This document shows positions 1-64,000 of a DNA stretch of 64,000 bases, one piece after another. The notes below the pieces were generated by a model, which was given only the letters and a program-made list of their open reading frames with translations, made no database searches and was not told the DNA's origin. A program made the translations under genes and the position numbers. This DNA is from Desulfatiglandales bacterium (GTDB lineage: Bacteria > Desulfobacterota > DSM-4660 > Desulfatiglandales > Desulfatiglandaceae): NCBI GenBank assembly GCA_963662465.1, contig OY759599.1, positions 3,424,001-3,488,000 on the forward strand. Direction: 5' to 3'. How positions within the stretch are numbered: the first letter of the stretch is position 1; every line of letters begins with the position of its first letter.

Positions 1-615
1 TCAATCATAATAATAATATGAGAAAAACCATAAAATCAAGCTTGGTGTAATATATACCATGCTTGTAAGGCAAAGTCAAGCTCAGAATGATAAGAATTAT
101 ATAGATATTTCAATTTTAAATATGAATTAGATGAATTAAATACACACAACATAACCAAACTCGCAACATAAATTGAGAATATATGAAATCCTCGAACATG
201 TCAAAAGCAAGAGATATGGCTTTCAATGTTGGGAAATATGACCGGGGATACCGAACCTGATTGATGTCCTGCCTGCACAATATGTATGGGTCGGCCAATT
301 TACATCGTTATTCCGCCCGATTCAATGATGCTTGCATAAGTCCTGCACGTTACTTAATCAATTTAAACTGATATTCAACCACTTGTAAAGCGACAAATTT
401 ATAAATATCCAACGGAAGGTTACATATGCCAGCCTTGAAGTCACAGATTTCGCTTCCGAAGACTAATTTCCCGGAATCTCACCAGAAGAAGAAGTACGTG
501 CATTCCTCAGTGAGTACCTCCCCGATGTCCGCTACAATACCAGATCAATTACTGTTATTGAACGAGAAAATAATGCATTACCTGGCATTGAAATCAAGGC
601 CGGTTCTGCTGTCGG

Positions 616-639
616 AAAAAAGGGTTTCGAACCTTTTTT
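616..639. terminator. Probable intrinsic (possibly bidirectional) terminator downstream of the RND operon
   Basis: AAAAAAGGGTTTCGAACCTTTTTT hairpin flanked by A/T runs, about 25 bp past the RND permease stop. Confidence 0.5.
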
Positions 640-662
640 GGATAGGCTTTCCGGAAGAAATC

Positions 663-3600
663 TCATGCTGTTTCAAGGGTTGATGTTTTCACCCACAGAA
701 CAAAAATGAGCGGAATAAACAGTAGGGTCAAGAAGGTGCCCACGATAAGGCCGCCGATGGCCACTGCCCCAAGAGGCGCCAGACGTTCAAGACCGATGGC
801 GGACCCCAGGGCCACGGGAAGCATGCCGGCGGCAACCGCAAAGGCGGTCATCAGTACCGGTCGCGTGCGAATGCGGATGCTTTCAAGCATGGCCGCTTCC
901 GAGCTTAATCCGTCCGCCATCTTTTCCTGAGCAAAATGGATCAGCAAAATGGCGTTGTTCACAATAATGCCGGAGAGCAGAATAAACCCCATCATGGCGG
1001 GCATGGACACATGGTAATTGAGCAGCAGCAGGGTCCAGGAGGCGCCGATGAGGGTGAGGGGGATGGAAAGCACGATCATGAGGGCCACCTTGACGCTGTC
1101 AAACAGCGCCACCAGGGTGAAAAAGATCAATACCACGGCAAATCCGATGGCAAACGCCATTCTCCCCGCGGAGTTTTTGAACTGCTTCATGTCTCCGGTC
1201 TGTTCCATGGTTACCGACGGGGGCAGTTGAAAATCCTTAAAGGCGGTTTCAAAATCGGCCATGATATGGGTGATAGCGGCTTTTTCCCGTGAGGCGTAAA
1301 CATTCAGGGTGTAATTGAGCCCTTCCCGGGTGATCATGCCCGGTTCCGTTTCACTGCTGACGGAGGCCACGGCCCCAAGGGGAATTTTCCCTTTCGGGGA
1401 ATCCAGCAAGGTCGCCTGAATCACCGCCAGGGTATTGCGGTTCATTTCGGGGACCCAGACGCGGACGCCGAAGTCAACGCTGTTTTTAAGGGGAAATGAG
1501 GCGACCCGGGCGCCGCGCAGAACCGCCTGGATCCGGCGTGAAATATCCGCGCCGGTCAATCCGTAAAAGGCGGCCCGTTCCGGGTTGATATCCAGATTAT
1601 AGACGGTTTTGTCATTGGACCAGGTTCTGGAGACGGAAGCCAGCCCCGGGGTTTTGTAAAGGGCTTTTTCCACCCGGTTTCCGGCTGTTTCAAGGTCTTT
1701 AAAGCTGGGGCTGGACAGCATGACGTCAATATTGGCGCGAATACTGGAAAGCGCCGTGGCCCCGTAATCCACCACTTCGAGCCTTTTGAGGTTCTCTATG
1801 CGGGCCATCAGGGGCCGCAAACGCCGTTCCATTTCCCAAACGGATGCCTTCCTTTTGTACCGGTCCACATAGGTAGCGGTGATGGCCATGTGATCGATGC
1901 CGCTGCCGCTGCCGATGCTGAGGACGCCGGGTTCACTGCCGATGGCGGATGACAGGCGCAACAGCCGGCCGTTTTCTCCCAGAATCCTGTCGGCCGCTTT
2001 CACCATTGCCTGACTTTTTTCAATGGGAAGGTTGGGATCGGCCACCATGTTCACCTTGATCCCGCCGGTGTCCATGGGGGGCATCAACTCCTGGCCCACA
2101 AGGGGCATGACCATGCGCATGCTGATCACAAAAAGAGCGGCCAGGACCAGGAAATAGGCCATGGACACCATTTTATACTTCAACCCGAGAGTCACCGCCA
2201 TGCTGAAAAAGGCCTGGATACGGTTGTTGATACGGCCGGTGATGCGTTGAAAAAAATCCTCCAGTCGAAGGATAAAGGGTTGATCGATGGCCAGGATTTT
2301 GAGGGACAACAAGGGGACCGCCGTAATGGAGATGACGTAGGATGCCGCCAGTGCCAGCAGCAGGGTCGCAGCCAGGGGCCGAAAGACGGTCTGGGGGTAG
2401 CCGCCCACAAAGAGGATGGGGGCCAGCGCGATCATGGTGGTCATGGTGCCGGACAGATCCGCGAACATGATCTCCCGAGTGCCCGCAAGAACCGCTTTGT
2501 CAATGGCGCCTTGCCGGGTTTGATAATGCCGTTCAATGTTTTCCATGACCACCACCGCATCATCCAGGAGCAGGCCGAGGGCCAGGATAATGCCCGTTAG
2601 CGTGACCACGTTGAACTCGATCCCTACCATCCACATGAGCGCAATGGTGCTCGCATAGACCATGGGGATGGTCAACAGCACCACCAGCACCTGTCTGAAA
2701 CTGGCCAGAAAGAAAAAGACCACCAGGGTGCTCATGATGATGGCATCCCGCAACGATTCAAACATGTTTTCCATGCTCTGAACGATGAGTTCCTTCTGGG
2801 TATCGGTGATTTCAAACTTCAGATCCGCGTATTTTGCCCTCATATCATCCAGCTTTTCTTCCACCCGGGTGACGGTTCTGATCACATCCGCATCGCGACC
2901 CCGTTGGATGGACAGGGCAATGGCCGGCTTTCCATTGCCGTAATAGGCGGCGGTATTCTCATCATGGCCGAAATAGATGCGGCTCACATCGCCTAACCGT
3001 ACATCGGGCGTCAGGCGAAGGGACCGAAGCCCTGGAACGGTCTCTTCTTTTCCGGGAGATTTCAGGAGATAACGGTCTTTTTCGCTGGTGATAAAACCGA
3101 TGGCGTAATCCTTGTCGTTTTGTTGCAGCACCCCCATTACCGTTCCAAGACCCAGGCCGTATTGATCCAGGGTTTTCTTGTCGATGATGATCTGCACTTC
3201 TTTTTGATAGCCGCCGAAGATATCCACATTGGCCACGCCCGGGATTTTGATCAAATCATGCTTCAGTTGGTTTTCCGCAAGCTGTCGAATGTCGGTGAGG
3301 GGAATGGTTTCGCTGCTGATGCCCACCACCAGGATTGGGGCCGTGGCGGCCGATATTTTGTGGAGCTGAGGTTCCATGAGGTCTTGGGGAAGTCTGGAAC
3401 GGATTTTGTTGATGGCATTTTCCACATCGGCGGCGGCCATATCCAGGTTCTTGGTGTATTCAAATTCCGCCCGGATCACCGACACTTCATCGATGGTGGT
3501 GGAATAAACCCTTCGGATTTTATCAAGGGTGTACAGTTCCTCCTCCACGGGAACGGCAATGTTGGCGGCAATGGTCTTGGCGGAGGCGCCGGGCTGCACC

Positions 3601-3752
3601 ATAACAACGGCAATTTCAGGGTAATTGGATTCCGGGAAGAGGTTTCGGGCGACGTTTTTGTAGCCTACAACCCCCAGGAATACAAACATGACCAGAAAGG
3701 AGTAGATAAAATAGGGGCGTTGCAACAGCCTCTCAATCCAGGATTTATTCAC
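663..3752 (-). CDS. RND efflux permease, AcrB/AcrD/AcrF family
   Basis: ~1030 aa with two TM bundles. Motifs GLLLDDAVVVMENI, GIIVNNAILL and RTRPVLMT. GTG at 3752 has a GGAG RBS and overlaps the MFP stop; ATG 3767/3788 are alternatives. Confidence 0.95.
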   Translation of the reverse strand: MNKSWIERLLQRPYFIYSFLVMFVFLGVVGYKNVARNLFPESNYPEIAVVMVQPGASAKTIAANIAVPVEEELYTLDKIRRVYSTTIDEVSVIRAEFEYTKNLDMAAADVENAINKIRSRLPQDLMEPQLHKISAATAPILVVGISSETIPLTDIRQLAENQLKHDLIKIPGVANVDIFGGYQKEVQIIIDKKTLDQYGLGLGTVMGVLQQNDKDYAIGFITSEKDRYLLKSPGKEETVPGLRSLRLTPDVRLGDVSRIYFGHDENTAAYYGNGKPAIALSIQRGRDADVIRTVTRVEEKLDDMRAKYADLKFEITDTQKELIVQSMENMFESLRDAIIMSTLVVFFFLASFRQVLVVLLTIPMVYASTIALMWMVGIEFNVVTLTGIILALGLLLDDAVVVMENIERHYQTRQGAIDKAVLAGTREIMFADLSGTMTTMIALAPILFVGGYPQTVFRPLAATLLLALAASYVISITAVPLLSLKILAIDQPFILRLEDFFQRITGRINNRIQAFFSMAVTLGLKYKMVSMAYFLVLAALFVISMRMVMPLVGQELMPPMDTGGIKVNMVADPNLPIEKSQAMVKAADRILGENGRLLRLSSAIGSEPGVLSIGSGSGIDHMAITATYVDRYKRKASVWEMERRLRPLMARIENLKRLEVVDYGATALSSIRANIDVMLSSPSFKDLETAGNRVEKALYKTPGLASVSRTWSNDKTVYNLDINPERAAFYGLTGADISRRIQAVLRGARVASFPLKNSVDFGVRVWVPEMNRNTLAVIQATLLDSPKGKIPLGAVASVSSETEPGMITREGLNYTLNVYASREKAAITHIMADFETAFKDFQLPPSVTMEQTGDMKQFKNSAGRMAFAIGFAVVLIFFTLVALFDSVKVALMIVLSIPLTLIGASWTLLLLNYHVSMPAMMGFILLSGIIVNNAILLIHFAQEKMADGLSSEAAMLESIRIRTRPVLMTAFAVAAGMLPVALGSAIGLERLAPLGAVAIGGLIVGTFLTLLFIPLIFVLWVKTSTLETA

Positions 3753-4830
3753 CCGCTTCTTCTCCATGAATAATTTGCACGGAGCCATAACTGGGAAGCA
3801 GGCTCAGCTTGGCCTCCGGGCCAAGGGCCACCGGGGAGGACGGACAGGGTTCGATGAGGGCCCGGGTCTCGTTTTGCCCCAGGATTCTGATGGGAAAAGG
3901 GGTGAACCGCTGGTTTTCATACACCATGACCTGTTCCCCTTCCTTTTGATGCAAAACTGCGTTTACAGGTACAACACATCCTTCTCCGGTAAAGACCACC
4001 ACATCGATGGAGAGATAACTGCCGTCGGGTTGATCAAGGAGTTGGCCAGGGGGCTGGTCGAGAACGACCTCGGCCTCGAAAAGAGCGTTTTTCGCATCGC
4101 TGTACCGTTTTAGGACCGTTCCGATTTTTTCTTTCCCCAGAAAAACCGCCTGGCCCGGGGAAATGGGAGGGGTATCCGGCACATAACTGAAGGTGAGTTT
4201 CCGGTCCGGAGAATGGAGGGTTAAAAGGGGTTGACCGGGGGTCGCCAGATTCCCCTTTCGCAAAAAAACCGTTGCGACAATGCCGTCAAAGGGCGCGCGA
4301 ATGTTTAAATAATCCAACTGGATTTTTTGCGCCGCAATTTTCTGGCGGGTCGCTTCCACGGCCGCCTGTTTACCGGCTTGGGCCACCGCTGACGCTTCCA
4401 GTTTTTCCCGGGCCAGACCCCCTACCTTAAAAATGGCCTGATTACGGGCATGCAAACCGTTGGTATAGTTCAAGTCCGCTTCCTGGGATTTCAGGGTTTC
4501 CTCAAGGGACTTTATGGCGGATAGAATCTCCCGATCATCGATTTGAACCAGCAGATCCCCTTTTTTGACCGGCTGATTTTCGGTTACCCGAACAGCCATG
4601 ATGAGACCACTCAATCTTGAAGCGATATGTGCCGTGTCGACGGATGTCAATTGCGCCAAAAATGGCCTCGTCCGGCGCAGGGATGATTCCCTGGGTGAAA
4701 CAGTCTTCACGGAAACAGCCATGGGGATCGGGACGGGGGCATCTTTTGCTTCCTGCATCCGTTTTTTGAGCAGAACCCCGGCGCCCGCAATAAGCCCCGC
4801 CGCCAGCAATATGAAAATGATTTTCTTCAT
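3745..4830 (-). CDS. RND efflux periplasmic adaptor (membrane fusion protein)
   Basis: N-terminal anchor, lipoyl-like halves (VKKGDLLVQID ... IRAPFDGIV) around a coiled coil; lies between TolC and the RND permease. Confidence 0.92.
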   Translation of the reverse strand: MKKIIFILLAAGLIAGAGVLLKKRMQEAKDAPVPIPMAVSVKTVSPRESSLRRTRPFLAQLTSVDTAHIASRLSGLIMAVRVTENQPVKKGDLLVQIDDREILSAIKSLEETLKSQEADLNYTNGLHARNQAIFKVGGLAREKLEASAVAQAGKQAAVEATRQKIAAQKIQLDYLNIRAPFDGIVATVFLRKGNLATPGQPLLTLHSPDRKLTFSYVPDTPPISPGQAVFLGKEKIGTVLKRYSDAKNALFEAEVVLDQPPGQLLDQPDGSYLSIDVVVFTGEGCVVPVNAVLHQKEGEQVMVYENQRFTPFPIRILGQNETRALIEPCPSSPVALGPEAKLSLLPSYGSVQIIHGEEAGE

Positions 4831-6152
4831 TTCTCCGTTCCGTTCTCCAGCACATAATCGAGGTAAAACTGCGCGCTCAGGCAGGCATATTCGGCGCTGA
4901 TCAAGCGGCTCAGGGCCTGGTGATTGCGGGCTCTGGCATAGAGCAGATCATTTACGCTGATGGCGCCGTTGTCAAATCGCACCTGCTCGATGGTTTGGGT
5001 TTCCGCCGTCATGCCCTGTTCGGCCCTGGCGCTCTTATATTCATCAAGGGCCGTTCTGATTTTGGCCGTTGCCTCAACCAGGGACTTTTTCAAATCAAGG
5101 GCCGTCTTCAATTTTTCCATTTCACTTTGCCGTTTACGAATTCGCGCTTTCTCGCCGGCGGATTCCCGTACCCCGAAATCAAAAATATTCCATGTGAGAT
5201 TCACCACTGTCTGCCAGACTTCCTGGTTATTCCAGTCGCCGCTGTATCGGTTGGAATAGTCGTTGGGACCGAAGTTCCGGCCGAAAAAGGCATTGAAGGT
5301 CACCTGCGGATAATAGCCCGCTTTGCTTTTTTCCACCAGTTTGGCGTTCTTTTCCACTGCCATCACCGCATATTGATAACGATCCAGATCCTTGATGGCG
5401 CCTTCCGGGTCAATGGTTTCAGGGAGACGCCGGGTGACGGGAACCGCTTCCAGGGGGGGCAATTCCGCCACATTCAATAGACCGGCAAGCGTCGCCTTGA
5501 CAATCAGGATGCTGGTTTTAATACGGCTCTCCTGGGCTTTGGCGTTTTCAAGATCGGCCGCCGCTTTCAATTGATCGACCCGGGCCTTTCTATCCAGTTT
5601 TACCTCATAACGGATATCCTCAAAAAGGGCCGCCAACGCCTGAGCGTAAGCATTCTGGGCCGTTTCCTGACGTTCCAGGGCGAGGGCGTTCACATACAGG
5701 CTTTTGACATTGTAGATCAACTGCTCTTCACTCAGCTTCAGGGCCACACCCGCCATCTCCTTCTGCATGACGGCGATTTCAACGGAACGTTGCTGAGCGA
5801 ACCCGGTAAAAAGGGGCACCTCATACATAATGCCGGTGGTGAAAAGGTCCTGGGTGGTGGGCACCGCATAGGGGTCGGAAAGGATGGAGGCCGGCGTCAA
5901 GGGGGCGAGGGTTCGCGGCAGATTATAATGACCGTAAGATGCCACCAGCCCAAATTGCCCGAAATTTTGAGATTTTTTTTCAGCCAGATCGTTTTCACTC
6001 AATGTGTGGTTCATCCGTTGACGTTGCATGTCCGGATTGTTGGCAAGCGCCATGTCCACGGCTTCCTCAAGGCTCAGTCCGCGACCGAGCCCAGGGGACA
6101 CGAACATGACGCCCATGGCCAGCAAGAGAGTGAAAAAAATGAATTTCAACAT
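4827..6152 (-). CDS. TolC-family outer membrane efflux protein
   Basis: Signal peptide, LSLEEAVDMALANNP start, two OEP repeats (YEVPLFTG, YYPQV, WNIFDFG); 4-bp overlap with the MFP. Confidence 0.92.
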   Translation of the reverse strand: MLKFIFFTLLLAMGVMFVSPGLGRGLSLEEAVDMALANNPDMQRQRMNHTLSENDLAEKKSQNFGQFGLVASYGHYNLPRTLAPLTPASILSDPYAVPTTQDLFTTGIMYEVPLFTGFAQQRSVEIAVMQKEMAGVALKLSEEQLIYNVKSLYVNALALERQETAQNAYAQALAALFEDIRYEVKLDRKARVDQLKAAADLENAKAQESRIKTSILIVKATLAGLLNVAELPPLEAVPVTRRLPETIDPEGAIKDLDRYQYAVMAVEKNAKLVEKSKAGYYPQVTFNAFFGRNFGPNDYSNRYSGDWNNQEVWQTVVNLTWNIFDFGVRESAGEKARIRKRQSEMEKLKTALDLKKSLVEATAKIRTALDEYKSARAEQGMTAETQTIEQVRFDNGAISVNDLLYARARNHQALSRLISAEYACLSAQFYLDYVLENGTEK

Positions 6153-6160
6153 CGTTTAAG

Positions 6161-6205
6161 TCAATAACTCCGGTAAATGCCGTCTTTGATTTTTCTTGCC
6201 TTCAT
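6161..6205 (-). pseudogene. 14-codon remnant of a flavodiiron (fprA) 5' end (MKARKIKDGIYRSY*) directly upstream of tolC
   Basis: Matches the N-terminus MKARKIKDRIY of the 7460..8638 gene; the upstream ~85 bp are also homologous. Confidence 0.8.
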
Positions 6206-6270
6206 GGTAATCTCCCTTTTTCACAAGGTAATATCTGTGTCACAAATACCACTCATTTCCATCGTGTGTC

Positions 6271-6286
6271 TTTGCGCCGGCGCAAA
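6271..6286. promoter_or_regulatory. NnrR/Crp-Fnr-type operator TTTGCG-CCGG-CGCAAA (efflux operon)
   Basis: Perfect 16-bp palindrome identical to 8703..8718, centred ~73 bp upstream of the remnant ATG. Confidence 0.75.
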
Positions 6287-6363
6287 CAAGACGCTTTTTT
6301 CACAGCGTTCTATTGGCATGATTGTTGATTTTTTTTCGAATATCATTACTTTTGCAAAATAGG

Positions 6364-6747
6364 TCATGCTGAAAAACTCATGTTATTGGAGGCTTGCCAT
6401 ATTTCAATGCGGTGTCCTTCCGGATCGAAAATATAAAACACCTGTGCATCCCATGGATGCTTCCTGAGTTCCGTCGGTTTCATACCAGCTTTCTCGGCAT
6501 ATTCCCGTACGGCTTCAATATCATCAACCTCTAACGATATTGTGACGCCTTTACCGCCACAGCTATTGATGGAAGATCGGTTTTCGTCGGCGATGCTCAG
6601 TCTTGACATTGCATTTATGCGAAACTCCACAAACCAATCCGTGGAAAATATAATGGGCAACTTCAGCTTGTCCCGATAGAACCGAACTGTTTTTTTCCAT
6701 TCCTTACAATAAAGAATCGTGTTGGTGGTTATCAAACAATTTTCCAT
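6364..6747 (-). CDS. VOC/glyoxalase-bleomycin resistance family protein
   Basis: TVRFYRDKL, ISLEVDDIE and PWDAQVFYIFDPEGHRIE motifs. Confidence 0.88.
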   Translation of the reverse strand: MENCLITTNTILYCKEWKKTVRFYRDKLKLPIIFSTDWFVEFRINAMSRLSIADENRSSINSCGGKGVTISLEVDDIEAVREYAEKAGMKPTELRKHPWDAQVFYIFDPEGHRIEIWQASNNMSFSA

Positions 6748-6793
6748 CGCCAATTCCTTACACAATAGGCAAAGGCTAACTTTTTTGAGCAAA

Positions 6794-7348
6794 TCATGGC
6801 TCCGGATATTTTCCTTGGGATTCTGCTCCGTCGACCACAGCCTTGTATTTCTCGTGAATCATCTTCCGGTCAAACTCCCAGAACTCCTCGAGCATGGACT
6901 GGTCCTCTTCATCTGTGAAATAGGATCTGGATGCCGGGAAGAAGATTTTATCTTCTTTTTGGATATGTTTGGGGTAGAACCCCACAAGCGTCTGAAGCTT
7001 GCTGACAATGTCCGCCAACGCGGATTCATCGCCGTTGCGATACCGTGTGTTGGCTTCAACAAGGGCTTTGGTGGTCTGCCGCCCAAAGACATGCTCTTCG
7101 AAAAGCTCCTTCATGAGACGCTTGTCTTCGGCGGACAATGACCGTTTGCTCAGGTTTCGAAAGAGGATGTCCTCTTCTTTGCCGTGATGCGTCCTGTCGG
7201 CGTAGGTGCGAATGAAATCAACCGCTGTATCCACGAACAAAGGATCAACCTTGCGTGTTGATTCGATTTGAACCAGAGCATCCTTGACAATCAACAGCAT
7301 CCGTTCGATCAGGCGATGCTCTATCATGAGTGGACCACGTGCTTGCAT
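6794..7348 (-). CDS. Hemerythrin/HHE cation-binding domain protein
   Basis: LMIEHRLI, HHGKEEDILF, EEHVFGR and HIQKEDKIFFP di-iron motifs; RBS before ATG 7348. Confidence 0.9.
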   Translation of the reverse strand: MQARGPLMIEHRLIERMLLIVKDALVQIESTRKVDPLFVDTAVDFIRTYADRTHHGKEEDILFRNLSKRSLSAEDKRLMKELFEEHVFGRQTTKALVEANTRYRNGDESALADIVSKLQTLVGFYPKHIQKEDKIFFPASRSYFTDEEDQSMLEEFWEFDRKMIHEKYKAVVDGAESQGKYPEP

Positions 7349-7459
7349 GTTTGCTTCCTCCTCTACTTTAAATCTCAGAGCAAGTAATTGCATCGATTTT
7401 TGCCCCCGACTTCCAGAATTGGCCATCCTGTTCGGGTATTTCATTTCCGGTAATCATTG

Positions 7460-8638
7460 CTACACGAAATGATGCTCCTTGTGTTTTGCTGAAATAGCGG
7501 CAGCCAGGTCATCCAGCGCTTTGAAATCCTTTTCTGAAGGCGCCCCTTTGCAAAGGACCGGTTCTATGACTTCCACCTTGAGGTTGGGGATCATTCCCGC
7601 CAGTGTTTCCACCGTCTTCCCGCCCCATCCATAGGAACCGATGATGGAAAGAAATTTTGTTTTGGGTCGCAGTGCATTTGCCAGAAGCGCGGCGTAGGCC
7701 GCATACGGATGAGGGCCTGCCAAAATGGTAGGGGTGCCGATAACGATTGTCGCCGCATCAACCAGGGCCATGGCAAGCTTGCCGACATCGCTTACGGCCA
7801 GGTTGAACTGCTCGACCCTGACGCCATTTTCCACAAGGGCGCCGACAAAATGGTCAACCATTAACTTCGTGCTTTCATGCATGGACACGTAAGGCAGAAC
7901 CACCGTATTTCCGGGGGGAGAGGAAACCCAATCGCGGTAGGCATCCATGATAAATGCGGGATTATTGATGATCTGACCATGGCCGGGAGCGATCATTTCG
8001 ATATCATAGGGCGCAAGTTTCTCCAAATCTTTTTTGATGACGCTTCTGAAAGGCATCATGATTTCGGCAAAATAACGCTTGGCCGCCTCATGGAAGCGAC
8101 CTTCATCCGTGACAAAGAGGTCGCTTGTTGCAATATGGGAACCGAAAAAATCACAACTGAAAAGGATTTTGTCTTCTTCCAGATAGGTCGCCATGGTCTC
8201 CGGCCAGTGAACCCAGGGAACATGTATAAACCGGAGGGTCTTGTCCCCCAGTGAGAGGGTTTCGCCATCCTCGACGGTCATGAAAGATGCCTCGGGTATT
8301 TGAAGAAGATCTCCCAGCATTCCTTTCGCCTTGGGGGTTGATATGACCTTTGCGCCGGGGTATTTTGCCAGCACCTGGGGAATTGTTCCCGAGTGATCCT
8401 GCTCAGCATGCTGTGAAACGATGTAATCGATCTTTTTGACCCCCTCGAGCTGAGACACCAACTCATGGGCCATGGGAGGATCAACTGAATCCAGCAAAGC
8501 GGTTTTCTCACTTCCTTCAATAAGATAGGCGTTATAGGTCGTGCCATCCGGAAGGGGAACCAACGCATCGAACAGACGCCTGTCCCAATCCACGGAGCCC
8601 ATCCAGTAAATACGGTCTTTAATTTTTCTTGCCTTCAT
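7460..8638 (-). CDS. fprA: Flavodiiron protein (FprA/A-type flavoprotein; NO/O2 reductase)
   Basis: GTTYNAYLI, HAEQDHSG, PWVHWPET, SCDFFG and APGHG motifs plus a flavodoxin domain (GSYGWGG). Confidence 0.93.
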   Translation of the reverse strand: MKARKIKDRIYWMGSVDWDRRLFDALVPLPDGTTYNAYLIEGSEKTALLDSVDPPMAHELVSQLEGVKKIDYIVSQHAEQDHSGTIPQVLAKYPGAKVISTPKAKGMLGDLLQIPEASFMTVEDGETLSLGDKTLRFIHVPWVHWPETMATYLEEDKILFSCDFFGSHIATSDLFVTDEGRFHEAAKRYFAEIMMPFRSVIKKDLEKLAPYDIEMIAPGHGQIINNPAFIMDAYRDWVSSPPGNTVVLPYVSMHESTKLMVDHFVGALVENGVRVEQFNLAVSDVGKLAMALVDAATIVIGTPTILAGPHPYAAYAALLANALRPKTKFLSIIGSYGWGGKTVETLAGMIPNLKVEVIEPVLCKGAPSEKDFKALDDLAAAISAKHKEHHFV

Positions 8639-8702
8639 GATAATTTCTCCTTTTCATAGGTTAATATCTTTGTCAAAAATACCGCTCATTTCTTCCGGCG
8701 TC

Positions 8703-8718
8703 TTTGCGCCGGCGCAAA
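8703..8718. promoter_or_regulatory. NnrR/Crp-Fnr-type operator TTTGCG-CCGG-CGCAAA (fprA operon)
   Basis: Perfect palindrome centred ~72 bp upstream of the fprA ATG, typical class II Crp/Fnr placement. Confidence 0.8.
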
Positions 8719-8759
8719 CAATACACCTTTTATTTCATCCCCTCAGTCATATTGTTTTC

Positions 8760-9443
8760 TTATAAATATTCGAGCAAATCCCGGAACCTTCGCCACTGCA
8801 ACACCAAAAGGATGCATAAAACGATGCTAATGATAATGCTTGCGATTCCGATATAGGAGCTTATTTTATACCGAATCTGTTCTGTATGGGTTATGTTTTT
8901 CACGATGTGGATCTGCATCTGATACAATTCATCAATTTTATTTGTAATCGGATCAACAGTTTGATAGAGGTCTTCCCTGATAAAGCGCGCAAGCGCTCTA
9001 CGGTCTTCATTTAGAAGAATGCTGTTCAATTTCATCGCCATCTCGTCAGCCGCTTTAAATAATAATTGCAGGCGGTCAACCACCTCTTTTTCTTCCTCAA
9101 CAAGGTATGTATGGATGTATTCATCCCACAAATCCGGAATTCTCTTTCTGGCGCCTTCTAAGCATTTTCTCCCTTCATGCCACGATATAATATCGTTAAA
9201 AACCTTGTTTGCGGCGTCGACCATGTTTATTGCGTATATGTCGGAAATCATCTTTAACTGTTTTAACGGCTTAACGCGATCTTCATAAACAGTTTCGAGA
9301 CCCATATTTATGATTTTCACATTACTTAACTTCAAAATTCCCAATCCGGCGCCAAATGATACAAAGGTCATTACTAAAAAAATGATAAATAGCCTTCTCT
9401 TTATCTTTGCATATTTATCATAGAAGATATGGTTTTTCGGCAT
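8760..9443 (-). CDS. Stand-alone four-helix-bundle (4HB_MCP-like) membrane sensor protein
   Basis: TM - LETVYEDRVKPLKQL...LWDEY...LYQTVDPIT - TM, followed by only ~10 cytoplasmic residues; AT-rich. Confidence 0.75.
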   Translation of the reverse strand: MPKNHIFYDKYAKIKRRLFIIFLVMTFVSFGAGLGILKLSNVKIINMGLETVYEDRVKPLKQLKMISDIYAINMVDAANKVFNDIISWHEGRKCLEGARKRIPDLWDEYIHTYLVEEEKEVVDRLQLLFKAADEMAMKLNSILLNEDRRALARFIREDLYQTVDPITNKIDELYQMQIHIVKNITHTEQIRYKISSYIGIASIIISIVLCILLVLQWRRFRDLLEYL

Positions 9444-9498
9444 CTTTTTTTCCCATGCTCACTGATTGACCACCAAATTCATACGCTGTGAAATTTCC

Positions 9499-9951
9499 TT
9501 ATGTGCGGTTTTTTTCCTGATCATCTCGTTCGCCAAAAACAGCAATCTCCGCGCAAAGTTTTTTCACTGCGTTTTCAAAAATGGATGGATGTGGTATCAT
9601 CTTTAATCTTTCAGTTACGTTTCGTATTGACATGATTATTTTACCGCCAAAATCGTCTTGCCGATTTTTCAGCATTTGAATTAACGCATCGCCGGCAAGA
9701 ATTCTGGCGTCGTAGTAAGTGTTGTCATCGTCCAGTATGCTGAGAACCTGGTGAATCAACTGATGGGACGGGCGTTGAATCTCTCCGACCCGTTTTAGCA
9801 CCTCCTCGCGAAGCCGCCAGTTTCCCTTGTGTTTCAGTATCCGAATCAGACCGGCCTGACATTCCGGTAGTTTGCCGGCGTTCGCCAGTTCATCAAGGAT
9901 ATCCAGAACCGCCTCCCAATTATTGAGGTCTCCAAAGGGATCTTGCTTCAT
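9499..9951 (-). CDS. Hypothetical alpha-helical (HEAT-like) protein
   Basis: 150-aa ORF translationally coupled to the antiporter stop; NWRLREEVL and DARILAGDAL are HEAT-like. Confidence 0.7.
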   Translation of the reverse strand: MKQDPFGDLNNWEAVLDILDELANAGKLPECQAGLIRILKHKGNWRLREEVLKRVGEIQRPSHQLIHQVLSILDDDNTYYDARILAGDALIQMLKNRQDDFGGKIIMSIRNVTERLKMIPHPSIFENAVKKLCAEIAVFGERDDQEKNRT

Positions 9952-10710
9952 TGAACTGCTCCTTCGCAGGCATCGTCCTTACGCAGTGAAGACGATGCCA
10001 TGAGAAAAAATGAATTCCTGTCCTGGTCATTTCCGATAATCGCGACCAGGTCTTCAGGCTCCAAAACAAAGTCGGCATCGGGATTGGCTTTTAAGACGCC
10101 TTCCCGGACAACGCCGACGATGGATACCCCCGTTTTTTTGCGTATTTCGCTCTTGTCGATCGTCCCATGGGCCATGGGACTTTCCTGCGCCAAACGGACC
10201 CATTGCAAATCGAATTGTTGCTCGGCGCCTCGGAGTTGGGACAATAAGCGATACTTGTCATTGTTATTAAGCAAAGCGGCATAGCGTTCCTGTCGAATGG
10301 TATCCGTGTGGCGTTGGACTTCCGTCGGCGGAACCCTCAAATGGAGAAGGGCCTGTCGCGTCATTTCGAGGCCCGCCTCGAATTCCGGAAGAACGATTTG
10401 CGCCACCCCCAGATCTTTAAAAACATCGAAATAATCCGGGCCGGATGCTCGTGCAATTATTTCGAGCCTCTCATTTAGCCGTTTCGACTGAACCAGGGTC
10501 GATTTGGCAGCCACAACCCCGGGGATGGTTAAGATCAGAAGGGTCGCATCTTTGATTCCTGCCGCTTCAAGAACAATTTCCTGGCCGGCATCGCCATATA
10601 CAATAGCCAAACCAGCCGCCTTGGCTTGTTCAAAGCGCCGGTGGTCAAGCTCTATAATTACAAATGGCATACCGACCCGCTTCATGACCGTTGCTATCTG
10701 AAAACCCAAC
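9948..10710 (-). pseudogene. 3' half of an IS-interrupted CPA2/Kef-type cation:proton antiporter (TrkA-N and TrkA-C/RCK domains)
   Basis: IVYGDA...LEAAGI (RCK-N) and IRKKTGVSIVGV...NPDADFVL (TrkA-C); rejoins the 15436..16678 part in frame as GGGRLGFQIA once the IS is removed. Confidence 0.88.
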
Positions 10711-10961
10711 CTTCAACGCTAATCAAAACTGAACCAAGTTTGCTAATGGAAATTGAACCATTGGCTGTCACCGCCGGTGAGTACGGCCCTCAGGTATAGC
10801 GGACGATGAGGGATCCATAAGTGGCGGCAAAGGAGTCGTTGATGTAGATTTACTTTTCAATAAATTTTTATAAAATCTATTTTCTTTGGATTTGGTTTTC
10901 TTCTTCCAAGACAGAGGCTTGGTTAAGTGGAAATGCGATTTACTTTGTAGAATGGATGGTG

Positions 10962-10996
10962 AAGGCCCGAAGTAGCCGCTTCGGGCCTTCTTTTTT
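10962..10996 (+). terminator. Intrinsic terminator inside the IS21 leader
   Basis: AAGGCCCGAAG-TAGCCG-CTTCGGGCCTT then CTTTTTT; conserved in the second copy at ~34642-34675. Confidence 0.7.
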
Positions 10997-11072
10997 GACC
11001 ACCGGATAGAGCCGGAAGCCACACACACGCCAATTTTATATAAGTGTGTTTCCGGCCAATTGCAAGGCTGGA

Positions 11073-11489
11073 ATGATGGGAGATGTCCTTTTAAGAGTGG
11101 TTCAATGCCGATGTTGTGGTTGCTTTTTTCACGTCTGTCGGTCGTGTTGGCGTGGCCAGGCCTATTGTGGGGAACGATGTCGCAGGATACGCCAAAGACA
11201 GCTGCACCGGAAAGCTCAGGGGAAATACCGCAATTCGAAAAAAGGGAAAGAGCGCCGTCGTTTGTACGAAAAAACAAAAAAATCCAAAAAAAATGGACTG
11301 AACCCTGGTGATGATAGTTCAACACCTCAAAAAGACTGTGATATTGAACCCAAAAAGCGGTCGGGGAACCGACCCAGCTGTCTTTTTTGCGGGTCGATCG
11401 GGGTTGTTGTGGACCATTTTCCTCGCCGTGCTTATGCAGGGAGGGTTTTTTCAGATGTAACAGGCTTTGAGAAAACCCCATATCCATGA
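11073..11489 (+). CDS. Cys-rich basic hypothetical protein (putative zinc-binding), IS passenger
   Basis: CRCC..CRSC..YCGERC cluster, basic helix, C-terminal CLFC; first ORF of the element operon. Confidence 0.65.
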   Translation: MMGDVLLRVVQCRCCGCFFHVCRSCWRGQAYCGERCRRIRQRQLHRKAQGKYRNSKKGKERRRLYEKTKKSKKNGLNPGDDSSTPQKDCDIEPKKRSGNRPSCLFCGSIGVVVDHFPRRAYAGRVFSDVTGFEKTPYP

Positions 11490-11501
11490 CAGGAGAAAAA
11501 A

Positions 11502-11921
11502 ATGATCAAAAAAAGAGTCCTTTTTCCCGAAAGAGTGCGTGTCATCAATGGAAGCTTCGGCTTTCTGGAGCATCGTTTTTTGAGAAACGGCTTTTGGGAG
11601 AGCCTGAATCATCATGAGCTGCTGCTCTACATTTTTCTGGTGTTGGTATCTGACAAAAACGGGCTCTCTTATTATGGTTACGACAGAATCTGCCGGATTT
11701 TAAAGGTGCATTTGGATCAATATATCGATGCCCGCGATGGCTTGTTGGACAAGGATCTGATTGGGTTTGATGGCCGTCTGTTTCAGGTTCTTTCGCTTCC
11801 CAGACGTCCTGTGATTGTGAAACAGGTAAAGGAGATCCGGCAAGGAAATTGGGTCAGTCTTGGAGAAACCATAGAGGAAATCTTTCGGGAGACTGGGTAT
11901 GGAATCCATCCGAACCGTTGA
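11502..11921 (+). CDS. Hypothetical protein with a possible winged-HTH (replication-initiator N-terminal-like), IS passenger
   Basis: AGGAG RBS; LNHHELLLYIFL...GLSYYGYDRICRIL...ARDGLLDKDLI pattern resembles a wHTH. Confidence 0.7.
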   Translation: MIKKRVLFPERVRVINGSFGFLEHRFLRNGFWESLNHHELLLYIFLVLVSDKNGLSYYGYDRICRILKVHLDQYIDARDGLLDKDLIGFDGRLFQVLSLPRRPVIVKQVKEIRQGNWVSLGETIEEIFRETGYGIHPNR

Positions 11922-12783
11922 TATTCATTTGCTGGAGTTGCGTTACGCTCATTGCCGGATAATGAATCACCAGGCTTTAAAGCGATTGAGGGATTCCATC
12001 GAAACTTACGGGCAGATCGTTCCGGCCCTGGCTATTGAAGAAAAAGACAAACTGATTCTGATTGATGGCTACCTGCGTGTTCGAGCGCTTTGTGCTTGTG
12101 GAAAGGACCGGATATGTGTCCAATTCTCAAAAGAAAACGAACAAAATGCCATGTTTTCGCTTTTAACCAAGGCCAATGAACGGCAATGGGAAGTCATTGA
12201 GCAGTCTGTTTTACTTCAGGAATTACATCGGCGTTTTGGGTGCAGCCTCTCCCATATTGCAACCCGAATAGGGCGCGACAAGAGTTTTGTAAAACGGCGG
12301 CTGGACCTGGTTGAAGCCCTGCCGGAAAATATTTTGAGAACCGTGATTGCAGGCTCACTTTCAACCTGGGCTGCCAGCCGTGTCATGGCGCCGTTGGCGC
12401 GCGCCAACGGTGAAGACGCACAAAAACTGTTGGCCCACCTGGAAAAAGAACCTCTATCCACAAGGGAACTGGCCCGTTTCTACGCACATTACCAGAAAAG
12501 CAACCGGTCTGTTCGAGACCACATGCTGGAAAATCCATCCCTTTTCATAAAAGTTCTCGAACAAAGAACCCAGTCTAAACAAGCCAAAGAAGTTCATGAT
12601 GGACCGGAAGGCAAATGGTTCAAGGATATTGAAATGGTATATGCGGTTCTCAAACGTCTGGTGAAAACCGTTTCGCATGTCCATTACCCAAAAAGCGATC
12701 AGTTGAAGAAACAAACGCTCAAAACCTGGGTGAAAAAGATAGAAAAACAAGCACTGGAACTCAAGAAAGCGACCCAATTATGA
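11899..12783 (+). CDS. ParB/RepB/Spo0J-family domain protein, IS passenger
   Basis: LRDSIETYGQIVP and LIDGYLRVRA (ParB N-domain) followed by an HTH (SLSHIATRIGRDKSFVKRRL); overlaps the istA start. Confidence 0.85.
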   Translation: MESIRTVDIHLLELRYAHCRIMNHQALKRLRDSIETYGQIVPALAIEEKDKLILIDGYLRVRALCACGKDRICVQFSKENEQNAMFSLLTKANERQWEVIEQSVLLQELHRRFGCSLSHIATRIGRDKSFVKRRLDLVEALPENILRTVIAGSLSTWAASRVMAPLARANGEDAQKLLAHLEKEPLSTRELARFYAHYQKSNRSVRDHMLENPSLFIKVLEQRTQSKQAKEVHDGPEGKWFKDIEMVYAVLKRLVKTVSHVHYPKSDQLKKQTLKTWVKKIEKQALELKKATQL

Positions 12784-14162
12784 TCCGACAATCCAAAAAA
12801 GATGCCATTGTGGAATTGAAAAAAACCGGCATGAGTTTGCGCGACATCGCCAAAACCCTGAAGGCCGGTCGCAATACCGTCACGAAGGTTTTAGATGATC
12901 ATGACGAAGAGGCGGTACCCCAAAGGAACTCCCGGTATGAAGAACATGTCCCGTTGATCCGCGAGCTTTTCAAGGAATGTAAAGGAAATGCCGTGCGAGT
13001 AGCCGAGGAACTGGAAAGCCGCCAACAGATCAAAATCCCTTATCAGAGTCTGACCTGGATTATGAGAAAGTACGAGATCCGGGAACGTAAAAAAAGACGG
13101 GCGGGCCAATACCATTTTAAACCCGGTCAGGAGATGCAGCATGATACGTCACCCCATCTGGTTGTCATTAATGGGAAAAAAATGTCGACCCAGTGCGCGT
13201 CCCTGACCCTGGCCTTTTGCCGAAGGATTTTTATTCAGTATTACCCCTGTTTTACCCGGTTTGAGTGCAAGGTTTTCCTAAAAAAAGCATTCGAGTTTAT
13301 GGACGGGGTGTGTTCCCGGTGCATGGTTGACAACACCAATGTTATTGTGGCCGGCGGCACCGGGCCTGATGCATTGATTGCGCCTGAAATGAAATACTTC
13401 GGCGATATGTATGGAACCCGGTTTGAGGCCCATGCTGTAGGAGACGCCAATCGAAGTGCCCGTGTGGAAAGGCCTTTTCATTTTGTGGAAAACAATTTTC
13501 TTCCCGGTAGAACATTTGTTAGCTGGCAGGATTTGAACCGGCAGGCAATCGACTGGTGCCGGAATACAAGCGATAAAAAGTTTAAACGGGCTTTAGGGAT
13601 GACGCCGGATGAGGCCTATGTCATTGAAAAGCCATATCTCATTGATTTACCGGCATACCAGCCGCCAGTCTATGTGGCAGAACACAGGGTAGCCGATGTT
13701 CAGGGATATGTGCACTTGGACACCAACCGCTATTCAGTCCCTGAAGCGCTGATTGGGAACTCCCTGGAAGTACAGAAACATTGGCTCAAGGTCATCGTTT
13801 ACGACAAAAACACAAAAGTGGCGGAACATGACCGCATACTGGATAAACGCAACACCCGAACAACCCTGCCCGGTCACCATGTTCCCATTCGAAGAAAAAA
13901 AGATCCCCGAATCCCTTCAAAAGAAGAACAGCTGTTGACGGGAGAGGATGCCATCCTGGATGAGTATGTGGCTGAACTGAAGAAAAGAAGTCACGGTCGC
14001 GGTGTGGTCAAGTTACGTCGGTTGCTTCATCTGAAACGCACTTATCCCGGGGAACCTTTTTTGAAAGCCATAACACAGGCGCTTAAATATGGACTTTTTG
14101 ATTTGTCGCGTCTGGAAAACATTATTCTCGATTATATCGCGGGAGACTTTTTTGATCTATGA
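12780..14162 (+). CDS. istA: IS21-family DDE transposase IstA
   Basis: N-terminal HTH, PGQEMQHD / VDN / RVER DDE triad, and the C-terminal VHLDTNRYSVP Mu-transposase-like motif. Confidence 0.92.
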   Translation: MIRQSKKDAIVELKKTGMSLRDIAKTLKAGRNTVTKVLDDHDEEAVPQRNSRYEEHVPLIRELFKECKGNAVRVAEELESRQQIKIPYQSLTWIMRKYEIRERKKRRAGQYHFKPGQEMQHDTSPHLVVINGKKMSTQCASLTLAFCRRIFIQYYPCFTRFECKVFLKKAFEFMDGVCSRCMVDNTNVIVAGGTGPDALIAPEMKYFGDMYGTRFEAHAVGDANRSARVERPFHFVENNFLPGRTFVSWQDLNRQAIDWCRNTSDKKFKRALGMTPDEAYVIEKPYLIDLPAYQPPVYVAEHRVADVQGYVHLDTNRYSVPEALIGNSLEVQKHWLKVIVYDKNTKVAEHDRILDKRNTRTTLPGHHVPIRRKKDPRIPSKEEQLLTGEDAILDEYVAELKKRSHGRGVVKLRRLLHLKRTYPGEPFLKAITQALKYGLFDLSRLENIILDYIAGDFFDL

Positions 14163-14878
14163 AAAAGAAAATTGAACAGTTACTCATTGATTTGAAGTTT
14201 AAAGGCATGCTGAAGGCTCTCGAAGAACAGTTGGCTTCGGCTGAAAAGAACGGTTTTTCCATTCACGAGGTCATCTACAATCTCCTGGCTGAGGAATTAC
14301 GTTTCCGGCAGGAGCGCAGCATGATCTATCGGGTCCAGATTGCAAAGCTTCCATGGGAATGGACCCTCAACTCCTTTCCGTTTGATCTTCAGCCGGGAAT
14401 ACAGAAGAGCCGGATCATGACGTTGTCCGGCCTTGACTTTATCAGCCGAAGAGAAAACATCGTGTTCCATGGAAAAACCGGCGTCGGCAAAACGGGATTG
14501 GCCGTGGGGATCCTTCGTCAAGCCATTATTGCCGGGTACCGGGGGCGTTTTTATAATGTTCAGGATTTGCTGGATCAGCTCTATGCGTCTTTGGCAGATC
14601 GGTCCACCCCGAAACTCCTCAATGCCCTTTGCAGATATGACCTGCTTCTGCTCGATGAACTGGGATACCTGACCCTCAAAAAAGAGCAGATGAACGCCTT
14701 TTTTAAACTCATGAAAGATCGCTATGAAGCCGGTCGGTCCACAATTATTACGACCAATCTTCAACCTGAACAATGGTATTCGCTGCTTGAACCAAAGGAC
14801 ATGGTCGATGCCTTGCTGGATCGTCTCAACCATCGCTGCATCAACATTCATATTGATGGTCCTTCCCTCAGAAAATGA
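14159..14878 (+). CDS. istB: IS21-family helper AAA+ ATPase IstB
   Basis: Walker A GKTGVGKT, Walker B LLLLDELGY, STIITTN and ALLDRLNH. Confidence 0.94.
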   Translation: MKKKIEQLLIDLKFKGMLKALEEQLASAEKNGFSIHEVIYNLLAEELRFRQERSMIYRVQIAKLPWEWTLNSFPFDLQPGIQKSRIMTLSGLDFISRRENIVFHGKTGVGKTGLAVGILRQAIIAGYRGRFYNVQDLLDQLYASLADRSTPKLLNALCRYDLLLLDELGYLTLKKEQMNAFFKLMKDRYEAGRSTIITTNLQPEQWYSLLEPKDMVDALLDRLNHRCINIHIDGPSLRK

Positions 14879-14976
14879 GATGTTCGCCAAAGGGCCGGTT
14901 TTGAGGTCTGAATATCACCGGTCTGTTTGAATCTCGTTACACGAATATCAGAAATTACCTTGTCTTGGAGCTTGAA

Positions 14977-15174
14977 ATGAGAGGTGGAAAACGGGTAGGC
15001 GCCGGCCGAAGAAAGAAACCGGAACATTTGAGACGTGAACTGCTCACCATTCGTCTCCCCAAATGGATGATTCTACAGCTGAAAAAAAACGGGGAAATTG
15101 GATATTTGATTGAGGATCAATTGGCGAAGGGAGGCCTCCTGAATTTACCGGACGACTATGACATAGACAAATAG
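14977..15174 (+). CDS. Small basic protein (RGG-R-GAGR motif; possibly RHH-like DNA-binding), IS passenger
   Basis: GGAG RBS; MRGGKRVGAGRRKKP...LTIRLPKW. Confidence 0.6.
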   Translation: MRGGKRVGAGRRKKPEHLRRELLTIRLPKWMILQLKKNGEIGYLIEDQLAKGGLLNLPDDYDIDK

Positions 15175-15435
15175 TTCCTCAATAAGCATTGCCCTTAACC
15201 GAAAAATCTAATCCCCTCTTCTCTGCCATCACCATATTGATGGTATCCTCATCACTGATTCTTCAACCAGAACGCTACGTGTCTCACCAGCATTTTTAAA
15301 ATACCATCTGATATACTCTTTCATGCAACCTCTAACAAATTTACAAGAAAACCCTTCTAAAAGGAAAAGACCAGTGCGCAATATCTGGTTCCGTTTGGAG
15401 TAGCAAAACTGGTTCCATTTTGGTTAGCGCCCAAG

Positions 15436-16678
15436 AACCCAACCGACCGCCGCCGGCAATAACGGCATGGTTCTTAAGCCCGGTGTCGGGTATGCTTGAC
15501 GACTCAAGCGGTTCATGACGAAACCAACGCTTTTTCAATGCATACAGCCGCGCAGTCTGGCCTGAAACCAATGGGGTCAGCACCATCGTCAAGACGGTAG
15601 TGGTCAGTATCAAAGCGTAGAGATCGTTGTTTATCGAATGGGTCGATAGCCCCAGGCGCGCCAACACGAACGAAAACTCGCCAATCTGAAACAGACCCAG
15701 CCCAACGGCCAGCGGGATCACGTTGCCGTATCTGAAAATCCGAACGATGACCGCGAAAATGATGCCCTTGCCGATACCGACGGCCAGCACCAGGGCAATC
15801 ACCTGCCCGAAATGATCCACCAGAAAAACCGGGTCCAAGAGCATGCCGACCGAGGTGAAAAACAACAGCCCAAAAAGATCACGAAGGGGAATGATATCGC
15901 TCAGGGCTTGATAGCCATAGTCGGATTCGCTTAGCACCATGCCGGCGACAAACGCACCAAAGGCAAAGGAAAGCCCCAGCATGTGCGTAACATACCCTAT
16001 GCCCAAACCGATGGCGGTGATGGCAAGCAAGAAGAGTTCCCGCGAACCCAGGTTGGCGATATGCGTCATCAGTCGCGGCAAAAGCCGGGTGCCCAGCAAG
16101 ATCATTCCCGCGATAAAACCAGCCGCTTTTACCGCGGCGAAACCGATGGCAGGCAAACCTACCGCCGGGTTGTTCAGTTGAGGGAGGATAATCATCATGG
16201 GGATCACAGCCAGATCCTGAACGATGAGCATTCCAATCATCACCTTGCTGGAAAGGGCGCCTAACCAGCCCTGGTTCATCAGCGTCTTGAGGATCACCAT
16301 GGTGCTCGAAAGGGAAATAAGGGCCCCGAGCCACAGTGACGCTTTCCAATCCCATCCCATCAAGTGCCCGATACATAAACCAAAACCAATGGTAAGGGTC
16401 ATCTGGATAGGCGTACCGATCAAAGCCGCCTTTTTTACCGGTTTGAGATCTTTGAGGGAAAACTCAAGCCCCAGCGCGAACAGAAGCAGGGCCACGCCTA
16501 TCTCGGCAAGCAATTCGATTTCGTGAATGTTGGAAACCGTAAGCCCCCCGGTATGGGGTCCCAAAATGACCCCTGCCGCGATATAACCCAGGATTAGCGG
16601 CTGGCCGAGTCGCTGCATAATCATGCCGCAAAAAAATGCCGCAACGATAAGAAGTATGATGTCGGTCGCAATACCCAT
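15436..16678 (-). pseudogene. 5' half of an IS-interrupted CPA2/Kef-type (YbaL/RosB-like) antiporter
   Basis: [41 protein letters not shown] and [10 protein letters not shown] motifs; ends at the IS junction within the GxGxxG motif. Confidence 0.9.
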
Positions 16679-16846
16679 TTTACCGCATCCCATGCCTTGG
16701 GCAAAATTCATTTAAGATGTCGGCATCGGCGGGCAACATATAACACGTTGGCTGCTCCATGCATGCCTTCACCCTGGAATATTTGTCGTTATTCCTTCAC
16801 GGCAGTAACGCATCCCGTTATGCGTTAAGTACCAATGTAAAATCAA

Positions 16847-16863
16847 AGCAAAATGAATGCCAA
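16847..16863 (-). promoter_or_regulatory. Sigma54 -24/-12 promoter of the antiporter operon
   Basis: TTGGCATTCATTTTGCT = GG-N10-GC; adjacent to a sigma54 activator gene; palindrome GGGCGA-CA-TCGCCC at 17011..17024 is a candidate enhancer. Confidence 0.75.
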
Positions 16864-17045
16864 ACCCGATGGGGTTACATAACAACCGGATATGTATGGA
16901 AAACAAAGCTGAAGGGGGGGGGAGGGCAAAAAAATGCCGACGCGAAAAGATCGCCCACCCAAATTAATGAAAAACGATATAAGCTTCTGAATTATAAGGA
17001 TTGTTAAATTGGGCGACATCGCCCGCCGGCGGGCGCTTCCGGCAC

Positions 17046-18848
17046 TTAAGGGGATGTCATCTTCCGGAAAAGTGCTCGTCGGGATATGCCCAATAGCGTA
17101 GCGGCCCGGGTTCTGTTGCCATCCGCCTGATGCAGGGCTTTTGCAATGAGGGATTTTTCCAATTGTTGGACGGCTTCACGCAGGTTAGTGGTTGTTGTGA
17201 TCGGCGCCGTTTTCGATTGGGAACCCGATACGAGAAAATCAACGTGGCCCAAGGTTACGTAGCGTTGCAATACATTGCGGAGTTCGCGCACATTACCCGG
17301 CCAATCATACGCCATCAGAATATCCAATGTGCGACCGGGGACCTTGTTCATTCCGGAAGGCGCTTTCATGTTGCGTAAGAAATGTTCTATCAACAAGACA
17401 ATGTCCTGTTTACGATCACGCAATGGCGGCAACTGAATTTCTATCACCTGGATGCGGTAAAAAAAATCCTTGCGCATTTGACCGTTCGCGACTTTGTCGC
17501 CTAAAAGGGCATTTGATGCCGATATTATACGAAAATCCGTTGAGATGGCCTCTGCCCCGCCCACCGGTCGATATCCGCCACCTTCTATGGCCCGGAGCAA
17601 CTTGGCTTGCATGTTGACGGTTAACTCACCGACCTCATCAAGAAACAGGGTCCCGCCGTCAGCCGTATCCAGATAGCCTGGAGAATCGGCATGGGCGCTG
17701 GAAAATGCCCCTTTGCGGTGCCCAAAAAATTCCCTCTCAAACAACGACTCTTGAATTGCACCACAGTTCACCGCAACAAACCGCTTATTTTTTCTGTCAC
17801 TATGGTCATGTATGGCATGGGCGACCAGTTCCTTACCCGATCCGGATTCCCCGGACACGGCAACATTTGCATCCGTTGCAGCCGCTTTAAGAATGAGTTC
17901 ATAGACCGCCTGCATGGCCGGCGAACGGCCAAGGATTTCCCCAAGTCGATACCGTTCTTTCAATGAGGATCTCAGGACTCGATTTTCGTTGTGCAATTGG
18001 GCAGCCATGTGCTGGGCAGCCATCTGTTGTTCCTTTATCCGAGTTATGTCTTTGAAAGTTGACAGTAAGGCTGGGCGCCCTTTCAGGGTAATCAGGTTAT
18101 GACATACTTGTACCCATAAAATTTTATCGGATCGTATCAATTGGTGAACTTCATCAATCCTGACATCGAGGATACCATCTGCCGTGGACGCATAGAGGCT
18201 TGCGATCTCGTCCGCATTACCCCCTGGAGGGCGATGAACCAAACCATCGCACATCTCTTCCGCGGATGGAACGTTAAACACTTTGCAAAATGCTGGATTC
18301 ACATAACAAAAACGTGAATTTTGGACCAGTGCAACACCTTCGTCAACCTGTTCGGTAAGCATCCGATAGCGCTCTTCACTTTCTTTAAGGGCCTCCTCGG
18401 AACGCTTTAACCACAGCACTTTACTCAAACGTTCGCCAATGGCCCTTAAAAGGCGGTCTTCTTCTAAAAACGCGCCCTTTTCTCCAGTCGGAGGTTTCTG
18501 GATGTAATAGACCTCCACATCGCCCACATGCTGGTCGTTCAGGATGATTTTGCTATCTTGCCGCCAGGGCGTCGGATTAAAATTCTCGGAGACATATTCT
18601 TGACCATCCACCCGAATGCGTGCGCATGCATTTTCCGGATACTGCCAGGCTGTGGGAATCAATTCGACGGCACGCTGCATAATCCACGACAAGGAGACAT
18701 CCTGATTTTCAAACAGGTTGGAAATGCCGTACAAACAATTGAGTTCTTTGATACGTTCGGTAAGCGCGTTCGGGGCCGTGGAGACCCCCAGCGGTTTCAA
18801 ATAAATATTATTCCCGTTATTTTTCACAAGTTTAGCGCCCATATACAC
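17046..18848 (-). CDS. PAS-domain sigma54-dependent transcriptional activator (bEBP, Fis HTH)
   Basis: GESGSGKE, AVNCGAI, GTLFLDEVG, WPGNVREL and a C-terminal HTH; the GAFTGA loop reads GAFSSA. Confidence 0.92.
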   Translation of the reverse strand: MYMGAKLVKNNGNNIYLKPLGVSTAPNALTERIKELNCLYGISNLFENQDVSLSWIMQRAVELIPTAWQYPENACARIRVDGQEYVSENFNPTPWRQDSKIILNDQHVGDVEVYYIQKPPTGEKGAFLEEDRLLRAIGERLSKVLWLKRSEEALKESEERYRMLTEQVDEGVALVQNSRFCYVNPAFCKVFNVPSAEEMCDGLVHRPPGGNADEIASLYASTADGILDVRIDEVHQLIRSDKILWVQVCHNLITLKGRPALLSTFKDITRIKEQQMAAQHMAAQLHNENRVLRSSLKERYRLGEILGRSPAMQAVYELILKAAATDANVAVSGESGSGKELVAHAIHDHSDRKNKRFVAVNCGAIQESLFEREFFGHRKGAFSSAHADSPGYLDTADGGTLFLDEVGELTVNMQAKLLRAIEGGGYRPVGGAEAISTDFRIISASNALLGDKVANGQMRKDFFYRIQVIEIQLPPLRDRKQDIVLLIEHFLRNMKAPSGMNKVPGRTLDILMAYDWPGNVRELRNVLQRYVTLGHVDFLVSGSQSKTAPITTTTNLREAVQQLEKSLIAKALHQADGNRTRAATLLGISRRALFRKMTSP

Positions 18849-18898
18849 TGTTTTTTCGTATCTTTTGGTGTTATGTCCGACTTATTACAGGACGTCGA

Positions 18899-19597
18899 TC
18901 AACCGTTTTCGGCGAATTGAACCAGGGCGTGGGGATCGGTGACAACGATCTGCTCGCGCCCGGACTTGATCCAGCCGTTTTTCTCCCAGGCGCTGAGGGT
19001 CCGGCTGACCGTGTATAAAGTGGTCCCGGAATAATCGGCGATATTTTGGCGGCTAAGGGGCATATCAATTTGAATCCCGGACCGGGTTTTCGAACCAGCC
19101 CGCCGCATGAGCCGCAGCAGGGAGCGGGCGATACGTTGATCCACACGCTCGGTGCAAATTTCCAGATACCGGTGTTGCACATCGTCGATGCGCTCCAGAA
19201 TAATGCTTAGCAGATTGATGGTGATATCCGGATATTGGCGCAGCCATTGCGTCATTGCCGATTTATCCCAGCAGGTGATTTCCGTCTCTTCTATGGATTC
19301 AGCCGTGACCGGATAGGGCCGGTTTTTGAGGACGGCGATTGCGGCGGTCAATTCTCCCGCGCCGATATAGCGGAGGATTATTTCCTTGCCCTGCTCGTTG
19401 AGTTGGGTCAGTTTTAAACGCCCCTGATTTACCAGAAAGCAACTGACGGCCGGATCACCCTGATGGAATAGAATGCTTTTGGATTGGAGTTTTATGCGAC
19501 GCCCTTTTTTCAATAGATCTTCGTATTGCTCACTTTCAAGGCCCTTGAAAATCTCTGATTCATGCAGGCTATCCGATATATGCGGGTTCGTATCCAT
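18899..19597 (-). CDS. Crp/Fnr-family regulator, NnrR-like
   Basis: cNMP domain (LFHQGDPA..G..KL..YPVTA); HTH SRQNIADYSGTTLYTVSRTLSAWEKNG has the NnrR-type TVSR..S.W instead of ETxSR; no FNR Cys cluster. Confidence 0.88.
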   Translation of the reverse strand: MDTNPHISDSLHESEIFKGLESEQYEDLLKKGRRIKLQSKSILFHQGDPAVSCFLVNQGRLKLTQLNEQGKEIILRYIGAGELTAAIAVLKNRPYPVTAESIEETEITCWDKSAMTQWLRQYPDITINLLSIILERIDDVQHRYLEICTERVDQRIARSLLRLMRRAGSKTRSGIQIDMPLSRQNIADYSGTTLYTVSRTLSAWEKNGWIKSGREQIVVTDPHALVQFAENG

Positions 19598-19857
19598 TCA
19601 GTTTTAACACAACCTTGCAGTCGTTCCAAATCTCTCACAACGGCTGTGAATTCATCGCCATTCCGAAGCAATAGACAAAAGCTGCTTCTTTCCAACGGAT
19701 TATGGCACATTTCCACGTTTCCTGCCAGGCATAAATCCACCTGAATGCAGAGGCCCAAGAATACAGGCCCTCATTATTCGTTTTTTAAAATTTCAAATTG
19801 ACTGGAAACAGGCGGACATGATAAATATTTCATCCCACCGTATAGGAGCGGTTTCCA

Positions 19858-21315
19858 ATGAATGAAAAGCCGACATATGAGGAACTTGAGCGCAGGGTCC
19901 GGGAATTGGAGCAGGTAGAACGAGACCTAAAGCGGGCCGAGGAAGCGCTGTCGAAGAGCGAGCGGTTTTTACCTGAGGCAGCTAAAATCGCTAATCTTGG
20001 TGCTTGGGAACTCGATATTGATAAAGACGGCAGACCTATCCGCATATCTGGCGCAGCTCAGGATATTACTGAACAAAAACGGACGGAAGACCTGCTGCGG
20101 AAGAAGGCATCTGAACTGGAGCGCGCTCAGCAAGTGGCCCATATTGGGAGCTGGACCTATGATCCGGTCACTCGGATGCTTGTATGGAGTAAGGAGATGT
20201 TTCGAATCTTCGGGATGGAGCCGGCGCCTGAAGCGACCCCGTATATCGTACACCAACAGATTATTCACCCGGAAGATTGGAATCGATTTGACACGGCAGT
20301 GACGCGCGCGATGAATGAAGGCCGGGGGTATAACCTGGATCTTCGAATTATCCGGCGCGACGGTGAAATCCGCTATGTAAACGCCCGATGCAAGACCGCC
20401 CGTGGTCCGGACGGAAAAGTCATTCAATTGATCGGAACCACTCAGGACGTCACTACTCTGAAAGAGATGGAACGAAAACTGACTAAGAGCAGGGACCGTT
20501 ACCAATCAGTGGTGGAAGACCAGACCGAAATCATCAGCCGTTTCAGACCGGACGGCAAGTTCACCTTTGTCAGTGACACCTACTGCCGGTTCTTTGGGAA
20601 ATCATCCGAAGAGTTGATCGCCCGCAAATGGCAGCCGGTGGCGCACGAAGACGACCTGCCGCTTATTCAGAAGCGACTCAGTGAAGTGTCGCCTGAAAAC
20701 CCGGTGGCTGAAGTCGAAAATCGGGTGTGGGACGCCGAAGGGCGGCTGCGCTGGATGCAGTTTGTCAACCGCGGATTTTTCAATAAAAAAGGGAACCTGA
20801 CCGAGATCCAGTCCGTTGGGCGAGATATCACACCCCTGAAAGAGCAGGAACGGTTACTCATTGAAAAAGAGAGGCAGATACGGCGCCAGTCGGAAGAACT
20901 GGAAAAGGTCAATCACGCGCTCGAGGTCCTGCTGGATCAACGGACCCGGCAGATTTCGGATATGAGAGAAGGGCTGTTACGGGACTTCAACCGGTTGATT
21001 ATTGCGGATCTTCATTCATTGAAACGTAGCATGACAGGAGATGCGAATCGCAAAACAATCGACTTGGTCATTGATAACTTTCAGCGCCTGTTGTCGCCAA
21101 AGTCGGATCCCATCACCTCAGAGAAATACCGCCTCACCCGGACCGAACTCAAAATCGCCACCATGCTCCGAAACGACATGACCTCGAGAGAAATTGCCGA
21201 ACACCTCTATATTTCGCCCCATACGGTGGGCTTTCACCGGAAGAACCTTCGAAAAAAGCTGGGCCTTCAGGAGTCGTCCACGGCCCTGACCCAGTTCCTC
21301 AAGACCCATCTCTAA
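19858..21315 (+). CDS. PAS-domain LuxR-family transcriptional regulator
   Basis: Two PAS/PAC domains plus a truncated one, and a C-terminal LTRTELKIA...TVGFHRKNLRKKLG HTH. Confidence 0.9.
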   Translation: MNEKPTYEELERRVRELEQVERDLKRAEEALSKSERFLPEAAKIANLGAWELDIDKDGRPIRISGAAQDITEQKRTEDLLRKKASELERAQQVAHIGSWTYDPVTRMLVWSKEMFRIFGMEPAPEATPYIVHQQIIHPEDWNRFDTAVTRAMNEGRGYNLDLRIIRRDGEIRYVNARCKTARGPDGKVIQLIGTTQDVTTLKEMERKLTKSRDRYQSVVEDQTEIISRFRPDGKFTFVSDTYCRFFGKSSEELIARKWQPVAHEDDLPLIQKRLSEVSPENPVAEVENRVWDAEGRLRWMQFVNRGFFNKKGNLTEIQSVGRDITPLKEQERLLIEKERQIRRQSEELEKVNHALEVLLDQRTRQISDMREGLLRDFNRLIIADLHSLKRSMTGDANRKTIDLVIDNFQRLLSPKSDPITSEKYRLTRTELKIATMLRNDMTSREIAEHLYISPHTVGFHRKNLRKKLGLQESSTALTQFLKTHL

Positions 21316-21333
21316 TCCAGGAGGATTTATTAC

Positions 21334-21352
21334 TGGTAGGTTTAACCTACCA
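21334..21352. promoter_or_regulatory. Perfect 19-bp palindrome TGGTAGGTT-T-AACCTACCA, candidate LuxR operator for the downstream signalling operon
   Basis: Lies directly after the LuxR gene and upstream of a TATAAT; has no U-tract. Confidence 0.5.
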
Positions 21353-21542
21353 CAAACCCACCGATAAAACACCCATTTATAATGCCCTTAACATCCACTA
21401 TAGTATTTCAAACATTGCAACCGTTTCTCCCATAACATCGCAGTTCAAGCCCTCCAACATGCGGGAGAGGATGAAACGGGCATTCATACCCAACGCCGAA
21501 TTCCGATTGCGGCCGACATAAATTCGGCAACAGAGAGACCTG

Positions 21543-24059
21543 ATGATCACAGCAGCGGAGCATTCAAAAGAGACGGCGCGAAAACTGACGATCAAGTATT
21601 TCCTGTGGATTTTTATCCCCGTGGGGTTCATCCTGTCCGCCTTCATGACCGGCATATATCTGATCGAAATTCAATCCGAAAAAACGAAACTGAAATTCGA
21701 GCAGATGGCCCACCTCAAGAATCAGGAAAAGTTGATTCGGGAGGTCTTATACAACATTTTGTCAGATGTATTGTTTTTGTCGGACCTGGAAAACCTCAGG
21801 GACTTGAATGATGCGGATGTTCCCCATCTTCCACATCATGTGGAACGGGAGTTCTTGAGTTTTTCTAAAAACAAGAAGATCTATGATCAGATTCGATGGA
21901 TTGATCAAAATGGAAAAGAACGCATTCGTGTCGATTTTCATAACGGTCATCCCCTTGTTGTGCCGGAGCGGCTTCTGCAGTCCAAAACCGAGAGATACTA
22001 TTTTAAGGAGGCCTTGGGGCTTCAAAAGGGCCGGATCTATGTTTCCCCCCTGGACCTGAACGTGGAACACGGACAAATCGAGATACCCCATAAACCCATG
22101 ATTCGGTTTGCCACGCCGGTTTTTGATAAAAGGGGCCGGAAAATGGGCGTCCTGGTGCTCAATTATCTGGCAGGTCTGCTCATCAAAGATTTGGAGAATG
22201 CGTTCGAGGATACCCATGGGGAACTGATGCTCCTGAACTGGAAGGGATACTGGTTGATCAGCCCGCGCAAGGACCAGGAATGGGGATTCATGCACCCCGA
22301 TAAACAGGGACTTCGGTTTGAAACCTTTTTTCCGGCGGCCTGGCGCAAAATTCAAACCGAAAGAAGCGGACAGTTTGCAACGCCGAACGGGCTCTTCTCT
22401 TTTTTAAAGGTATACCCGGTGTGTGAGAGCCTGTGGATGGCCCTCAAAGCTACCAAAGGGGATTTTGAATTTGGTGACTGTCCCCTCAAAGAAACCTATC
22501 AGTGGGTTGTGGTATTGCATACACCACCGGCGTTTCTGGCCGATTTGATACGTCCATACCGATACGCCTTTGCGGGTATTCTGGCCTTCTTACTGGTGAT
22601 GGCAGCCTTTGGCGCCTGCATAACGGCGCGACAAATGGCGGCCAGGGAGACCGGCCAGGTGGTGAAGGAAGCCATGTATCGGCTCAAGGACAGCCTGCTG
22701 GGAGCGACCCTTGCCATCAGCGGGAATCTGGATCTGGAGGCGGCGCTGCGGGAAATTCTGGAGAACGCCAAGCAGTTGGCCGATGCCCGGTTTGCGGCCC
22801 TGAACCTGCCCGATAATATGGTGAATGCCGCCCCGTTTTTCAGTTTGGGCATGGATGAAGCGGAAAAAGAGAAGATCGAGCGATGTCCACCGAGAAAGGG
22901 CCTTATCGAGGCCATTGAAACAGAGCGCAAGAGCATTATGGTGCCCGATGTGACGTCGGATGCCAGATTTTGCGGATTTCCCAAAGGACATCCGAAGATG
23001 ACCTCTTTCCTGGGAACGCCGATTATTTATCAAGGGCGTCTTCTGGGGAATATCTACCTGACGGAGAAAATCGGCCGCGACGCCTTTACAACTTTGGACA
23101 AACAGCTTATCGAGGCCTTCGCGGGCCATGCGGCAGCCGCCATTAACAACGCCATGCTCTATCAGGAGATTCGCGAACTGAACCGTCACCTGGAGGACAA
23201 GGTGACGGAGCGAACCCGGGATCTGCAGACCGCGCTTCAGTCGGCTGAAGTGGCCAATCAGGCCAAAAGTGATTTTCTGGCCGCCATGAGCCACGAACTG
23301 CGAACCCCCCTGAACGCGGTGATCGGTTTCTCCGAGGTGCTTTGGGATCAGTTCTTTGGTCCCTTAAACGATAAACAGCTGGAGTATGTGAAAGATGTGC
23401 TGGAAAGCGGCAGACATCTGCTTTCGTTGATCAATGATATTCTGGATTTAAGCAAGATCGAGGCCGGCAAAACGGCCCTGGAGGCGTCGTCCGTGGACCT
23501 GGTTTTGCTGGCTTCCGGCAGCCTGACCATGATTCGTGAAAAGGCCATGAAACACGGCATTCAGACCCACCTCCATGTGGAAAACGATCGAACCGAGTGG
23601 TTTATTGAGGCGGATGAACGCAAATTGAAACAGGTGCTTTTTAATCTGTTGTCCAATGCCGCCAAATTCACCCCGGACGGGGGCGTCATTGAAATCCATT
23701 TGACCCATGCGAAGCCCTTTAAAAACGCCCGGTTCGTTCAAAACGCGGCAAAGGATAACGCTGAGGGTCCGTCGGAATTCGTACGGGTCTGCGTGATGGA
23801 TACGGGAATCGGCATTTCGTCCAAAGACCAGGAAGCTGTATTTGATGCCTTTTTTCAGGTGAGCCGGGGCTATACCGACAAAACCGCGGGCACCGGGCTG
23901 GGGCTGCCGCTTTCCAGACAACTGGTGGCGCTTCATGGCGGCAGGCTGTGGGTGGAAAGTGAGGGAGAAGGGAAAGGAAGTACCTTTTGCTTTGAGATTC
24001 CGGTTTCACAGACCGGAAAACAGGAAAATGATTCAACCAAGGGAGAATCTCAGTCATGA
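21543..24059 (+). CDS. Membrane sensor histidine kinase (Cache-like periplasmic domain, GAF, HisKA, HATPase)
   Basis: Two TMs, [24 protein letters not shown] ([16 protein letters not shown]), [19 protein letters not shown] and GTGLGL. Confidence 0.93.
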
Positions 24060-25264
24060 AAACACCCCAAATTCTCGTTGTGGATGATGAATCGCAGAAC
24101 CTGCGTCTCATGCAAGCCATGCTGACGCCTCTGGGTTATGCGGTTCATACGGCGGCCGACGGCGCCGAAGGCGTTCAAGCGGCAAACGATTTGAAACCCG
24201 ATCTGATCCTCATGGATGTCATGATGCCCAAAATGGATGGGTTTGATGCCACGAGAGCGCTTAAATCCGGAAAAGACACACACGGCATTCCCATCGTCAT
24301 GGTTACGGCCTTAAGTGAGCGAAAAGACCGCATCCTGGCCATGGAGGCAGGCGCCGATGATTTTTTGTCAAAGCCGGTGGATACCACGGAGCTGAAAGCC
24401 CGGGTCCGGTCTTTGCTCAAAGTCAAGGCCTACCATGACCATCTTCTGAAAGATCAGGAAGAACTGGAGCAGAAAGTGCGTCGCCGCACAAAACAGCTGC
24501 ACGAGGCCCTGGAAAAGATCAACCGGGCCGCCGCGGCGGCCGAATCGGCAAATATCGTGAAAAGCGAGTTTCTCTCCAACATCAGTCATGAATTGCGAAC
24601 CCCCTTGAACGGCATTATCGGAATGAGCGACCTTATGCTGGATACGGACCTTTCAGAGGAACAGCACGAATACATGGCAATCGTCCGCCAGTCTGCGGAT
24701 GCGCTTTTGGAACTCATCGATCGGACGCTGGATTTTTCCGAAATCCATAAGGGACTGCTGGTATTGAAATCCGAAACGTTCCATCTGCTTGAATGGCTGG
24801 ATGATATCGTGCGAATGCTAAAACCCAAAGCGGAAGAAAAAGGAATTGTGCTCACGGTGTCGGCGGACCCGGATGTGCCGGAATCCTTTACCGGCGACGG
24901 AGGGCGCATGCGGCAGGCGCTGGTGAATCTCGCGGGAAACGCCATTAAATTTACGGAACAGGGGGAGGTGAACATTCAGATTTCCACAACCGGCGAAACG
25001 GCCGAGGATTTGCGGTTGCATGTGGCGGTTGCGGATACGGGTATCGGCATTGCCCCCGAGCATCAGGATCGTATTTTTGAAGCGTTTACGCAGGTAGATG
25101 GGTCCTCCACCAGACGCTATGAGGGAATCGGCCTGGGGCTGTCGCTGGCCGGCCGCCTGGTGCAGCTCATGGGCGGCCACATGGGGCTGGAGAGTCAGCC
25201 GGGAGAAGGGAGCCGGTTCTGGTTCACCATTCCCATGACCGAAAAATTGCATCAAAAGGCATGA
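24056..25264 (+). CDS. Hybrid receiver-histidine kinase (REC-HisKA-HATPase)
   Basis: VVDDE..LMDVMMP..SKP, then [17 protein letters not shown] and GIGLGL. Confidence 0.92.
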
Positions 25265-25276
25265 GAGGGAGTTTTC

Positions 25277-27070
25277 ATGAGCGATCAGTTAAGCCGCCAG
25301 GCATTGGAGGCCCGGATTTTGGAACTTGAAAAACAAGTCGCCGATCAAAAGGCGGGGGATATACGGATAAAAATCCTGTCACAGGCGATGGCGTCGAGCC
25401 CCGTGTCGGTGGTGATCACGGACCACAACGGCGTCATTGAATATGTGAACCCCAAATTTGAGTTCCTCACCGGCTACACGCTTGCGGAAGCTGTGGGAAA
25501 AAATCCCAGCGTATTGAATGCCGGGGTTCAGCCTAAAGACTATTACCGGGATATGTGGCAAAAGATTTCCGCGGGCCGGGACTGGAAAGGGGAGTTTTGC
25601 AATCGCAAAAAGAATGGGGAATTGTATTGGGAGCAGGCCCTGATCTCCCCCATTTTGAATGAAGCCGGCCGGATCACCCATTTTGTGGCGGTCAAAGAGG
25701 ACATCACCGAACGAAAGCGCATGACCGAGGAGTTGTCCCGGGCCAAGGTCATGGCTGAATCAGCCAACCAGGCCAAGAATGAATTTCTGGCCAACATGAG
25801 CCACGAACTCCGCACGCCGCTCAATGCCATCATCGGTTTTTCCGAAGTGCTTCAGGAAGGCTATTTTGGTGGTCTGAATGAAAAGCAGCACGAATATGTG
25901 GCCGATATTCTGGGCAGCGGGCGGCATTTGCTCTCACTGATCAATGATATCCTGGATCTTGCCAAAATTGAATCCGGTAAAATGGAACTTGAGACCACCC
26001 GGTTTGCGGTGCATGGTCTGCTGGAAAACAGCCTTTTCATGATCAAGGAAAAGGCGCTGAAGCACGGTATTTCCCTGTCCGTGAACATGCCGGAATCGGA
26101 TAGGGCCCTTGAGATAACCGCCGATGAACGTAAGCTCAAGCAGGTGCTGTTTAACCTGCTGTCCAACGCCGCCAAGTTTACACCCGATGGCGGCGGCATT
26201 GTGCTCGGCGCCCGAAAAATCGCGGATTTTGCGGTGCGTCGAATGGAATTAACGGGAGAAGGCCCCCCGTCGGGCAATGGGGTGCATGCCGTGGATCAGG
26301 GGCCGGGCGTTGAAATTCGCGTGAGCGATACGGGCATCGGCCTTGATGCGGAAGATTTACCCCATCTGTTTGATGAATTCTATCAGGTGGAAACGGGCAT
26401 GAGCAGACAGGGCCCCGGTACGGGACTGGGACTGCCGCTGGCCAGGCGGTTCGTGGAACTGCATGGCGGGGTCATCTGGGTGAAGAGCCGGGGGGCGGAA
26501 CTGGGAAGTATCTTCGGGTTTGTGCTGCCCCTTGAAGTTCCTCCCGCCGCCGTTGAAATGAAGCCCCAAAAACCGGTGAAACAGCTTTCACCGGTTCAAA
26601 GCGGGGATGGTTTTATGTCGCATTTATATGCGCCGACTCCAGGGGCTGAAAATCCCCGGGCCGATGCAAGTTCGGAAAAAACCCATCAACTGACTGAAAA
26701 ACTGGCCCTGTTTCAGCAGTTGATCCTTCAAAGCAACGATGCCATCTTCATGGTTAGGGAAAGCACGGGCAGAATCGTTGACATGAACAACCAGGCCTGC
26801 CGGAGCCTCGGCTACACACGGGATGAATTACTGAAAATGACCGTACTGGATATCGAAGTCTCCATTCTTCACAGCCCTCGGGAATGGAAAGCGCACGTTA
26901 ATGAAATGCGCGTTTCAAACGGAAAAATTCTTCGATGCAGCCACCGCCGCAAAGACGGCTCCATATTTCCGGTGGAGATCAGCCTTCGCCACGTGCATTA
27001 TCAAAATGACGACTATATTGTAGCGATTGCGCGTGATATGAGCGCTTTTAGATGTGAAAAGGAGTGTTAA
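25277..27070 (+). CDS. Cytoplasmic PAS histidine kinase with an extra C-terminal PAS
   Basis: [15 protein letters not shown], HATPase, then a PAS ([10 protein letters not shown]...[11 protein letters not shown]). Confidence 0.9.
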
Positions 27071-27072
27071 GC

Positions 27073-28170
27073 GTGAACAGAAAAATACTGGTGGTGGACG
27101 ATGAGGATCGCAATCTGCGGTTGATGAAGGCCCTGCTGATCCCCATGGGACACGAGGTTTTGATGGCGCCCGATGGTGAGACGGCGCTTCGAATGATGCA
27201 GACCCATGCACCGGACCTGGTGCTGCTGGATATCATGATGCCGGGCATGGATGGGTTTGAAACGGCCCGAAAGATGAAGGCGGATGATGATGGGAAAATG
27301 ATTCCCATTGTCATGGTCACGGCCCTGTCCGACGTTCAGGACCGGGTGCGCGCGCTTGAGGCGGGCGCCGATGATTTTTTGAGCAAACCGGTGGATAAAA
27401 CCGAACTCAGGGCCCGGGTGGGTTCACTCTTGAAGGTGAAAGCCTATAACGACCACATGCGTCATTACCAGGAGGAACTGGAAGCCGAAGTGGCACGCAA
27501 AACCCAGCGCCTGCGTCAGGCCTATCGGCGTGTGCGGGACGCGTCCCTGGATACTATCTATCGACTCTCCCGAGCCGCTGAGTATAAGGATGAAGATACC
27601 GGCCGGCACCTGCTGCGCATGAGCCATTATGCGGCCGCCGTGGCCCGGCAAATGGGCCTGAGCGATCATGTGGCCCAGTCCATTTTGTATGCCGCTCCCA
27701 TGCACGATGTGGGAAAGATCGGCATTCCGGATCGCGTTTTGTTGAAACCGGGCCGGTTCAATCCGGACGAATGGGAGATTATGAAACAGCATACCGTCAT
27801 CGGGGGCAAAATCCTGGAAGGTTCCAAAACCGGTTTTATTCGCCTGGCGGAAGTGATTGCCCTGACCCACCACGAAAAATGGGATGGCACGGGATATCCC
27901 CTGGGACTCAAAGGGAAACGCATTCCCAAAATCGGACAGATTGTGGCCATCGGGGATGTGTTTGACGCGCTGACATCCAAACGTCCCTACAAGGAGGCCT
28001 TCTCAGTTGAAAAATCCTTGAAAATTCTCGATGAAAGCCGGGGGAACCATTTCAGTCCCCACGTGGTGGATGCATTTATGGCAATCCTGGATGAGATCTT
28101 GACGATCAAGGACCGGTATCAGGAACAGGAGCAAAGCCTTCTGCTGAAAATGACCGGCGGCAAAGCGTGA
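27073..28170 (+). CDS. REC-HD-GYP cyclic-di-GMP phosphodiesterase (RpfG-like)
   Basis: Receiver plus MHDVGKIG, HHEKWDGTGYP and DVFDALTSKRPYK. Confidence 0.93.
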   Translation: MNRKILVVDDEDRNLRLMKALLIPMGHEVLMAPDGETALRMMQTHAPDLVLLDIMMPGMDGFETARKMKADDDGKMIPIVMVTALSDVQDRVRALEAGADDFLSKPVDKTELRARVGSLLKVKAYNDHMRHYQEELEAEVARKTQRLRQAYRRVRDASLDTIYRLSRAAEYKDEDTGRHLLRMSHYAAAVARQMGLSDHVAQSILYAAPMHDVGKIGIPDRVLLKPGRFNPDEWEIMKQHTVIGGKILEGSKTGFIRLAEVIALTHHEKWDGTGYPLGLKGKRIPKIGQIVAIGDVFDALTSKRPYKEAFSVEKSLKILDESRGNHFSPHVVDAFMAILDEILTIKDRYQEQEQSLLLKMTGGKA

Positions 28171-28186
28171 GGTTGGGGGCTTGAAC

Positions 28187-28576
28187 ATGGCAGGCGTGAT
28201 ACTCATTGTGGAAGACGAAGAAAAAAACATGAAGCTGGTGCGGGATTTGCTCCAGTTGCAAGGTTACACGACGCTTGAGGCATGGAACGGAGAAGAGGGC
28301 GTTATGCTGGCGAAGCAGAATAAACCGGATCTGATTATCATGGATATTCATATGCCGATCATGGATGGCATAGCGGCGTCCAGGGAGATCAAACAATCAC
28401 CTGAAACCCACGGCATTCCGATTATCGCCCTGACAGCCTATGCCATGAAAGGTGACCCGGAGCGCATCTCACGGGATGGCAGCTTTGACGACTACATGTC
28501 CAAACCGATCAAGATCAAACAATTTCTGGAAACCGTAGCGGCCTATTTCCCAAAATTCGACAACCCTAAACAATGA
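28187..28576 (+). CDS. Single-domain response regulator (DivK-like)
   Basis: IVEDEEKNMKLVRDLL..MDIHMP..ALTAYAMKGD..SKP. Confidence 0.9.
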   Translation: MAGVILIVEDEEKNMKLVRDLLQLQGYTTLEAWNGEEGVMLAKQNKPDLIIMDIHMPIMDGIAASREIKQSPETHGIPIIALTAYAMKGDPERISRDGSFDDYMSKPIKIKQFLETVAAYFPKFDNPKQ

Positions 28577-28587
28577 GGATCATTTAA

Positions 28588-29613
28588 ATGCCGCCAATCA
28601 TACCTGGAAACCTGCTGACCACCGCCATGGCGGTCATGCCCCATACGGATGTAGAACGCGCCCTTGACATGGCGTTGTCACTGGATGTGCCGTTTTGGCC
28701 GCAATTGCCCCATTACAGTTATTATGAAGATATGTACGTGCAGGCGGCCGAACATTTTCCCGGCATTTTGCTGGATATGGAAAAGCGAACCCTGAAGTTT
28801 TCCATGGATAAATTCAATCAGGAACTGGAGGAGACCCTGCTCAGATTTGAGGACCCCGCCTACTTTGACGTGAGCGAGACCTATTCGGTGGTGTATCATC
28901 GGTTCCTGGAACAGGATCTGGCCGACCGGCCCGCAATTCGAGGACAGCTTGAGGGTCCCATCAGTTTCGGGTTCAACGTGCTGGACCAGGATGAGCGCCC
29001 CATCCTGTTTGACGATACGGTTCGACCCTTCATGCTCGACTTCATGGCCAGGCGGATCAATGCGCAGCTGGCCCGGCTCAAAAAGCGCAATGTCAACGCC
29101 TTCATGTTTGTGGATGAACCCGGTCTTCAATTCCTCTTTTCCGCCATGGCGGGCTATGGCGATATCAAAGCCAGGGATGACATGGACTATTTTTTCGCCC
29201 AGGTGAATCGACCCCGAGGAATACATCTGTGCGGAAACCCGGACTGGGACTTTCTGCTCAGAATGGATCTCGATGTACTTTCCCTGGATGTTCATACCAA
29301 TGGCGAAATTTTCGTCTCCTACGCCAAAGCGATTCAAAAATTCCTGGACCGGGGAGGCGTGTTGGTTTGGGGAATGGTTCCAACCGGTTTTGAGGCATTT
29401 GCAGAGGAGGAAATCCCTTCTCTGACAAAACGCCTCGAAGACACCTGGAAGACGCTCTGGTCCAAAGGGATCGATAGGGATCTGCTGATCTCCCAAAGCA
29501 TGCTGTCCCCTGCCACCTGCTGTCTGATCAACCCGGACCGGGAGAAAACGGTCGAGCGCGCATTTGCCGCCGTAAATCAAATGAAGGAGATTTTAAGCCT
29601 GAAGTATCTTTAG
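28588..29613 (+). CDS. Core (catalytic-domain-only) cobalamin-independent methionine synthase-like / URO-D-fold protein
   Basis: WPQLP, FVDEP, GIHLCGNPDW, WGMVPT and SPATCC motifs; 341 aa with no folate-binding N-terminal half. Confidence 0.65.
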   Translation: MPPIIPGNLLTTAMAVMPHTDVERALDMALSLDVPFWPQLPHYSYYEDMYVQAAEHFPGILLDMEKRTLKFSMDKFNQELEETLLRFEDPAYFDVSETYSVVYHRFLEQDLADRPAIRGQLEGPISFGFNVLDQDERPILFDDTVRPFMLDFMARRINAQLARLKKRNVNAFMFVDEPGLQFLFSAMAGYGDIKARDDMDYFFAQVNRPRGIHLCGNPDWDFLLRMDLDVLSLDVHTNGEIFVSYAKAIQKFLDRGGVLVWGMVPTGFEAFAEEEIPSLTKRLEDTWKTLWSKGIDRDLLISQSMLSPATCCLINPDREKTVERAFAAVNQMKEILSLKYL

Positions 29614-29758
29614 TATATTCGGTTATTTTTTCGGCCAAGGGATTAAACCCGGTAATCTTCAAATTCCCGTCGACCGTAAAAACCGCAGTGGGAAGGCTAT
29701 CGATGACAAAGCGGTAGAAAGCAAGGTTATGGGAATCTTCGTTATCTCCAGTGGTCAT
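29614..29758 (-). pseudogene. Truncated N-terminal PAS fragment of a lost sensor gene
   Basis: FVIDSLPTAVFTVDGNLKITGFNPLAEKITEY is a PAS start that breaks off at the stop of the convergent gene. Confidence 0.6.
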
Positions 29759-29800
29759 ATTCGAACCTTCAGGAATATCGTTCATAAAGCTTTTCCTTCC

Positions 29801-30484
29801 CTAGAACGTGTAGATCTCTCTCTTGTTCTCACGAAGATCCACCATATAAAGCAAATCGGTCTTTTGTTTCAGTTCTTCCTTGAGTTGCTGAAATTGAAAC
29901 CGGTCAACCCCATACATGCGGATATAGACTTTGCGATGCCCTTCTCTGGCGCGATCGTATGAAGTCAGGATACTGACCATCCGACCGCCATATCCTCTGA
30001 TAATATCCGACACCTCTTTGATGGACCCAGGCCGGTCCTCCAATTCAAAGGCAAATTGGGTTCCCTTTTTTTTCAGGCCCGTCAATGAGACCAGAGCCCG
30101 GAAAATATCCGCCTTGGTAATCACACCCACTACTTCGCCGTTCCGGCCCACCACCGGAACGCCGGATATCTTTTTCTCCAAAAGAAGTTCGGCGGTCTCT
30201 CCGATGGTGTAATCCGGGGGAACGGTAACGGGGTCTTTGGTCATCAGGTCTTTGACCTTGATATTGCTAATAAGATAGAGAAGCTCATGAACTTCCAACG
30301 TGGTGGCATTGGAAGCCGATGCCTTTTTAAGGTCCCGATCGGTTACGATTCCCACCAGTTTATCTTTTTTCATGACGGGCAGCATGCTGATATGGTGTTC
30401 TTTTAACTTCCGGGTTGCATCCACCATGGAATTGTTTACATCAATGGTCGTAACCCCTTTGCTCATCCAATTTCTGACTAACAT
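29801..30484 (-). CDS. CBS-pair + ACT domain protein (AcuB family)
   Basis: MLVRNWMS..LVGIVTDRDLK..VKDLMTKDP..LEDRPGSIKEV; GGAGG RBS. Confidence 0.9.
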   Translation of the reverse strand: MLVRNWMSKGVTTIDVNNSMVDATRKLKEHHISMLPVMKKDKLVGIVTDRDLKKASASNATTLEVHELLYLISNIKVKDLMTKDPVTVPPDYTIGETAELLLEKKISGVPVVGRNGEVVGVITKADIFRALVSLTGLKKKGTQFAFELEDRPGSIKEVSDIIRGYGGRMVSILTSYDRAREGHRKVYIRMYGVDRFQFQQLKEELKQKTDLLYMVDLRENKREIYTF

Positions 30485-30876
30485 GGTTATTCCTCCTGCT
30501 TAATACTCAAATTTTAAAATTGACCGAAATCTAGCGATATTCCAAAAAACAGGCCCCTCTCTTTTATCATAAATCCAGAAGCATAAAGCGTGCCGCCTGA
30601 GCATAGGTTGAAACAACAAATTATTCGAACCGGCAGCGAAAACGCCACATCCCCAGGCCGAATACGGTGCTTCCCACAGCCAAATCCTTAAAATCGGTCT
30701 TGACATGAGGTCCGCTTCAGGTATATCCAAAAACGGCAAAGGACCCCGCCCCCGGCGACCATTCCCAAACGGACCTTCAAGACGTCACCGCTGCCGAGTG
30801 CTTGAGATTATCGGGCCGGATGTCCCCAGCCCCATCGATAGTATTCAACCAACTTTATTTGAGGTTTCAACAGATT

Positions 30877-33699
30877 ATGGTAAGACGTGAAACAGAAGAA
30901 AACATGTTAAAGGAGGCCCTGATAAAGCGGGAAGAAGAATACCGGCTGCTTGTGGAAAATCAAACGGATTTGCTTGTAAAGACCGATATGGAAGGGAGGT
31001 TGTTATTCGTCAGTCCGTCGTACTGCAAAACCTTCGGTAAGACCGAAGAACAACTGCTGGGACAGAAGTTCATGCCGATGGTCCATGAAGATGACCGGGA
31101 GAAAACGATTAAGGAAATGGAGAAACTATATCACCCTCCCCACACCTGTTACATCGAGCAGCGTGCCCTGACCAAGGATGGCTGGCGCTGGCTGGCCTGG
31201 GCCGACAAAGGGGTCGTTGATGAACAAAAGAAGGTCATTGCCATCGTCGGTGTCGGGAGGGACATTACCAAACGTATGGAGGCAAAAAAACAGCTGGAGC
31301 GATCAGAACACCAGATGAAAGTCAGAAATCAGATTGCCGATATATTTCTTACCTTCCCTGATGAAGAGATCTATGGAGAGGTGTTGAAAGTCCTTTTAAA
31401 AGAGTTTGACAGCGATTACGGACTCTTCGGATACATCACCGAAGATAGAACGCTTGTCATCCCATCCCTCACCAACGACATATGGGATCATTGCAAGGTT
31501 GCGGACAAGAACATCCGTTTCCCCCACGAGGAATGGGGAGGGATTTGGGGCCGGGCACTTACCCGTAAAAAGGCTTATTATTCCAATAGTTCTCACCATG
31601 TGCCTGAAGGGCATATGCCCATATTCAGATCACTGAATGTGCCGATCCTTTCTAAAGGGGAGTGCGTGGGGTTGATGGTCCTGGCCAATAAAAAAACCGA
31701 TTATGATGAAACGGATAAAAAGTTGCTGCAAAGTATTGCTGACTACATAGGGCCGATTCTGAACCTGCGCATTCAGCGCGACGGCGTTAGAAAAGAACGG
31801 AAATCAGTTGCTGATGCGCTCATGGCAGCGAAAGAAAGGTATTATAAGCTCTTTGAAAATGCTCCCGTAGGGATCGGCGTCACCAATTTTGAGGGTCGTT
31901 TGATTGATGCTAACCGGCATTTTCTTGAAATCCTGGGGTATTCACTGGAGGAGCTTAAAGGCATCAACATGCTTGAACTCTATTATGAACCTGAAGCGCG
32001 CAAGCGGATCATAGAAGAGCTAAAGAACTCCGGCGTAGTCATTGACCGGGAAGTGCTCATTAAACGAAAGACGGGGGATGTTTTACATGCATTATTAAAC
32101 ATGAATCGTTTAGATTCAAAAAATCAGCCGCTAATCCTTTCTATTTTTCGCGATATCACAAGCCAAAAGAAAACCGAGAACGCTCTGCGCCAAAATGAAT
32201 TGAAATTCCGCAGCATTTTTGAATTGTCCCCCCAGCCCATTTGCTTAGCGGAGATGAATACGAATAGATTTGTGGAGGTTAATAATAAATGTTGTGAGAT
32301 ATTGGGATACACGAAAGAAGAGATCGTGGGCGAGACGCCGGTGGGATTGGGATTTTTATCCGATGATCAGTTCAATCGGTTTATGAATCAATTGCGGACA
32401 GCTAAAACTGTCCAGGGACTTGAGATGGCCGTTAAAGCCAGGGATAATTCCATTGTCAACGTTGCCGTCTACTCAAAACTCATTAAGGTCGGAAGCAAAC
32501 CTTTGGCCCTTAACATACTTCTTGATTTGACTTACAGAAAAAAAGTAGAGGCGGAACTTATCCAATCGCAGAAGATGGAGGCCATCGGCACCCTGGCGGG
32601 AGGGATAGCGCATGATTTTAACAACATCCTCAGCGCCATTATCGGATATTCCGAACTGGCAAAGATGGAAGCGGAAGATTTGGAAGACAGTAACATGCTT
32701 AAAGACCTGGATCAGCTGCTTCAGGCGGGAAATCGGGCAAAAGCGCTGGTGCAACGGATCCTGACCGTCAGCCGCAGACACAAACAGGAACGGCAGCCAC
32801 TCCAGTTAAGATACCTTTTGAAAGAAGTGATCGGACTGCTCAGGGCTACCCTGCCCACAACCATTGAGATCCGTGAAGATCTGGCAAAAGACGCGGGTAT
32901 TGTTGATGCGGACCCAAACCAGTTGCATCAGGTGATTATGAATCTCTGCACCAATGCGGGCTATGCCATGGGGGAGAGCGGGGGGGTGCTGTCAATCGGC
33001 CTTGAAAGTGCGACGCTGGATGAAATGGAGTCTTCACGATATCCGGATCTCCATGCCGGTTCTTATCTTAAATTGACGGTCAATGATACCGGATACGGCA
33101 TGAACCCCGATACAATGGCGCACATCTTTGATGCCTATTTCACGACCAAAGAGATCGGTGAAGGCACCGGCCTGGGATTGTCTGTTGCGCACGGCATTGT
33201 CAAGCGTCACGGAGGCGCCATAACCGTGTCCAGTCGGCCAGGGGAAGGATCCACCTTTTGTGTGTATCTGCCCGTCATCAAAAAGATTGAAATACCCCAA
33301 GAGGAACCTGTACATCCTGTTCCCACTGGAAATGAACGGATACTTTTCATTGATGATGAGCCGATGATCGTGGATATCGGGAAGCAGTTGTTGGAAAAGT
33401 TGGGATACGACGTTTTTGCCATCATGAGCAGTGTTGAAGCCTTAGAACTGTTCCGAACAGAACCGGAACGTTTTGATCTGGTGATTACCGACATGACCAT
33501 GCCCCATATGACGGGAGACAAGCTGGCCCGGGAGTTAATCAGGATTCGCCCGGATATCCCGATCATCCTTTGCACGGGATACGGCAAAGGGATCTCGGAA
33601 GAGAAAAAAAATGGCAACGGTATTCGGGCCGTTGTGATGAAGCCCATCAGAAGACGGGATTTGGGTGAAACTGTCAGGAAGGTGTTGGATAAGCGGTAA
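30877..33699 (+). CDS. Hybrid sensor kinase PAS-GAF-PAS-PAS-HisKA-HATPase-REC (CckA-type)
   Basis: QKMEAIGTLAGGIAHDFNNIL, MNLCTNA, FTTK..GTGLGL and a C-terminal receiver; start uncertain (30877 or 30904). Confidence 0.92.
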   Translation: MVRRETEENMLKEALIKREEEYRLLVENQTDLLVKTDMEGRLLFVSPSYCKTFGKTEEQLLGQKFMPMVHEDDREKTIKEMEKLYHPPHTCYIEQRALTKDGWRWLAWADKGVVDEQKKVIAIVGVGRDITKRMEAKKQLERSEHQMKVRNQIADIFLTFPDEEIYGEVLKVLLKEFDSDYGLFGYITEDRTLVIPSLTNDIWDHCKVADKNIRFPHEEWGGIWGRALTRKKAYYSNSSHHVPEGHMPIFRSLNVPILSKGECVGLMVLANKKTDYDETDKKLLQSIADYIGPILNLRIQRDGVRKERKSVADALMAAKERYYKLFENAPVGIGVTNFEGRLIDANRHFLEILGYSLEELKGINMLELYYEPEARKRIIEELKNSGVVIDREVLIKRKTGDVLHALLNMNRLDSKNQPLILSIFRDITSQKKTENALRQNELKFRSIFELSPQPICLAEMNTNRFVEVNNKCCEILGYTKEEIVGETPVGLGFLSDDQFNRFMNQLRTAKTVQGLEMAVKARDNSIVNVAVYSKLIKVGSKPLALNILLDLTYRKKVEAELIQSQKMEAIGTLAGGIAHDFNNILSAIIGYSELAKMEAEDLEDSNMLKDLDQLLQAGNRAKALVQRILTVSRRHKQERQPLQLRYLLKEVIGLLRATLPTTIEIREDLAKDAGIVDADPNQLHQVIMNLCTNAGYAMGESGGVLSIGLESATLDEMESSRYPDLHAGSYLKLTVNDTGYGMNPDTMAHIFDAYFTTKEIGEGTGLGLSVAHGIVKRHGGAITVSSRPGEGSTFCVYLPVIKKIEIPQEEPVHPVPTGNERILFIDDEPMIVDIGKQLLEKLGYDVFAIMSSVEALELFRTEPERFDLVITDMTMPHMTGDKLARELIRIRPDIPIILCTGYGKGISEEKKNGNGIRAVVMKPIRRRDLGETVRKVLDKR

Positions 33700-33711
33700 T
33701 AAGGGGGGGGG

Positions 33712-34116
33712 TTAATGGTCTGCTTGGTTTTCACGTTTCTTAATCAAGCGGGATAAAGACGCCTCTATGGTTTGGGTCGTAAAAGGCTTATCTATGAAAT
33801 CCTGTACGCCTAACTTTACTGCCTCTGAAACAATATCCTCACTCTTGTAGGCGGTGATGAGTATTGTCATGATATGCGGCTGTGTACCTCGAACATGTCT
33901 GAGAAACGCCAGACCATCCATACCCGGCAATCTGTAATCGGTGACTAAAATGTCATAGTCATGCTGCTTTATCGCTTCCATGCCTTCTTCAGCGGTCTCA
34001 AGTGCTGTTATGTGGCATCCCTCACTTTCAAAGAATAGACACAGGGAATCTCTTATCCATTCATCATCATCGATAAGTAATATCGCCATGCTCTTGAGTT
34101 TGTTGAACAGATCCAT
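33712..34116 (-). CDS. Single-domain response regulator
   Basis: LIDDDE..TDYRLPGMDG..ITAY..DKP. Confidence 0.88.
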   Translation of the reverse strand: MDLFNKLKSMAILLIDDDEWIRDSLCLFFESEGCHITALETAEEGMEAIKQHDYDILVTDYRLPGMDGLAFLRHVRGTQPHIMTILITAYKSEDIVSEAVKLGVQDFIDKPFTTQTIEASLSRLIKKRENQADH

Positions 34117-34213
34117 TGTTGCCTTTCACGCTTGAAAAACTTCGAAAATATACTCATGCATCTCAATTTATTTAAAAACAAAACGAACCGGTTTTCCTTT
34201 CTGCATGTAGCTT

Positions 34214-34229
34214 TGCATAATGCGTACCA
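34214..34229 (-). promoter_or_regulatory. Candidate sigma54 -24/-12 promoter for the receiver gene
   Basis: TGGTACGCATTATGCA = GG-N10-GC, ~100 bp upstream of the ATG. Confidence 0.55.
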
Positions 34230-34440
34230 TTTAAGTATTATCATTAGAAATGTTTTATATTCAAACCGTTAGCCACCCCTACCCTTGCTGAAGGAACTGC
34301 AGGAACAGGATATTTAGAAAAATTGCTAAATGGCATGTAGCATATTTTCGAAATGAAAGACCAGCCACGCATCACAATCTGAAATGGCACGTGACGAGGA
34401 TGATGAATTTTAAGGGGGCTTGAAAAAAGAATTGGGTCAA

Positions 34441-34702
34441 TTGGCTGTCACCGCCGACAAGTATGGAACCCATGTACGGCGATTGATACGGGACCCACAT
34501 GGCGGTATAGGGAGAACTTGATGTAGATTTATTTTTCTAAATTTTTTTATAAAATCTATTTTCTTTGGGTCTGGTTTTTTTTCTTTTCAGGCAAAAGTCT
34601 TGGGAGTAAGAGATCAGATTTGTTTTGGGAGATGGATGTGAAAGGCCCGAAGTAGCCGCTTCGGGCTTTTTTTTTGACCGTCAGATAGAGCCGGAAGCCA
34701 CA
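34441..34702 (+). repeat. Diverged second copy of the IS21-element non-coding leader (10761..11023)
   Basis: Shared blocks TTGGCTGTCACCGCCG, TTGATGTAGATTTA, TTTTTATAAAATCTATTTTCTTTGG, GGCCCGAAGTAGCCGCTTCGGGC and GATAGAGCCGGAAGCCACA in the same order and spacing. Confidence 0.88.
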
Positions 34703-34715
34703 ACAGGGGATTTTT

Positions 34716-35081
34716 TTAGCCCCTTGAACCGCCATTCGAGTATACAATTGATGTGGGTGACACAACTGAGTTCAAGGCAGATTTGAGTTCAGGAGACTGT
34801 TTCCATGTGGCTATCCAGGCGCTTACAATGAGCAATTTATCCCATAAAATCTTGCTATGACGAAATATCCAAGATATGGCCGCTAATTTATAATTGCCCA
34901 AACTCGCCCGTTCAAACTTTGCCCAACACACGGCATTTACCATTAATATACAGGTAAGACAAAAACTTAACCACGTTTTCTGGGTAAATGTTAAACCAGC
35001 ACCAGGTTGATATTGCCCCAATCTATTATTGAGGTCTTCAATGTATTTTTTGATAAATGGTGCAGATCCAGTTAGCATCAC
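34716..35081 (-). pseudogene. N-terminal fragment of a probable DDE (IS4/IS701-like) transposase
   Basis: APFIKKYIEDLN..LTFTQKTWLSFCL..VCWAKFERASLG..ISWIFRHSKILWDKLL recalls deltaproteobacterial transposase N-termini; no DDE core; family assignment from memory. Confidence 0.5.
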
Positions 35082-35406
35082 GATGGATAGACTCTTTTAT
35101 AATGGGTTAATGTTTTGTCAATTGCCGCCATTATATTATCAAAATTAAAATTTAGTTAATCATAAAAACTTGATCATCGAGTATATGCAACATTTCTTTG
35201 ATTTCGCTGAAAAATAGTGTAAGATTGTTCTGTCAGTGTCGCACGATTTTGGGCAGAGCGGTGTGAGGGCTAATGCACGTAGTACTTTCCTGTAACGGGA
35301 TGAGCTAAAATTTGGCAAACTACCATATATTGTGGCCGTAAGGCTCTTCGATGTAACTTCCAATGCCTAAACACATTTATGGATAGCTAAAGCATATTCC
35401 CATGTT

Positions 35407-35640
35407 GTCAACTACCCCTCCTGAATCAAAGATTCAGAAGGGGCTTGTAAAAGCCCAAGTTGACTAGCCTAAGTCTTAACTGACTACGTTCGGCAGGATG
35501 TAGATACCTTTGGATGTAATCGCCAGTCCAAAGCTCTATCGTGGCTCTGTAAAAGCTCTGTGAGGTAGGAGCGGTCAACCACAGTGCGAAGCTTGCTGAA
35601 CATTGGCGAGGCGAACTTTACCCCTCTTCGGAGGGTGCGA
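35407..35640 (+). ncRNA. omegaRNA (HEARO-like) scaffold; the guide would be the flanking sequence immediately 5' of 35407
   Basis: GTCAAC...GTTGACTAGCCTAAG...CTACGTT...GGATG..CCAGTCC..CTCT...AACATTGGCGAGG...ACC hallmarks directly upstream of iscB. Confidence 0.85.
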
Positions 35641-35658
35641 ATAACCAAAAGATTTTTT

Positions 35659-37029
35659 ATGAAAGTGTATGTCAAATCAAAATCAGGAACTTGGCTGATG
35701 CCGACAAATCCCGCCAATGCCAGGATTATGCTCAAGCAGGGAAAGGCCAGGGTGATTCAGAGAACACCGTTTACGATCCAGCTTTTATATGAAACTACCG
35801 AGTATATTCAGCCTGTGACAGTGGGGATTGATGATGGAGGGATCAATATCGGGATAGCGGCAGTTTCAAACGGAAAGGTTCTATTTCAACAGGAAGTTGT
35901 TTTACGCTCGGATATTAAGTCGAAACTGGGTACCCGGAGGCAATACCGGAGATCCAGAAGAAATCGAAAAACAAGGTATCGAAAGGCAAGATTTCTGAAC
36001 CGAAAACAGTCCACACCAGTTTGTAAAGTATGCGGAGGCAATGCGCCGGCTTCAAAGATACTCTGTAGAAGGTGCCTGAATGCAGTGGGAGGCGTTCATC
36101 AAAAATATGCGGAGGTTAAGAAGGCAACTTTTCGGATTCCTCCGTCAATCAAGGCAAAGAAAGATATGATTGCCAGGATAGTAAAACAAATACCATTACC
36201 GATATCGAAAATCATTCTGGAAGATGTCTATTTCGATTTTCAGGCAATGGAGAACCCCGGTATTTCAGGGGAACAATATCAGCACGGAGATTTACTTTAT
36301 CATAAGAATTTCAAACAGGCATGTATGGTCCGAGACAAATTCAAATGTCGTGTCTGTGGAACACAATCACGTCTACAATGTCATCACATCAAGGCAAGAT
36401 CGAAAGGAGGAACTGATAAACTGTCAAACCTGATGAGCTTGTGTGAAAAATGCCATGATCGGCGCCACAAAGAAGGTCTGAAACTTCCCAGGCAGAAAAG
36501 CGCTTTCTATATTTCAGCGGCGCATGTTCAACAAGGGAAAAACTATTTACGGAGAAAATTATCTCAAATAGCGCCATTAACAACGACGTTTGGATACATC
36601 ACAGCCCATTACCGAAATAAAGCTGGGATAGAAAAATCACATGTGAACGATGCCGTTATAATTGCAAATAAGCAGGCGACGCCTGTTAATCTGCAAATCA
36701 CAACCAGACATGTGCAGGCACGGAAACGAAGTTTGCATGAAGCAACCGCAAGAAAGGGGCAAAAAACACCGAATCAAACGCAAAAGCGGAACAACAAAAA
36801 CGTTTTCACTCTCAAGGAATTCCGCCGTTGGGATACGGTAAGCTACAAAGGGAAGACTGGGTTTATTTCAGGATTCTCGGGATCTTCAGCATGTCGGATT
36901 GTCGATATCCATGGTGATTACATAAAAAATCCGACTAAAAAATACACCCAGGTCAATCTAAGTGAGGTGGTTTTAATTTGCAGGAACCAGACAAGCATAA
37001 GTCAGCAACGCCAATTCCTCCCCCACTGA
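35659..37029 (+). CDS. iscB: IscB RNA-guided endonuclease (456 aa) with a Cys4 insertion
   Basis: WLMP (PLMP) domain, RuvC-I VGIDDG, Arg-rich bridge helix RRQYRRSRRNR, RuvC-II ILEDVYFD, HNH (CRVC..HHI..GG..N..LCEKCH), RuvC-III SHVNDA. Confidence 0.93.
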   Translation: MKVYVKSKSGTWLMPTNPANARIMLKQGKARVIQRTPFTIQLLYETTEYIQPVTVGIDDGGINIGIAAVSNGKVLFQQEVVLRSDIKSKLGTRRQYRRSRRNRKTRYRKARFLNRKQSTPVCKVCGGNAPASKILCRRCLNAVGGVHQKYAEVKKATFRIPPSIKAKKDMIARIVKQIPLPISKIILEDVYFDFQAMENPGISGEQYQHGDLLYHKNFKQACMVRDKFKCRVCGTQSRLQCHHIKARSKGGTDKLSNLMSLCEKCHDRRHKEGLKLPRQKSAFYISAAHVQQGKNYLRRKLSQIAPLTTTFGYITAHYRNKAGIEKSHVNDAVIIANKQATPVNLQITTRHVQARKRSLHEATARKGQKTPNQTQKRNNKNVFTLKEFRRWDTVSYKGKTGFISGFSGSSACRIVDIHGDYIKNPTKKYTQVNLSEVVLICRNQTSISQQRQFLPH

Positions 37030-37207
37030 ATCAGAGATTCAGAAGGGGACTCCTTGGCGAGAAGTTGAACCCACAAAATCAATTTGAGGTTGTCAAATTC
37101 TGTCAGGTAGATGCTGAAATGTAAGTAGCCACTATATAATCAGACCTCGTTACTCTAAAATTTTTCATTTTCAAAATTATACGGGAATACAGCAGGCAAG
37201 ACAAACG

Positions 37208-38266
37208 ATGAAAACTGGCAGTAATAAACCCATTCAGTTGACGATCACAATTTTGCTAATGCTTGTTGCCTTAATGGGGTTGTATTTCACAAGCTGGGTA
37301 AACTATCTGCTCTTTCATGCTCTTGCAGAAGGATTTAGTATTGTTGTTGCTTTTTCTATCTTTATGATTGCATGGAACTCAAAGAAATATATCCACAACC
37401 CCTATCTTCTGTTTATCGGTGTGGCCTACTTATTCATTGCTTTTTTAGATATGTTGCATACCCTGTCATATAAGGGAATGCCAATCTTCACGGATTATGA
37501 CTATTATGCTAACCAGTTGTGGATATGTGCCCGATATCTGGAAAGTATAACGCTTCTTATTGCCTTTATATCCTTTCGCAATGATAAAGTGCTCAAGGTG
37601 GAGATCTTACTTGCTGTCTATACCGTGATTACATGTTTCCTCATCGCAAGCATATTTTACTGGAAAATTTTCCCTGAATGTTTTGTCGAAGGAAGGGGTT
37701 TAACTCCTTTTAAAAAAATAAGCGAATATGTTATCTGCGCCATTCTAATAGGGGCTATTTTCCTTTTATATAAAAACCGAGAAAGGTTCGAAGAAAAAGT
37801 ATATTTGCTGCTCTTCTGGTCAATAATTTGCACAATAATTTCGGAGCTTGCCTTCACTTTTTATATCAGTAATTATGGGTTTTCCAATTTGGTAGGGCAT
37901 TACTTCAAGATTTTTTCGTTTTTACTGATTTATATTGCCATAATAAAAACAGGGATAGAAAAGCCATTCGAGTTGATATTCCTGGATCTCGACAAAGCGA
38001 ACAAGAGACTTAAGCAGGAAATTGAGGTCCGAACAAAAACCCAACGTGAAAATGAGGATTTAATTGATGAGTTAAAACAGGCTTTGGAAGAAATCAAAAC
38101 CTTGACAGGCGTTATCCCAATCTGTGCTTATTGCAAAAAAATCCGCGACGAGAAAGGGGCTTGGGATAGGATGGAAGCCTATATATCTGCTCATTCAGAA
38201 GCTCAATTTAGCCATGGTATTTGTCCGGAATGTTACAAGAAAGAGATGGAGAGACTGGATCAATAG
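37208..38266 (+). CDS. MASE3 membrane sensor with a C-terminal coiled coil and CxxC/H-x-x-CxxC domain
   Basis: YLLFHALAEGFSIVVA, DMLHTLSYKGM and QLWICARYLES, then IPICAYCKKIRD...FSHGICPEC. Confidence 0.85.
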   Translation: MKTGSNKPIQLTITILLMLVALMGLYFTSWVNYLLFHALAEGFSIVVAFSIFMIAWNSKKYIHNPYLLFIGVAYLFIAFLDMLHTLSYKGMPIFTDYDYYANQLWICARYLESITLLIAFISFRNDKVLKVEILLAVYTVITCFLIASIFYWKIFPECFVEGRGLTPFKKISEYVICAILIGAIFLLYKNRERFEEKVYLLLFWSIICTIISELAFTFYISNYGFSNLVGHYFKIFSFLLIYIAIIKTGIEKPFELIFLDLDKANKRLKQEIEVRTKTQRENEDLIDELKQALEEIKTLTGVIPICAYCKKIRDEKGAWDRMEAYISAHSEAQFSHGICPECYKKEMERLDQ

Positions 38267-38524
38267 GGAAGAATCACCGGACAAAAATCTGTACCAGACT
38301 TCGCCTTGTTGATGACCAATCATCATTCGGTGCGGCCGACTTTTCTATGTGCAACATTCGCTTGATTTCGCTGGCAAATAATGCAAGATTGATTTGTCAT
38401 CCTTGTACTATTTTCGCCTCTTTGATGTGCGGAATAATGCACGTTAATCCTTTTATGAAACCGGATAAGCGGAAACCGAATTGACCCCTATATGTTGTGG
38501 TGGTAGAACTTTATAGTTTAGGTC

Positions 38525-38777
38525 CAATACCCGTGAATGAATGACGTTCATCCTTATGGCTGATCTGTATTTCACCATGAAGGGCATGAAGACCATGAAG
38601 AAGTTCACTTTTGGAACTTAATAAGGGAAAGATAAAATCGGATTAAATGATGTTAATTTGAATATCTTTATGAGTTTTGAAAATCCGGTTCACTTTTTTC
38701 ACCCAGCCTCTTCATGCCCTTCATGTTCTTCATGGTAAACCAAACAATACATGAATCAAATTCATTCACGGGTATTG
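38525..38777. mobile_element. 253-bp MITE with perfect 18-bp TIRs and a 10-bp TSD (AGTTTAGGTC)
   Basis: CAATACCCGTGAATGAAT (38525-42) / ATTCATTCACGGGTATTG (38760-77); TSD 38515-24 and 38778-87; empty homologous site at ~60650. Confidence 0.9.
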
Positions 38778-39509
38778 AGTTTAGGTCCAGGAACATGAAG
38801 GTAATTTTAGATATGTAAGGGAATATCACCACTTCAGTGACACTTTTTTTTGGGGATACTCTCAATCTATTACAACCACGCCAGACTTGAGATATGAAAT
38901 TAATATCTCAGGTTTACCCAGTTACCCCAATTTGAGTATATCACAGCTTTTTGACCCGCCAATATATGGGTATATTGTCAAGTTATTGCATTTAGCAGAA
39001 CTTTAAAGCGCATTTTTCCAAACACTATATCTTGTGCCGGTGATTTTTCTGATTTTCCAATTTCATTGAAGGTCTCTACCATTATTTCCCGATAGGATTC
39101 CGGGAATTGGGCCACAAATGAAAAACCATTGCCTTCAATGCTGGCATTTGCTCCCGTGCTGTCACTTTTTGAATTTTTTGTTTACAAGCGTTTGAAAACC
39201 GATTTAAATTGCTGCAAAGGAAAAACAGTAATGACACCTTTAAGTTCTCCCGTGATGGGATGAGCGGCAACTGGACCTACCTACCCCCCATATTTGTTTA
39301 TGTAAAATTTTTGATGTAACTTCAGAAAACCGACCTTACCCATGGGGTAACATTAAGGATTGTCTCAAAATGTAGGTGTCGAATTGTATGGCAGCCCGAA
39401 AGTTACCCGGGATTATGAATCCAGTGACACAAAAGCAAACCCATAACAGTGAATACGAGAAGTCCGCAGTTTCAGCAAAAAATCCAACTTCATAATGAGG
39501 TCAGACATC

Positions 39510-41516
39510 ATGACCGGAATTTTTATTGTCGAGGACCAGACGAGCGATGCCCTTCTGCTCGAAGAAACATTGTGCGGCTCCGGATACACGGTTCTGGGGA
39601 CGGCCACTACAGGCGAAGAGGCGGTGGTGAAAGCCCGAATGCTTAAACCCCAGTTGATTCTCATGGATATCGTTCTTCCGGGGAAACTCGACGGTATAGA
39701 CGCGGCTGTCAAAATCAGGTCGGAAATGGACGTCCCCATTGTGTTTTTGACAGGTTATGCTGAAGAAGAACTCTTGGACCGGGCCAAACATATGGTGGCT
39801 CATGGTTATATCCTGAAACCGTACCATGAAAAACAGGTCCAGGCCGCTATCGAGATGGCCCTTTGCAAGAATGACATGGAGAAGCAACTGAAGCGTGCAC
39901 AGGAGGAACTGAAAAGGCTCGTTCTGGACCGTACCAGGCAACTTATTAAAACGAAAGAACAACTGGAGGCACTCTTAAACGCCACCACAGATACACTCCT
40001 GCTCATCGACCTTGAAGGGCGTGTCATTGCGGCCAACACAGTTGCCGCCGGCCGTTTCGGAATGACACTGGAAGCGTTTGAGGGAAAGAATACCTATGAT
40101 CTCATGCCTGTTGAACTGGCCGAATCAAGGCGATCAAAGGTTGAGAAGGTTATTCGGACGGGGAAACCATGCGGGTTTGAAGACACAAGAGAGGGCATCA
40201 TATTAGAGAGCAGCATATATCCGGTATGCGACCACCAGGGGAAGGTGTTCCAGCTGGCCATCCATGGCAGAAACATTACAAGACGGAAGGAGTCTGAACT
40301 GGCCCTGCACCATGGTGAAGCCCGATACCGGGGGATTTTCGAGCACACAAACGCCGGTGTGCTGGTTCTCCATATGCCGGATTCCGGGGAGGATTTCATT
40401 ATCGTTGATCTGAACAATGCCGCTGAAGAAATTCAGGACGTCCGGAGCATGAAAGTGATAGGGAAACACCTGTGCGATGTTTTCCCTGAATTGAAAGATA
40501 TCGGTTTGTTCAGCCTTTTTAAACGGGTGTGGGCCGAAGGAAAACCGGAACACCAGACGGTTCAGCAGTTCGAGAATGGCAGTATTATCATCTGGCGGGA
40601 TTATTTCGTTTACAGACTCCCCTCGGCCGAGGTGGTGGCCGTTTTTGTGGATCAAACCGAAACCAAGCGTGCTGAAGCAGCAGTAAAAGAGAGCCAAAAA
40701 AGCTACCGTCGTCTTCTGGACACCATGAATGAAGGCTTCAGGGTCATAGATGAAAACAAGGTGATCACCTATGCCAACAACAGGCTCTGTGAGATGCTGG
40801 GGGCTGAAATGGAAGAGGTTATCGGTACTCCCGCGGCAACCTTTCTGGATATGGAAAACAGGCAAATTCTGGAAATGCAATTCGCCAGGCGAAAAAGCGG
40901 TGAGTCCGACTCTTATGAGCTTGTCCTGACGGGCAAAGGGGGGCGGAAGATTCATACCATCGTTTCATCCAAACCGAATTTTGACGAAAAGGGCCGTTTC
41001 AGAGGCAGCTTTTCAGTTCTCACCGACATCGGGAAATTGAAAACCACGGAAAGGGCGTTAAGAGAAAAAGAGAAGGCATTGGAAAATGGTAAAGCGGCGC
41101 TCGAAGAAACCAACGCCGCGCTCAATGTGCTTCTGAGACGAAGAGAGGAGGACCGAAATGAACTGGAAGAAAAGGTTCTCAGCAACGTCAACGAGCTGGT
41201 TTCACCCTATGTGGAAAAGCTCAAACAGTGCCTCACGGCCGATAAAGAAAAGGCACTGGTGGAGATTATTCAATCCAACCTGAATGATATCGTTTCACCC
41301 CTTGCCCGAAAGCTTACCTCAAAATATTTCTCCCTGACCCCCAAAGAAATACGGGTCGCCGATCTGATCAAAAAGGAAAAAACCACCAAGGAAATAGCCG
41401 CTTTAATGGGTGTTTCCATGAAAACGGTGGAATATCACCGGGAGAACATCCGCAAAAAACTCGGCATCAAAAAAGAGAAGGTAAACCTTCGCTCTCACCT
41501 CCTTTCCCTTCAATAA
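39510..41516 (+). CDS. REC-PAS-PAS-PAS-LuxR transcriptional regulator
   Basis: Receiver (LMDIVLPG), three PAS domains and LTPKEIRVA...TVEYHRENIRKKLG. Confidence 0.92.
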   Translation: MTGIFIVEDQTSDALLLEETLCGSGYTVLGTATTGEEAVVKARMLKPQLILMDIVLPGKLDGIDAAVKIRSEMDVPIVFLTGYAEEELLDRAKHMVAHGYILKPYHEKQVQAAIEMALCKNDMEKQLKRAQEELKRLVLDRTRQLIKTKEQLEALLNATTDTLLLIDLEGRVIAANTVAAGRFGMTLEAFEGKNTYDLMPVELAESRRSKVEKVIRTGKPCGFEDTREGIILESSIYPVCDHQGKVFQLAIHGRNITRRKESELALHHGEARYRGIFEHTNAGVLVLHMPDSGEDFIIVDLNNAAEEIQDVRSMKVIGKHLCDVFPELKDIGLFSLFKRVWAEGKPEHQTVQQFENGSIIIWRDYFVYRLPSAEVVAVFVDQTETKRAEAAVKESQKSYRRLLDTMNEGFRVIDENKVITYANNRLCEMLGAEMEEVIGTPAATFLDMENRQILEMQFARRKSGESDSYELVLTGKGGRKIHTIVSSKPNFDEKGRFRGSFSVLTDIGKLKTTERALREKEKALENGKAALEETNAALNVLLRRREEDRNELEEKVLSNVNELVSPYVEKLKQCLTADKEKALVEIIQSNLNDIVSPLARKLTSKYFSLTPKEIRVADLIKKEKTTKEIAALMGVSMKTVEYHRENIRKKLGIKKEKVNLRSHLLSLQ

Positions 41517-41902
41517 CCCTAGTTTCATACCCGTATTTTCCGGGTAAATTTTTAGGGTTGTGTTATCTGGATTTTTCGCTAAAATCGAATCGTTTATGTC
41601 GTCATCATTTCTTGGCTCTTGGAAGATTTAGATAAACCATCGTGAGCTTCGCTGATGGGGCCAATAAATAGGAGTAGCTACGGTGGATACATCACCTGGT
41701 GTTGGTCCTTGCTCACCAACAGCAGGTCTGGATGCAACCATATATGCAACGCGAAAGCGCATACTATACGCAAACCGAAATCGACGAAGCTCCATTTTAT
41801 AGGCCATCTTATACAAGGAAGCCTAACCTCCGCTATTTTGGACGGCAAGTCAGGAACCCTACCATATACAGGCATTTGTAAGGCTCTTTATAGGAGGACA
41901 AC

Positions 41903-44900
41903 GTGAAACGACGAAAATGGAATATTTGCCACTTTAGAATGATTATTTTTTTTGTGGGACTTCTTAATATTGCAATAAGCGGCCTTAGCTTTGCCCAAAC
42001 CAACCTCACCATGGGCGTGCCATATTCAGACAGCGTAACAAGCTCTGGAGAAAAGAAATATTATAAAATAGATGTCGCTGCTAACGAACAACTGCTTATT
42101 TTGGTCGAAAAAACCATAAGCTGGGATTCCTCCGTTTACATCAAATACGGTCAACTTCCCACCACATCGGATTACGACGACATGAATTCTAGTTCTTACG
42201 ACCAGTCCTTAGAGATCCCCAGCACCCAATCCGGCACATATTATATCATGTTGGTTTCAGGCAATCCCAGCAGCAATAGTTACACCATCACCCCGAGAAC
42301 CTCTTTGGAGTCACTTACCATAGGTGCACCCACTTCAGGTACTCTTTCCTATTACGGGGCCAAACAGTATTATCAATTAAGTCTCGCTGCTGGACTCCAA
42401 CTCTTTGTATTGCTGGAAAAAACCATAAGCTGGAATTCCTCCGTTTACATCAAATACGGTCAACTTCCCACCACATCGGATTACGACGACATGAATTCTA
42501 GTTCTTACGACCAGTCCGTAGAGATCGCCAACACCCAATCCGGCACATATTATATCATGTTGGTTTCAGGCAATCCCAGCAGCAATAGTTACACCATCAC
42601 CCCGAGAACCTCTTTGGAGTCACTTACCATAGGTTCACCCACTTCAGGTACTCTTTCCTATTACGGGGCCAAACAGTATTATCAATTAAGTCTCGCTGCT
42701 GGACTCCAACTCTTTGTATTGCTGGAAAAAACCATAAGCTGGAATTCCTCCGTTTACATCAAATACGGTCAACTTCCCACCACATCGGATTACGACGACA
42801 TGAATTCTAGTTCTTACGACCAGTCCTTAGAGATCCCCAGCACCCAATCCGGCACATATTATATCATGTTGGTTTCAGGCAATCCCAGCAGCAATAGTTA
42901 CACCATCACCCCGAGAACCTCTTTGGAGTCACTTACCATAGGTGCACCCACTTCAGGTACTCTTTCCTATTACGGGGCCAAACAGTATTATCAATTAAGT
43001 CTCGCTGCTGGACTCCAACTCTTTGTATTGCTGGAAAAAACCATAAGCTGGAATTCCTCCGTTTACATCAAATACGGTCAACTTCCCACCACATCGGATT
43101 ACGACGACATGAATTCTAGTTCTTACGACCAGTCCGTAGAGATCGCCAACACCCAATCCGGCACATATTATATCATGTTGGTTTCAGGCAATCCCAGCAG
43201 CAATAGTTACACCATCACCCCGAGAACCTCTTTGGAGTCACTTACCATAGGTTCACCCACTTCAGGTACTCTTTCCTATTACGGGGCCAAACAGTATTAT
43301 CAATTAAGTCTCGCTGCTGGACTCCAACTCTTTGTATTGCTGGAAAAAACCATAAGCTGGAATTCCTCCGTTTACATCAAATACGGTCAACTTCCCACCA
43401 CATCGGATTACGACGACATGAATTCTGGTTTGTACGACCAGTCCTTGGAGATCCCCAGCACCCAATCCGGCACATATTATATCATGTTGGTTTCAGGCAA
43501 TCCCAGCAGCAATAGTTACACCATCACCCCGAAAACCGCCACTATTGATGTTCTTATTCCGGGCGAGTCTTATCAGGGTTCTATATTATCCGACCTATAC
43601 AACCGTTACGTCCTTGAAACTGAAAGAAGCAGATCGCTCCTCGTGGAGATTGTCCCTCAATCGGGCATAAACTCTGCTATTTTTGACGGCAAACTGGGGA
43701 CCATGCCGCTATATGCCGGCAGTGGCGATTATACCACCCAAGATGTGACCCCCCGTGGCAAATATGAACTTCTTATCTCACCGACCGAGGCGGGGACGTA
43801 CTATTTTTCCTTGTTTGGACAAGACATTGGTGCATCCGGTGGGTCCTATACGATCAAAGCTTCATACGTGGACTATCTTTACCTGAGCAACATCTCGCCA
43901 CGTTCAGGTGGAAACGAAGGATCCATCACCATTGATCTGAAAGGGCTTAACTTTACGCAAGAGATTCAAATTAGCTTAACACGAGAAGGCTTCCCCCTGA
44001 TTGCCGCAGCAGAAAGAACAGTTATTTCATCAACCGGGATGTACGCGACCTTTGATCTTAACGGCGCCCAGCCGGGCATCTATGATGTCCGGATAGAGAA
44101 AGCGGGCGGGTCACCCTCCATTCTGGAAGACGCCTTTGAAGTGATTGGCGGCTTACCCGGTCATTTTAGTATAGTCGGAACCCCGCCCTCTGCCGTTCGC
44201 CCCTCCCGCAACTACACCTTCTGGCTTGAATACGGCAATGACGGTGGTTCCGACCTGCCCGCCCCTCTCTTCATCGTCTCCAACAATGTCAACGCCAAAA
44301 TGCGCCTTTCCAAGGACGAACCTTACAAAGACGGGCCTATCCAGGTATTGGGGGTCGGCTTTGACGGCCCGGCGGGAACCCTGTCTCCAGGCAGTTCCTA
44401 CCGCATCCCCATCTACTTCCAAGTTCCCTCAAATAGCGGCGACATCGACTTCACAGTGGAAAACATGACGGCGGATACAACACCCATCGATTGGGCAACC
44501 ATTGAAAAGGATATCCGGCCCGACGACATGGACGATGATGCCTGGGCCGTTATCTGGACCAACTTCAAGGCACAGATGGGCGGCACCTGGGCCGACTATC
44601 TTAAAAGACTCAATCAGGATGCCACCTACATCAGCCTCTACCGCCGCGCCAAACAGGGAAGCCTGGTGGCCGGAGACCTCACGCTTCAATCCCTGACGGA
44701 TGTGTGCATGTACGATATCCGAACCCTGTTCGGGTTTGAATTCGCCAAGGCCTCCGCCGGTATGTGCCCGCGTACCGCGCTGGCCGGCGCCCGGGATCTC
44801 TTTGTTCCGGCACCGGGCCTGCCCCTTGCATTTGGCAGATTCGCGGCCCAATCCATCGAGAACCGTTTCAAATCCGGCCTGCTCGGCCGGGGCTGGAGCC

Positions 44901-47900
44901 ACACCTATGAGTACCGCGCCACAACCGATGACAACGGCGATGTCACCATTGCGGCACCAGGGGGTGGAAAACGGGTATTTACACTCGTTGGTGGTGGGGC
45001 CTATCAGGGGGCCGCGGGGGACTACGGCACTTTGACATTGGATGCTGGAAAACCAGTCCTGCGTGAAAAAACAGGCATTGTGTGGCGATTCGGCGCGGAT
45101 GGAAAGCTTGCATCCATCGCAGACCCGAACAGCAACAAACTGACCCTTACCTACACCGACGATGACCTGACCACCATCACCCACTCCAACGGCCAATCCA
45201 TCACCCTTGAATACAACGCCGCAGGCCGCATCATCCAGGCCACCGATCCCGCAGGCCGGGTGGTGGCGTACCAGTATGACGCCGCCTTCGAACAGCTTGT
45301 GAGCGTGGTGGAGCCGGGGGGTATGACCACCGCTTACGCCTACCATCCGGCTGATGGAACCCCATCGGCCCGGGCGCTCACCGCCATCACCTTTCCGGAC
45401 GGCACTCATTATTCCTATGATTACGACAGTCAGGGGCGGCTGAACAGGGAATGGGGAGATCAGGATGCGGGTGAGACCTCCTACGCCTACGACTCGCAGG
45501 GTAAGGTCACCATCACCGATGCCCTGGGGAACAAATCCTATTTCTGGTCCGGTCCCAAAGGGGCACTCCTGCAGGCCCAGACTTCCCTGGGTGCCGTTGC
45601 CAAAACCGCCTATGACGATAAAACACAAATGTCCCAACTCGTTGGCCCCGACGGCCGATCCGCTTCTATGGCCTATGATACCAAAGGAAACCCGACGGGT
45701 GTTGAAAATGCCCTGGACCAGGTGGTTCAAATGACATTTGAACCGTCCCTGAGCCGCATGACCCAACTGGTGGACACCCGGTCCAATAAAACCCAATTCG
45801 CATACGATGCCGCTGGCAATCTCCTGAGTATCACCTATCCGGATACCAAAGCCGAATCCTTCGGCTATGATGCTCAGGGCCTGCCCACCACCTACACCAG
45901 TCGCCGGGGGAGTTCCATTCAGTACAGTTACAACGAGAGGGGACAGGTAACGGAAAAAAGCTACCCCGGTGGAAAAACCATTCAGTATCAGTATGACGCC
46001 AAAGGAAACCTCATCTCAGCAGAAGATTCGGAGACCGGGACCATTGTCATGCAGTACGATGACCGTGATTTTCTGACCCGCATCTCGTATCCCGGCGGGT
46101 ACTGGTTTGCCTTCCAATACGACGATGCGGGAAAGCGGACCCGAAGGACCGGTCATGACGGCCATATTCTCAATTATTTCCATGATGACGCGGGAAGGCT
46201 CCAGCGGATGACCGATGGCGCCGGACAGGAGCTGGTCCGATACGAATACAACAAGAACAACTACCTCACCAAGGAAATCAAGGGAAACGGCACCTATACC
46301 ACCTATACCTATGACACGGATTCCCAGCTCCTTCACATGGTCAACTATTCCCCGGGGGGAGCGGTGCAGTCCCGGTTTGATTATACCTATGACGTCAACG
46401 GCAACCGCACCGCCATGTCCACGTTGGAAGGCACCACCAGTTACCAGTATGACGCCACCGGACAGCTTGTGGGGGTAACCTATCCCGGAGGCCGGCATGT
46501 GGTCTATGATTATGATGCGGCCGGGAACCGCGTCAGTGTTACGGACAGCGGAACCGCCACCAGCTATACCACCAACAACATGAACCAGTACACCAAGGTG
46601 GGAAATGCCACCTATACCTACGATGCGGACGGCAACATGATCTCCAAAACCGATGCGTCCGGCACCACGACCTACACCTACGATGATGACAACCGACTCA
46701 TACAGGTAAACACCCCGTCCAACGGAACCTGGGAATACACCTACGATGCCCTGGGGAATCGAATGACGGCCACCCATGACGGTGAACTGATCCGGTATGT
46801 CCATGATCCCAGGGGTCTGGTGGATGTGGCGGCCCAGTACGATACGGACGGCGCCCTGGTGGCCCGGTACACCCACGGGCTGGGGCTTGTATCCAGGTCC
46901 GACGAATCCGAAAACCCAGCCTTTTACGCCTTTGACGCCATCGGCAACACCCGCCAGATGAGCGATGCAAGCGGGGCTGTGGTGAATACCTATGATTATT
47001 CACCCTTTGGCATTTCCCTTGGATCAGATGAAACCGTTGAAAATCCTTTCCGGTATGTGGGCCGGTTCGGGGTGATGGATGAGGGGAATGGGCTGCAGTT
47101 TATGCGGGCAAGGTATTATGATGGGGGCCTTGGACGTTTTATTACGATTGATCCGATTCTATTCAATGGGAAGGATAATAATCTCTATCGTTACGTTGTG
47201 AATCAACCTCTTGATTTAGCTGATCCCCATGGTTTGGGTTCAAAAAGTACGACTCATTTTTTAAAATGGCCTCCTCACGAAGCTATCTTTTTTGATGAAC
47301 CCCAAACAATCACCTTAACAATAAATGGAACACAAGTAACTTACAAAAATGTGGAGAACATAGGCTTTGGGCCTTGGGGTAAAAGTTGGTACAAAGGTGG
47401 AATTAGTATAAATAGCGAAGATAGAGACAATTATTATAATGGTTTTCCTTGGGGGATCGGAAATCTAAGAGATGATCTATTAGTGAAGACCATTGAGAAA
47501 ACACCGGTCTATGACATCTATTTTCCCTTCTTGATAGATTGCAGGAGTTGGGCAAATGCAGTTTATGAGCAGTACTTGATAATTGAACTAGCTGAAAGCT
47601 CCTCCCAAGTCATCAAATCCGTCGACCCCAACGAAAAGGCAGGCCCTGCCGGTATCGGTGAACAAAAGTACGTGGTAGGCGGCGAAAAGATGGCCTACAC
47701 CATTTATTTCGAGAACAAATCCACGGCCACGGCGCCAGCCCAGGAGGTGTTCATCACCGATTATCTGGACACGGATCTGGACTGGACAACTTTTCGCCTC
47801 GGAGAGGTGGCATTCGGCAGCCAGGTGGTGAATGACCTCACCGGAAAGGAGGCCGGCGAAACCCAGGTGATGCTGCCGGACCTGGCGGTGGATATTTCGG

Positions 47901-49633
47901 CCCAGCGGTACCCCGGCTCCGGAACCGTCCGCTGGACCTTGAAGAGCATCGACCCGGAAACCGGGGAACTGCCCGAGGACCCCTACGCCGGTTTTCTGCC
48001 TCCGGAAGACGGTTCCGGCCGGGGACAGGGGCATGTGTCCTTTACGGTCAAGGCCCGAAATGACCGGACAGCCGGCACCACCATTACCAACACCGCATCC
48101 ATCGTGTTTGATACCGAAGCTCCCATCAGCACAAACCAGGTGTCCAACACCATTGCCGACGCGGCCCCCAGTGCGCCTACCAATCCGGGGGTGCCGGATG
48201 GATCCACCGATGTGGCGGTTTCCGCGGTGCTGAGCTGGACCGGCTGTGAATACGCCACAAGCTATGAAATTTACCTCTGGAAGTCGGATCAGCCAAAGCC
48301 CGCAACACCCACCGCAAACGGCCTTTCCACCCCCTATTATGACCCGGCCCCCGACCTCGTGGGGAGCACCACCTATTCCTGGCAGGCAGTGGCGGTGAAT
48401 ACCATGGGAAAAACCAGTGGCCCTGTCTGGGGGTTTACCACCCGTGCAGCCGCCTCAGTACCGACCGTAACCACAGGGACCGCCAGTTCCGTCACACCTG
48501 ACGCCGCCACTCTGAACGGCACGGTGAACCCCAATAGCGCCGACACAACGGCGGTATTTGAATGGGGTACGGATTACAGTTACGGCAGCACGGTTACATC
48601 CGTCCAGAGCCCCCTTTCCGGAACCGGCACGCAGGCGGTGAATGTGGGTATCAGCGGGCTCGTCCAAGGCACCACATATCACTTCAGGGTGAAAGGCACC
48701 AACAGTGAAGGGATACGGTACGGCGATGATCAGACCTTTGCCACCGATGGTTCGAACCCTTCCGTTACGACGACAAAAGCCTCCTCCATAACCTATACCA
48801 GTGCCACAACCGGCGGCAATGTCACTTCCGATGGCGGCTCACCGGTAACGGCCAGAGGCGTGTGCTGGAGAACAACGGAAAATCCCACAACCGACGACAA
48901 TGTGGTTCAAGGAGGCGCGGGAACCGGCACTTTCAGCTGTGAAATTACAGGACTGTCTCCCGCCGGAACGTATTATGTCCGGGCCTATGCCACCAACAGC
49001 ACGGGTACCGGCTACGGCGATAATGTGGCGTTTACCACAACTTCTCCCAGTCCGACCGCTCCCACGGTAACGACATCCCCCGTATCCTCCATCACTACCA
49101 GCAGCGCCAAATGCGGTGGAACCGTCACCTCTGAAGGCGGCGCCGTGGTAACGGCCAGGGGTGTTTGCTGGAGCACATCCGCCAACCCGACCACGGGTCA
49201 GAGTCACACCACCGATGGGACAGGCGCAGGGAGCTTTGCCAGTGCTATTGAGGGACTGAAACCGGGCATGACTTACCACGTCAGGGCCTATGCGACAAAC
49301 GTGGTTGAAACAGCGTATGGAACCGACCGATCATTTACGACTGATTTTTCAACTATTCTGTACGTCAACAAGAATGATGGGCAATGCGGCGAAAAAAGCC
49401 CCTGCTACACGTCGATTCAGGATGCCGTCGATAAGGCAATTGCCGGGGCCGCCATAAGAATATCCCACGGAGATTACGATGGTTCCTTCCGACTGGAACG
49501 GTCAATAAATCTGACCATCCAGGGCGGCTGGGATGATAAATTTAAAACACAAACAGCGAACAAGACTTTCACCAGAGCGCCCAGCGCACCAAAGGGATCG
49601 CTTACCATTCAGATGTTAACCGTAAAACCTTGA
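41903..49633 (+). CDS. Giant secreted RHS/YD-repeat protein (PPC-like repeats, IPT/TIG, RHS core, variable tip, FN3-like repeats)
   Basis: AGGAGG RBS, signal peptide, YD repeats, RHS core NPFRYVG..RARYYD..GRFIT.DPI..YRYVVNQP..DPHGL, then DPNEK.GP and FN3-like YYVRAYATN repeats. Confidence 0.9.
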   Translation: MKRRKWNICHFRMIIFFVGLLNIAISGLSFAQTNLTMGVPYSDSVTSSGEKKYYKIDVAANEQLLILVEKTISWDSSVYIKYGQLPTTSDYDDMNSSSYDQSLEIPSTQSGTYYIMLVSGNPSSNSYTITPRTSLESLTIGAPTSGTLSYYGAKQYYQLSLAAGLQLFVLLEKTISWNSSVYIKYGQLPTTSDYDDMNSSSYDQSVEIANTQSGTYYIMLVSGNPSSNSYTITPRTSLESLTIGSPTSGTLSYYGAKQYYQLSLAAGLQLFVLLEKTISWNSSVYIKYGQLPTTSDYDDMNSSSYDQSLEIPSTQSGTYYIMLVSGNPSSNSYTITPRTSLESLTIGAPTSGTLSYYGAKQYYQLSLAAGLQLFVLLEKTISWNSSVYIKYGQLPTTSDYDDMNSSSYDQSVEIANTQSGTYYIMLVSGNPSSNSYTITPRTSLESLTIGSPTSGTLSYYGAKQYYQLSLAAGLQLFVLLEKTISWNSSVYIKYGQLPTTSDYDDMNSGLYDQSLEIPSTQSGTYYIMLVSGNPSSNSYTITPKTATIDVLIPGESYQGSILSDLYNRYVLETERSRSLLVEIVPQSGINSAIFDGKLGTMPLYAGSGDYTTQDVTPRGKYELLISPTEAGTYYFSLFGQDIGASGGSYTIKASYVDYLYLSNISPRSGGNEGSITIDLKGLNFTQEIQISLTREGFPLIAAAERTVISSTGMYATFDLNGAQPGIYDVRIEKAGGSPSILEDAFEVIGGLPGHFSIVGTPPSAVRPSRNYTFWLEYGNDGGSDLPAPLFIVSNNVNAKMRLSKDEPYKDGPIQVLGVGFDGPAGTLSPGSSYRIPIYFQVPSNSGDIDFTVENMTADTTPIDWATIEKDIRPDDMDDDAWAVIWTNFKAQMGGTWADYLKRLNQDATYISLYRRAKQGSLVAGDLTLQSLTDVCMYDIRTLFGFEFAKASAGMCPRTALAGARDLFVPAPGLPLAFGRFAAQSIENRFKSGLLGRGWSHTYEYRATTDDNGDVTIAAPGGGKRVFTLVGGGAYQGAAGDYGTLTLDAGKPVLREKTGIVWRFGADGKLASIADPNSNKLTLTYTDDDLTTITHSNGQSITLEYNAAGRIIQATDPAGRVVAYQYDAAFEQLVSVVEPGGMTTAYAYHPADGTPSARALTAITFPDGTHYSYDYDSQGRLNREWGDQDAGETSYAYDSQGKVTITDALGNKSYFWSGPKGALLQAQTSLGAVAKTAYDDKTQMSQLVGPDGRSASMAYDTKGNPTGVENALDQVVQMTFEPSLSRMTQLVDTRSNKTQFAYDAAGNLLSITYPDTKAESFGYDAQGLPTTYTSRRGSSIQYSYNERGQVTEKSYPGGKTIQYQYDAKGNLISAEDSETGTIVMQYDDRDFLTRISYPGGYWFAFQYDDAGKRTRRTGHDGHILNYFHDDAGRLQRMTDGAGQELVRYEYNKNNYLTKEIKGNGTYTTYTYDTDSQLLHMVNYSPGGAVQSRFDYTYDVNGNRTAMSTLEGTTSYQYDATGQLVGVTYPGGRHVVYDYDAAGNRVSVTDSGTATSYTTNNMNQYTKVGNATYTYDADGNMISKTDASGTTTYTYDDDNRLIQVNTPSNGTWEYTYDALGNRMTATHDGELIRYVHDPRGLVDVAAQYDTDGALVARYTHGLGLVSRSDESENPAFYAFDAIGNTRQMSDASGAVVNTYDYSPFGISLGSDETVENPFRYVGRFGVMDEGNGLQFMRARYYDGGLGRFITIDPILFNGKDNNLYRYVVNQPLDLADPHGLGSKSTTHFLKWPPHEAIFFDEPQTITLTINGTQVTYKNVENIGFGPWGKSWYKGGISINSEDRDNYYNGFPWGIGNLRDDLLVKTIEKTPVYDIYFPFLIDCRSWANAVYEQYLIIELAESSSQVIKSVDPNEKAGPAGIGEQKYVVGGEKMAYTIYFENKSTATAPAQEVFITDYLDTDLDWTTFRLGEVAFGSQVVNDLTGKEAGETQVMLPDLAVDISAQRYPGSGTVRWTLKSIDPETGELPEDPYAGFLPPEDGSGRGQGHVSFTVKARNDRTAGTTITNTASIVFDTEAPISTNQVSNTIADAAPSAPTNPGVPDGSTDVAVSAVLSWTGCEYATSYEIYLWKSDQPKPATPTANGLSTPYYDPAPDLVGSTTYSWQAVAVNTMGKTSGPVWGFTTRAAASVPTVTTGTASSVTPDAATLNGTVNPNSADTTAVFEWGTDYSYGSTVTSVQSPLSGTGTQAVNVGISGLVQGTTYHFRVKGTNSEGIRYGDDQTFATDGSNPSVTTTKASSITYTSATTGGNVTSDGGSPVTARGVCWRTTENPTTDDNVVQGGAGTGTFSCEITGLSPAGTYYVRAYATNSTGTGYGDNVAFTTTSPSPTAPTVTTSPVSSITTSSAKCGGTVTSEGGAVVTARGVCWSTSANPTTGQSHTTDGTGAGSFASAIEGLKPGMTYHVRAYATNVVETAYGTDRSFTTDFSTILYVNKNDGQCGEKSPCYTSIQDAVDKAIAGAAIRISHGDYDGSFRLERSINLTIQGGWDDKFKTQTANKTFTRAPSAPKGSLTIQMLTVKP
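42107..43531 (+). repeat. ~4.6 near-identical 309-bp tandem repeats (103-aa PPC-like domains) with A-B-A-B-A' alternation
   Basis: ACCATAAG recurs at 42113, 42422, 42731, 43040 and 43349; SLEIPS/SVEIAN and GAP/GSP variants alternate. Confidence 0.95.
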
Positions 49634-49727
49634 TGCAAACAGGGCTTTTATTGCTATTTGATCAAGAAGGCAAAAGCTGGAAGAGAAATTGATGGGTTAT
49701 CCCTCCTTTTGCCGGGAGAAAAGCATA

Positions 49728-52700
49728 ATGGCAACCCAGAAAAACGGCAGGAACTGGCCGATCATCAATCTGTTGGCTGCTCTTGTAGTTATAACATTCT
49801 CATTCGGGGCCTTTGAAAGTCAGGCCCTGCCGAACAAGGCAAATACCCTTGCTCCAGCTCAGACAGGTCTCAGCCAAACAGCCCCGCTTACGCATGGAAA
49901 CGGAAACAACGGTTCAGCCGGCGCCGAATGGGCACAGGGCCAGATCCTGGTGAAGTTCAGAACGGACAACCAGCCGCTGCGGGAAAAGCTCGAATCGTTT
50001 GAGGCAGTCCAGGCAAAGGCGCTTCTTCAAAAAACCGCTCAGGGGGCGGATGAACAGATCGTCACTTTTGGTGTTGAATCAATCGACTCCCTGAATAAAC
50101 GCCACAATGTCAGAGCCATGAAAAGGGTTTTCACCTCGGTAAAGGCCCGCATACTGAACAGCCAAACCCGATCTAAAGAGCAAGCGAAAAAACTCCCTGG
50201 CCTGTCCACCATATACCTGCTGAATGTTGCAAAAGACGCAGATATCCCCAGTGTTGTCGCCGAATACCAGCGGGACCCCAATGTGGTCTACGCCGAACCC
50301 AACTACATTTACCGCACTTTTGAAACCATCCCCAATGACCCGGATTTTGATCAGCAATGGGCACTGGAAAAAATCCAGGCCCCTGCCGCGTGGGACATCG
50401 AAACGGGAAGCCTTGATGTAGTCATCGCCATCATCGACACCGGCGTTGACTGGGACCACCCCGATCTGGCCGCCAATATCTGGATCAATCCAGGGGAGGA
50501 TCTGAACGGAAACGGTGTGGTCGATCCTGAAGAATTCAATGGCGTTGATGACGATGGGAACGGGTATGTAGATGATATCCGGGGCTATGATTTTGTCAGC
50601 ATCTCCTCGGATTCAGTCTATCCAGGCGAAGACCCTGGGCCGCCGGATAACGACCCCATGGATTTTGATGGACATGGAACCTTTTGTGCGGGAATTGCCG
50701 GTGCCGTGACGGATAATTCTATCGGGGTGGCTGGCACGGCTTGGAATTGTAAAATCATGACTGTGCGGGCCGGGTACAAGGGTATAAGCGGCGGAGGCTA
50801 TCTAAGTGTATCAGATACATCTGCTGGCATACATTATGCCGCATTAAACGGGGCGAATATCATCAGCATGTCTTTTGGCTCGCCTTTCCCATCAGATACT
50901 GAGCAGGATGTAATAGAATTCGCTCAATCCCTCGGATGCCTTTGCGTCGGTGCTGCTGGGAATGAGGGAGAGATTAGCAAAACCTACCCTTCTGCTTATG
51001 AAGATGTAATTGCAGTTGGGGCCACAGATACAAATGACCAAAAAGTGGGTTTTTCCAATTTCGGCATCTGGGTCGATGTTAGTGCTCCTGGTGTCAGCAT
51101 ATATAGTACATATGTTGATAATAGTTATGCATCTTTCTCAGGGACTTCAGCTTCAGCGCCCATTGTCGCCGGAGTTGCAGGACTGATATGGTCACTTCAC
51201 CCAAATTACTGCAATACAGAGGTAAGAGATATCATTGTTAGCACCATTGAACCGATCAATTCAGAACGATACATCGGCTCAGGGAGAACGAATGCCTACA
51301 AAGCGGTAACCAGTGAAAAAATGCCAACCGCTAAACTTTCTTCGCCTGAAGATCAGACGCTTTTAAAAGGTATTGTTCCGATAATTGGAAATGCCTGTGG
51401 AGAAAATTTCCAAAGCTACACGATTGAATATGGTCAGAGTACTATCTTAGAGGTTCCAACAGTGTGGATACCTATCCATTCATCGAGCATAGAAGTAACG
51501 AGCGGTGTCCTTGCAGAATGGGATGTAACTAACCTATCAGGCCTGTACCAATTAAGGCTTTCCGTTTGGAGCGCCTCCGGGCTCAAAATAGAACGACGGA
51601 TTGAAGTTATTGTGGACAACACTATTCGCGATGGGTGGCCTGTAAGAATTGATGATATCTACTCTTTCAACCCAGCAGTGGCTGATCTTGATGCCGATGG
51701 CCAAAATGAAATTGTTTGTTCGACAACAAACAAGCTGTATCTTTTCGATCCAGGCGGAAACATTTTGCCAGGTTTTCCTGTTATTATCGGGAAAGATGGA
51801 ACATCGATGGCCAGTAGCAGAGATTTCTTTCCTTCAATAGGTAACGTTGATGGAGACGCCAATCTTGAAATAGTCCTCGGATATGAAACCACGGATTTAT
51901 ACGACATTCAAAGAAGAGCCGTATATGTATTTAATAGTGATGGCTCCATCTTAGACGGTTGGCCTGTCGAGGTATGCGGCAATGCTCCCTGGGGTGCTAT
52001 AGCAATGTTCGACGTTGATAACGACGGCACACTGGAAATCATTTTCGGCTGCGGCAACCAGGTGTTTGTCTATAATGGGGATGGCTCTCCAGTGGATGGC
52101 TGGCCGCAGTCTGTTAACGGGTCTGCAGGTTATGTTTGCCCTGCGGTGGGCGATATCGACAATGACGGCATACCGGAAATTGTAGCCGTGCCTGAGGGGA
52201 ACACCGTGTACATCTGGCATAACGATGGTTCCTTTGCATTTGGCTGGCCGCAAGAAATGGAAGGTGGGTCAGGGCAGGACGTCTTAAAAACACCTGTAAT
52301 GGCAGATATCGACAAGGATGGTGGCATGGAAATCATAACTGCCTGCACAGGAAGTGATACATTTGGTCCTAAAGTCTATGTGTGGAATACCGACGGATCA
52401 ATGCAAGTAGGCTGGCCTCAGACTATCGGCCTGAACAACGGCGTAATCCATTCCGTAGTTGTTTCTGATGTCGATAATGACCCCGAACTTGAACTAATCT
52501 CTTGTGCTTATGGGTCTTTCACGCCAACAAGTCTGCCGAACGAAGATCAAGAACTGCGTATTTGGAACCATGATGGAACAACAGTTGATGGGTGGCCGAT
52601 TCAATATCTAGGACAGAAATCGTCTACTTTCGCTAAATCCATCTTAACGCCACCAATAGTTCTTGATATAGATGAAGACAGCGAACGGGAAATCATTGTG

Positions 52701-55700
52701 GCGATTGCGGAGACCACTGACGCTGCCACTTGTGGTTGTGATCGGCAATGTTGGCAAAGCCGATATCATGCCTTCAATCCAGATGGGACCGAATTACAGA
52801 GTGAGTGGCCCAAAGAGGTATTCGGTGCCTCTAAATTGCTTACGGCAGATATAGACCTTGATGGTTTCACCGAGATCTTGGGATATTCGGCAGTCAAACA
52901 GATTTGTGTGTGGGATTTAACTACTCCCTGGAATGAGAAACCCGATGATTGGCCAGTATACCGAAAAAACAACCAGCGTACTGGCTGTTATGCGACCGGA
53001 CCGGTTACATTCCCGGAAGCGTTGATTTCTTCCCCGAGAGAGGGCGACGTTATGGATGCACCTTTCGATATTATGGGTACGGCTAAAAATGCGGCATTCC
53101 GTGACTACAAAGTAGAATATGGTGAAGGGTATGAGCCTGCTTCCTGGACCCTGCTTAATTCATCCAACTTGCCGGTAAACAACGGTGTTATGGCAACGTT
53201 AGACACGACTGGATTCAAAGGGCTCTACACCATCCGGCTAACAGTCAATTCAGGCTCTGAAAATGAGAAAATGGCGATGGTGCATTTTTTTTCTCACATT
53301 TATCTGTCCGGGTGGCCGAAGTTTTTCGACTTGGAAACTTTTCCCCCGCTCATAGAAGACATCGATCACAATGGGAGTAACGAGTTGATTGTTCTGGCAG
53401 GAGAAAATCTGCACGTTTTTGATCACACCGGAGCTGAAAAAGCGGGCTGGCCGCAAAAAGCTCTCAGAACATCTTATGGGGGCATTACCGTAGGAGATAT
53501 CGATGCCAGCGGCAATAAAGAGATCGTATGTGTTGCCCGTGATAGCATATTTGCTTTTAGCTCAGAAGGGTCCATATTGCCTGGCTGGCCAGTTACCTTA
53601 CCAAGCTCTCAACGTAATGAGGATATGTGCCCCGTACTGGGCGATATAAATGGTGATGGATTCCTGGAAGTCATCCTGGCGACACTGGAACATCTCTATG
53701 TTTGGGAAAAGGACGGGAAAATTGCCTCTGGATGGCCTAAGCCCTTGAACAACAATCGTTTTTCCAGGCCTGCCGTAGGTGATGTGAATGCCGATGGCAC
53801 GCTGGAAATTGCGGTGAGCGATATGGACAACATATATGTATTCAAGGGAGATGGCACAGCCTTATCAGGGTGGCCCCAACATCACAACCTGTCAATATGG
53901 GGGCCGGGCAGGCCGTTAGTTCTTGGTGATCTTGATGGGGATGGTTGTTCAGAAATTATTGCTTACGAAAACTTATATGAGGATCAATTAGGTGTATGGC
54001 GCCATGACGGAACTAAAATCCGCAATATTAGCTCGCTGTCATCCGAAGAATTTTTGGTCGCCGATTTGGATAAGGACGGTGATTTGGAGATAGTGAGTGG
54101 TACTTACGGACTGTACGCATATCATCATACAGGAGAAAATGTAATGGGTTGGCCTGTTGAAATACATAATCTCAAAGGCAGGCCAGCCGTTGGCAACATT
54201 GACACTTCAGAAACCCCAGAAGCGGTCATGTGCGAATATATTGCCAATTACATGGAAAGTTATGTCCACGCATGGTCAAGCGCCGGGGAAGTCCTGAACG
54301 ACTGGGAGCTTCCCCGGAGAATTGACACTTGGAAATGTCGTATGCCTGTGATAGATGATTTGGATAATGATGGCGACGTGGAAATAGTCGTTACAGGCAT
54401 GGATGATCCGGGTGTCATTTATGTGTTTGATCTGGATGGGCTTTACAATGAGAACGAGATGGAATGGCCGATGTGGAATCATGACACCCACAACACATCC
54501 TGGTACGGGTATGAAAGCGTGAAACCGCAGGCCATCACAGACCTGTCCTTAATCCAAAGCGGGGATGATATCACGCTCCAGTGGTCACCTGTAGTGGATG
54601 ATACGGAGGGAAATCCCGAACAGCTTCGTCACTACAAAGTGTACAGAAGCACGAACCCCGCGTTTACCCCAACCAACTCCGATCTTCTTGATATTACCAC
54701 AGACAGTCAGTGCGTGGATGTTGGCGGCAATCTTGACAATTATTGCTATATAGTCAGAACTCTTGATAAATCCTGCAACCTGTCCCAGGTTTCGAATCGC
54801 GTGATGAATTTTGTTTCCATTGAGTTTTCGGCTGACAAGCGAGACACTGCTGTGGGAGAAGCCGTCCAATTCGCCGTTACTGTAGCAGGCGGCATTCCGC
54901 CTTTAACCTATGAATGGGACTTTGATAACGACGGCACCATTGACAGCACGGAGGAAAATCCCGGATATGCTTATGGGACGGCCGGCAATTACACAGTCTC
55001 GCTTACTGCAACCGATTCTGCCGGTAATAAAGATACGGTGACCAAAGTCGGCTACATAACCGTCATTGCCTCGGTAGTCTCATTTGAGGTCACCACCCAG
55101 CACTCGGGTACAGAGACTGCGGGCTATCCCTTCAGCGTCACGCTGACCGCAAAAGACGCTAATGGTAATACTGCAACCGGGTACGAAGGCGATCACAACA
55201 TAGCCTGGGTCTGGGCGGCAAGCAACTCGCCCAACGGCATATCTCCCACAAAGCCCACAGATGGGAATCAGACCTACACGGCAGGGGTTGCGACCATATC
55301 GGGATTCATCCTAACCAACTCTAATGAGACGCCGACCATAACGGCGACGGCCAAGGACGTGAGCGGCACGAGCGATCCGATAACCGTAAATAACGGCGCC
55401 CTTGACCATGTGAAAGTTGAGAGTGCAGCCGGAGGGACAGGGGCGGAGATCGATACCTACAGTATGACGGCGGACGAGGCCTTGACGGTCCACGCCATCG
55501 GGTACGATGCCTGGGGCAACTACCGGGAAGACGTTTCGGTCAACTGGTCGGGAACCGGCGTTTGCAGCGGGCATCTCAATCCCACCGACGGTACCTCCAC
55601 CACCACCTTCACGCCGGTAACTGCGGGTACGGGGACCATCCGGGCGGACCACGCAACGGCAGCAGATGATGCCACGGGCGAAGTTACGGTCACCGCAGGA

Positions 55701-58700
55701 GTGCTGGATCATATTGTGATCGAAGATGCCCCCGGCGGCACGGGAAACGCTGTGGACACGGTCATCATCAACACAGATCAGACTTATACAGTTTATGCAG
55801 TTGGATATGATGCCGAAGGCAATTACCTTGAGGATGTGCTGGTTACATGGTTGTGGACGTCTGGAGACTTTGATGCTGCTGACCTGAGTGAAACTGCCGC
55901 CACAGCCCTCACTATATTTGGTCCCAACAACCCGGGATCCGGCGTGCTGAAAGCTGATGACGGAGAAGGACACACCGACACGACGTCCACGTTCACCGCT
56001 ATTGATGTCAACACCGACCGCATCTATTCCTGCGGTTTTGAATTGAATTCCCTGACCGAACTGAGCGGAACGGGCGGAACCGGAACGGCGAATTTGATTG
56101 CCTCACATCGGCACGGCGCGGATTATGCGTTTGAAACCAGTAAGGCCACTGATCCCGGAGCGGCCTTTGGGGAAGTGCAGTATGCCGTGGACGATACGGC
56201 CGGGGAAGCCTCTTACTATTATCGATTTTACCTTTATGCAAATGAGAAAGTTTCCGAGTCTGGTGAGATCATTGCTTTAAACACTTCGGCCGGCGACGCC
56301 AAGGTCGGAATCCGGTTGAGTACTCTCAATGGACTTACACTTTACAATCTTGAAGATGGACACGCCATTGGCAATCCATCGTCTGAACTTTTGACAAATA
56401 CCTGGTACAGGGTTTCGCTTTCCTATAATGCCCGCACCAGAAACAACACTACGGTTTCCGCCCGAATCAACGGGACGCAGTTCGCCGGTGGAAGCATCGA
56501 TCTGGATGCGGCTCCGTCAAAAGCCCTCTTTGGCCTGGTTACGGCCAATACGGGGAGACTGTTCTGGGATGACCTTGCCATCAACCGGGAGACCTGGCCG
56601 GGGGATGGAATTATTCACATTCTAATGCCCGATGGAGCTGGTGATTTTACGGAATGGTCTCCCATGGGTGGTGATAATTATGAGGTGGTCAATGAAAGAC
56701 CACCCGATGACGACACGACTTATGTGAAGTCCATGTACAACTTTGCGGTCATCGATGATTACAACGTGACTAACTGGCCGGGCAATTCATCGGATACTCT
56801 GAACCTGATTCAAATCGGGGTGCGCTTTTCGGGGACGGAGAGTGCTTCAAACAGCTTCGCTGTGAGATGTAAGGCGGTCTCAGGAGGAACTGTTGCCCAA
56901 TCACCCAATGTGTTCACGCATTTCTCCGGATATAAAACCAATGACAGAGATACGAACAACTACCCCCTCACCTTGAGCAAAATACCCGGGACGGACGCTT
57001 TGTGGACCGGAGCGGATATCAACAGTGCACAAATCGGAATCATAGACACGGACACCGCGTTGGACGAATACCCCGTCAGTACCCTCTGGATGCTGGTGGA
57101 AACAACGGAAGGAACCAAACCGACGGTAACCGTCTCAGTATCCCCTGATCCCGCCAAAGCAGGAGTCGTCACGTTTGATCTAACATTTAATGAGGCCATG
57201 GACACCTCCGTTTCTCCCACGGTGAGCTTTGGAAAGGTTGATCCTTACAATCAGGAAACGGTCTCCGGGGCTTTCACTGACGCCAACCATTGGTGCGGTA
57301 CGGCTACTGTGGAGTCAGGTAATGATGGGACCAATACCATCAAAGTCTCCGCAGCCAAAGACCTGTCTGGAAATTCAATGAATGAAGACACCGCCAACAG
57401 CTTTGTGGTGGATTGCACAGTGCCCACCAAGGCTACCGTAACAACCCCGGTGGACAAAACCTATTATGAAACTTTGCCTGGGACTTTTGAAGGTTCGGTG
57501 GCCGACAATGCCGGAAGCGGTTTAGCTGAAAACTCAAGCGAATTCTATATCAAAGATGAAACAGCGAATAAATACTGGGACGGAGACAGCTGGGAAACAG
57601 CACAAACCTGGCTTTCCACAACCCATTCCTCCACAACCTATGAAACGTCTCAAAACTGGCAGGCCGACACAACATCCGTCTCCTGGACCGACGGTCATAT
57701 ATACACATCCTTGGCCAGAGCCACTGACCGGGCAGGGAACCGTTATGAAGGAAATGAAGCCACATTTTATTATGACGCTGCCGGAACAGGTTTTGTGGGT
57801 CATTTTGATTTTGCCACCATAGCCGGCCAGACCGCCGGAGCGGCCTTCGGGGTAACGGTTACGGCCAAAGATGCTGGCGGCAACAGGGTGACTACTTTCA
57901 CAGGTATCGCAGATCTCACGGACACGACCGATACTATCGTGCCTGCAACCACCGGATCCTTTTCATCCGGAACCTGGACCGGGAATGTTACCATCAGCAA
58001 GGCGCAAGAAGGTGTGGTCATTACAGCAAAAGAGGGCTCATCATCGGGTTCTAGTGCCGCATTTAACGTGAATTCCGCGAATGGACAGTTTTTCAGAATT
58101 ACCGGTAGCAGTTCAATGACGGCCGGCGGTTCAAAAGAACTCAGCCTTACAGCCTATGATAAACACGGCAATGTGGTCACCGGCTACACCGGCGACAAGA
58201 CGCTTGTGTTTTCTGGTGCAACGGCATCGCCCAATCCGCACGACCCCACCTGTTCGGAAAAGGACGGCACGGATGTCGTTTTTGGAAACAACACAGTGTT
58301 GACTTTTGCAAACGGCGTGAGCACCACCACCCTCAAACTATACAATGCCGAAACTGCAAACATCAAAGCCAGTGAAGGGGATGTAACCACCTCGGACGAG
58401 GATGACCTGGATGTTACCGTATCCCCGGGTACAAAAAACAAACTCCTGTGGGCCACCCAGCCGCCTTCAAGCGTGAAAGCGGGCGAAACCTGGACCGCCT
58501 TTAGCATTGAAATTACTGACCTCTACGGCAACCGGACCGCTGATACGGATGCGGTTACCATCGCCCCCTCATCGGGAACGTTGGACGGAACCCTGACCCA
58601 GGCGGCTGTTAGCGGCCTGGCAACATTTGATCACATCTCTTGTGGCGCCACCGGCAGCATTACATTGACCGGTTCGGCCAGCGGCCTTACGGACACACCG

Positions 58701-59882
58701 GCTTCCAATACTGTTGAAGTAACGGCCGGCGATGCGGCTTCCTTTGCGGTGGCAACCGAGCACTCGGGAACGGAAACCGCAGGGACCGCCTTCAGCGTGA
58801 CGCTGACGGCCAAAGATGTCAACGGCAACGCCACCCCCGACTACACGGGCGATAAAGCCATCACCTGGACCTGGACCGCCACAAACGCGCCCGCAGGTAC
58901 CTCCCCAACCAAACCGGCGGACGGGACCCGGACCTTCACAGCCGGGGTCTGCAAGGTGTCGGGATTTACCCTCACCAACTCGAGTGAAACCCCAACCATC
59001 ACTGCCACTGATGGCGCGGTGAGCGGGGCCAGTTCGGCCGTTACCGTCTATTATGGGCCATTGCACCACGTCCGGGTGGAAAGTGCCGCCCAGGGTGCCG
59101 GCAGTGAAATCAGCACCCACACCATGACGGCGGACGACACGCTGACAGTCTATGCCGCGGGATACGACGCCTTTGGCAACTACTGGGAAGATGTATCGGT
59201 GAATTGGTCCGGGGCAGGTGTGTGCAGTGGAAACCTCAACCCTACCAGCGGAAAATCTACAACCTTTACACCAGTTAAAGCAGGATCGGGTACTATTTCA
59301 GCAGATCATGCGGCGGCTTTGGATGACAGCACGGGCGAAGTGAGGGTTAATCCCGGCACCCTGGATCACATTGTGATCGAAGATGCCCCGGGCGGTACGG
59401 GCAGTGCCGTGGACACCCTCATCATCACCACGTTCCAGGACTACACGGTTTACGCGGTCGGTTATGATTCCGAAAACAATTACCTGAGAGACGTGGCGGT
59501 TAACTGGTCCTGGACGTCCGGGGATTTCGATGCTGGGGACCTTTCCGAAACCGGGCCGTCCACCAGTACTACGTTTACTCCTGACAATCCGGGTTCGGGT
59601 GTTCTTCATGCCGATGACGGAACGGGTCATGACGATAGCACGGGGAATCTTACAAGCACTGAAGAAACTGATTGCCCAGATTGTTCTGGAGACGATCCAA
59701 TTGTTCAAAATGTAATTTTTGAAGCCGGCATGAATTGTGATTGTGAAGGTAAGAATACTCTAACGATCGGGCCAGGCGTAGAGATCAAAAAAGATGCGAC
59801 CGTGAGATTTAAAGCGCCGAAAGTGACTATAAAAAGCGGTGTTAATGCCCATGAAGGTTCCACCGTGAGCATTCATCAGTAA
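49728..59882 (+). CDS. Giant secreted S8 subtilase with FG-GAP/VCBS repeats, PKD, Ig-like and LamG-like modules
   Basis: Signal peptide, propeptide (YAEPNY), triad IIDTG / GHGTFCAG / GTSASAP, oxyanion AAGN, many DxDxDGxxEI..GWP repeats, PKD YEWDFDNDG. Confidence 0.92.
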   Translation: MATQKNGRNWPIINLLAALVVITFSFGAFESQALPNKANTLAPAQTGLSQTAPLTHGNGNNGSAGAEWAQGQILVKFRTDNQPLREKLESFEAVQAKALLQKTAQGADEQIVTFGVESIDSLNKRHNVRAMKRVFTSVKARILNSQTRSKEQAKKLPGLSTIYLLNVAKDADIPSVVAEYQRDPNVVYAEPNYIYRTFETIPNDPDFDQQWALEKIQAPAAWDIETGSLDVVIAIIDTGVDWDHPDLAANIWINPGEDLNGNGVVDPEEFNGVDDDGNGYVDDIRGYDFVSISSDSVYPGEDPGPPDNDPMDFDGHGTFCAGIAGAVTDNSIGVAGTAWNCKIMTVRAGYKGISGGGYLSVSDTSAGIHYAALNGANIISMSFGSPFPSDTEQDVIEFAQSLGCLCVGAAGNEGEISKTYPSAYEDVIAVGATDTNDQKVGFSNFGIWVDVSAPGVSIYSTYVDNSYASFSGTSASAPIVAGVAGLIWSLHPNYCNTEVRDIIVSTIEPINSERYIGSGRTNAYKAVTSEKMPTAKLSSPEDQTLLKGIVPIIGNACGENFQSYTIEYGQSTILEVPTVWIPIHSSSIEVTSGVLAEWDVTNLSGLYQLRLSVWSASGLKIERRIEVIVDNTIRDGWPVRIDDIYSFNPAVADLDADGQNEIVCSTTNKLYLFDPGGNILPGFPVIIGKDGTSMASSRDFFPSIGNVDGDANLEIVLGYETTDLYDIQRRAVYVFNSDGSILDGWPVEVCGNAPWGAIAMFDVDNDGTLEIIFGCGNQVFVYNGDGSPVDGWPQSVNGSAGYVCPAVGDIDNDGIPEIVAVPEGNTVYIWHNDGSFAFGWPQEMEGGSGQDVLKTPVMADIDKDGGMEIITACTGSDTFGPKVYVWNTDGSMQVGWPQTIGLNNGVIHSVVVSDVDNDPELELISCAYGSFTPTSLPNEDQELRIWNHDGTTVDGWPIQYLGQKSSTFAKSILTPPIVLDIDEDSEREIIVAIAETTDAATCGCDRQCWQSRYHAFNPDGTELQSEWPKEVFGASKLLTADIDLDGFTEILGYSAVKQICVWDLTTPWNEKPDDWPVYRKNNQRTGCYATGPVTFPEALISSPREGDVMDAPFDIMGTAKNAAFRDYKVEYGEGYEPASWTLLNSSNLPVNNGVMATLDTTGFKGLYTIRLTVNSGSENEKMAMVHFFSHIYLSGWPKFFDLETFPPLIEDIDHNGSNELIVLAGENLHVFDHTGAEKAGWPQKALRTSYGGITVGDIDASGNKEIVCVARDSIFAFSSEGSILPGWPVTLPSSQRNEDMCPVLGDINGDGFLEVILATLEHLYVWEKDGKIASGWPKPLNNNRFSRPAVGDVNADGTLEIAVSDMDNIYVFKGDGTALSGWPQHHNLSIWGPGRPLVLGDLDGDGCSEIIAYENLYEDQLGVWRHDGTKIRNISSLSSEEFLVADLDKDGDLEIVSGTYGLYAYHHTGENVMGWPVEIHNLKGRPAVGNIDTSETPEAVMCEYIANYMESYVHAWSSAGEVLNDWELPRRIDTWKCRMPVIDDLDNDGDVEIVVTGMDDPGVIYVFDLDGLYNENEMEWPMWNHDTHNTSWYGYESVKPQAITDLSLIQSGDDITLQWSPVVDDTEGNPEQLRHYKVYRSTNPAFTPTNSDLLDITTDSQCVDVGGNLDNYCYIVRTLDKSCNLSQVSNRVMNFVSIEFSADKRDTAVGEAVQFAVTVAGGIPPLTYEWDFDNDGTIDSTEENPGYAYGTAGNYTVSLTATDSAGNKDTVTKVGYITVIASVVSFEVTTQHSGTETAGYPFSVTLTAKDANGNTATGYEGDHNIAWVWAASNSPNGISPTKPTDGNQTYTAGVATISGFILTNSNETPTITATAKDVSGTSDPITVNNGALDHVKVESAAGGTGAEIDTYSMTADEALTVHAIGYDAWGNYREDVSVNWSGTGVCSGHLNPTDGTSTTTFTPVTAGTGTIRADHATAADDATGEVTVTAGVLDHIVIEDAPGGTGNAVDTVIINTDQTYTVYAVGYDAEGNYLEDVLVTWLWTSGDFDAADLSETAATALTIFGPNNPGSGVLKADDGEGHTDTTSTFTAIDVNTDRIYSCGFELNSLTELSGTGGTGTANLIASHRHGADYAFETSKATDPGAAFGEVQYAVDDTAGEASYYYRFYLYANEKVSESGEIIALNTSAGDAKVGIRLSTLNGLTLYNLEDGHAIGNPSSELLTNTWYRVSLSYNARTRNNTTVSARINGTQFAGGSIDLDAAPSKALFGLVTANTGRLFWDDLAINRETWPGDGIIHILMPDGAGDFTEWSPMGGDNYEVVNERPPDDDTTYVKSMYNFAVIDDYNVTNWPGNSSDTLNLIQIGVRFSGTESASNSFAVRCKAVSGGTVAQSPNVFTHFSGYKTNDRDTNNYPLTLSKIPGTDALWTGADINSAQIGIIDTDTALDEYPVSTLWMLVETTEGTKPTVTVSVSPDPAKAGVVTFDLTFNEAMDTSVSPTVSFGKVDPYNQETVSGAFTDANHWCGTATVESGNDGTNTIKVSAAKDLSGNSMNEDTANSFVVDCTVPTKATVTTPVDKTYYETLPGTFEGSVADNAGSGLAENSSEFYIKDETANKYWDGDSWETAQTWLSTTHSSTTYETSQNWQADTTSVSWTDGHIYTSLARATDRAGNRYEGNEATFYYDAAGTGFVGHFDFATIAGQTAGAAFGVTVTAKDAGGNRVTTFTGIADLTDTTDTIVPATTGSFSSGTWTGNVTISKAQEGVVITAKEGSSSGSSAAFNVNSANGQFFRITGSSSMTAGGSKELSLTAYDKHGNVVTGYTGDKTLVFSGATASPNPHDPTCSEKDGTDVVFGNNTVLTFANGVSTTTLKLYNAETANIKASEGDVTTSDEDDLDVTVSPGTKNKLLWATQPPSSVKAGETWTAFSIEITDLYGNRTADTDAVTIAPSSGTLDGTLTQAAVSGLATFDHISCGATGSITLTGSASGLTDTPASNTVEVTAGDAASFAVATEHSGTETAGTAFSVTLTAKDVNGNATPDYTGDKAITWTWTATNAPAGTSPTKPADGTRTFTAGVCKVSGFTLTNSSETPTITATDGAVSGASSAVTVYYGPLHHVRVESAAQGAGSEISTHTMTADDTLTVYAAGYDAFGNYWEDVSVNWSGAGVCSGNLNPTSGKSTTFTPVKAGSGTISADHAAALDDSTGEVRVNPGTLDHIVIEDAPGGTGSAVDTLIITTFQDYTVYAVGYDSENNYLRDVAVNWSWTSGDFDAGDLSETGPSTSTTFTPDNPGSGVLHADDGTGHDDSTGNLTSTEETDCPDCSGDDPIVQNVIFEAGMNCDCEGKNTLTIGPGVEIKKDATVRFKAPKVTIKSGVNAHEGSTVSIHQ

Positions 59883-59926
59883 TAGCGACGGACTACCATA
59901 TATGGGGGGTTGCACTATCGGCCGAA

Positions 59927-60356
59927 GTCAATTACCACCGGCAGAGCCGGTGGCTTGAATTATTGCACCTGGAAGGTGCATAGTACGTGTTTAGCTAAAC
60001 AATTTGCCTTGGTGGGTCACAACATCGGCATCTTTATCTTTACTGCGTTGCCATTTTACATACTTTTTGATCCGTTCTTCATCCAAGCCTACCGTACTCA
60101 CACAATAGCCTCTAGACCACACGTGTTGTCCCCCAGTATTTTTTTCGCAGTTGGGGAAACCAGTCGAATAATTGCGGAGCCAGTTTACCCTATGATACTT
60201 ACATTCATACAAAGAATGTGCTAGTTTTTCGAATTGACGAGTCATTAATATACCTCCTGTTAGTTTCGCACCTTCCAGGTAGGTATATAATACTCGTCAT
60301 ATTCAATACACTGGTAGAACCATTTTTGGTTCCACTACCAGAGGTAGTGGTTTACC
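59927..60356 (-). mobile_element. Defective IS200-type element with an internally deleted tnpA (ORF 59991..60245)
   Basis: HSLYECKYH N-terminus and WSRGYCVSTVG..IKKYVKWQ C-terminus, but no HUH segment; subterminal hairpins CCACCGGC-AGA-GCCGGTGG (59935-53) and CCACTACC-AGA-GGTAGTGG (60332-50). Confidence 0.85.
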
Positions 60357-60834
60357 TTTATTAATTAATGTGATAACTGCTATATATACCCACTGAGGGA
60401 AATGTGTGATATCGTCATTTAGCTTAGCATTCAGAGGGTTGAGATATCCAATGAATATAGCAGTTTTTTGGATGACATAAAATCTGCAATACCTCCAACA
60501 TATCTCATGCTTGACTTCAATGATTGTTCTGTCAGCCTCGCACAAATTTGATGATGTCGGGGTGAAGATTGATGTACGTAATCCTTTTATGAAACCGGAT
60601 AAGCGAAAATCGAATTGACCACAATATGTTGTGCTGGTAGGATTTTACGGTTTAGGTCCAGGAACGTGAAGGTAATTGCAGATATGTAAGGGCATATCAA
60701 CACTTCATATGCACTATTTTTAAAAGTTGCACATCGCGTCATATTATCAAAGTATATACCCTGGCGGATTTGAATGGGTCGGAAAATTTCCCTGGTAAAT
60801 AACATCCAGGCAACGATAAAGGTAAGAGTCACCC

Positions 60835-61893
60835 ATGACTGAATCACCCATGACTGACATCCAACTTTGTTCCGGAAAGAATGAGTGGGATGCCTACGTG
60901 TCTCAACATAATCATAGCTCTTTTTCCCATCTTCATGGCTGGGGGGAAACCCTGGCATCCGTCTATGATTTGCAACTATTTCGCCTGGCTGCCCGGGACC
61001 GGGAAAAACAAAATAAAATTGTGGGTGTCCTGCCCCTGATTTTATTTCCCGCACCCGGGCTGGATCCCCGACTTATTTCGCTGCCCTATAGTGATGCCGC
61101 GGGAATTATTGCACAAGATGCCCCAACTCAGGAGAAATTGCTGCTGGCGGGGCTGAAGCTTGCACAAGATCTTGGCGCGATTCACCTGGAGCTTCGCCAG
61201 TCAGGGGACCTGGCCATTCCCAGGACAAAGCCCCCTGTGGCCCATACTCCGAATACCTTTAAAGTCGGATTAACCCGCGATTTGCCGGATTCCGTGGAAG
61301 CACTCTGGCAAAAGATTGGACCAAAAATCAGAAATCAGGTACGCAAAGCAAAAAAAAGCGGGGGGAAGGTCATTATTGGCGGGTCAGAGCTCCTGCCTCA
61401 ATTTTATGCTGTTTTTTCAGAAAATATGCGGGATCTTGGATCACCGGTCCATGACAGGATGCTTTTTGACCGGATGGCCCGTCACCTGCCCGAGCAGTTG
61501 AAAATTTTACTGGTAACCATCAAGGATCTCCCGGTTGCAACGGCCATGGTTTTTTTCCATAACAAGGCCCTGTTTAACCCCTGGGCGTCTTCACTGAGAC
61601 GATTCAGGCCTGACTGCCCCAATATGTTGCTCTACTGGCGTATGCTGTCCTATGCAATTGAGAAAGGATGCCAACGGTTTGACTTTGGCCGTTCCTCCCC
61701 CCATGCTTCCACCTGCCGGTTTAAATGTCAATGGGGGGCTAAACAGCAGCCTTTGACCTGGCACGTTTTTTCACTGGCACATCCCCCATGGAAGCCTGAA
61801 GGTGAAACCCTTGTGAATGAGAAATGGAAAAGCCTGACGGTTGAGGCATCACAAACACTTGGTCCATCCATCCGGCGATGGATCAGCCTTTAA
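60835..61893 (+). CDS. FemAB-related GNAT protein (PEP-CTERM/EPS-associated type)
   Basis: WDAYV..H..GW..VGVLPL..LISLPY..RNQVRKA..MRDLGSPVH..PNMLLYW..FDFGRS..FKCQWGA. Confidence 0.85.
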   Translation: MTESPMTDIQLCSGKNEWDAYVSQHNHSSFSHLHGWGETLASVYDLQLFRLAARDREKQNKIVGVLPLILFPAPGLDPRLISLPYSDAAGIIAQDAPTQEKLLLAGLKLAQDLGAIHLELRQSGDLAIPRTKPPVAHTPNTFKVGLTRDLPDSVEALWQKIGPKIRNQVRKAKKSGGKVIIGGSELLPQFYAVFSENMRDLGSPVHDRMLFDRMARHLPEQLKILLVTIKDLPVATAMVFFHNKALFNPWASSLRRFRPDCPNMLLYWRMLSYAIEKGCQRFDFGRSSPHASTCRFKCQWGAKQQPLTWHVFSLAHPPWKPEGETLVNEKWKSLTVEASQTLGPSIRRWISL

Positions 61894-61898
61894 GGTTT

Positions 61899-63059
61899 AT
61901 GATGACCGATATTCAACATAGGAATATCAAGATTACACTACCCATGCCGGTTTTCCTGGTCATTGAAGACGTCGGCTGGTGGCAGGGCGTTGACGGATCA
62001 TCTTATCAGGAACCCTTTCGTAACAATTTGAAAAGGCGCCATTGCATAGAGGATTATCAGGCACTCGCCCATCTGGCCAAACGGCTTTCCATGCAAATTG
62101 CCCTTGGCATGGTGATGTGTGAATGGGACCGGACAGACTTCTTAAAAAATATCCCCGGCGCCACCTGGATGGGGAAGGCCTGGAACAATCAGAAAAACAC
62201 AGGGCCACAACTGGATCAGGTTTCTGAGTATTTAAACGCCCATGGCCACCTGTTTGAGATTGCCCTGCATGGGGTTGGGCATGAATTCTGGAAGGGTGGG
62301 CAAATGGAACGATCAGAGTTCCATGACAGTAACGGAAACATGAGATCGAAAAATTGTATTATCCGTCATCTTGAAGCATTTGAACGGCTGCTTGAACAAA
62401 ATCATATTCTATCTTTTCCGCGATTATTTATTCCCCCCGCCTTGAATCACAGCTTTGGCGACGGCTCGATCCAGGCCTTGCTCAAACGCTTTGGCATCGA
62501 TTATGTAACAACAAAATTTTGTCGGTCCCGTCAGTTTACAGCGCCCAAACACCCTAAACTGACCTGGGAATCCGGTGTGATGCTTCTGGAAAGGGGAGAC
62601 GCTTTGGCGGCATGGGACAAGGTGGCAAGTTCACCTGCCTGGAATGGGCCCCAGCCGATCCTGGCACTTCATTGGGGCAACCTTCTGCATTCTCAGCCGG
62701 AACGAAATTTTGAAATTGTCGACCTATGGGCAGATATGCTGCTCTCAAAAATCTCCGGCCCGGATCTTATTCTGGCCGAAGACGTAGCCGCCTGCTGGCG
62801 GCAAGCGGCTGTCCACTATCTGGCAAAAATTAAAACCGGAAACAACCGGATCCTCATCGATCTGAACGCCCTGCCAAAGCTTTCATCGATCTCTGGTGCT
62901 TTTTCCATAACCATACAGGGACAGCACGGTGTGTCCTGGCAGGCCGGTAACGCAAAAATTCTGAAGCAAAAAAAGGCATCAGAAGACCTGGTCACACTGA
63001 AACTGCTTCCCGAAGAAGGGAAAAAAGAAATTGTCATTTTCCCGGCAGATTCCCATTAA
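61899..63059 (+). CDS. Hypothetical protein, polysaccharide-deacetylase-like
   Basis: VIEDVGW, EIALHGVGH, FIPP and LHWGN motifs resemble the NodB/CE4 fold; between FemAB and a glycosyltransferase. Confidence 0.6.
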   Translation: MMTDIQHRNIKITLPMPVFLVIEDVGWWQGVDGSSYQEPFRNNLKRRHCIEDYQALAHLAKRLSMQIALGMVMCEWDRTDFLKNIPGATWMGKAWNNQKNTGPQLDQVSEYLNAHGHLFEIALHGVGHEFWKGGQMERSEFHDSNGNMRSKNCIIRHLEAFERLLEQNHILSFPRLFIPPALNHSFGDGSIQALLKRFGIDYVTTKFCRSRQFTAPKHPKLTWESGVMLLERGDALAAWDKVASSPAWNGPQPILALHWGNLLHSQPERNFEIVDLWADMLLSKISGPDLILAEDVAACWRQAAVHYLAKIKTGNNRILIDLNALPKLSSISGAFSITIQGQHGVSWQAGNAKILKQKKASEDLVTLKLLPEEGKKEIVIFPADSH

Positions 63060-63148
63060 TCCAGCCCAACCAACGTCTAATGCATCTTTGTCTGGCGCAA
63101 GGGTCGAAACGTATTTAATTTTACGGGCGCCTGTGATATCCTTTGAGC

Positions 63149-64000
63149 ATGAAAATTCTTCACATTATCAGTCAGTCACCGGATTTTACCGGCAGTGGAA
63201 AATATATCCGGGAGATTATCCGGCAAAGCACAAAAAATGGTCATGATAATTTTTTATTGGCAGGGGCCCAGGCTGATTTTACCATATCTTCCTCATTAAT
63301 CCCCCGGGACCATACTCTCTTTGTCCGGTTTGACGGCATGGACCTTGATTTTCCCATTCCGGGAATGAGCGATATCATGCCCTATTCGAGCAGCTTGTTC
63401 TCACGGCTTGATGACAATCATCTGTCAGCATACAAACTGGCCTTTGGGAAAAAAATCAAGCAGGCCATAGACCGATTCAATCCTGATTTGATTCACACAC
63501 ATCACCTGTGGATTGTTTCAGCGCTTACAAAACAAATAGCCCAAAACATCCCCATGGCGACAACCTGTCATGGGACCTGTCTGCGCCAGCATCACAATTG
63601 TCCGGATATCAGCAAAAAGATTCTTTTGGACCTTCAAGGAATTGACAAGGTCATTGCCTTGAGCTGTGATCAAAAACAATTGATCGTCAGTGCCTTGTCC
63701 ATTGATCCCCAAAAAATATCAATTATCAGCGGCGGTTATAATAAAGATTGTTTTTACAGTGAACCCAAGCCTTTTGACGGTACAGTGGAACTGCTCTACG
63801 CAGGAAAAATCAGTTCATCAAAGGGCGTGCCCTGGCTGTTGAAAAGTCTGTATCTGATTCGAGAACTGCCTTTCAGGCTGCACCTGGCGGGCAATGCCAA
63901 TGAGGAGCAAAAACAGATTTGCCTGTCTCTGGCGGATCATCTGGGTTCAAAAGCCCTCTACCATGGGGCCTTGAGCCATGAAAAATTAAGTGATTTAATG
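63149..64000 (+). CDS. Glycosyltransferase family 4 (runs off the window end)
   Basis: Translated by hand: MKILHIISQSPDFTGSGKY..PDLIHTHHLW..TCHGT..LLYAGKISSSKGVPWLL; open to the end of the window. Confidence 0.85.
   Translation, partial: MKILHIISQSPDFTGSGKYIREIIRQSTKNGHDNFLLAGAQADFTISSSLIPRDHTLFVRFDGMDLDFPIPGMSDIMPYSSSLFSRLDDNHLSAYKLAFGKKIKQAIDRFNPDLIHTHHLWIVSALTKQIAQNIPMATTCHGTCLRQHHNCPDISKKILLDLQGIDKVIALSCDQKQLIVSALSIDPQKISIISGGYNKDCFYSEPKPFDGTVELLYAGKISSSKGVPWLLKSLYLIRELPFRLHLAGNANEEQKQICLSLADHLGSKALYHGALSHEKLSDLM

Follow-up and report, generated by a model that had tools for sequence, protein, structure and literature searches.

An IS21-type insertion sequence with conserved ParB-like and zinc-ribbon genes and an intragenic palindrome

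INTRODUCTION

Canonical IS21 elements encode only IstA and IstB and are about 2 to 2.5 kb long, and the family duplicates 4 to 8 bp of target DNA. The genome of a Desulfatiglandales bacterium (assembly GCA_963662465.1, contig OY759599.1) contains an element of this type with several further genes. Are these genes part of how the element moves, or do they simply travel with it? We analyzed the element within a window of 64,000 nucleotides (contig positions 3,424,001 to 3,488,000; coordinates below are those of the window). We conclude that it represents a distinct and widespread IS21 sub-lineage whose conserved core has five parts, not two, namely, a zinc-ribbon protein, an orphan ParB-like protein, an intragenic palindrome, IstA, and IstB. 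A winged-helix gene and a small basic open reading frame (ORF) are optional modules.

RESULTS

The IS21-type element occupies positions 10711 to 15435 (4725 bp). A search of the 8.16-Mb genome with this stretch recovered 21 full-length copies at 99.5 to 100% identity, all with identical start and end bases; 19 are 4725 bp long, and 2 are 4744 bp long. Truncated or interrupted copies are also present, and the assembly holds about 25 copy-equivalents of the element. A target site duplication (TSD) of 5 to 8 bp flanks 17 of the 21 copies (8 bp at seven, 7 bp at eight, 6 bp at one, and 5 bp at one), and four copies have none. The window copy has AACCCAAC on its left (10703 to 10710) and right (15436 to 15443); a ninth base matches too, leaving a one-base uncertainty in the position of the cut. 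A natural empty site supports these boundaries: a contig of the public run X1 joins position 10702 to position 15436, skipping 4733 bases, and nine bases at this junction fit either side. In X1, which is from another lineage and in which contig depth is a rough measure, depth is 32 for the empty site and about 1116 to 1143 for the element.

The interrupted host gene lies on the minus strand, as judged from the ORF list, domain matches, and frame reconstruction. Its N-terminal part (Na_H_Exchanger) is at 15436 to 16711, and its C-terminal part (TrkA_N and TrkA_C) is at 9948 to 10709; the Na_H_Exchanger ORF as listed spans 15341 to 16711, extending into the element down to 15341. Removal of the element and one TSD copy in a script gave one open frame of 676 amino acids (aa). 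The initial annotation had delimited an IS21-like unit of 4725 bp by both ends, the TSD, and a rebuilt host gene, and we recovered all of these at identical positions. The element is an autonomous insertion sequence that has recently been very active.

The terminal inverted repeats, read by eye and with the same outer boundaries in the 21 copies, are imperfect and about 50 bp long (left, 10711 to 10760, plus strand; right, 15386 to 15435, minus strand). Each end carries two 19-bp sub-repeats, 24 bp apart, designated L1 (10718 to 10736), L2 (10742 to 10760), R1 (15410 to 15428), and R2 (15386 to 15404). They have the form GCTAA-N-AAA-N-GAACCA, which is also found at the ends of relatives, and are presumed to be IstA binding sites. 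An automated repeat finder missed the terminal arms, whose imperfections exceed what its seeds tolerate. The 335-bp leader has a promoter-like site (TTTACT-16-TAAAAT, 10849 to 10876, plus strand), recognized by consensus match within a block kept in relatives; such matches are no more frequent in the region than in shuffled sequence. Between this site and the first gene stands a terminator-like hairpin (10961 to 10997, plus strand) with a 12-bp G+C-rich stem, a 6-nt loop, and a T run. The stem is invariant in diverged relatives, and no covariation was found across them.

Six ORFs follow, all on the plus strand. The first (11046 to 11489, 147 aa) encodes a Cys-rich protein with an N-terminal four-Cys zinc-ribbon motif, two basic helices, and a second CxxC at the C terminus, which matched no known family in profile searches. 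The second (11502 to 11921, 139 aa) has a weak HTH_36 match and is a clade-specific accessory gene for a winged-helix protein; the best fold matches of its model are nonsignificant and include plasmid Rep initiators and Cdc6/ORC winged helices. Profile and structure-profile matches assign the third (11899 to 12783, 294 aa) to a ParB-like protein with a ParB N-domain, an HTH_ParB domain, and a helical C terminus. istA (12780 to 14162, 460 aa) encodes a probable IS21-type DDE transposase that aligns with NF033546 over residues 12 to 292 (E value of 1.9e-37; 129.4 bits, below the curated cutoff of 160) and with Mu-transpos_C_2 above that profile's cutoff (E value of 9.6e-17). istB (14159 to 14878, 239 aa) encodes an AAA+ helper ATPase that exceeds the cutoff for NF038214 (225 versus 200 bits) and matches PF01695 (E value of 3.5e-59). 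The last, a small basic ORF (14965 to 15174, 69 aa), matched no family in profile searches and is also carried elsewhere in the genome by other mobile elements. As had been noted from the sequence initially, several neighboring genes overlap: 23 nt between the winged-helix and ParB-like genes, 4 nt between the ParB-like gene and istA, and 4 nt between istA and istB.

Which of these genes belong together is best judged from relatives, which have about 3.7 to 4.7 kb between their ends. IstA starts no more than 200 bp after the ParB-like gene in all 62 metagenome loci with room for it, in all 3 such genome loci, and in the NaphS2, MAG, and 50%-identity loci. These ParB-linked loci were collected with ParB as the query, so the 62/62 count shows that the ParB-like gene needs IstA and not the reverse. 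The reverse dependence rests on a smaller phylum sample of 400 genomes, in which IstA of at least 50% identity occurred only where the ParB-like gene was also found. A zinc-ribbon ORF lies upstream of the ParB-like gene in 58 of 66 metagenome loci, and three of the eight exceptions are frameshifted copies of that ORF. The winged-helix gene is present in only 10 of the 66, and the small basic ORF is present in 8 of 22 loci and missing from 86%-identical NaphS2 relatives. The four-gene accessory set initially proposed to co-occur around istA is thus reduced to its zinc-ribbon and ParB-like members. Combined with the palindrome described below and with istAB, these two genes are widespread in sediment bacteria.

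Phylogeny gives the same picture. The window IstA groups with other IS21-type IstAs, and a branch with SH-aLRT support of 97 has all 36 ParB-linked rows on one side and 9 unlinked rows on the other; one row of unknown context (L146) sits with the 36. ParB and IstA distances covary (Mantel r of 0.90, with none of 2000 permutations as high), which is the congruence between the two proteins that had been suggested as a check. Together with the 62/62 and 58/66 counts, this co-divergence and the single IstA branch support the initial view that the extra genes are conserved machinery and not cargo picked up at random. The initial annotation also saw candidate roles for them in end synapsis, in target selection, or in the upkeep of a circular intermediate.

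The ParB-like protein is a divergent family member. Its HTH domain (PF17762) scores 29 bits against a cutoff of 22.6, and the family profile aligns at positions 27 to 205 to solved ParB, Spo0J, and Noc chains (E values of 3e-17 to 1e-12), covering the N-domain, the HTH, and the middle domain. Its TIGR00180 score is below the cutoff (44 versus 58.45 bits), and its match to ParB_N (PF02195) has an E value of 0.12; some relatives do carry PF02195. Matches to KorB are similarly weak (PF08535, E value of 0.02, 15.3 bits against a cutoff of 22.3; PDB KorB chains, E values of 0.006 to 0.009 with the family profile). The GERR box (box II, GERRxR) is replaced by (L/I)DGYLRxxA in all 16 aligned members, and an ENLQR-type box III is reduced to its Arg and a Glu farther along. 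Given these losses and the weak ParB_N and TIGR00180 scores, operation as a CTP clamp is doubtful; the CTP-binding property of ParB N-domains, which the initial annotation had carried over, cannot simply be transferred to a protein with DGYLR in place of GERR. Profile searches found no ParA among the six ORFs, and the ParB-like protein lacks the ParA-binding motif (L/F/I)G(K/R)G(L/F/I), as given in an extract of PMC12704722.

Within the ParB-like gene lies a perfect 20-bp palindrome, CCGTTGGCGCGCGCCAACGG (12391 to 12410, 16-bp core at 12393 to 12408), which occurs once in the window and spans codons P-L-A-R-A-N. This is the most telling feature of the element, and it had been missed in the initial annotation. 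We compared codons among 55 ParB representatives that are below 90% identity and range down to 33% identity with the window protein. Over this whole range the 16-bp core persists at synonymous positions of its codons, and codon choice at the palindrome hardly varies (CCG 0.87, TTG 0.98, CGC 0.98, GCC 0.96, and AAC 0.91), against a mean top-codon share of 0.51 at other conserved degenerate columns. The five-codon stretch at the palindrome scores 0.87 versus a gene mean of 0.33 (standard deviation, 0.11); the maxima of the same score are 0.76 in istA and 0.68 in istB. Double changes preserve the symmetry at two pairs in one relative (L054) and at one pair in another (L124). In a distant element, L162, the aligned codons hold a different palindrome, GTTTATACGTATAAAC, in which both members of four pairs have changed. 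T at core position 5 and/or 12 breaks that symmetric pair in 12 of the 55 representatives. Codon conservation and compensatory changes indicate that the palindrome is under DNA-level selection. Its distances to the left and right ends are 1.7 kb and 3.0 kb, and in all relatives it is inside the element. We found no further half-sites in the leader or the ends, so action there would need sliding, looping, or a partner, and the palindrome has no sequence likeness to the end repeats.

DISCUSSION

Like canonical IS21 elements (IS21, IS5376, and relatives), the element encodes IstA and IstB in overlapping frames, has terminal inverted repeats with several repeated sub-sites, and generates TSDs of a few base pairs (here, 5 to 8). 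It differs in being about twice as long (4.7 kb, with six ORFs in 4725 bp) and in having a 335-bp leader with a terminator-like hairpin, an IstA below the NCBIfam IS21 cutoff (129 versus 160 bits), and up to four extra genes, of which the zinc-ribbon gene and the ParB-like gene with its internal palindrome are conserved throughout the sub-lineage. The best overall explanation, and one that we consider somewhat probable from these sequence patterns, is that the ParB-like protein acts in cis through the palindrome in its own gene to control transposition of this IS21 sub-lineage.

IstA and IstB would move the element as in IS21, with IstA binding the repeated 19-bp sites in both ends and IstB delivering target DNA, giving duplications of 7 to 8 bp without evident sequence preference. 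We infer that the palindrome is a candidate parS-like site, at which a dimer of the ParB-like protein would bind the 16 to 20 bp in midgene, as chromosomal ParB does at parS, and from which it would act on the element encoding it. Its most likely action is control of transposition through control of the operon, either as a roadblock or as a KorB-like clamp that extends some 1.5 kb upstream to the putative leader promoter. At that promoter or at the ends, the zinc-ribbon protein, joined in this clade by the winged-helix protein, may serve as a small partner. Transposase output would then drop as copies accumulate.

Chromosomal ParB/Spo0J-parS and Noc-NBS systems offer a sequence parallel. The N-domain, HTH, and middle domain align. 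The parS format is a 16-bp spacer-less palindrome framed GTT...AAC, as at the window site, and one Bacillus subtilis parS lies in spo0J, just as the window site lies inside its protein's own gene. In contrast to chromosomal ParB and Noc, the window protein has altered nucleotide-binding boxes and neither a ParA nor a ParA-binding motif, and each element has one site; a segregation role is not expected. Two regulators of mobile elements offer parallels in proposed function. KorB of plasmid RK2, in extracts of PMC11790492 and PMC13584720, is a ParB-family CTP clamp that silences distant promoters and is locked by a small partner, KorA or TrbA. As described there, it shares with the window protein orphan action within a mobile element, a loading site (a candidate here) that is palindromic and distant from the promoter, and small DNA-binding proteins encoded alongside. 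Against this, the window protein has a weak KorB-domain match, under the cutoff, and no GERR box, its potential partners are of unrelated, unknown families, and it sits in a transposase operon instead of among plasmid genes. BisD of ICEclc, as an extract of PMC12409273 presents it, is a ParB-like CTP clamp activating distant genes; it resembles the proposed role here in working for the life cycle of one integrated mobile element. That element is conjugative, and BisD activates transfer competence; the likeness drawn here is one of described function.

The ParB-like protein could instead belong to the transpososome as an architectural component, one that transposition requires and that does not restrain it, with the palindrome serving as a Mu-like internal enhancer or as a mark that lets IstA pair two ends on the same DNA. 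Phage Mu has an internal enhancer (the internal activation sequence) bound by the transposase and repressor themselves. IstA and IstB are of the MuA/MuB type (Mu-transpos_C_2 domain), and Mu likewise combines a transposase and AAA+ ATPase pair with small upstream DNA-binding regulators (repressor/Ner) and an internal cis site. The palindrome is internal in all relatives, 1.7 kb and 3.0 kb from the left and right ends, and strict co-inheritance with IstA suits an essential part better than a dispensable brake. However, canonical IS21 elements need only IstA and IstB to transpose, in the partial accounts of the family drawn on here, the window IstA has all the usual domains, and the palindrome and end repeats are unlike in sequence. 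As for differences from Mu, the window site is proposed for a ParB-type protein rather than for a transposase or repressor, and the element is an insertion sequence, not a phage. We regard this role as unlikely.

The conserved palindrome could also be an RNA hairpin or a site for another protein. As an mRNA hairpin, it might affect stability, processing, or pausing before istA, or a host protein might use it, with the ParB-like protein binding at other sites or lacking specific DNA binding altogether. All 20 bases are self-complementary and lie within the operon transcript, the compensatory changes suit a hairpin as well as a dimer site, and a change of C16 to T (T in 5 of 55 representatives) would retain a G-U pair. 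Yet the T5 and T12 variants put U-C or U-U in midstem in 11 of the 55. The parS format of the site, and its location in a gene whose protein's closest solved relatives bind such sites, also argue against this reading, which we consider decidedly improbable.

It is more improbable still that the accessory genes maintain an excised circular or extrachromosomal copy, with the winged-helix protein as initiator and ParB plus the palindrome for partition or retention. The nonsignificant fold matches to Rep initiators and Cdc6/ORC winged helices point this way, as do the primase parts carried by L162, an IS21-type element of these bacteria, and the element-to-flank depth of about 35 in X1 against about 25 assembly copy-equivalents, a rough depth from another lineage. 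However, ParA and its binding motif are both absent, neither iterons nor an origin was seen, and the winged-helix gene occurs in just 10 of 66 loci. A joint between the right and left ends was not found among the X1 contigs, which drop rare forms. Least credible, despite the report in an extract of PMC12704722 that orphan ParB-like genes are common on mobile elements generally, is that the extra genes are passenger cargo for the host or for retention (addiction or anti-defense) with no transposition role, since their order and adjacency are fixed (62/62), they codiverge with IstA from one origin on its tree, a selected cis site lies within the module, and the genes share an operon with istA, which they overlap or adjoin.

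Full-text literature searches found no description of this combination of IS21 genes with a ParB-like gene, a zinc-ribbon gene, and a palindrome. A further reading is that the transposon has taken over a ParB/parS switch. Dimers would load at the palindrome, spread or slide, mark DNA in cis, and license or block IstA and IstB at the ends, so that a nucleotide-gated clamp sets when, and which copy, moves. We hold this to be possible but rather doubtful. If true, this would be the first case of a ParB/parS module devoted to transposition, with the zinc-ribbon protein as a novel type of clamp partner.

RESULTS

A mobile unit of 4,725 bp

The IS21-type element at window positions 10711-15435 moves as a unit. 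It carries, all on the plus strand, genes for a Cys-rich zinc-ribbon protein (11046-11489, 147 aa), a winged-helix protein (11502-11921, 139 aa), a ParB-like protein (11899-12783, 294 aa), IstA (12780-14162, 460 aa), and IstB (14159-14878, 239 aa), followed by a small basic open reading frame (ORF; 14965-15174, 69 aa). The ORFs and the overlapping pairs are as the initial annotation had described them; the first gene is followed by a 12-nt gap, and the overlaps measure 23, 4, and 4 nt. The ends are imperfect inverted repeats of ~50 bp, with two 19-bp sub-repeats per end, 24 bp apart (10718-10736 and 10742-10760 on the left; 15410-15428 and 15386-15404 on the right). These terminal repeats were identified by reading the sequence and were not listed by the repeat finder.

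The 8.16-Mb genome to which the window belongs contains 21 full-length copies with exactly these boundaries and 99.5-100% identity, besides interrupted and truncated copies. Only 15 positions vary among the 19 copies of 4,725 bp; two copies (G000:C1:174103-178846 and 360993-365736) are 4,744 bp long, with the additional 19 bp in the tail 3' of istB (576 versus 557 aligned bases). Target duplications flank 17 of the 21 copies (8 bp in seven, 7 bp in eight, 6 bp in one, and 5 bp in one). The full copies at G000:C1 positions 3972926, 4239691, 5347739, and 5892000 have none, which suggests rearrangement through recombination between copies. No target preference is evident among the insertion sites (target GC, 0.47 versus 0.50 for the genome).

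At the window site, the insertion splits a gene for a Kef-type transporter: the minus-strand ORF on one side encodes Na_H_Exchanger and that on the other TrkA_N plus TrkA_C. In silico removal of the element and one copy of the duplication yields a single 676-aa frame. The same empty site exists in nature: a contig from the public sequencing run X1 joins 10702 to 15436 exactly, at a depth of 32. The same-boundary copies, the duplications, the restored frame, and this empty site show that the initial annotation was right about the unit and its ends, about the duplication, and about the rebuildable host gene. As X1 lacks the insertion, it represents another lineage, and the insertion is polymorphic among data sets that share one organism label. 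Depth over the element in X1 is ~1116-1143 compared to ~32 for the flank, or ~35 copy-equivalents by a rough contig-depth estimate, against ~25 in the assembly; the excess may reflect additional chromosomal or extrachromosomal copies. No contig of the sequencing runs joins the right end of the element to its left end, a junction that contigs would not be expected to reveal. A 97-98% variant is partly represented in contigs from the RNA libraries X7 and X9. This is no proof of transcription, as one contig includes flank and the libraries may contain DNA.

A conserved four-component core

Searching genome contigs with IstA recovered 41 loci. Where these are complete (Desulfatiglandales and Desulfobacteraceae metagenome-assembled genomes [MAGs] and strain NaphS2; IstA 85-100% identical), the gene order is unchanged. 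Identities to the NaphS2 proteins are 46% (zinc ribbon), 73% (winged helix), 84% (ParB-like), and 92% (IstB), and the small ORF is absent from that strain. A contig with a 50%-identical IstA retains the zinc-ribbon, ParB-like, IstA, and IstB genes and is missing the winged-helix gene. Close relatives of the element are also on contigs assigned to a Planctomycetota MAG (L013, IstA 90%) and a Thermoplasmatales archaeon MAG (L049, IstA 50%); either the element has spread widely by horizontal transfer or these short repeat contigs were binned wrongly.

Relatives of the ParB-like protein form 984 protein clusters (E value of 0.001 or better, from 3974 candidates), the best 120 of which have at least 49% identity and are mostly encoded on contigs of 1-5 kb, typical of repeats. 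Against PLSDB plasmids, tblastn of the ParB-like protein gave zero matches. The ParB alignment confirmed at least 545 stretches in metagenome contigs, and the accompanying genes were counted in the best 80 of these. IstA starts <200 bp downstream of the ParB-like gene in 62/62 loci with room for it (a complete ParB C terminus plus 300 bp), and an ORF with the zinc-ribbon motif ends beside the ParB start in 58 of the 66 loci that leave 650 bp for it. Of the other eight, three are frameshifted copies, three are truncated, and two have a different Cys-rich protein, of 228 aa. Only 10/66 loci have the winged-helix gene, and the small ORF occurs in 8/22 with room. Thus, the four-gene accessory set of the initial annotation divides into two core genes (zinc ribbon and ParB-like) and two optional ones. 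The core of the lineage consists of IstA and IstB together with the zinc-ribbon protein and the ParB-like protein, whose gene contains a palindrome. Relatives have the same kind of doubled sub-repeat at their ends and an element length of ~3.7-4.7 kb. Among their zinc-ribbon proteins, at least three subtypes can be distinguished, with only an N-terminal four-Cys motif in common. The 228-aa replacement is encoded at L074 (4096-4782) and L076 (3454-4140), both ParB-IstA-IstB loci, and is Pfam negative; a piece related to it sits upstream of the ParB-like gene at L162, a distant locus.

We also took IstA as the starting point, in a sample of 400 other genomes of the same phylum. The ParB-like gene occurs in 4 of the 400, with IstA downstream of it in 3/3 cases with room and a zinc-ribbon ORF detected in two, and IstA is found at an E value of 1e-20 or better in 18. 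The three IstA matches of 50-55% identity are all in genomes where the ParB-like gene occurs. The tier at 31-36% includes G206, in which a distant ParB-like gene is upstream (profile E value, 2.9e-25), and G284, from which it is absent; no match at 22-27% has it. The G206 element (loci L162 and L166; IstA 31%) consists of a big Cys-rich ORF, the ParB-like gene, IstA, IstB, and then an ORF of 193 aa that encodes a CHC2 zinc finger of the DnaG type.

A tree of 46 IstAs (quick method, LG+G4, some long branches) has a branch with an SH-aLRT of 97 that separates all 36 ParB-linked sequences, plus one of unknown context, from the nine unlinked ones. Pairwise ParB and IstA distances across 35 elements correlate at an r of 0.90, a value reached in 0/2000 permutations, with ParB evolving faster (mean p-distance, 0.53 versus 0.43). 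The co-occurrence and congruence that the initial annotation proposed to check therefore hold for the ParB-like gene: sample, tree, and distances reveal neither close IstAs without it nor incongruent histories.

Protein identities

IstB is clearly identified (NF038214, 225 bits; cutoff, 200). For IstA, the E value against the IS21 transposase model is 1.9e-37, with a score that falls short of the curated cutoff; the protein has a C-terminal barrel of the Mu-transposase type. The ParB-like protein exceeds the cutoff for the ParB helix-turn-helix (HTH) domain, with weak N-domain and TIGR00180 matches. In a 16-member profile, the N-domain, the HTH, and the middle domain can all be aligned to solved structures of ParB, Spo0J, and Noc (E values of 3e-17 to 1e-12), and the family has (L/I)DGYLRxxA in place of GERRxRA.

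The 139-aa protein has a weak HTH_36 match (E value, 5.5e-5) and is modeled with moderate confidence as a winged helix (pLDDT 68); a fold search returned only generic winged helices (E value of 0.08 or worse), and its profile matched no PDB sequence below an E value of 0.6. The model of the 147-aa protein (pLDDT 75) combines a zinc ribbon with a pair of long basic helices, followed by a disordered linker and another CxxC element. The protein has no family in Pfam, NCBIfam, or PHROGs and falls in unnamed clusters of the protein atlas; Pfam gave only sporadic chance-level matches to 22 family members, and no fold match reached an E value of 0.001 (top, the YacG zinc finger at 3.6). Complex prediction for the ParB-like and zinc-ribbon proteins gave a score of 0.00, which is uninformative both ways.

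The 69-aa ORF, which matches no family, has paralogues elsewhere in the genome (72-79% DNA identity; G000:C1:5957365-5961449 and near 3320675): two tandem copies are between a 901-aa IstA-like ORF and IstB of another IS21-type element, and others adjoin large serine-recombinase-like genes. It is a shared optional module that recurs in mobile elements of this genome.

A symmetric site within the ParB-like gene

Scanning the element for palindromes gave two. One is the hairpin of the leader; the other is CCGTTGGCGCGCGCCAACGG (12391-12410), which covers codons P-L-A-R-A-N, a conserved motif of the ParB-like family. The 16-bp core has a single match in the window with up to three mismatches allowed, and the palindrome DNA is nearly invariant across ~100 loci. 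To control for protein constraint, we used 55 ParB representatives (<90% identity, down to 33% versus the window protein). Their top-codon share at conserved degenerate columns averages 0.51, and other Leu/Arg columns range from 0.24 to 0.63; shares in the palindrome are 0.87 (CCG), 0.98 (TTG), 0.98 (CGC), 0.96 (GCC), and 0.91 (AAC). Over five codons, the identical-codon share is 0.87 at the palindrome compared to a gene mean of 0.33 (sd 0.11); the maxima in istA (0.76) and istB (0.68) are each at a Met- or Trp-rich catalytic motif.

The exact 16-mer is present in 31/55 representatives. Variants that break the symmetry have T at position 5 and/or 12 (12/55), and several vary at outer positions. 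Symmetry is kept in two loci by changes on both sides, namely, L054 (GATTGCGCGCGCAATG), a double change affecting two pairs, and L124 (CCTGGCACGTGCCAAC), with one pair altered synonymously. In G206, the aligned codons (K-F-I-R-I-N) contain a perfect 16-bp palindrome in the same register, GTTTATACGTATAAAC, in which four pairs differ on both sides. The codon conservation, the double changes, and the G206 palindrome together show that selection has acted on a symmetric element of DNA (or RNA) at this place in the gene since before the two lineages diverged. No extra half-sites occur in the element, and the window has 10 matches versus 14.4 expected.

Leader and remnants

The 335-bp leader contains a promoter-like site (10849-10876), a consensus match of a kind not found above shuffles, and, ~85 nt past it, a terminator-like hairpin with a 12-bp stem and T run (10961-10997). 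Both blocks are kept in relatives though the adjacent leader has diverged. The hairpin occurs only in the clade whose zinc-ribbon protein is of the short subtype, and the hairpin stem is invariant. Consensus folding of the leader RNA gave only this hairpin, without covariation, and does not support a structured leader RNA; Rfam returned a single, chance-level match over 10400-15800 (Mu-gpT-DE; E value, 0.25). The hairpin may act as an attenuator, mark where a short leader RNA ends, or protect against read-through from outside.

A gene-less, 76%-identical leader relic at 34440-34702 spans the inner left sub-repeat (from within), the promoter-like block, and the hairpin, and is probably what remains of an element related to this one. 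At 35584-37029 (plus strand), a 481-aa ORF with RRXRR (E value, 1e-50) and HNH domains looks like an IscB-type nuclease.

DISCUSSION

IS21 serves as a structural model for transposases paired with a dedicated AAA+ ATPase, and descriptions of it list two genes. One precedent for a binding site within the gene of its own protein is the parS located inside spo0J. Based on that precedent, on kinship with parS-binding proteins, and on the parS-like format of the site, we infer that a dimer of the ParB-like protein binds the palindrome. With less confidence, we suggest that the protein would act in cis on its own element and, most tentatively, that this action would be control of the transposase operon. 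Such control would resemble that by KorB of plasmid RK2 with its small clamp-locking partners, or by BisD of ICEclc, as summarized in the abstracts of PMC11790492, PMC13584720, and PMC12409273. Given its altered nucleotide boxes, it is doubtful whether the ParB-like protein is a clamp.

The nearest alternative to operon control is an architectural or licensing part for the ParB-like protein in the transpososome, which would also be consistent with its co-inheritance with IstA. The palindrome may instead work at the RNA level; its codon conservation and paired changes would suit either nucleic acid, and the kinship with parS-binding proteins points to DNA. Less probably, the accessory genes would serve the upkeep of an extrachromosomal form, to which the excess depth in X1 may be relevant; the 294-aa protein lacks the ParA-binding motif given in PMC12704722. 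That the extra genes are plain cargo is the least plausible, given the co-inheritance of the ParB-like gene with IstA.

We found no published IS21-type element with a ParB-like gene in full-text literature searches, though ISfinder may hold a deposited, unpublished entry. The 2025 survey of the ParB-CTPase fold reports orphan ParBs to be enriched on mobile elements, and its main text does not contain "transpos," "IS21," or "IstB" (PMC12704722).

With its 21 or more near-identical copies in 8 Mb, the element is also a main driver of rearrangement in its own genome. For the IS21 family, the finding adds a large natural sub-lineage, of 984 protein clusters and at least 545 confirmed metagenome stretches, in which IstA and IstB share their inheritance with two additional proteins and a cis site inside the element. 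The internal palindrome is a testable candidate for the cis partner of the ParB-like protein, and GTTGGCGCGCGCCAAC and its G206 counterpart offer a naturally diverged pair of protein and site for studies of specificity. The finding also adds insertion sequences to the mobile elements known to use the ParB fold, which had been plasmids, phages, and conjugative elements.
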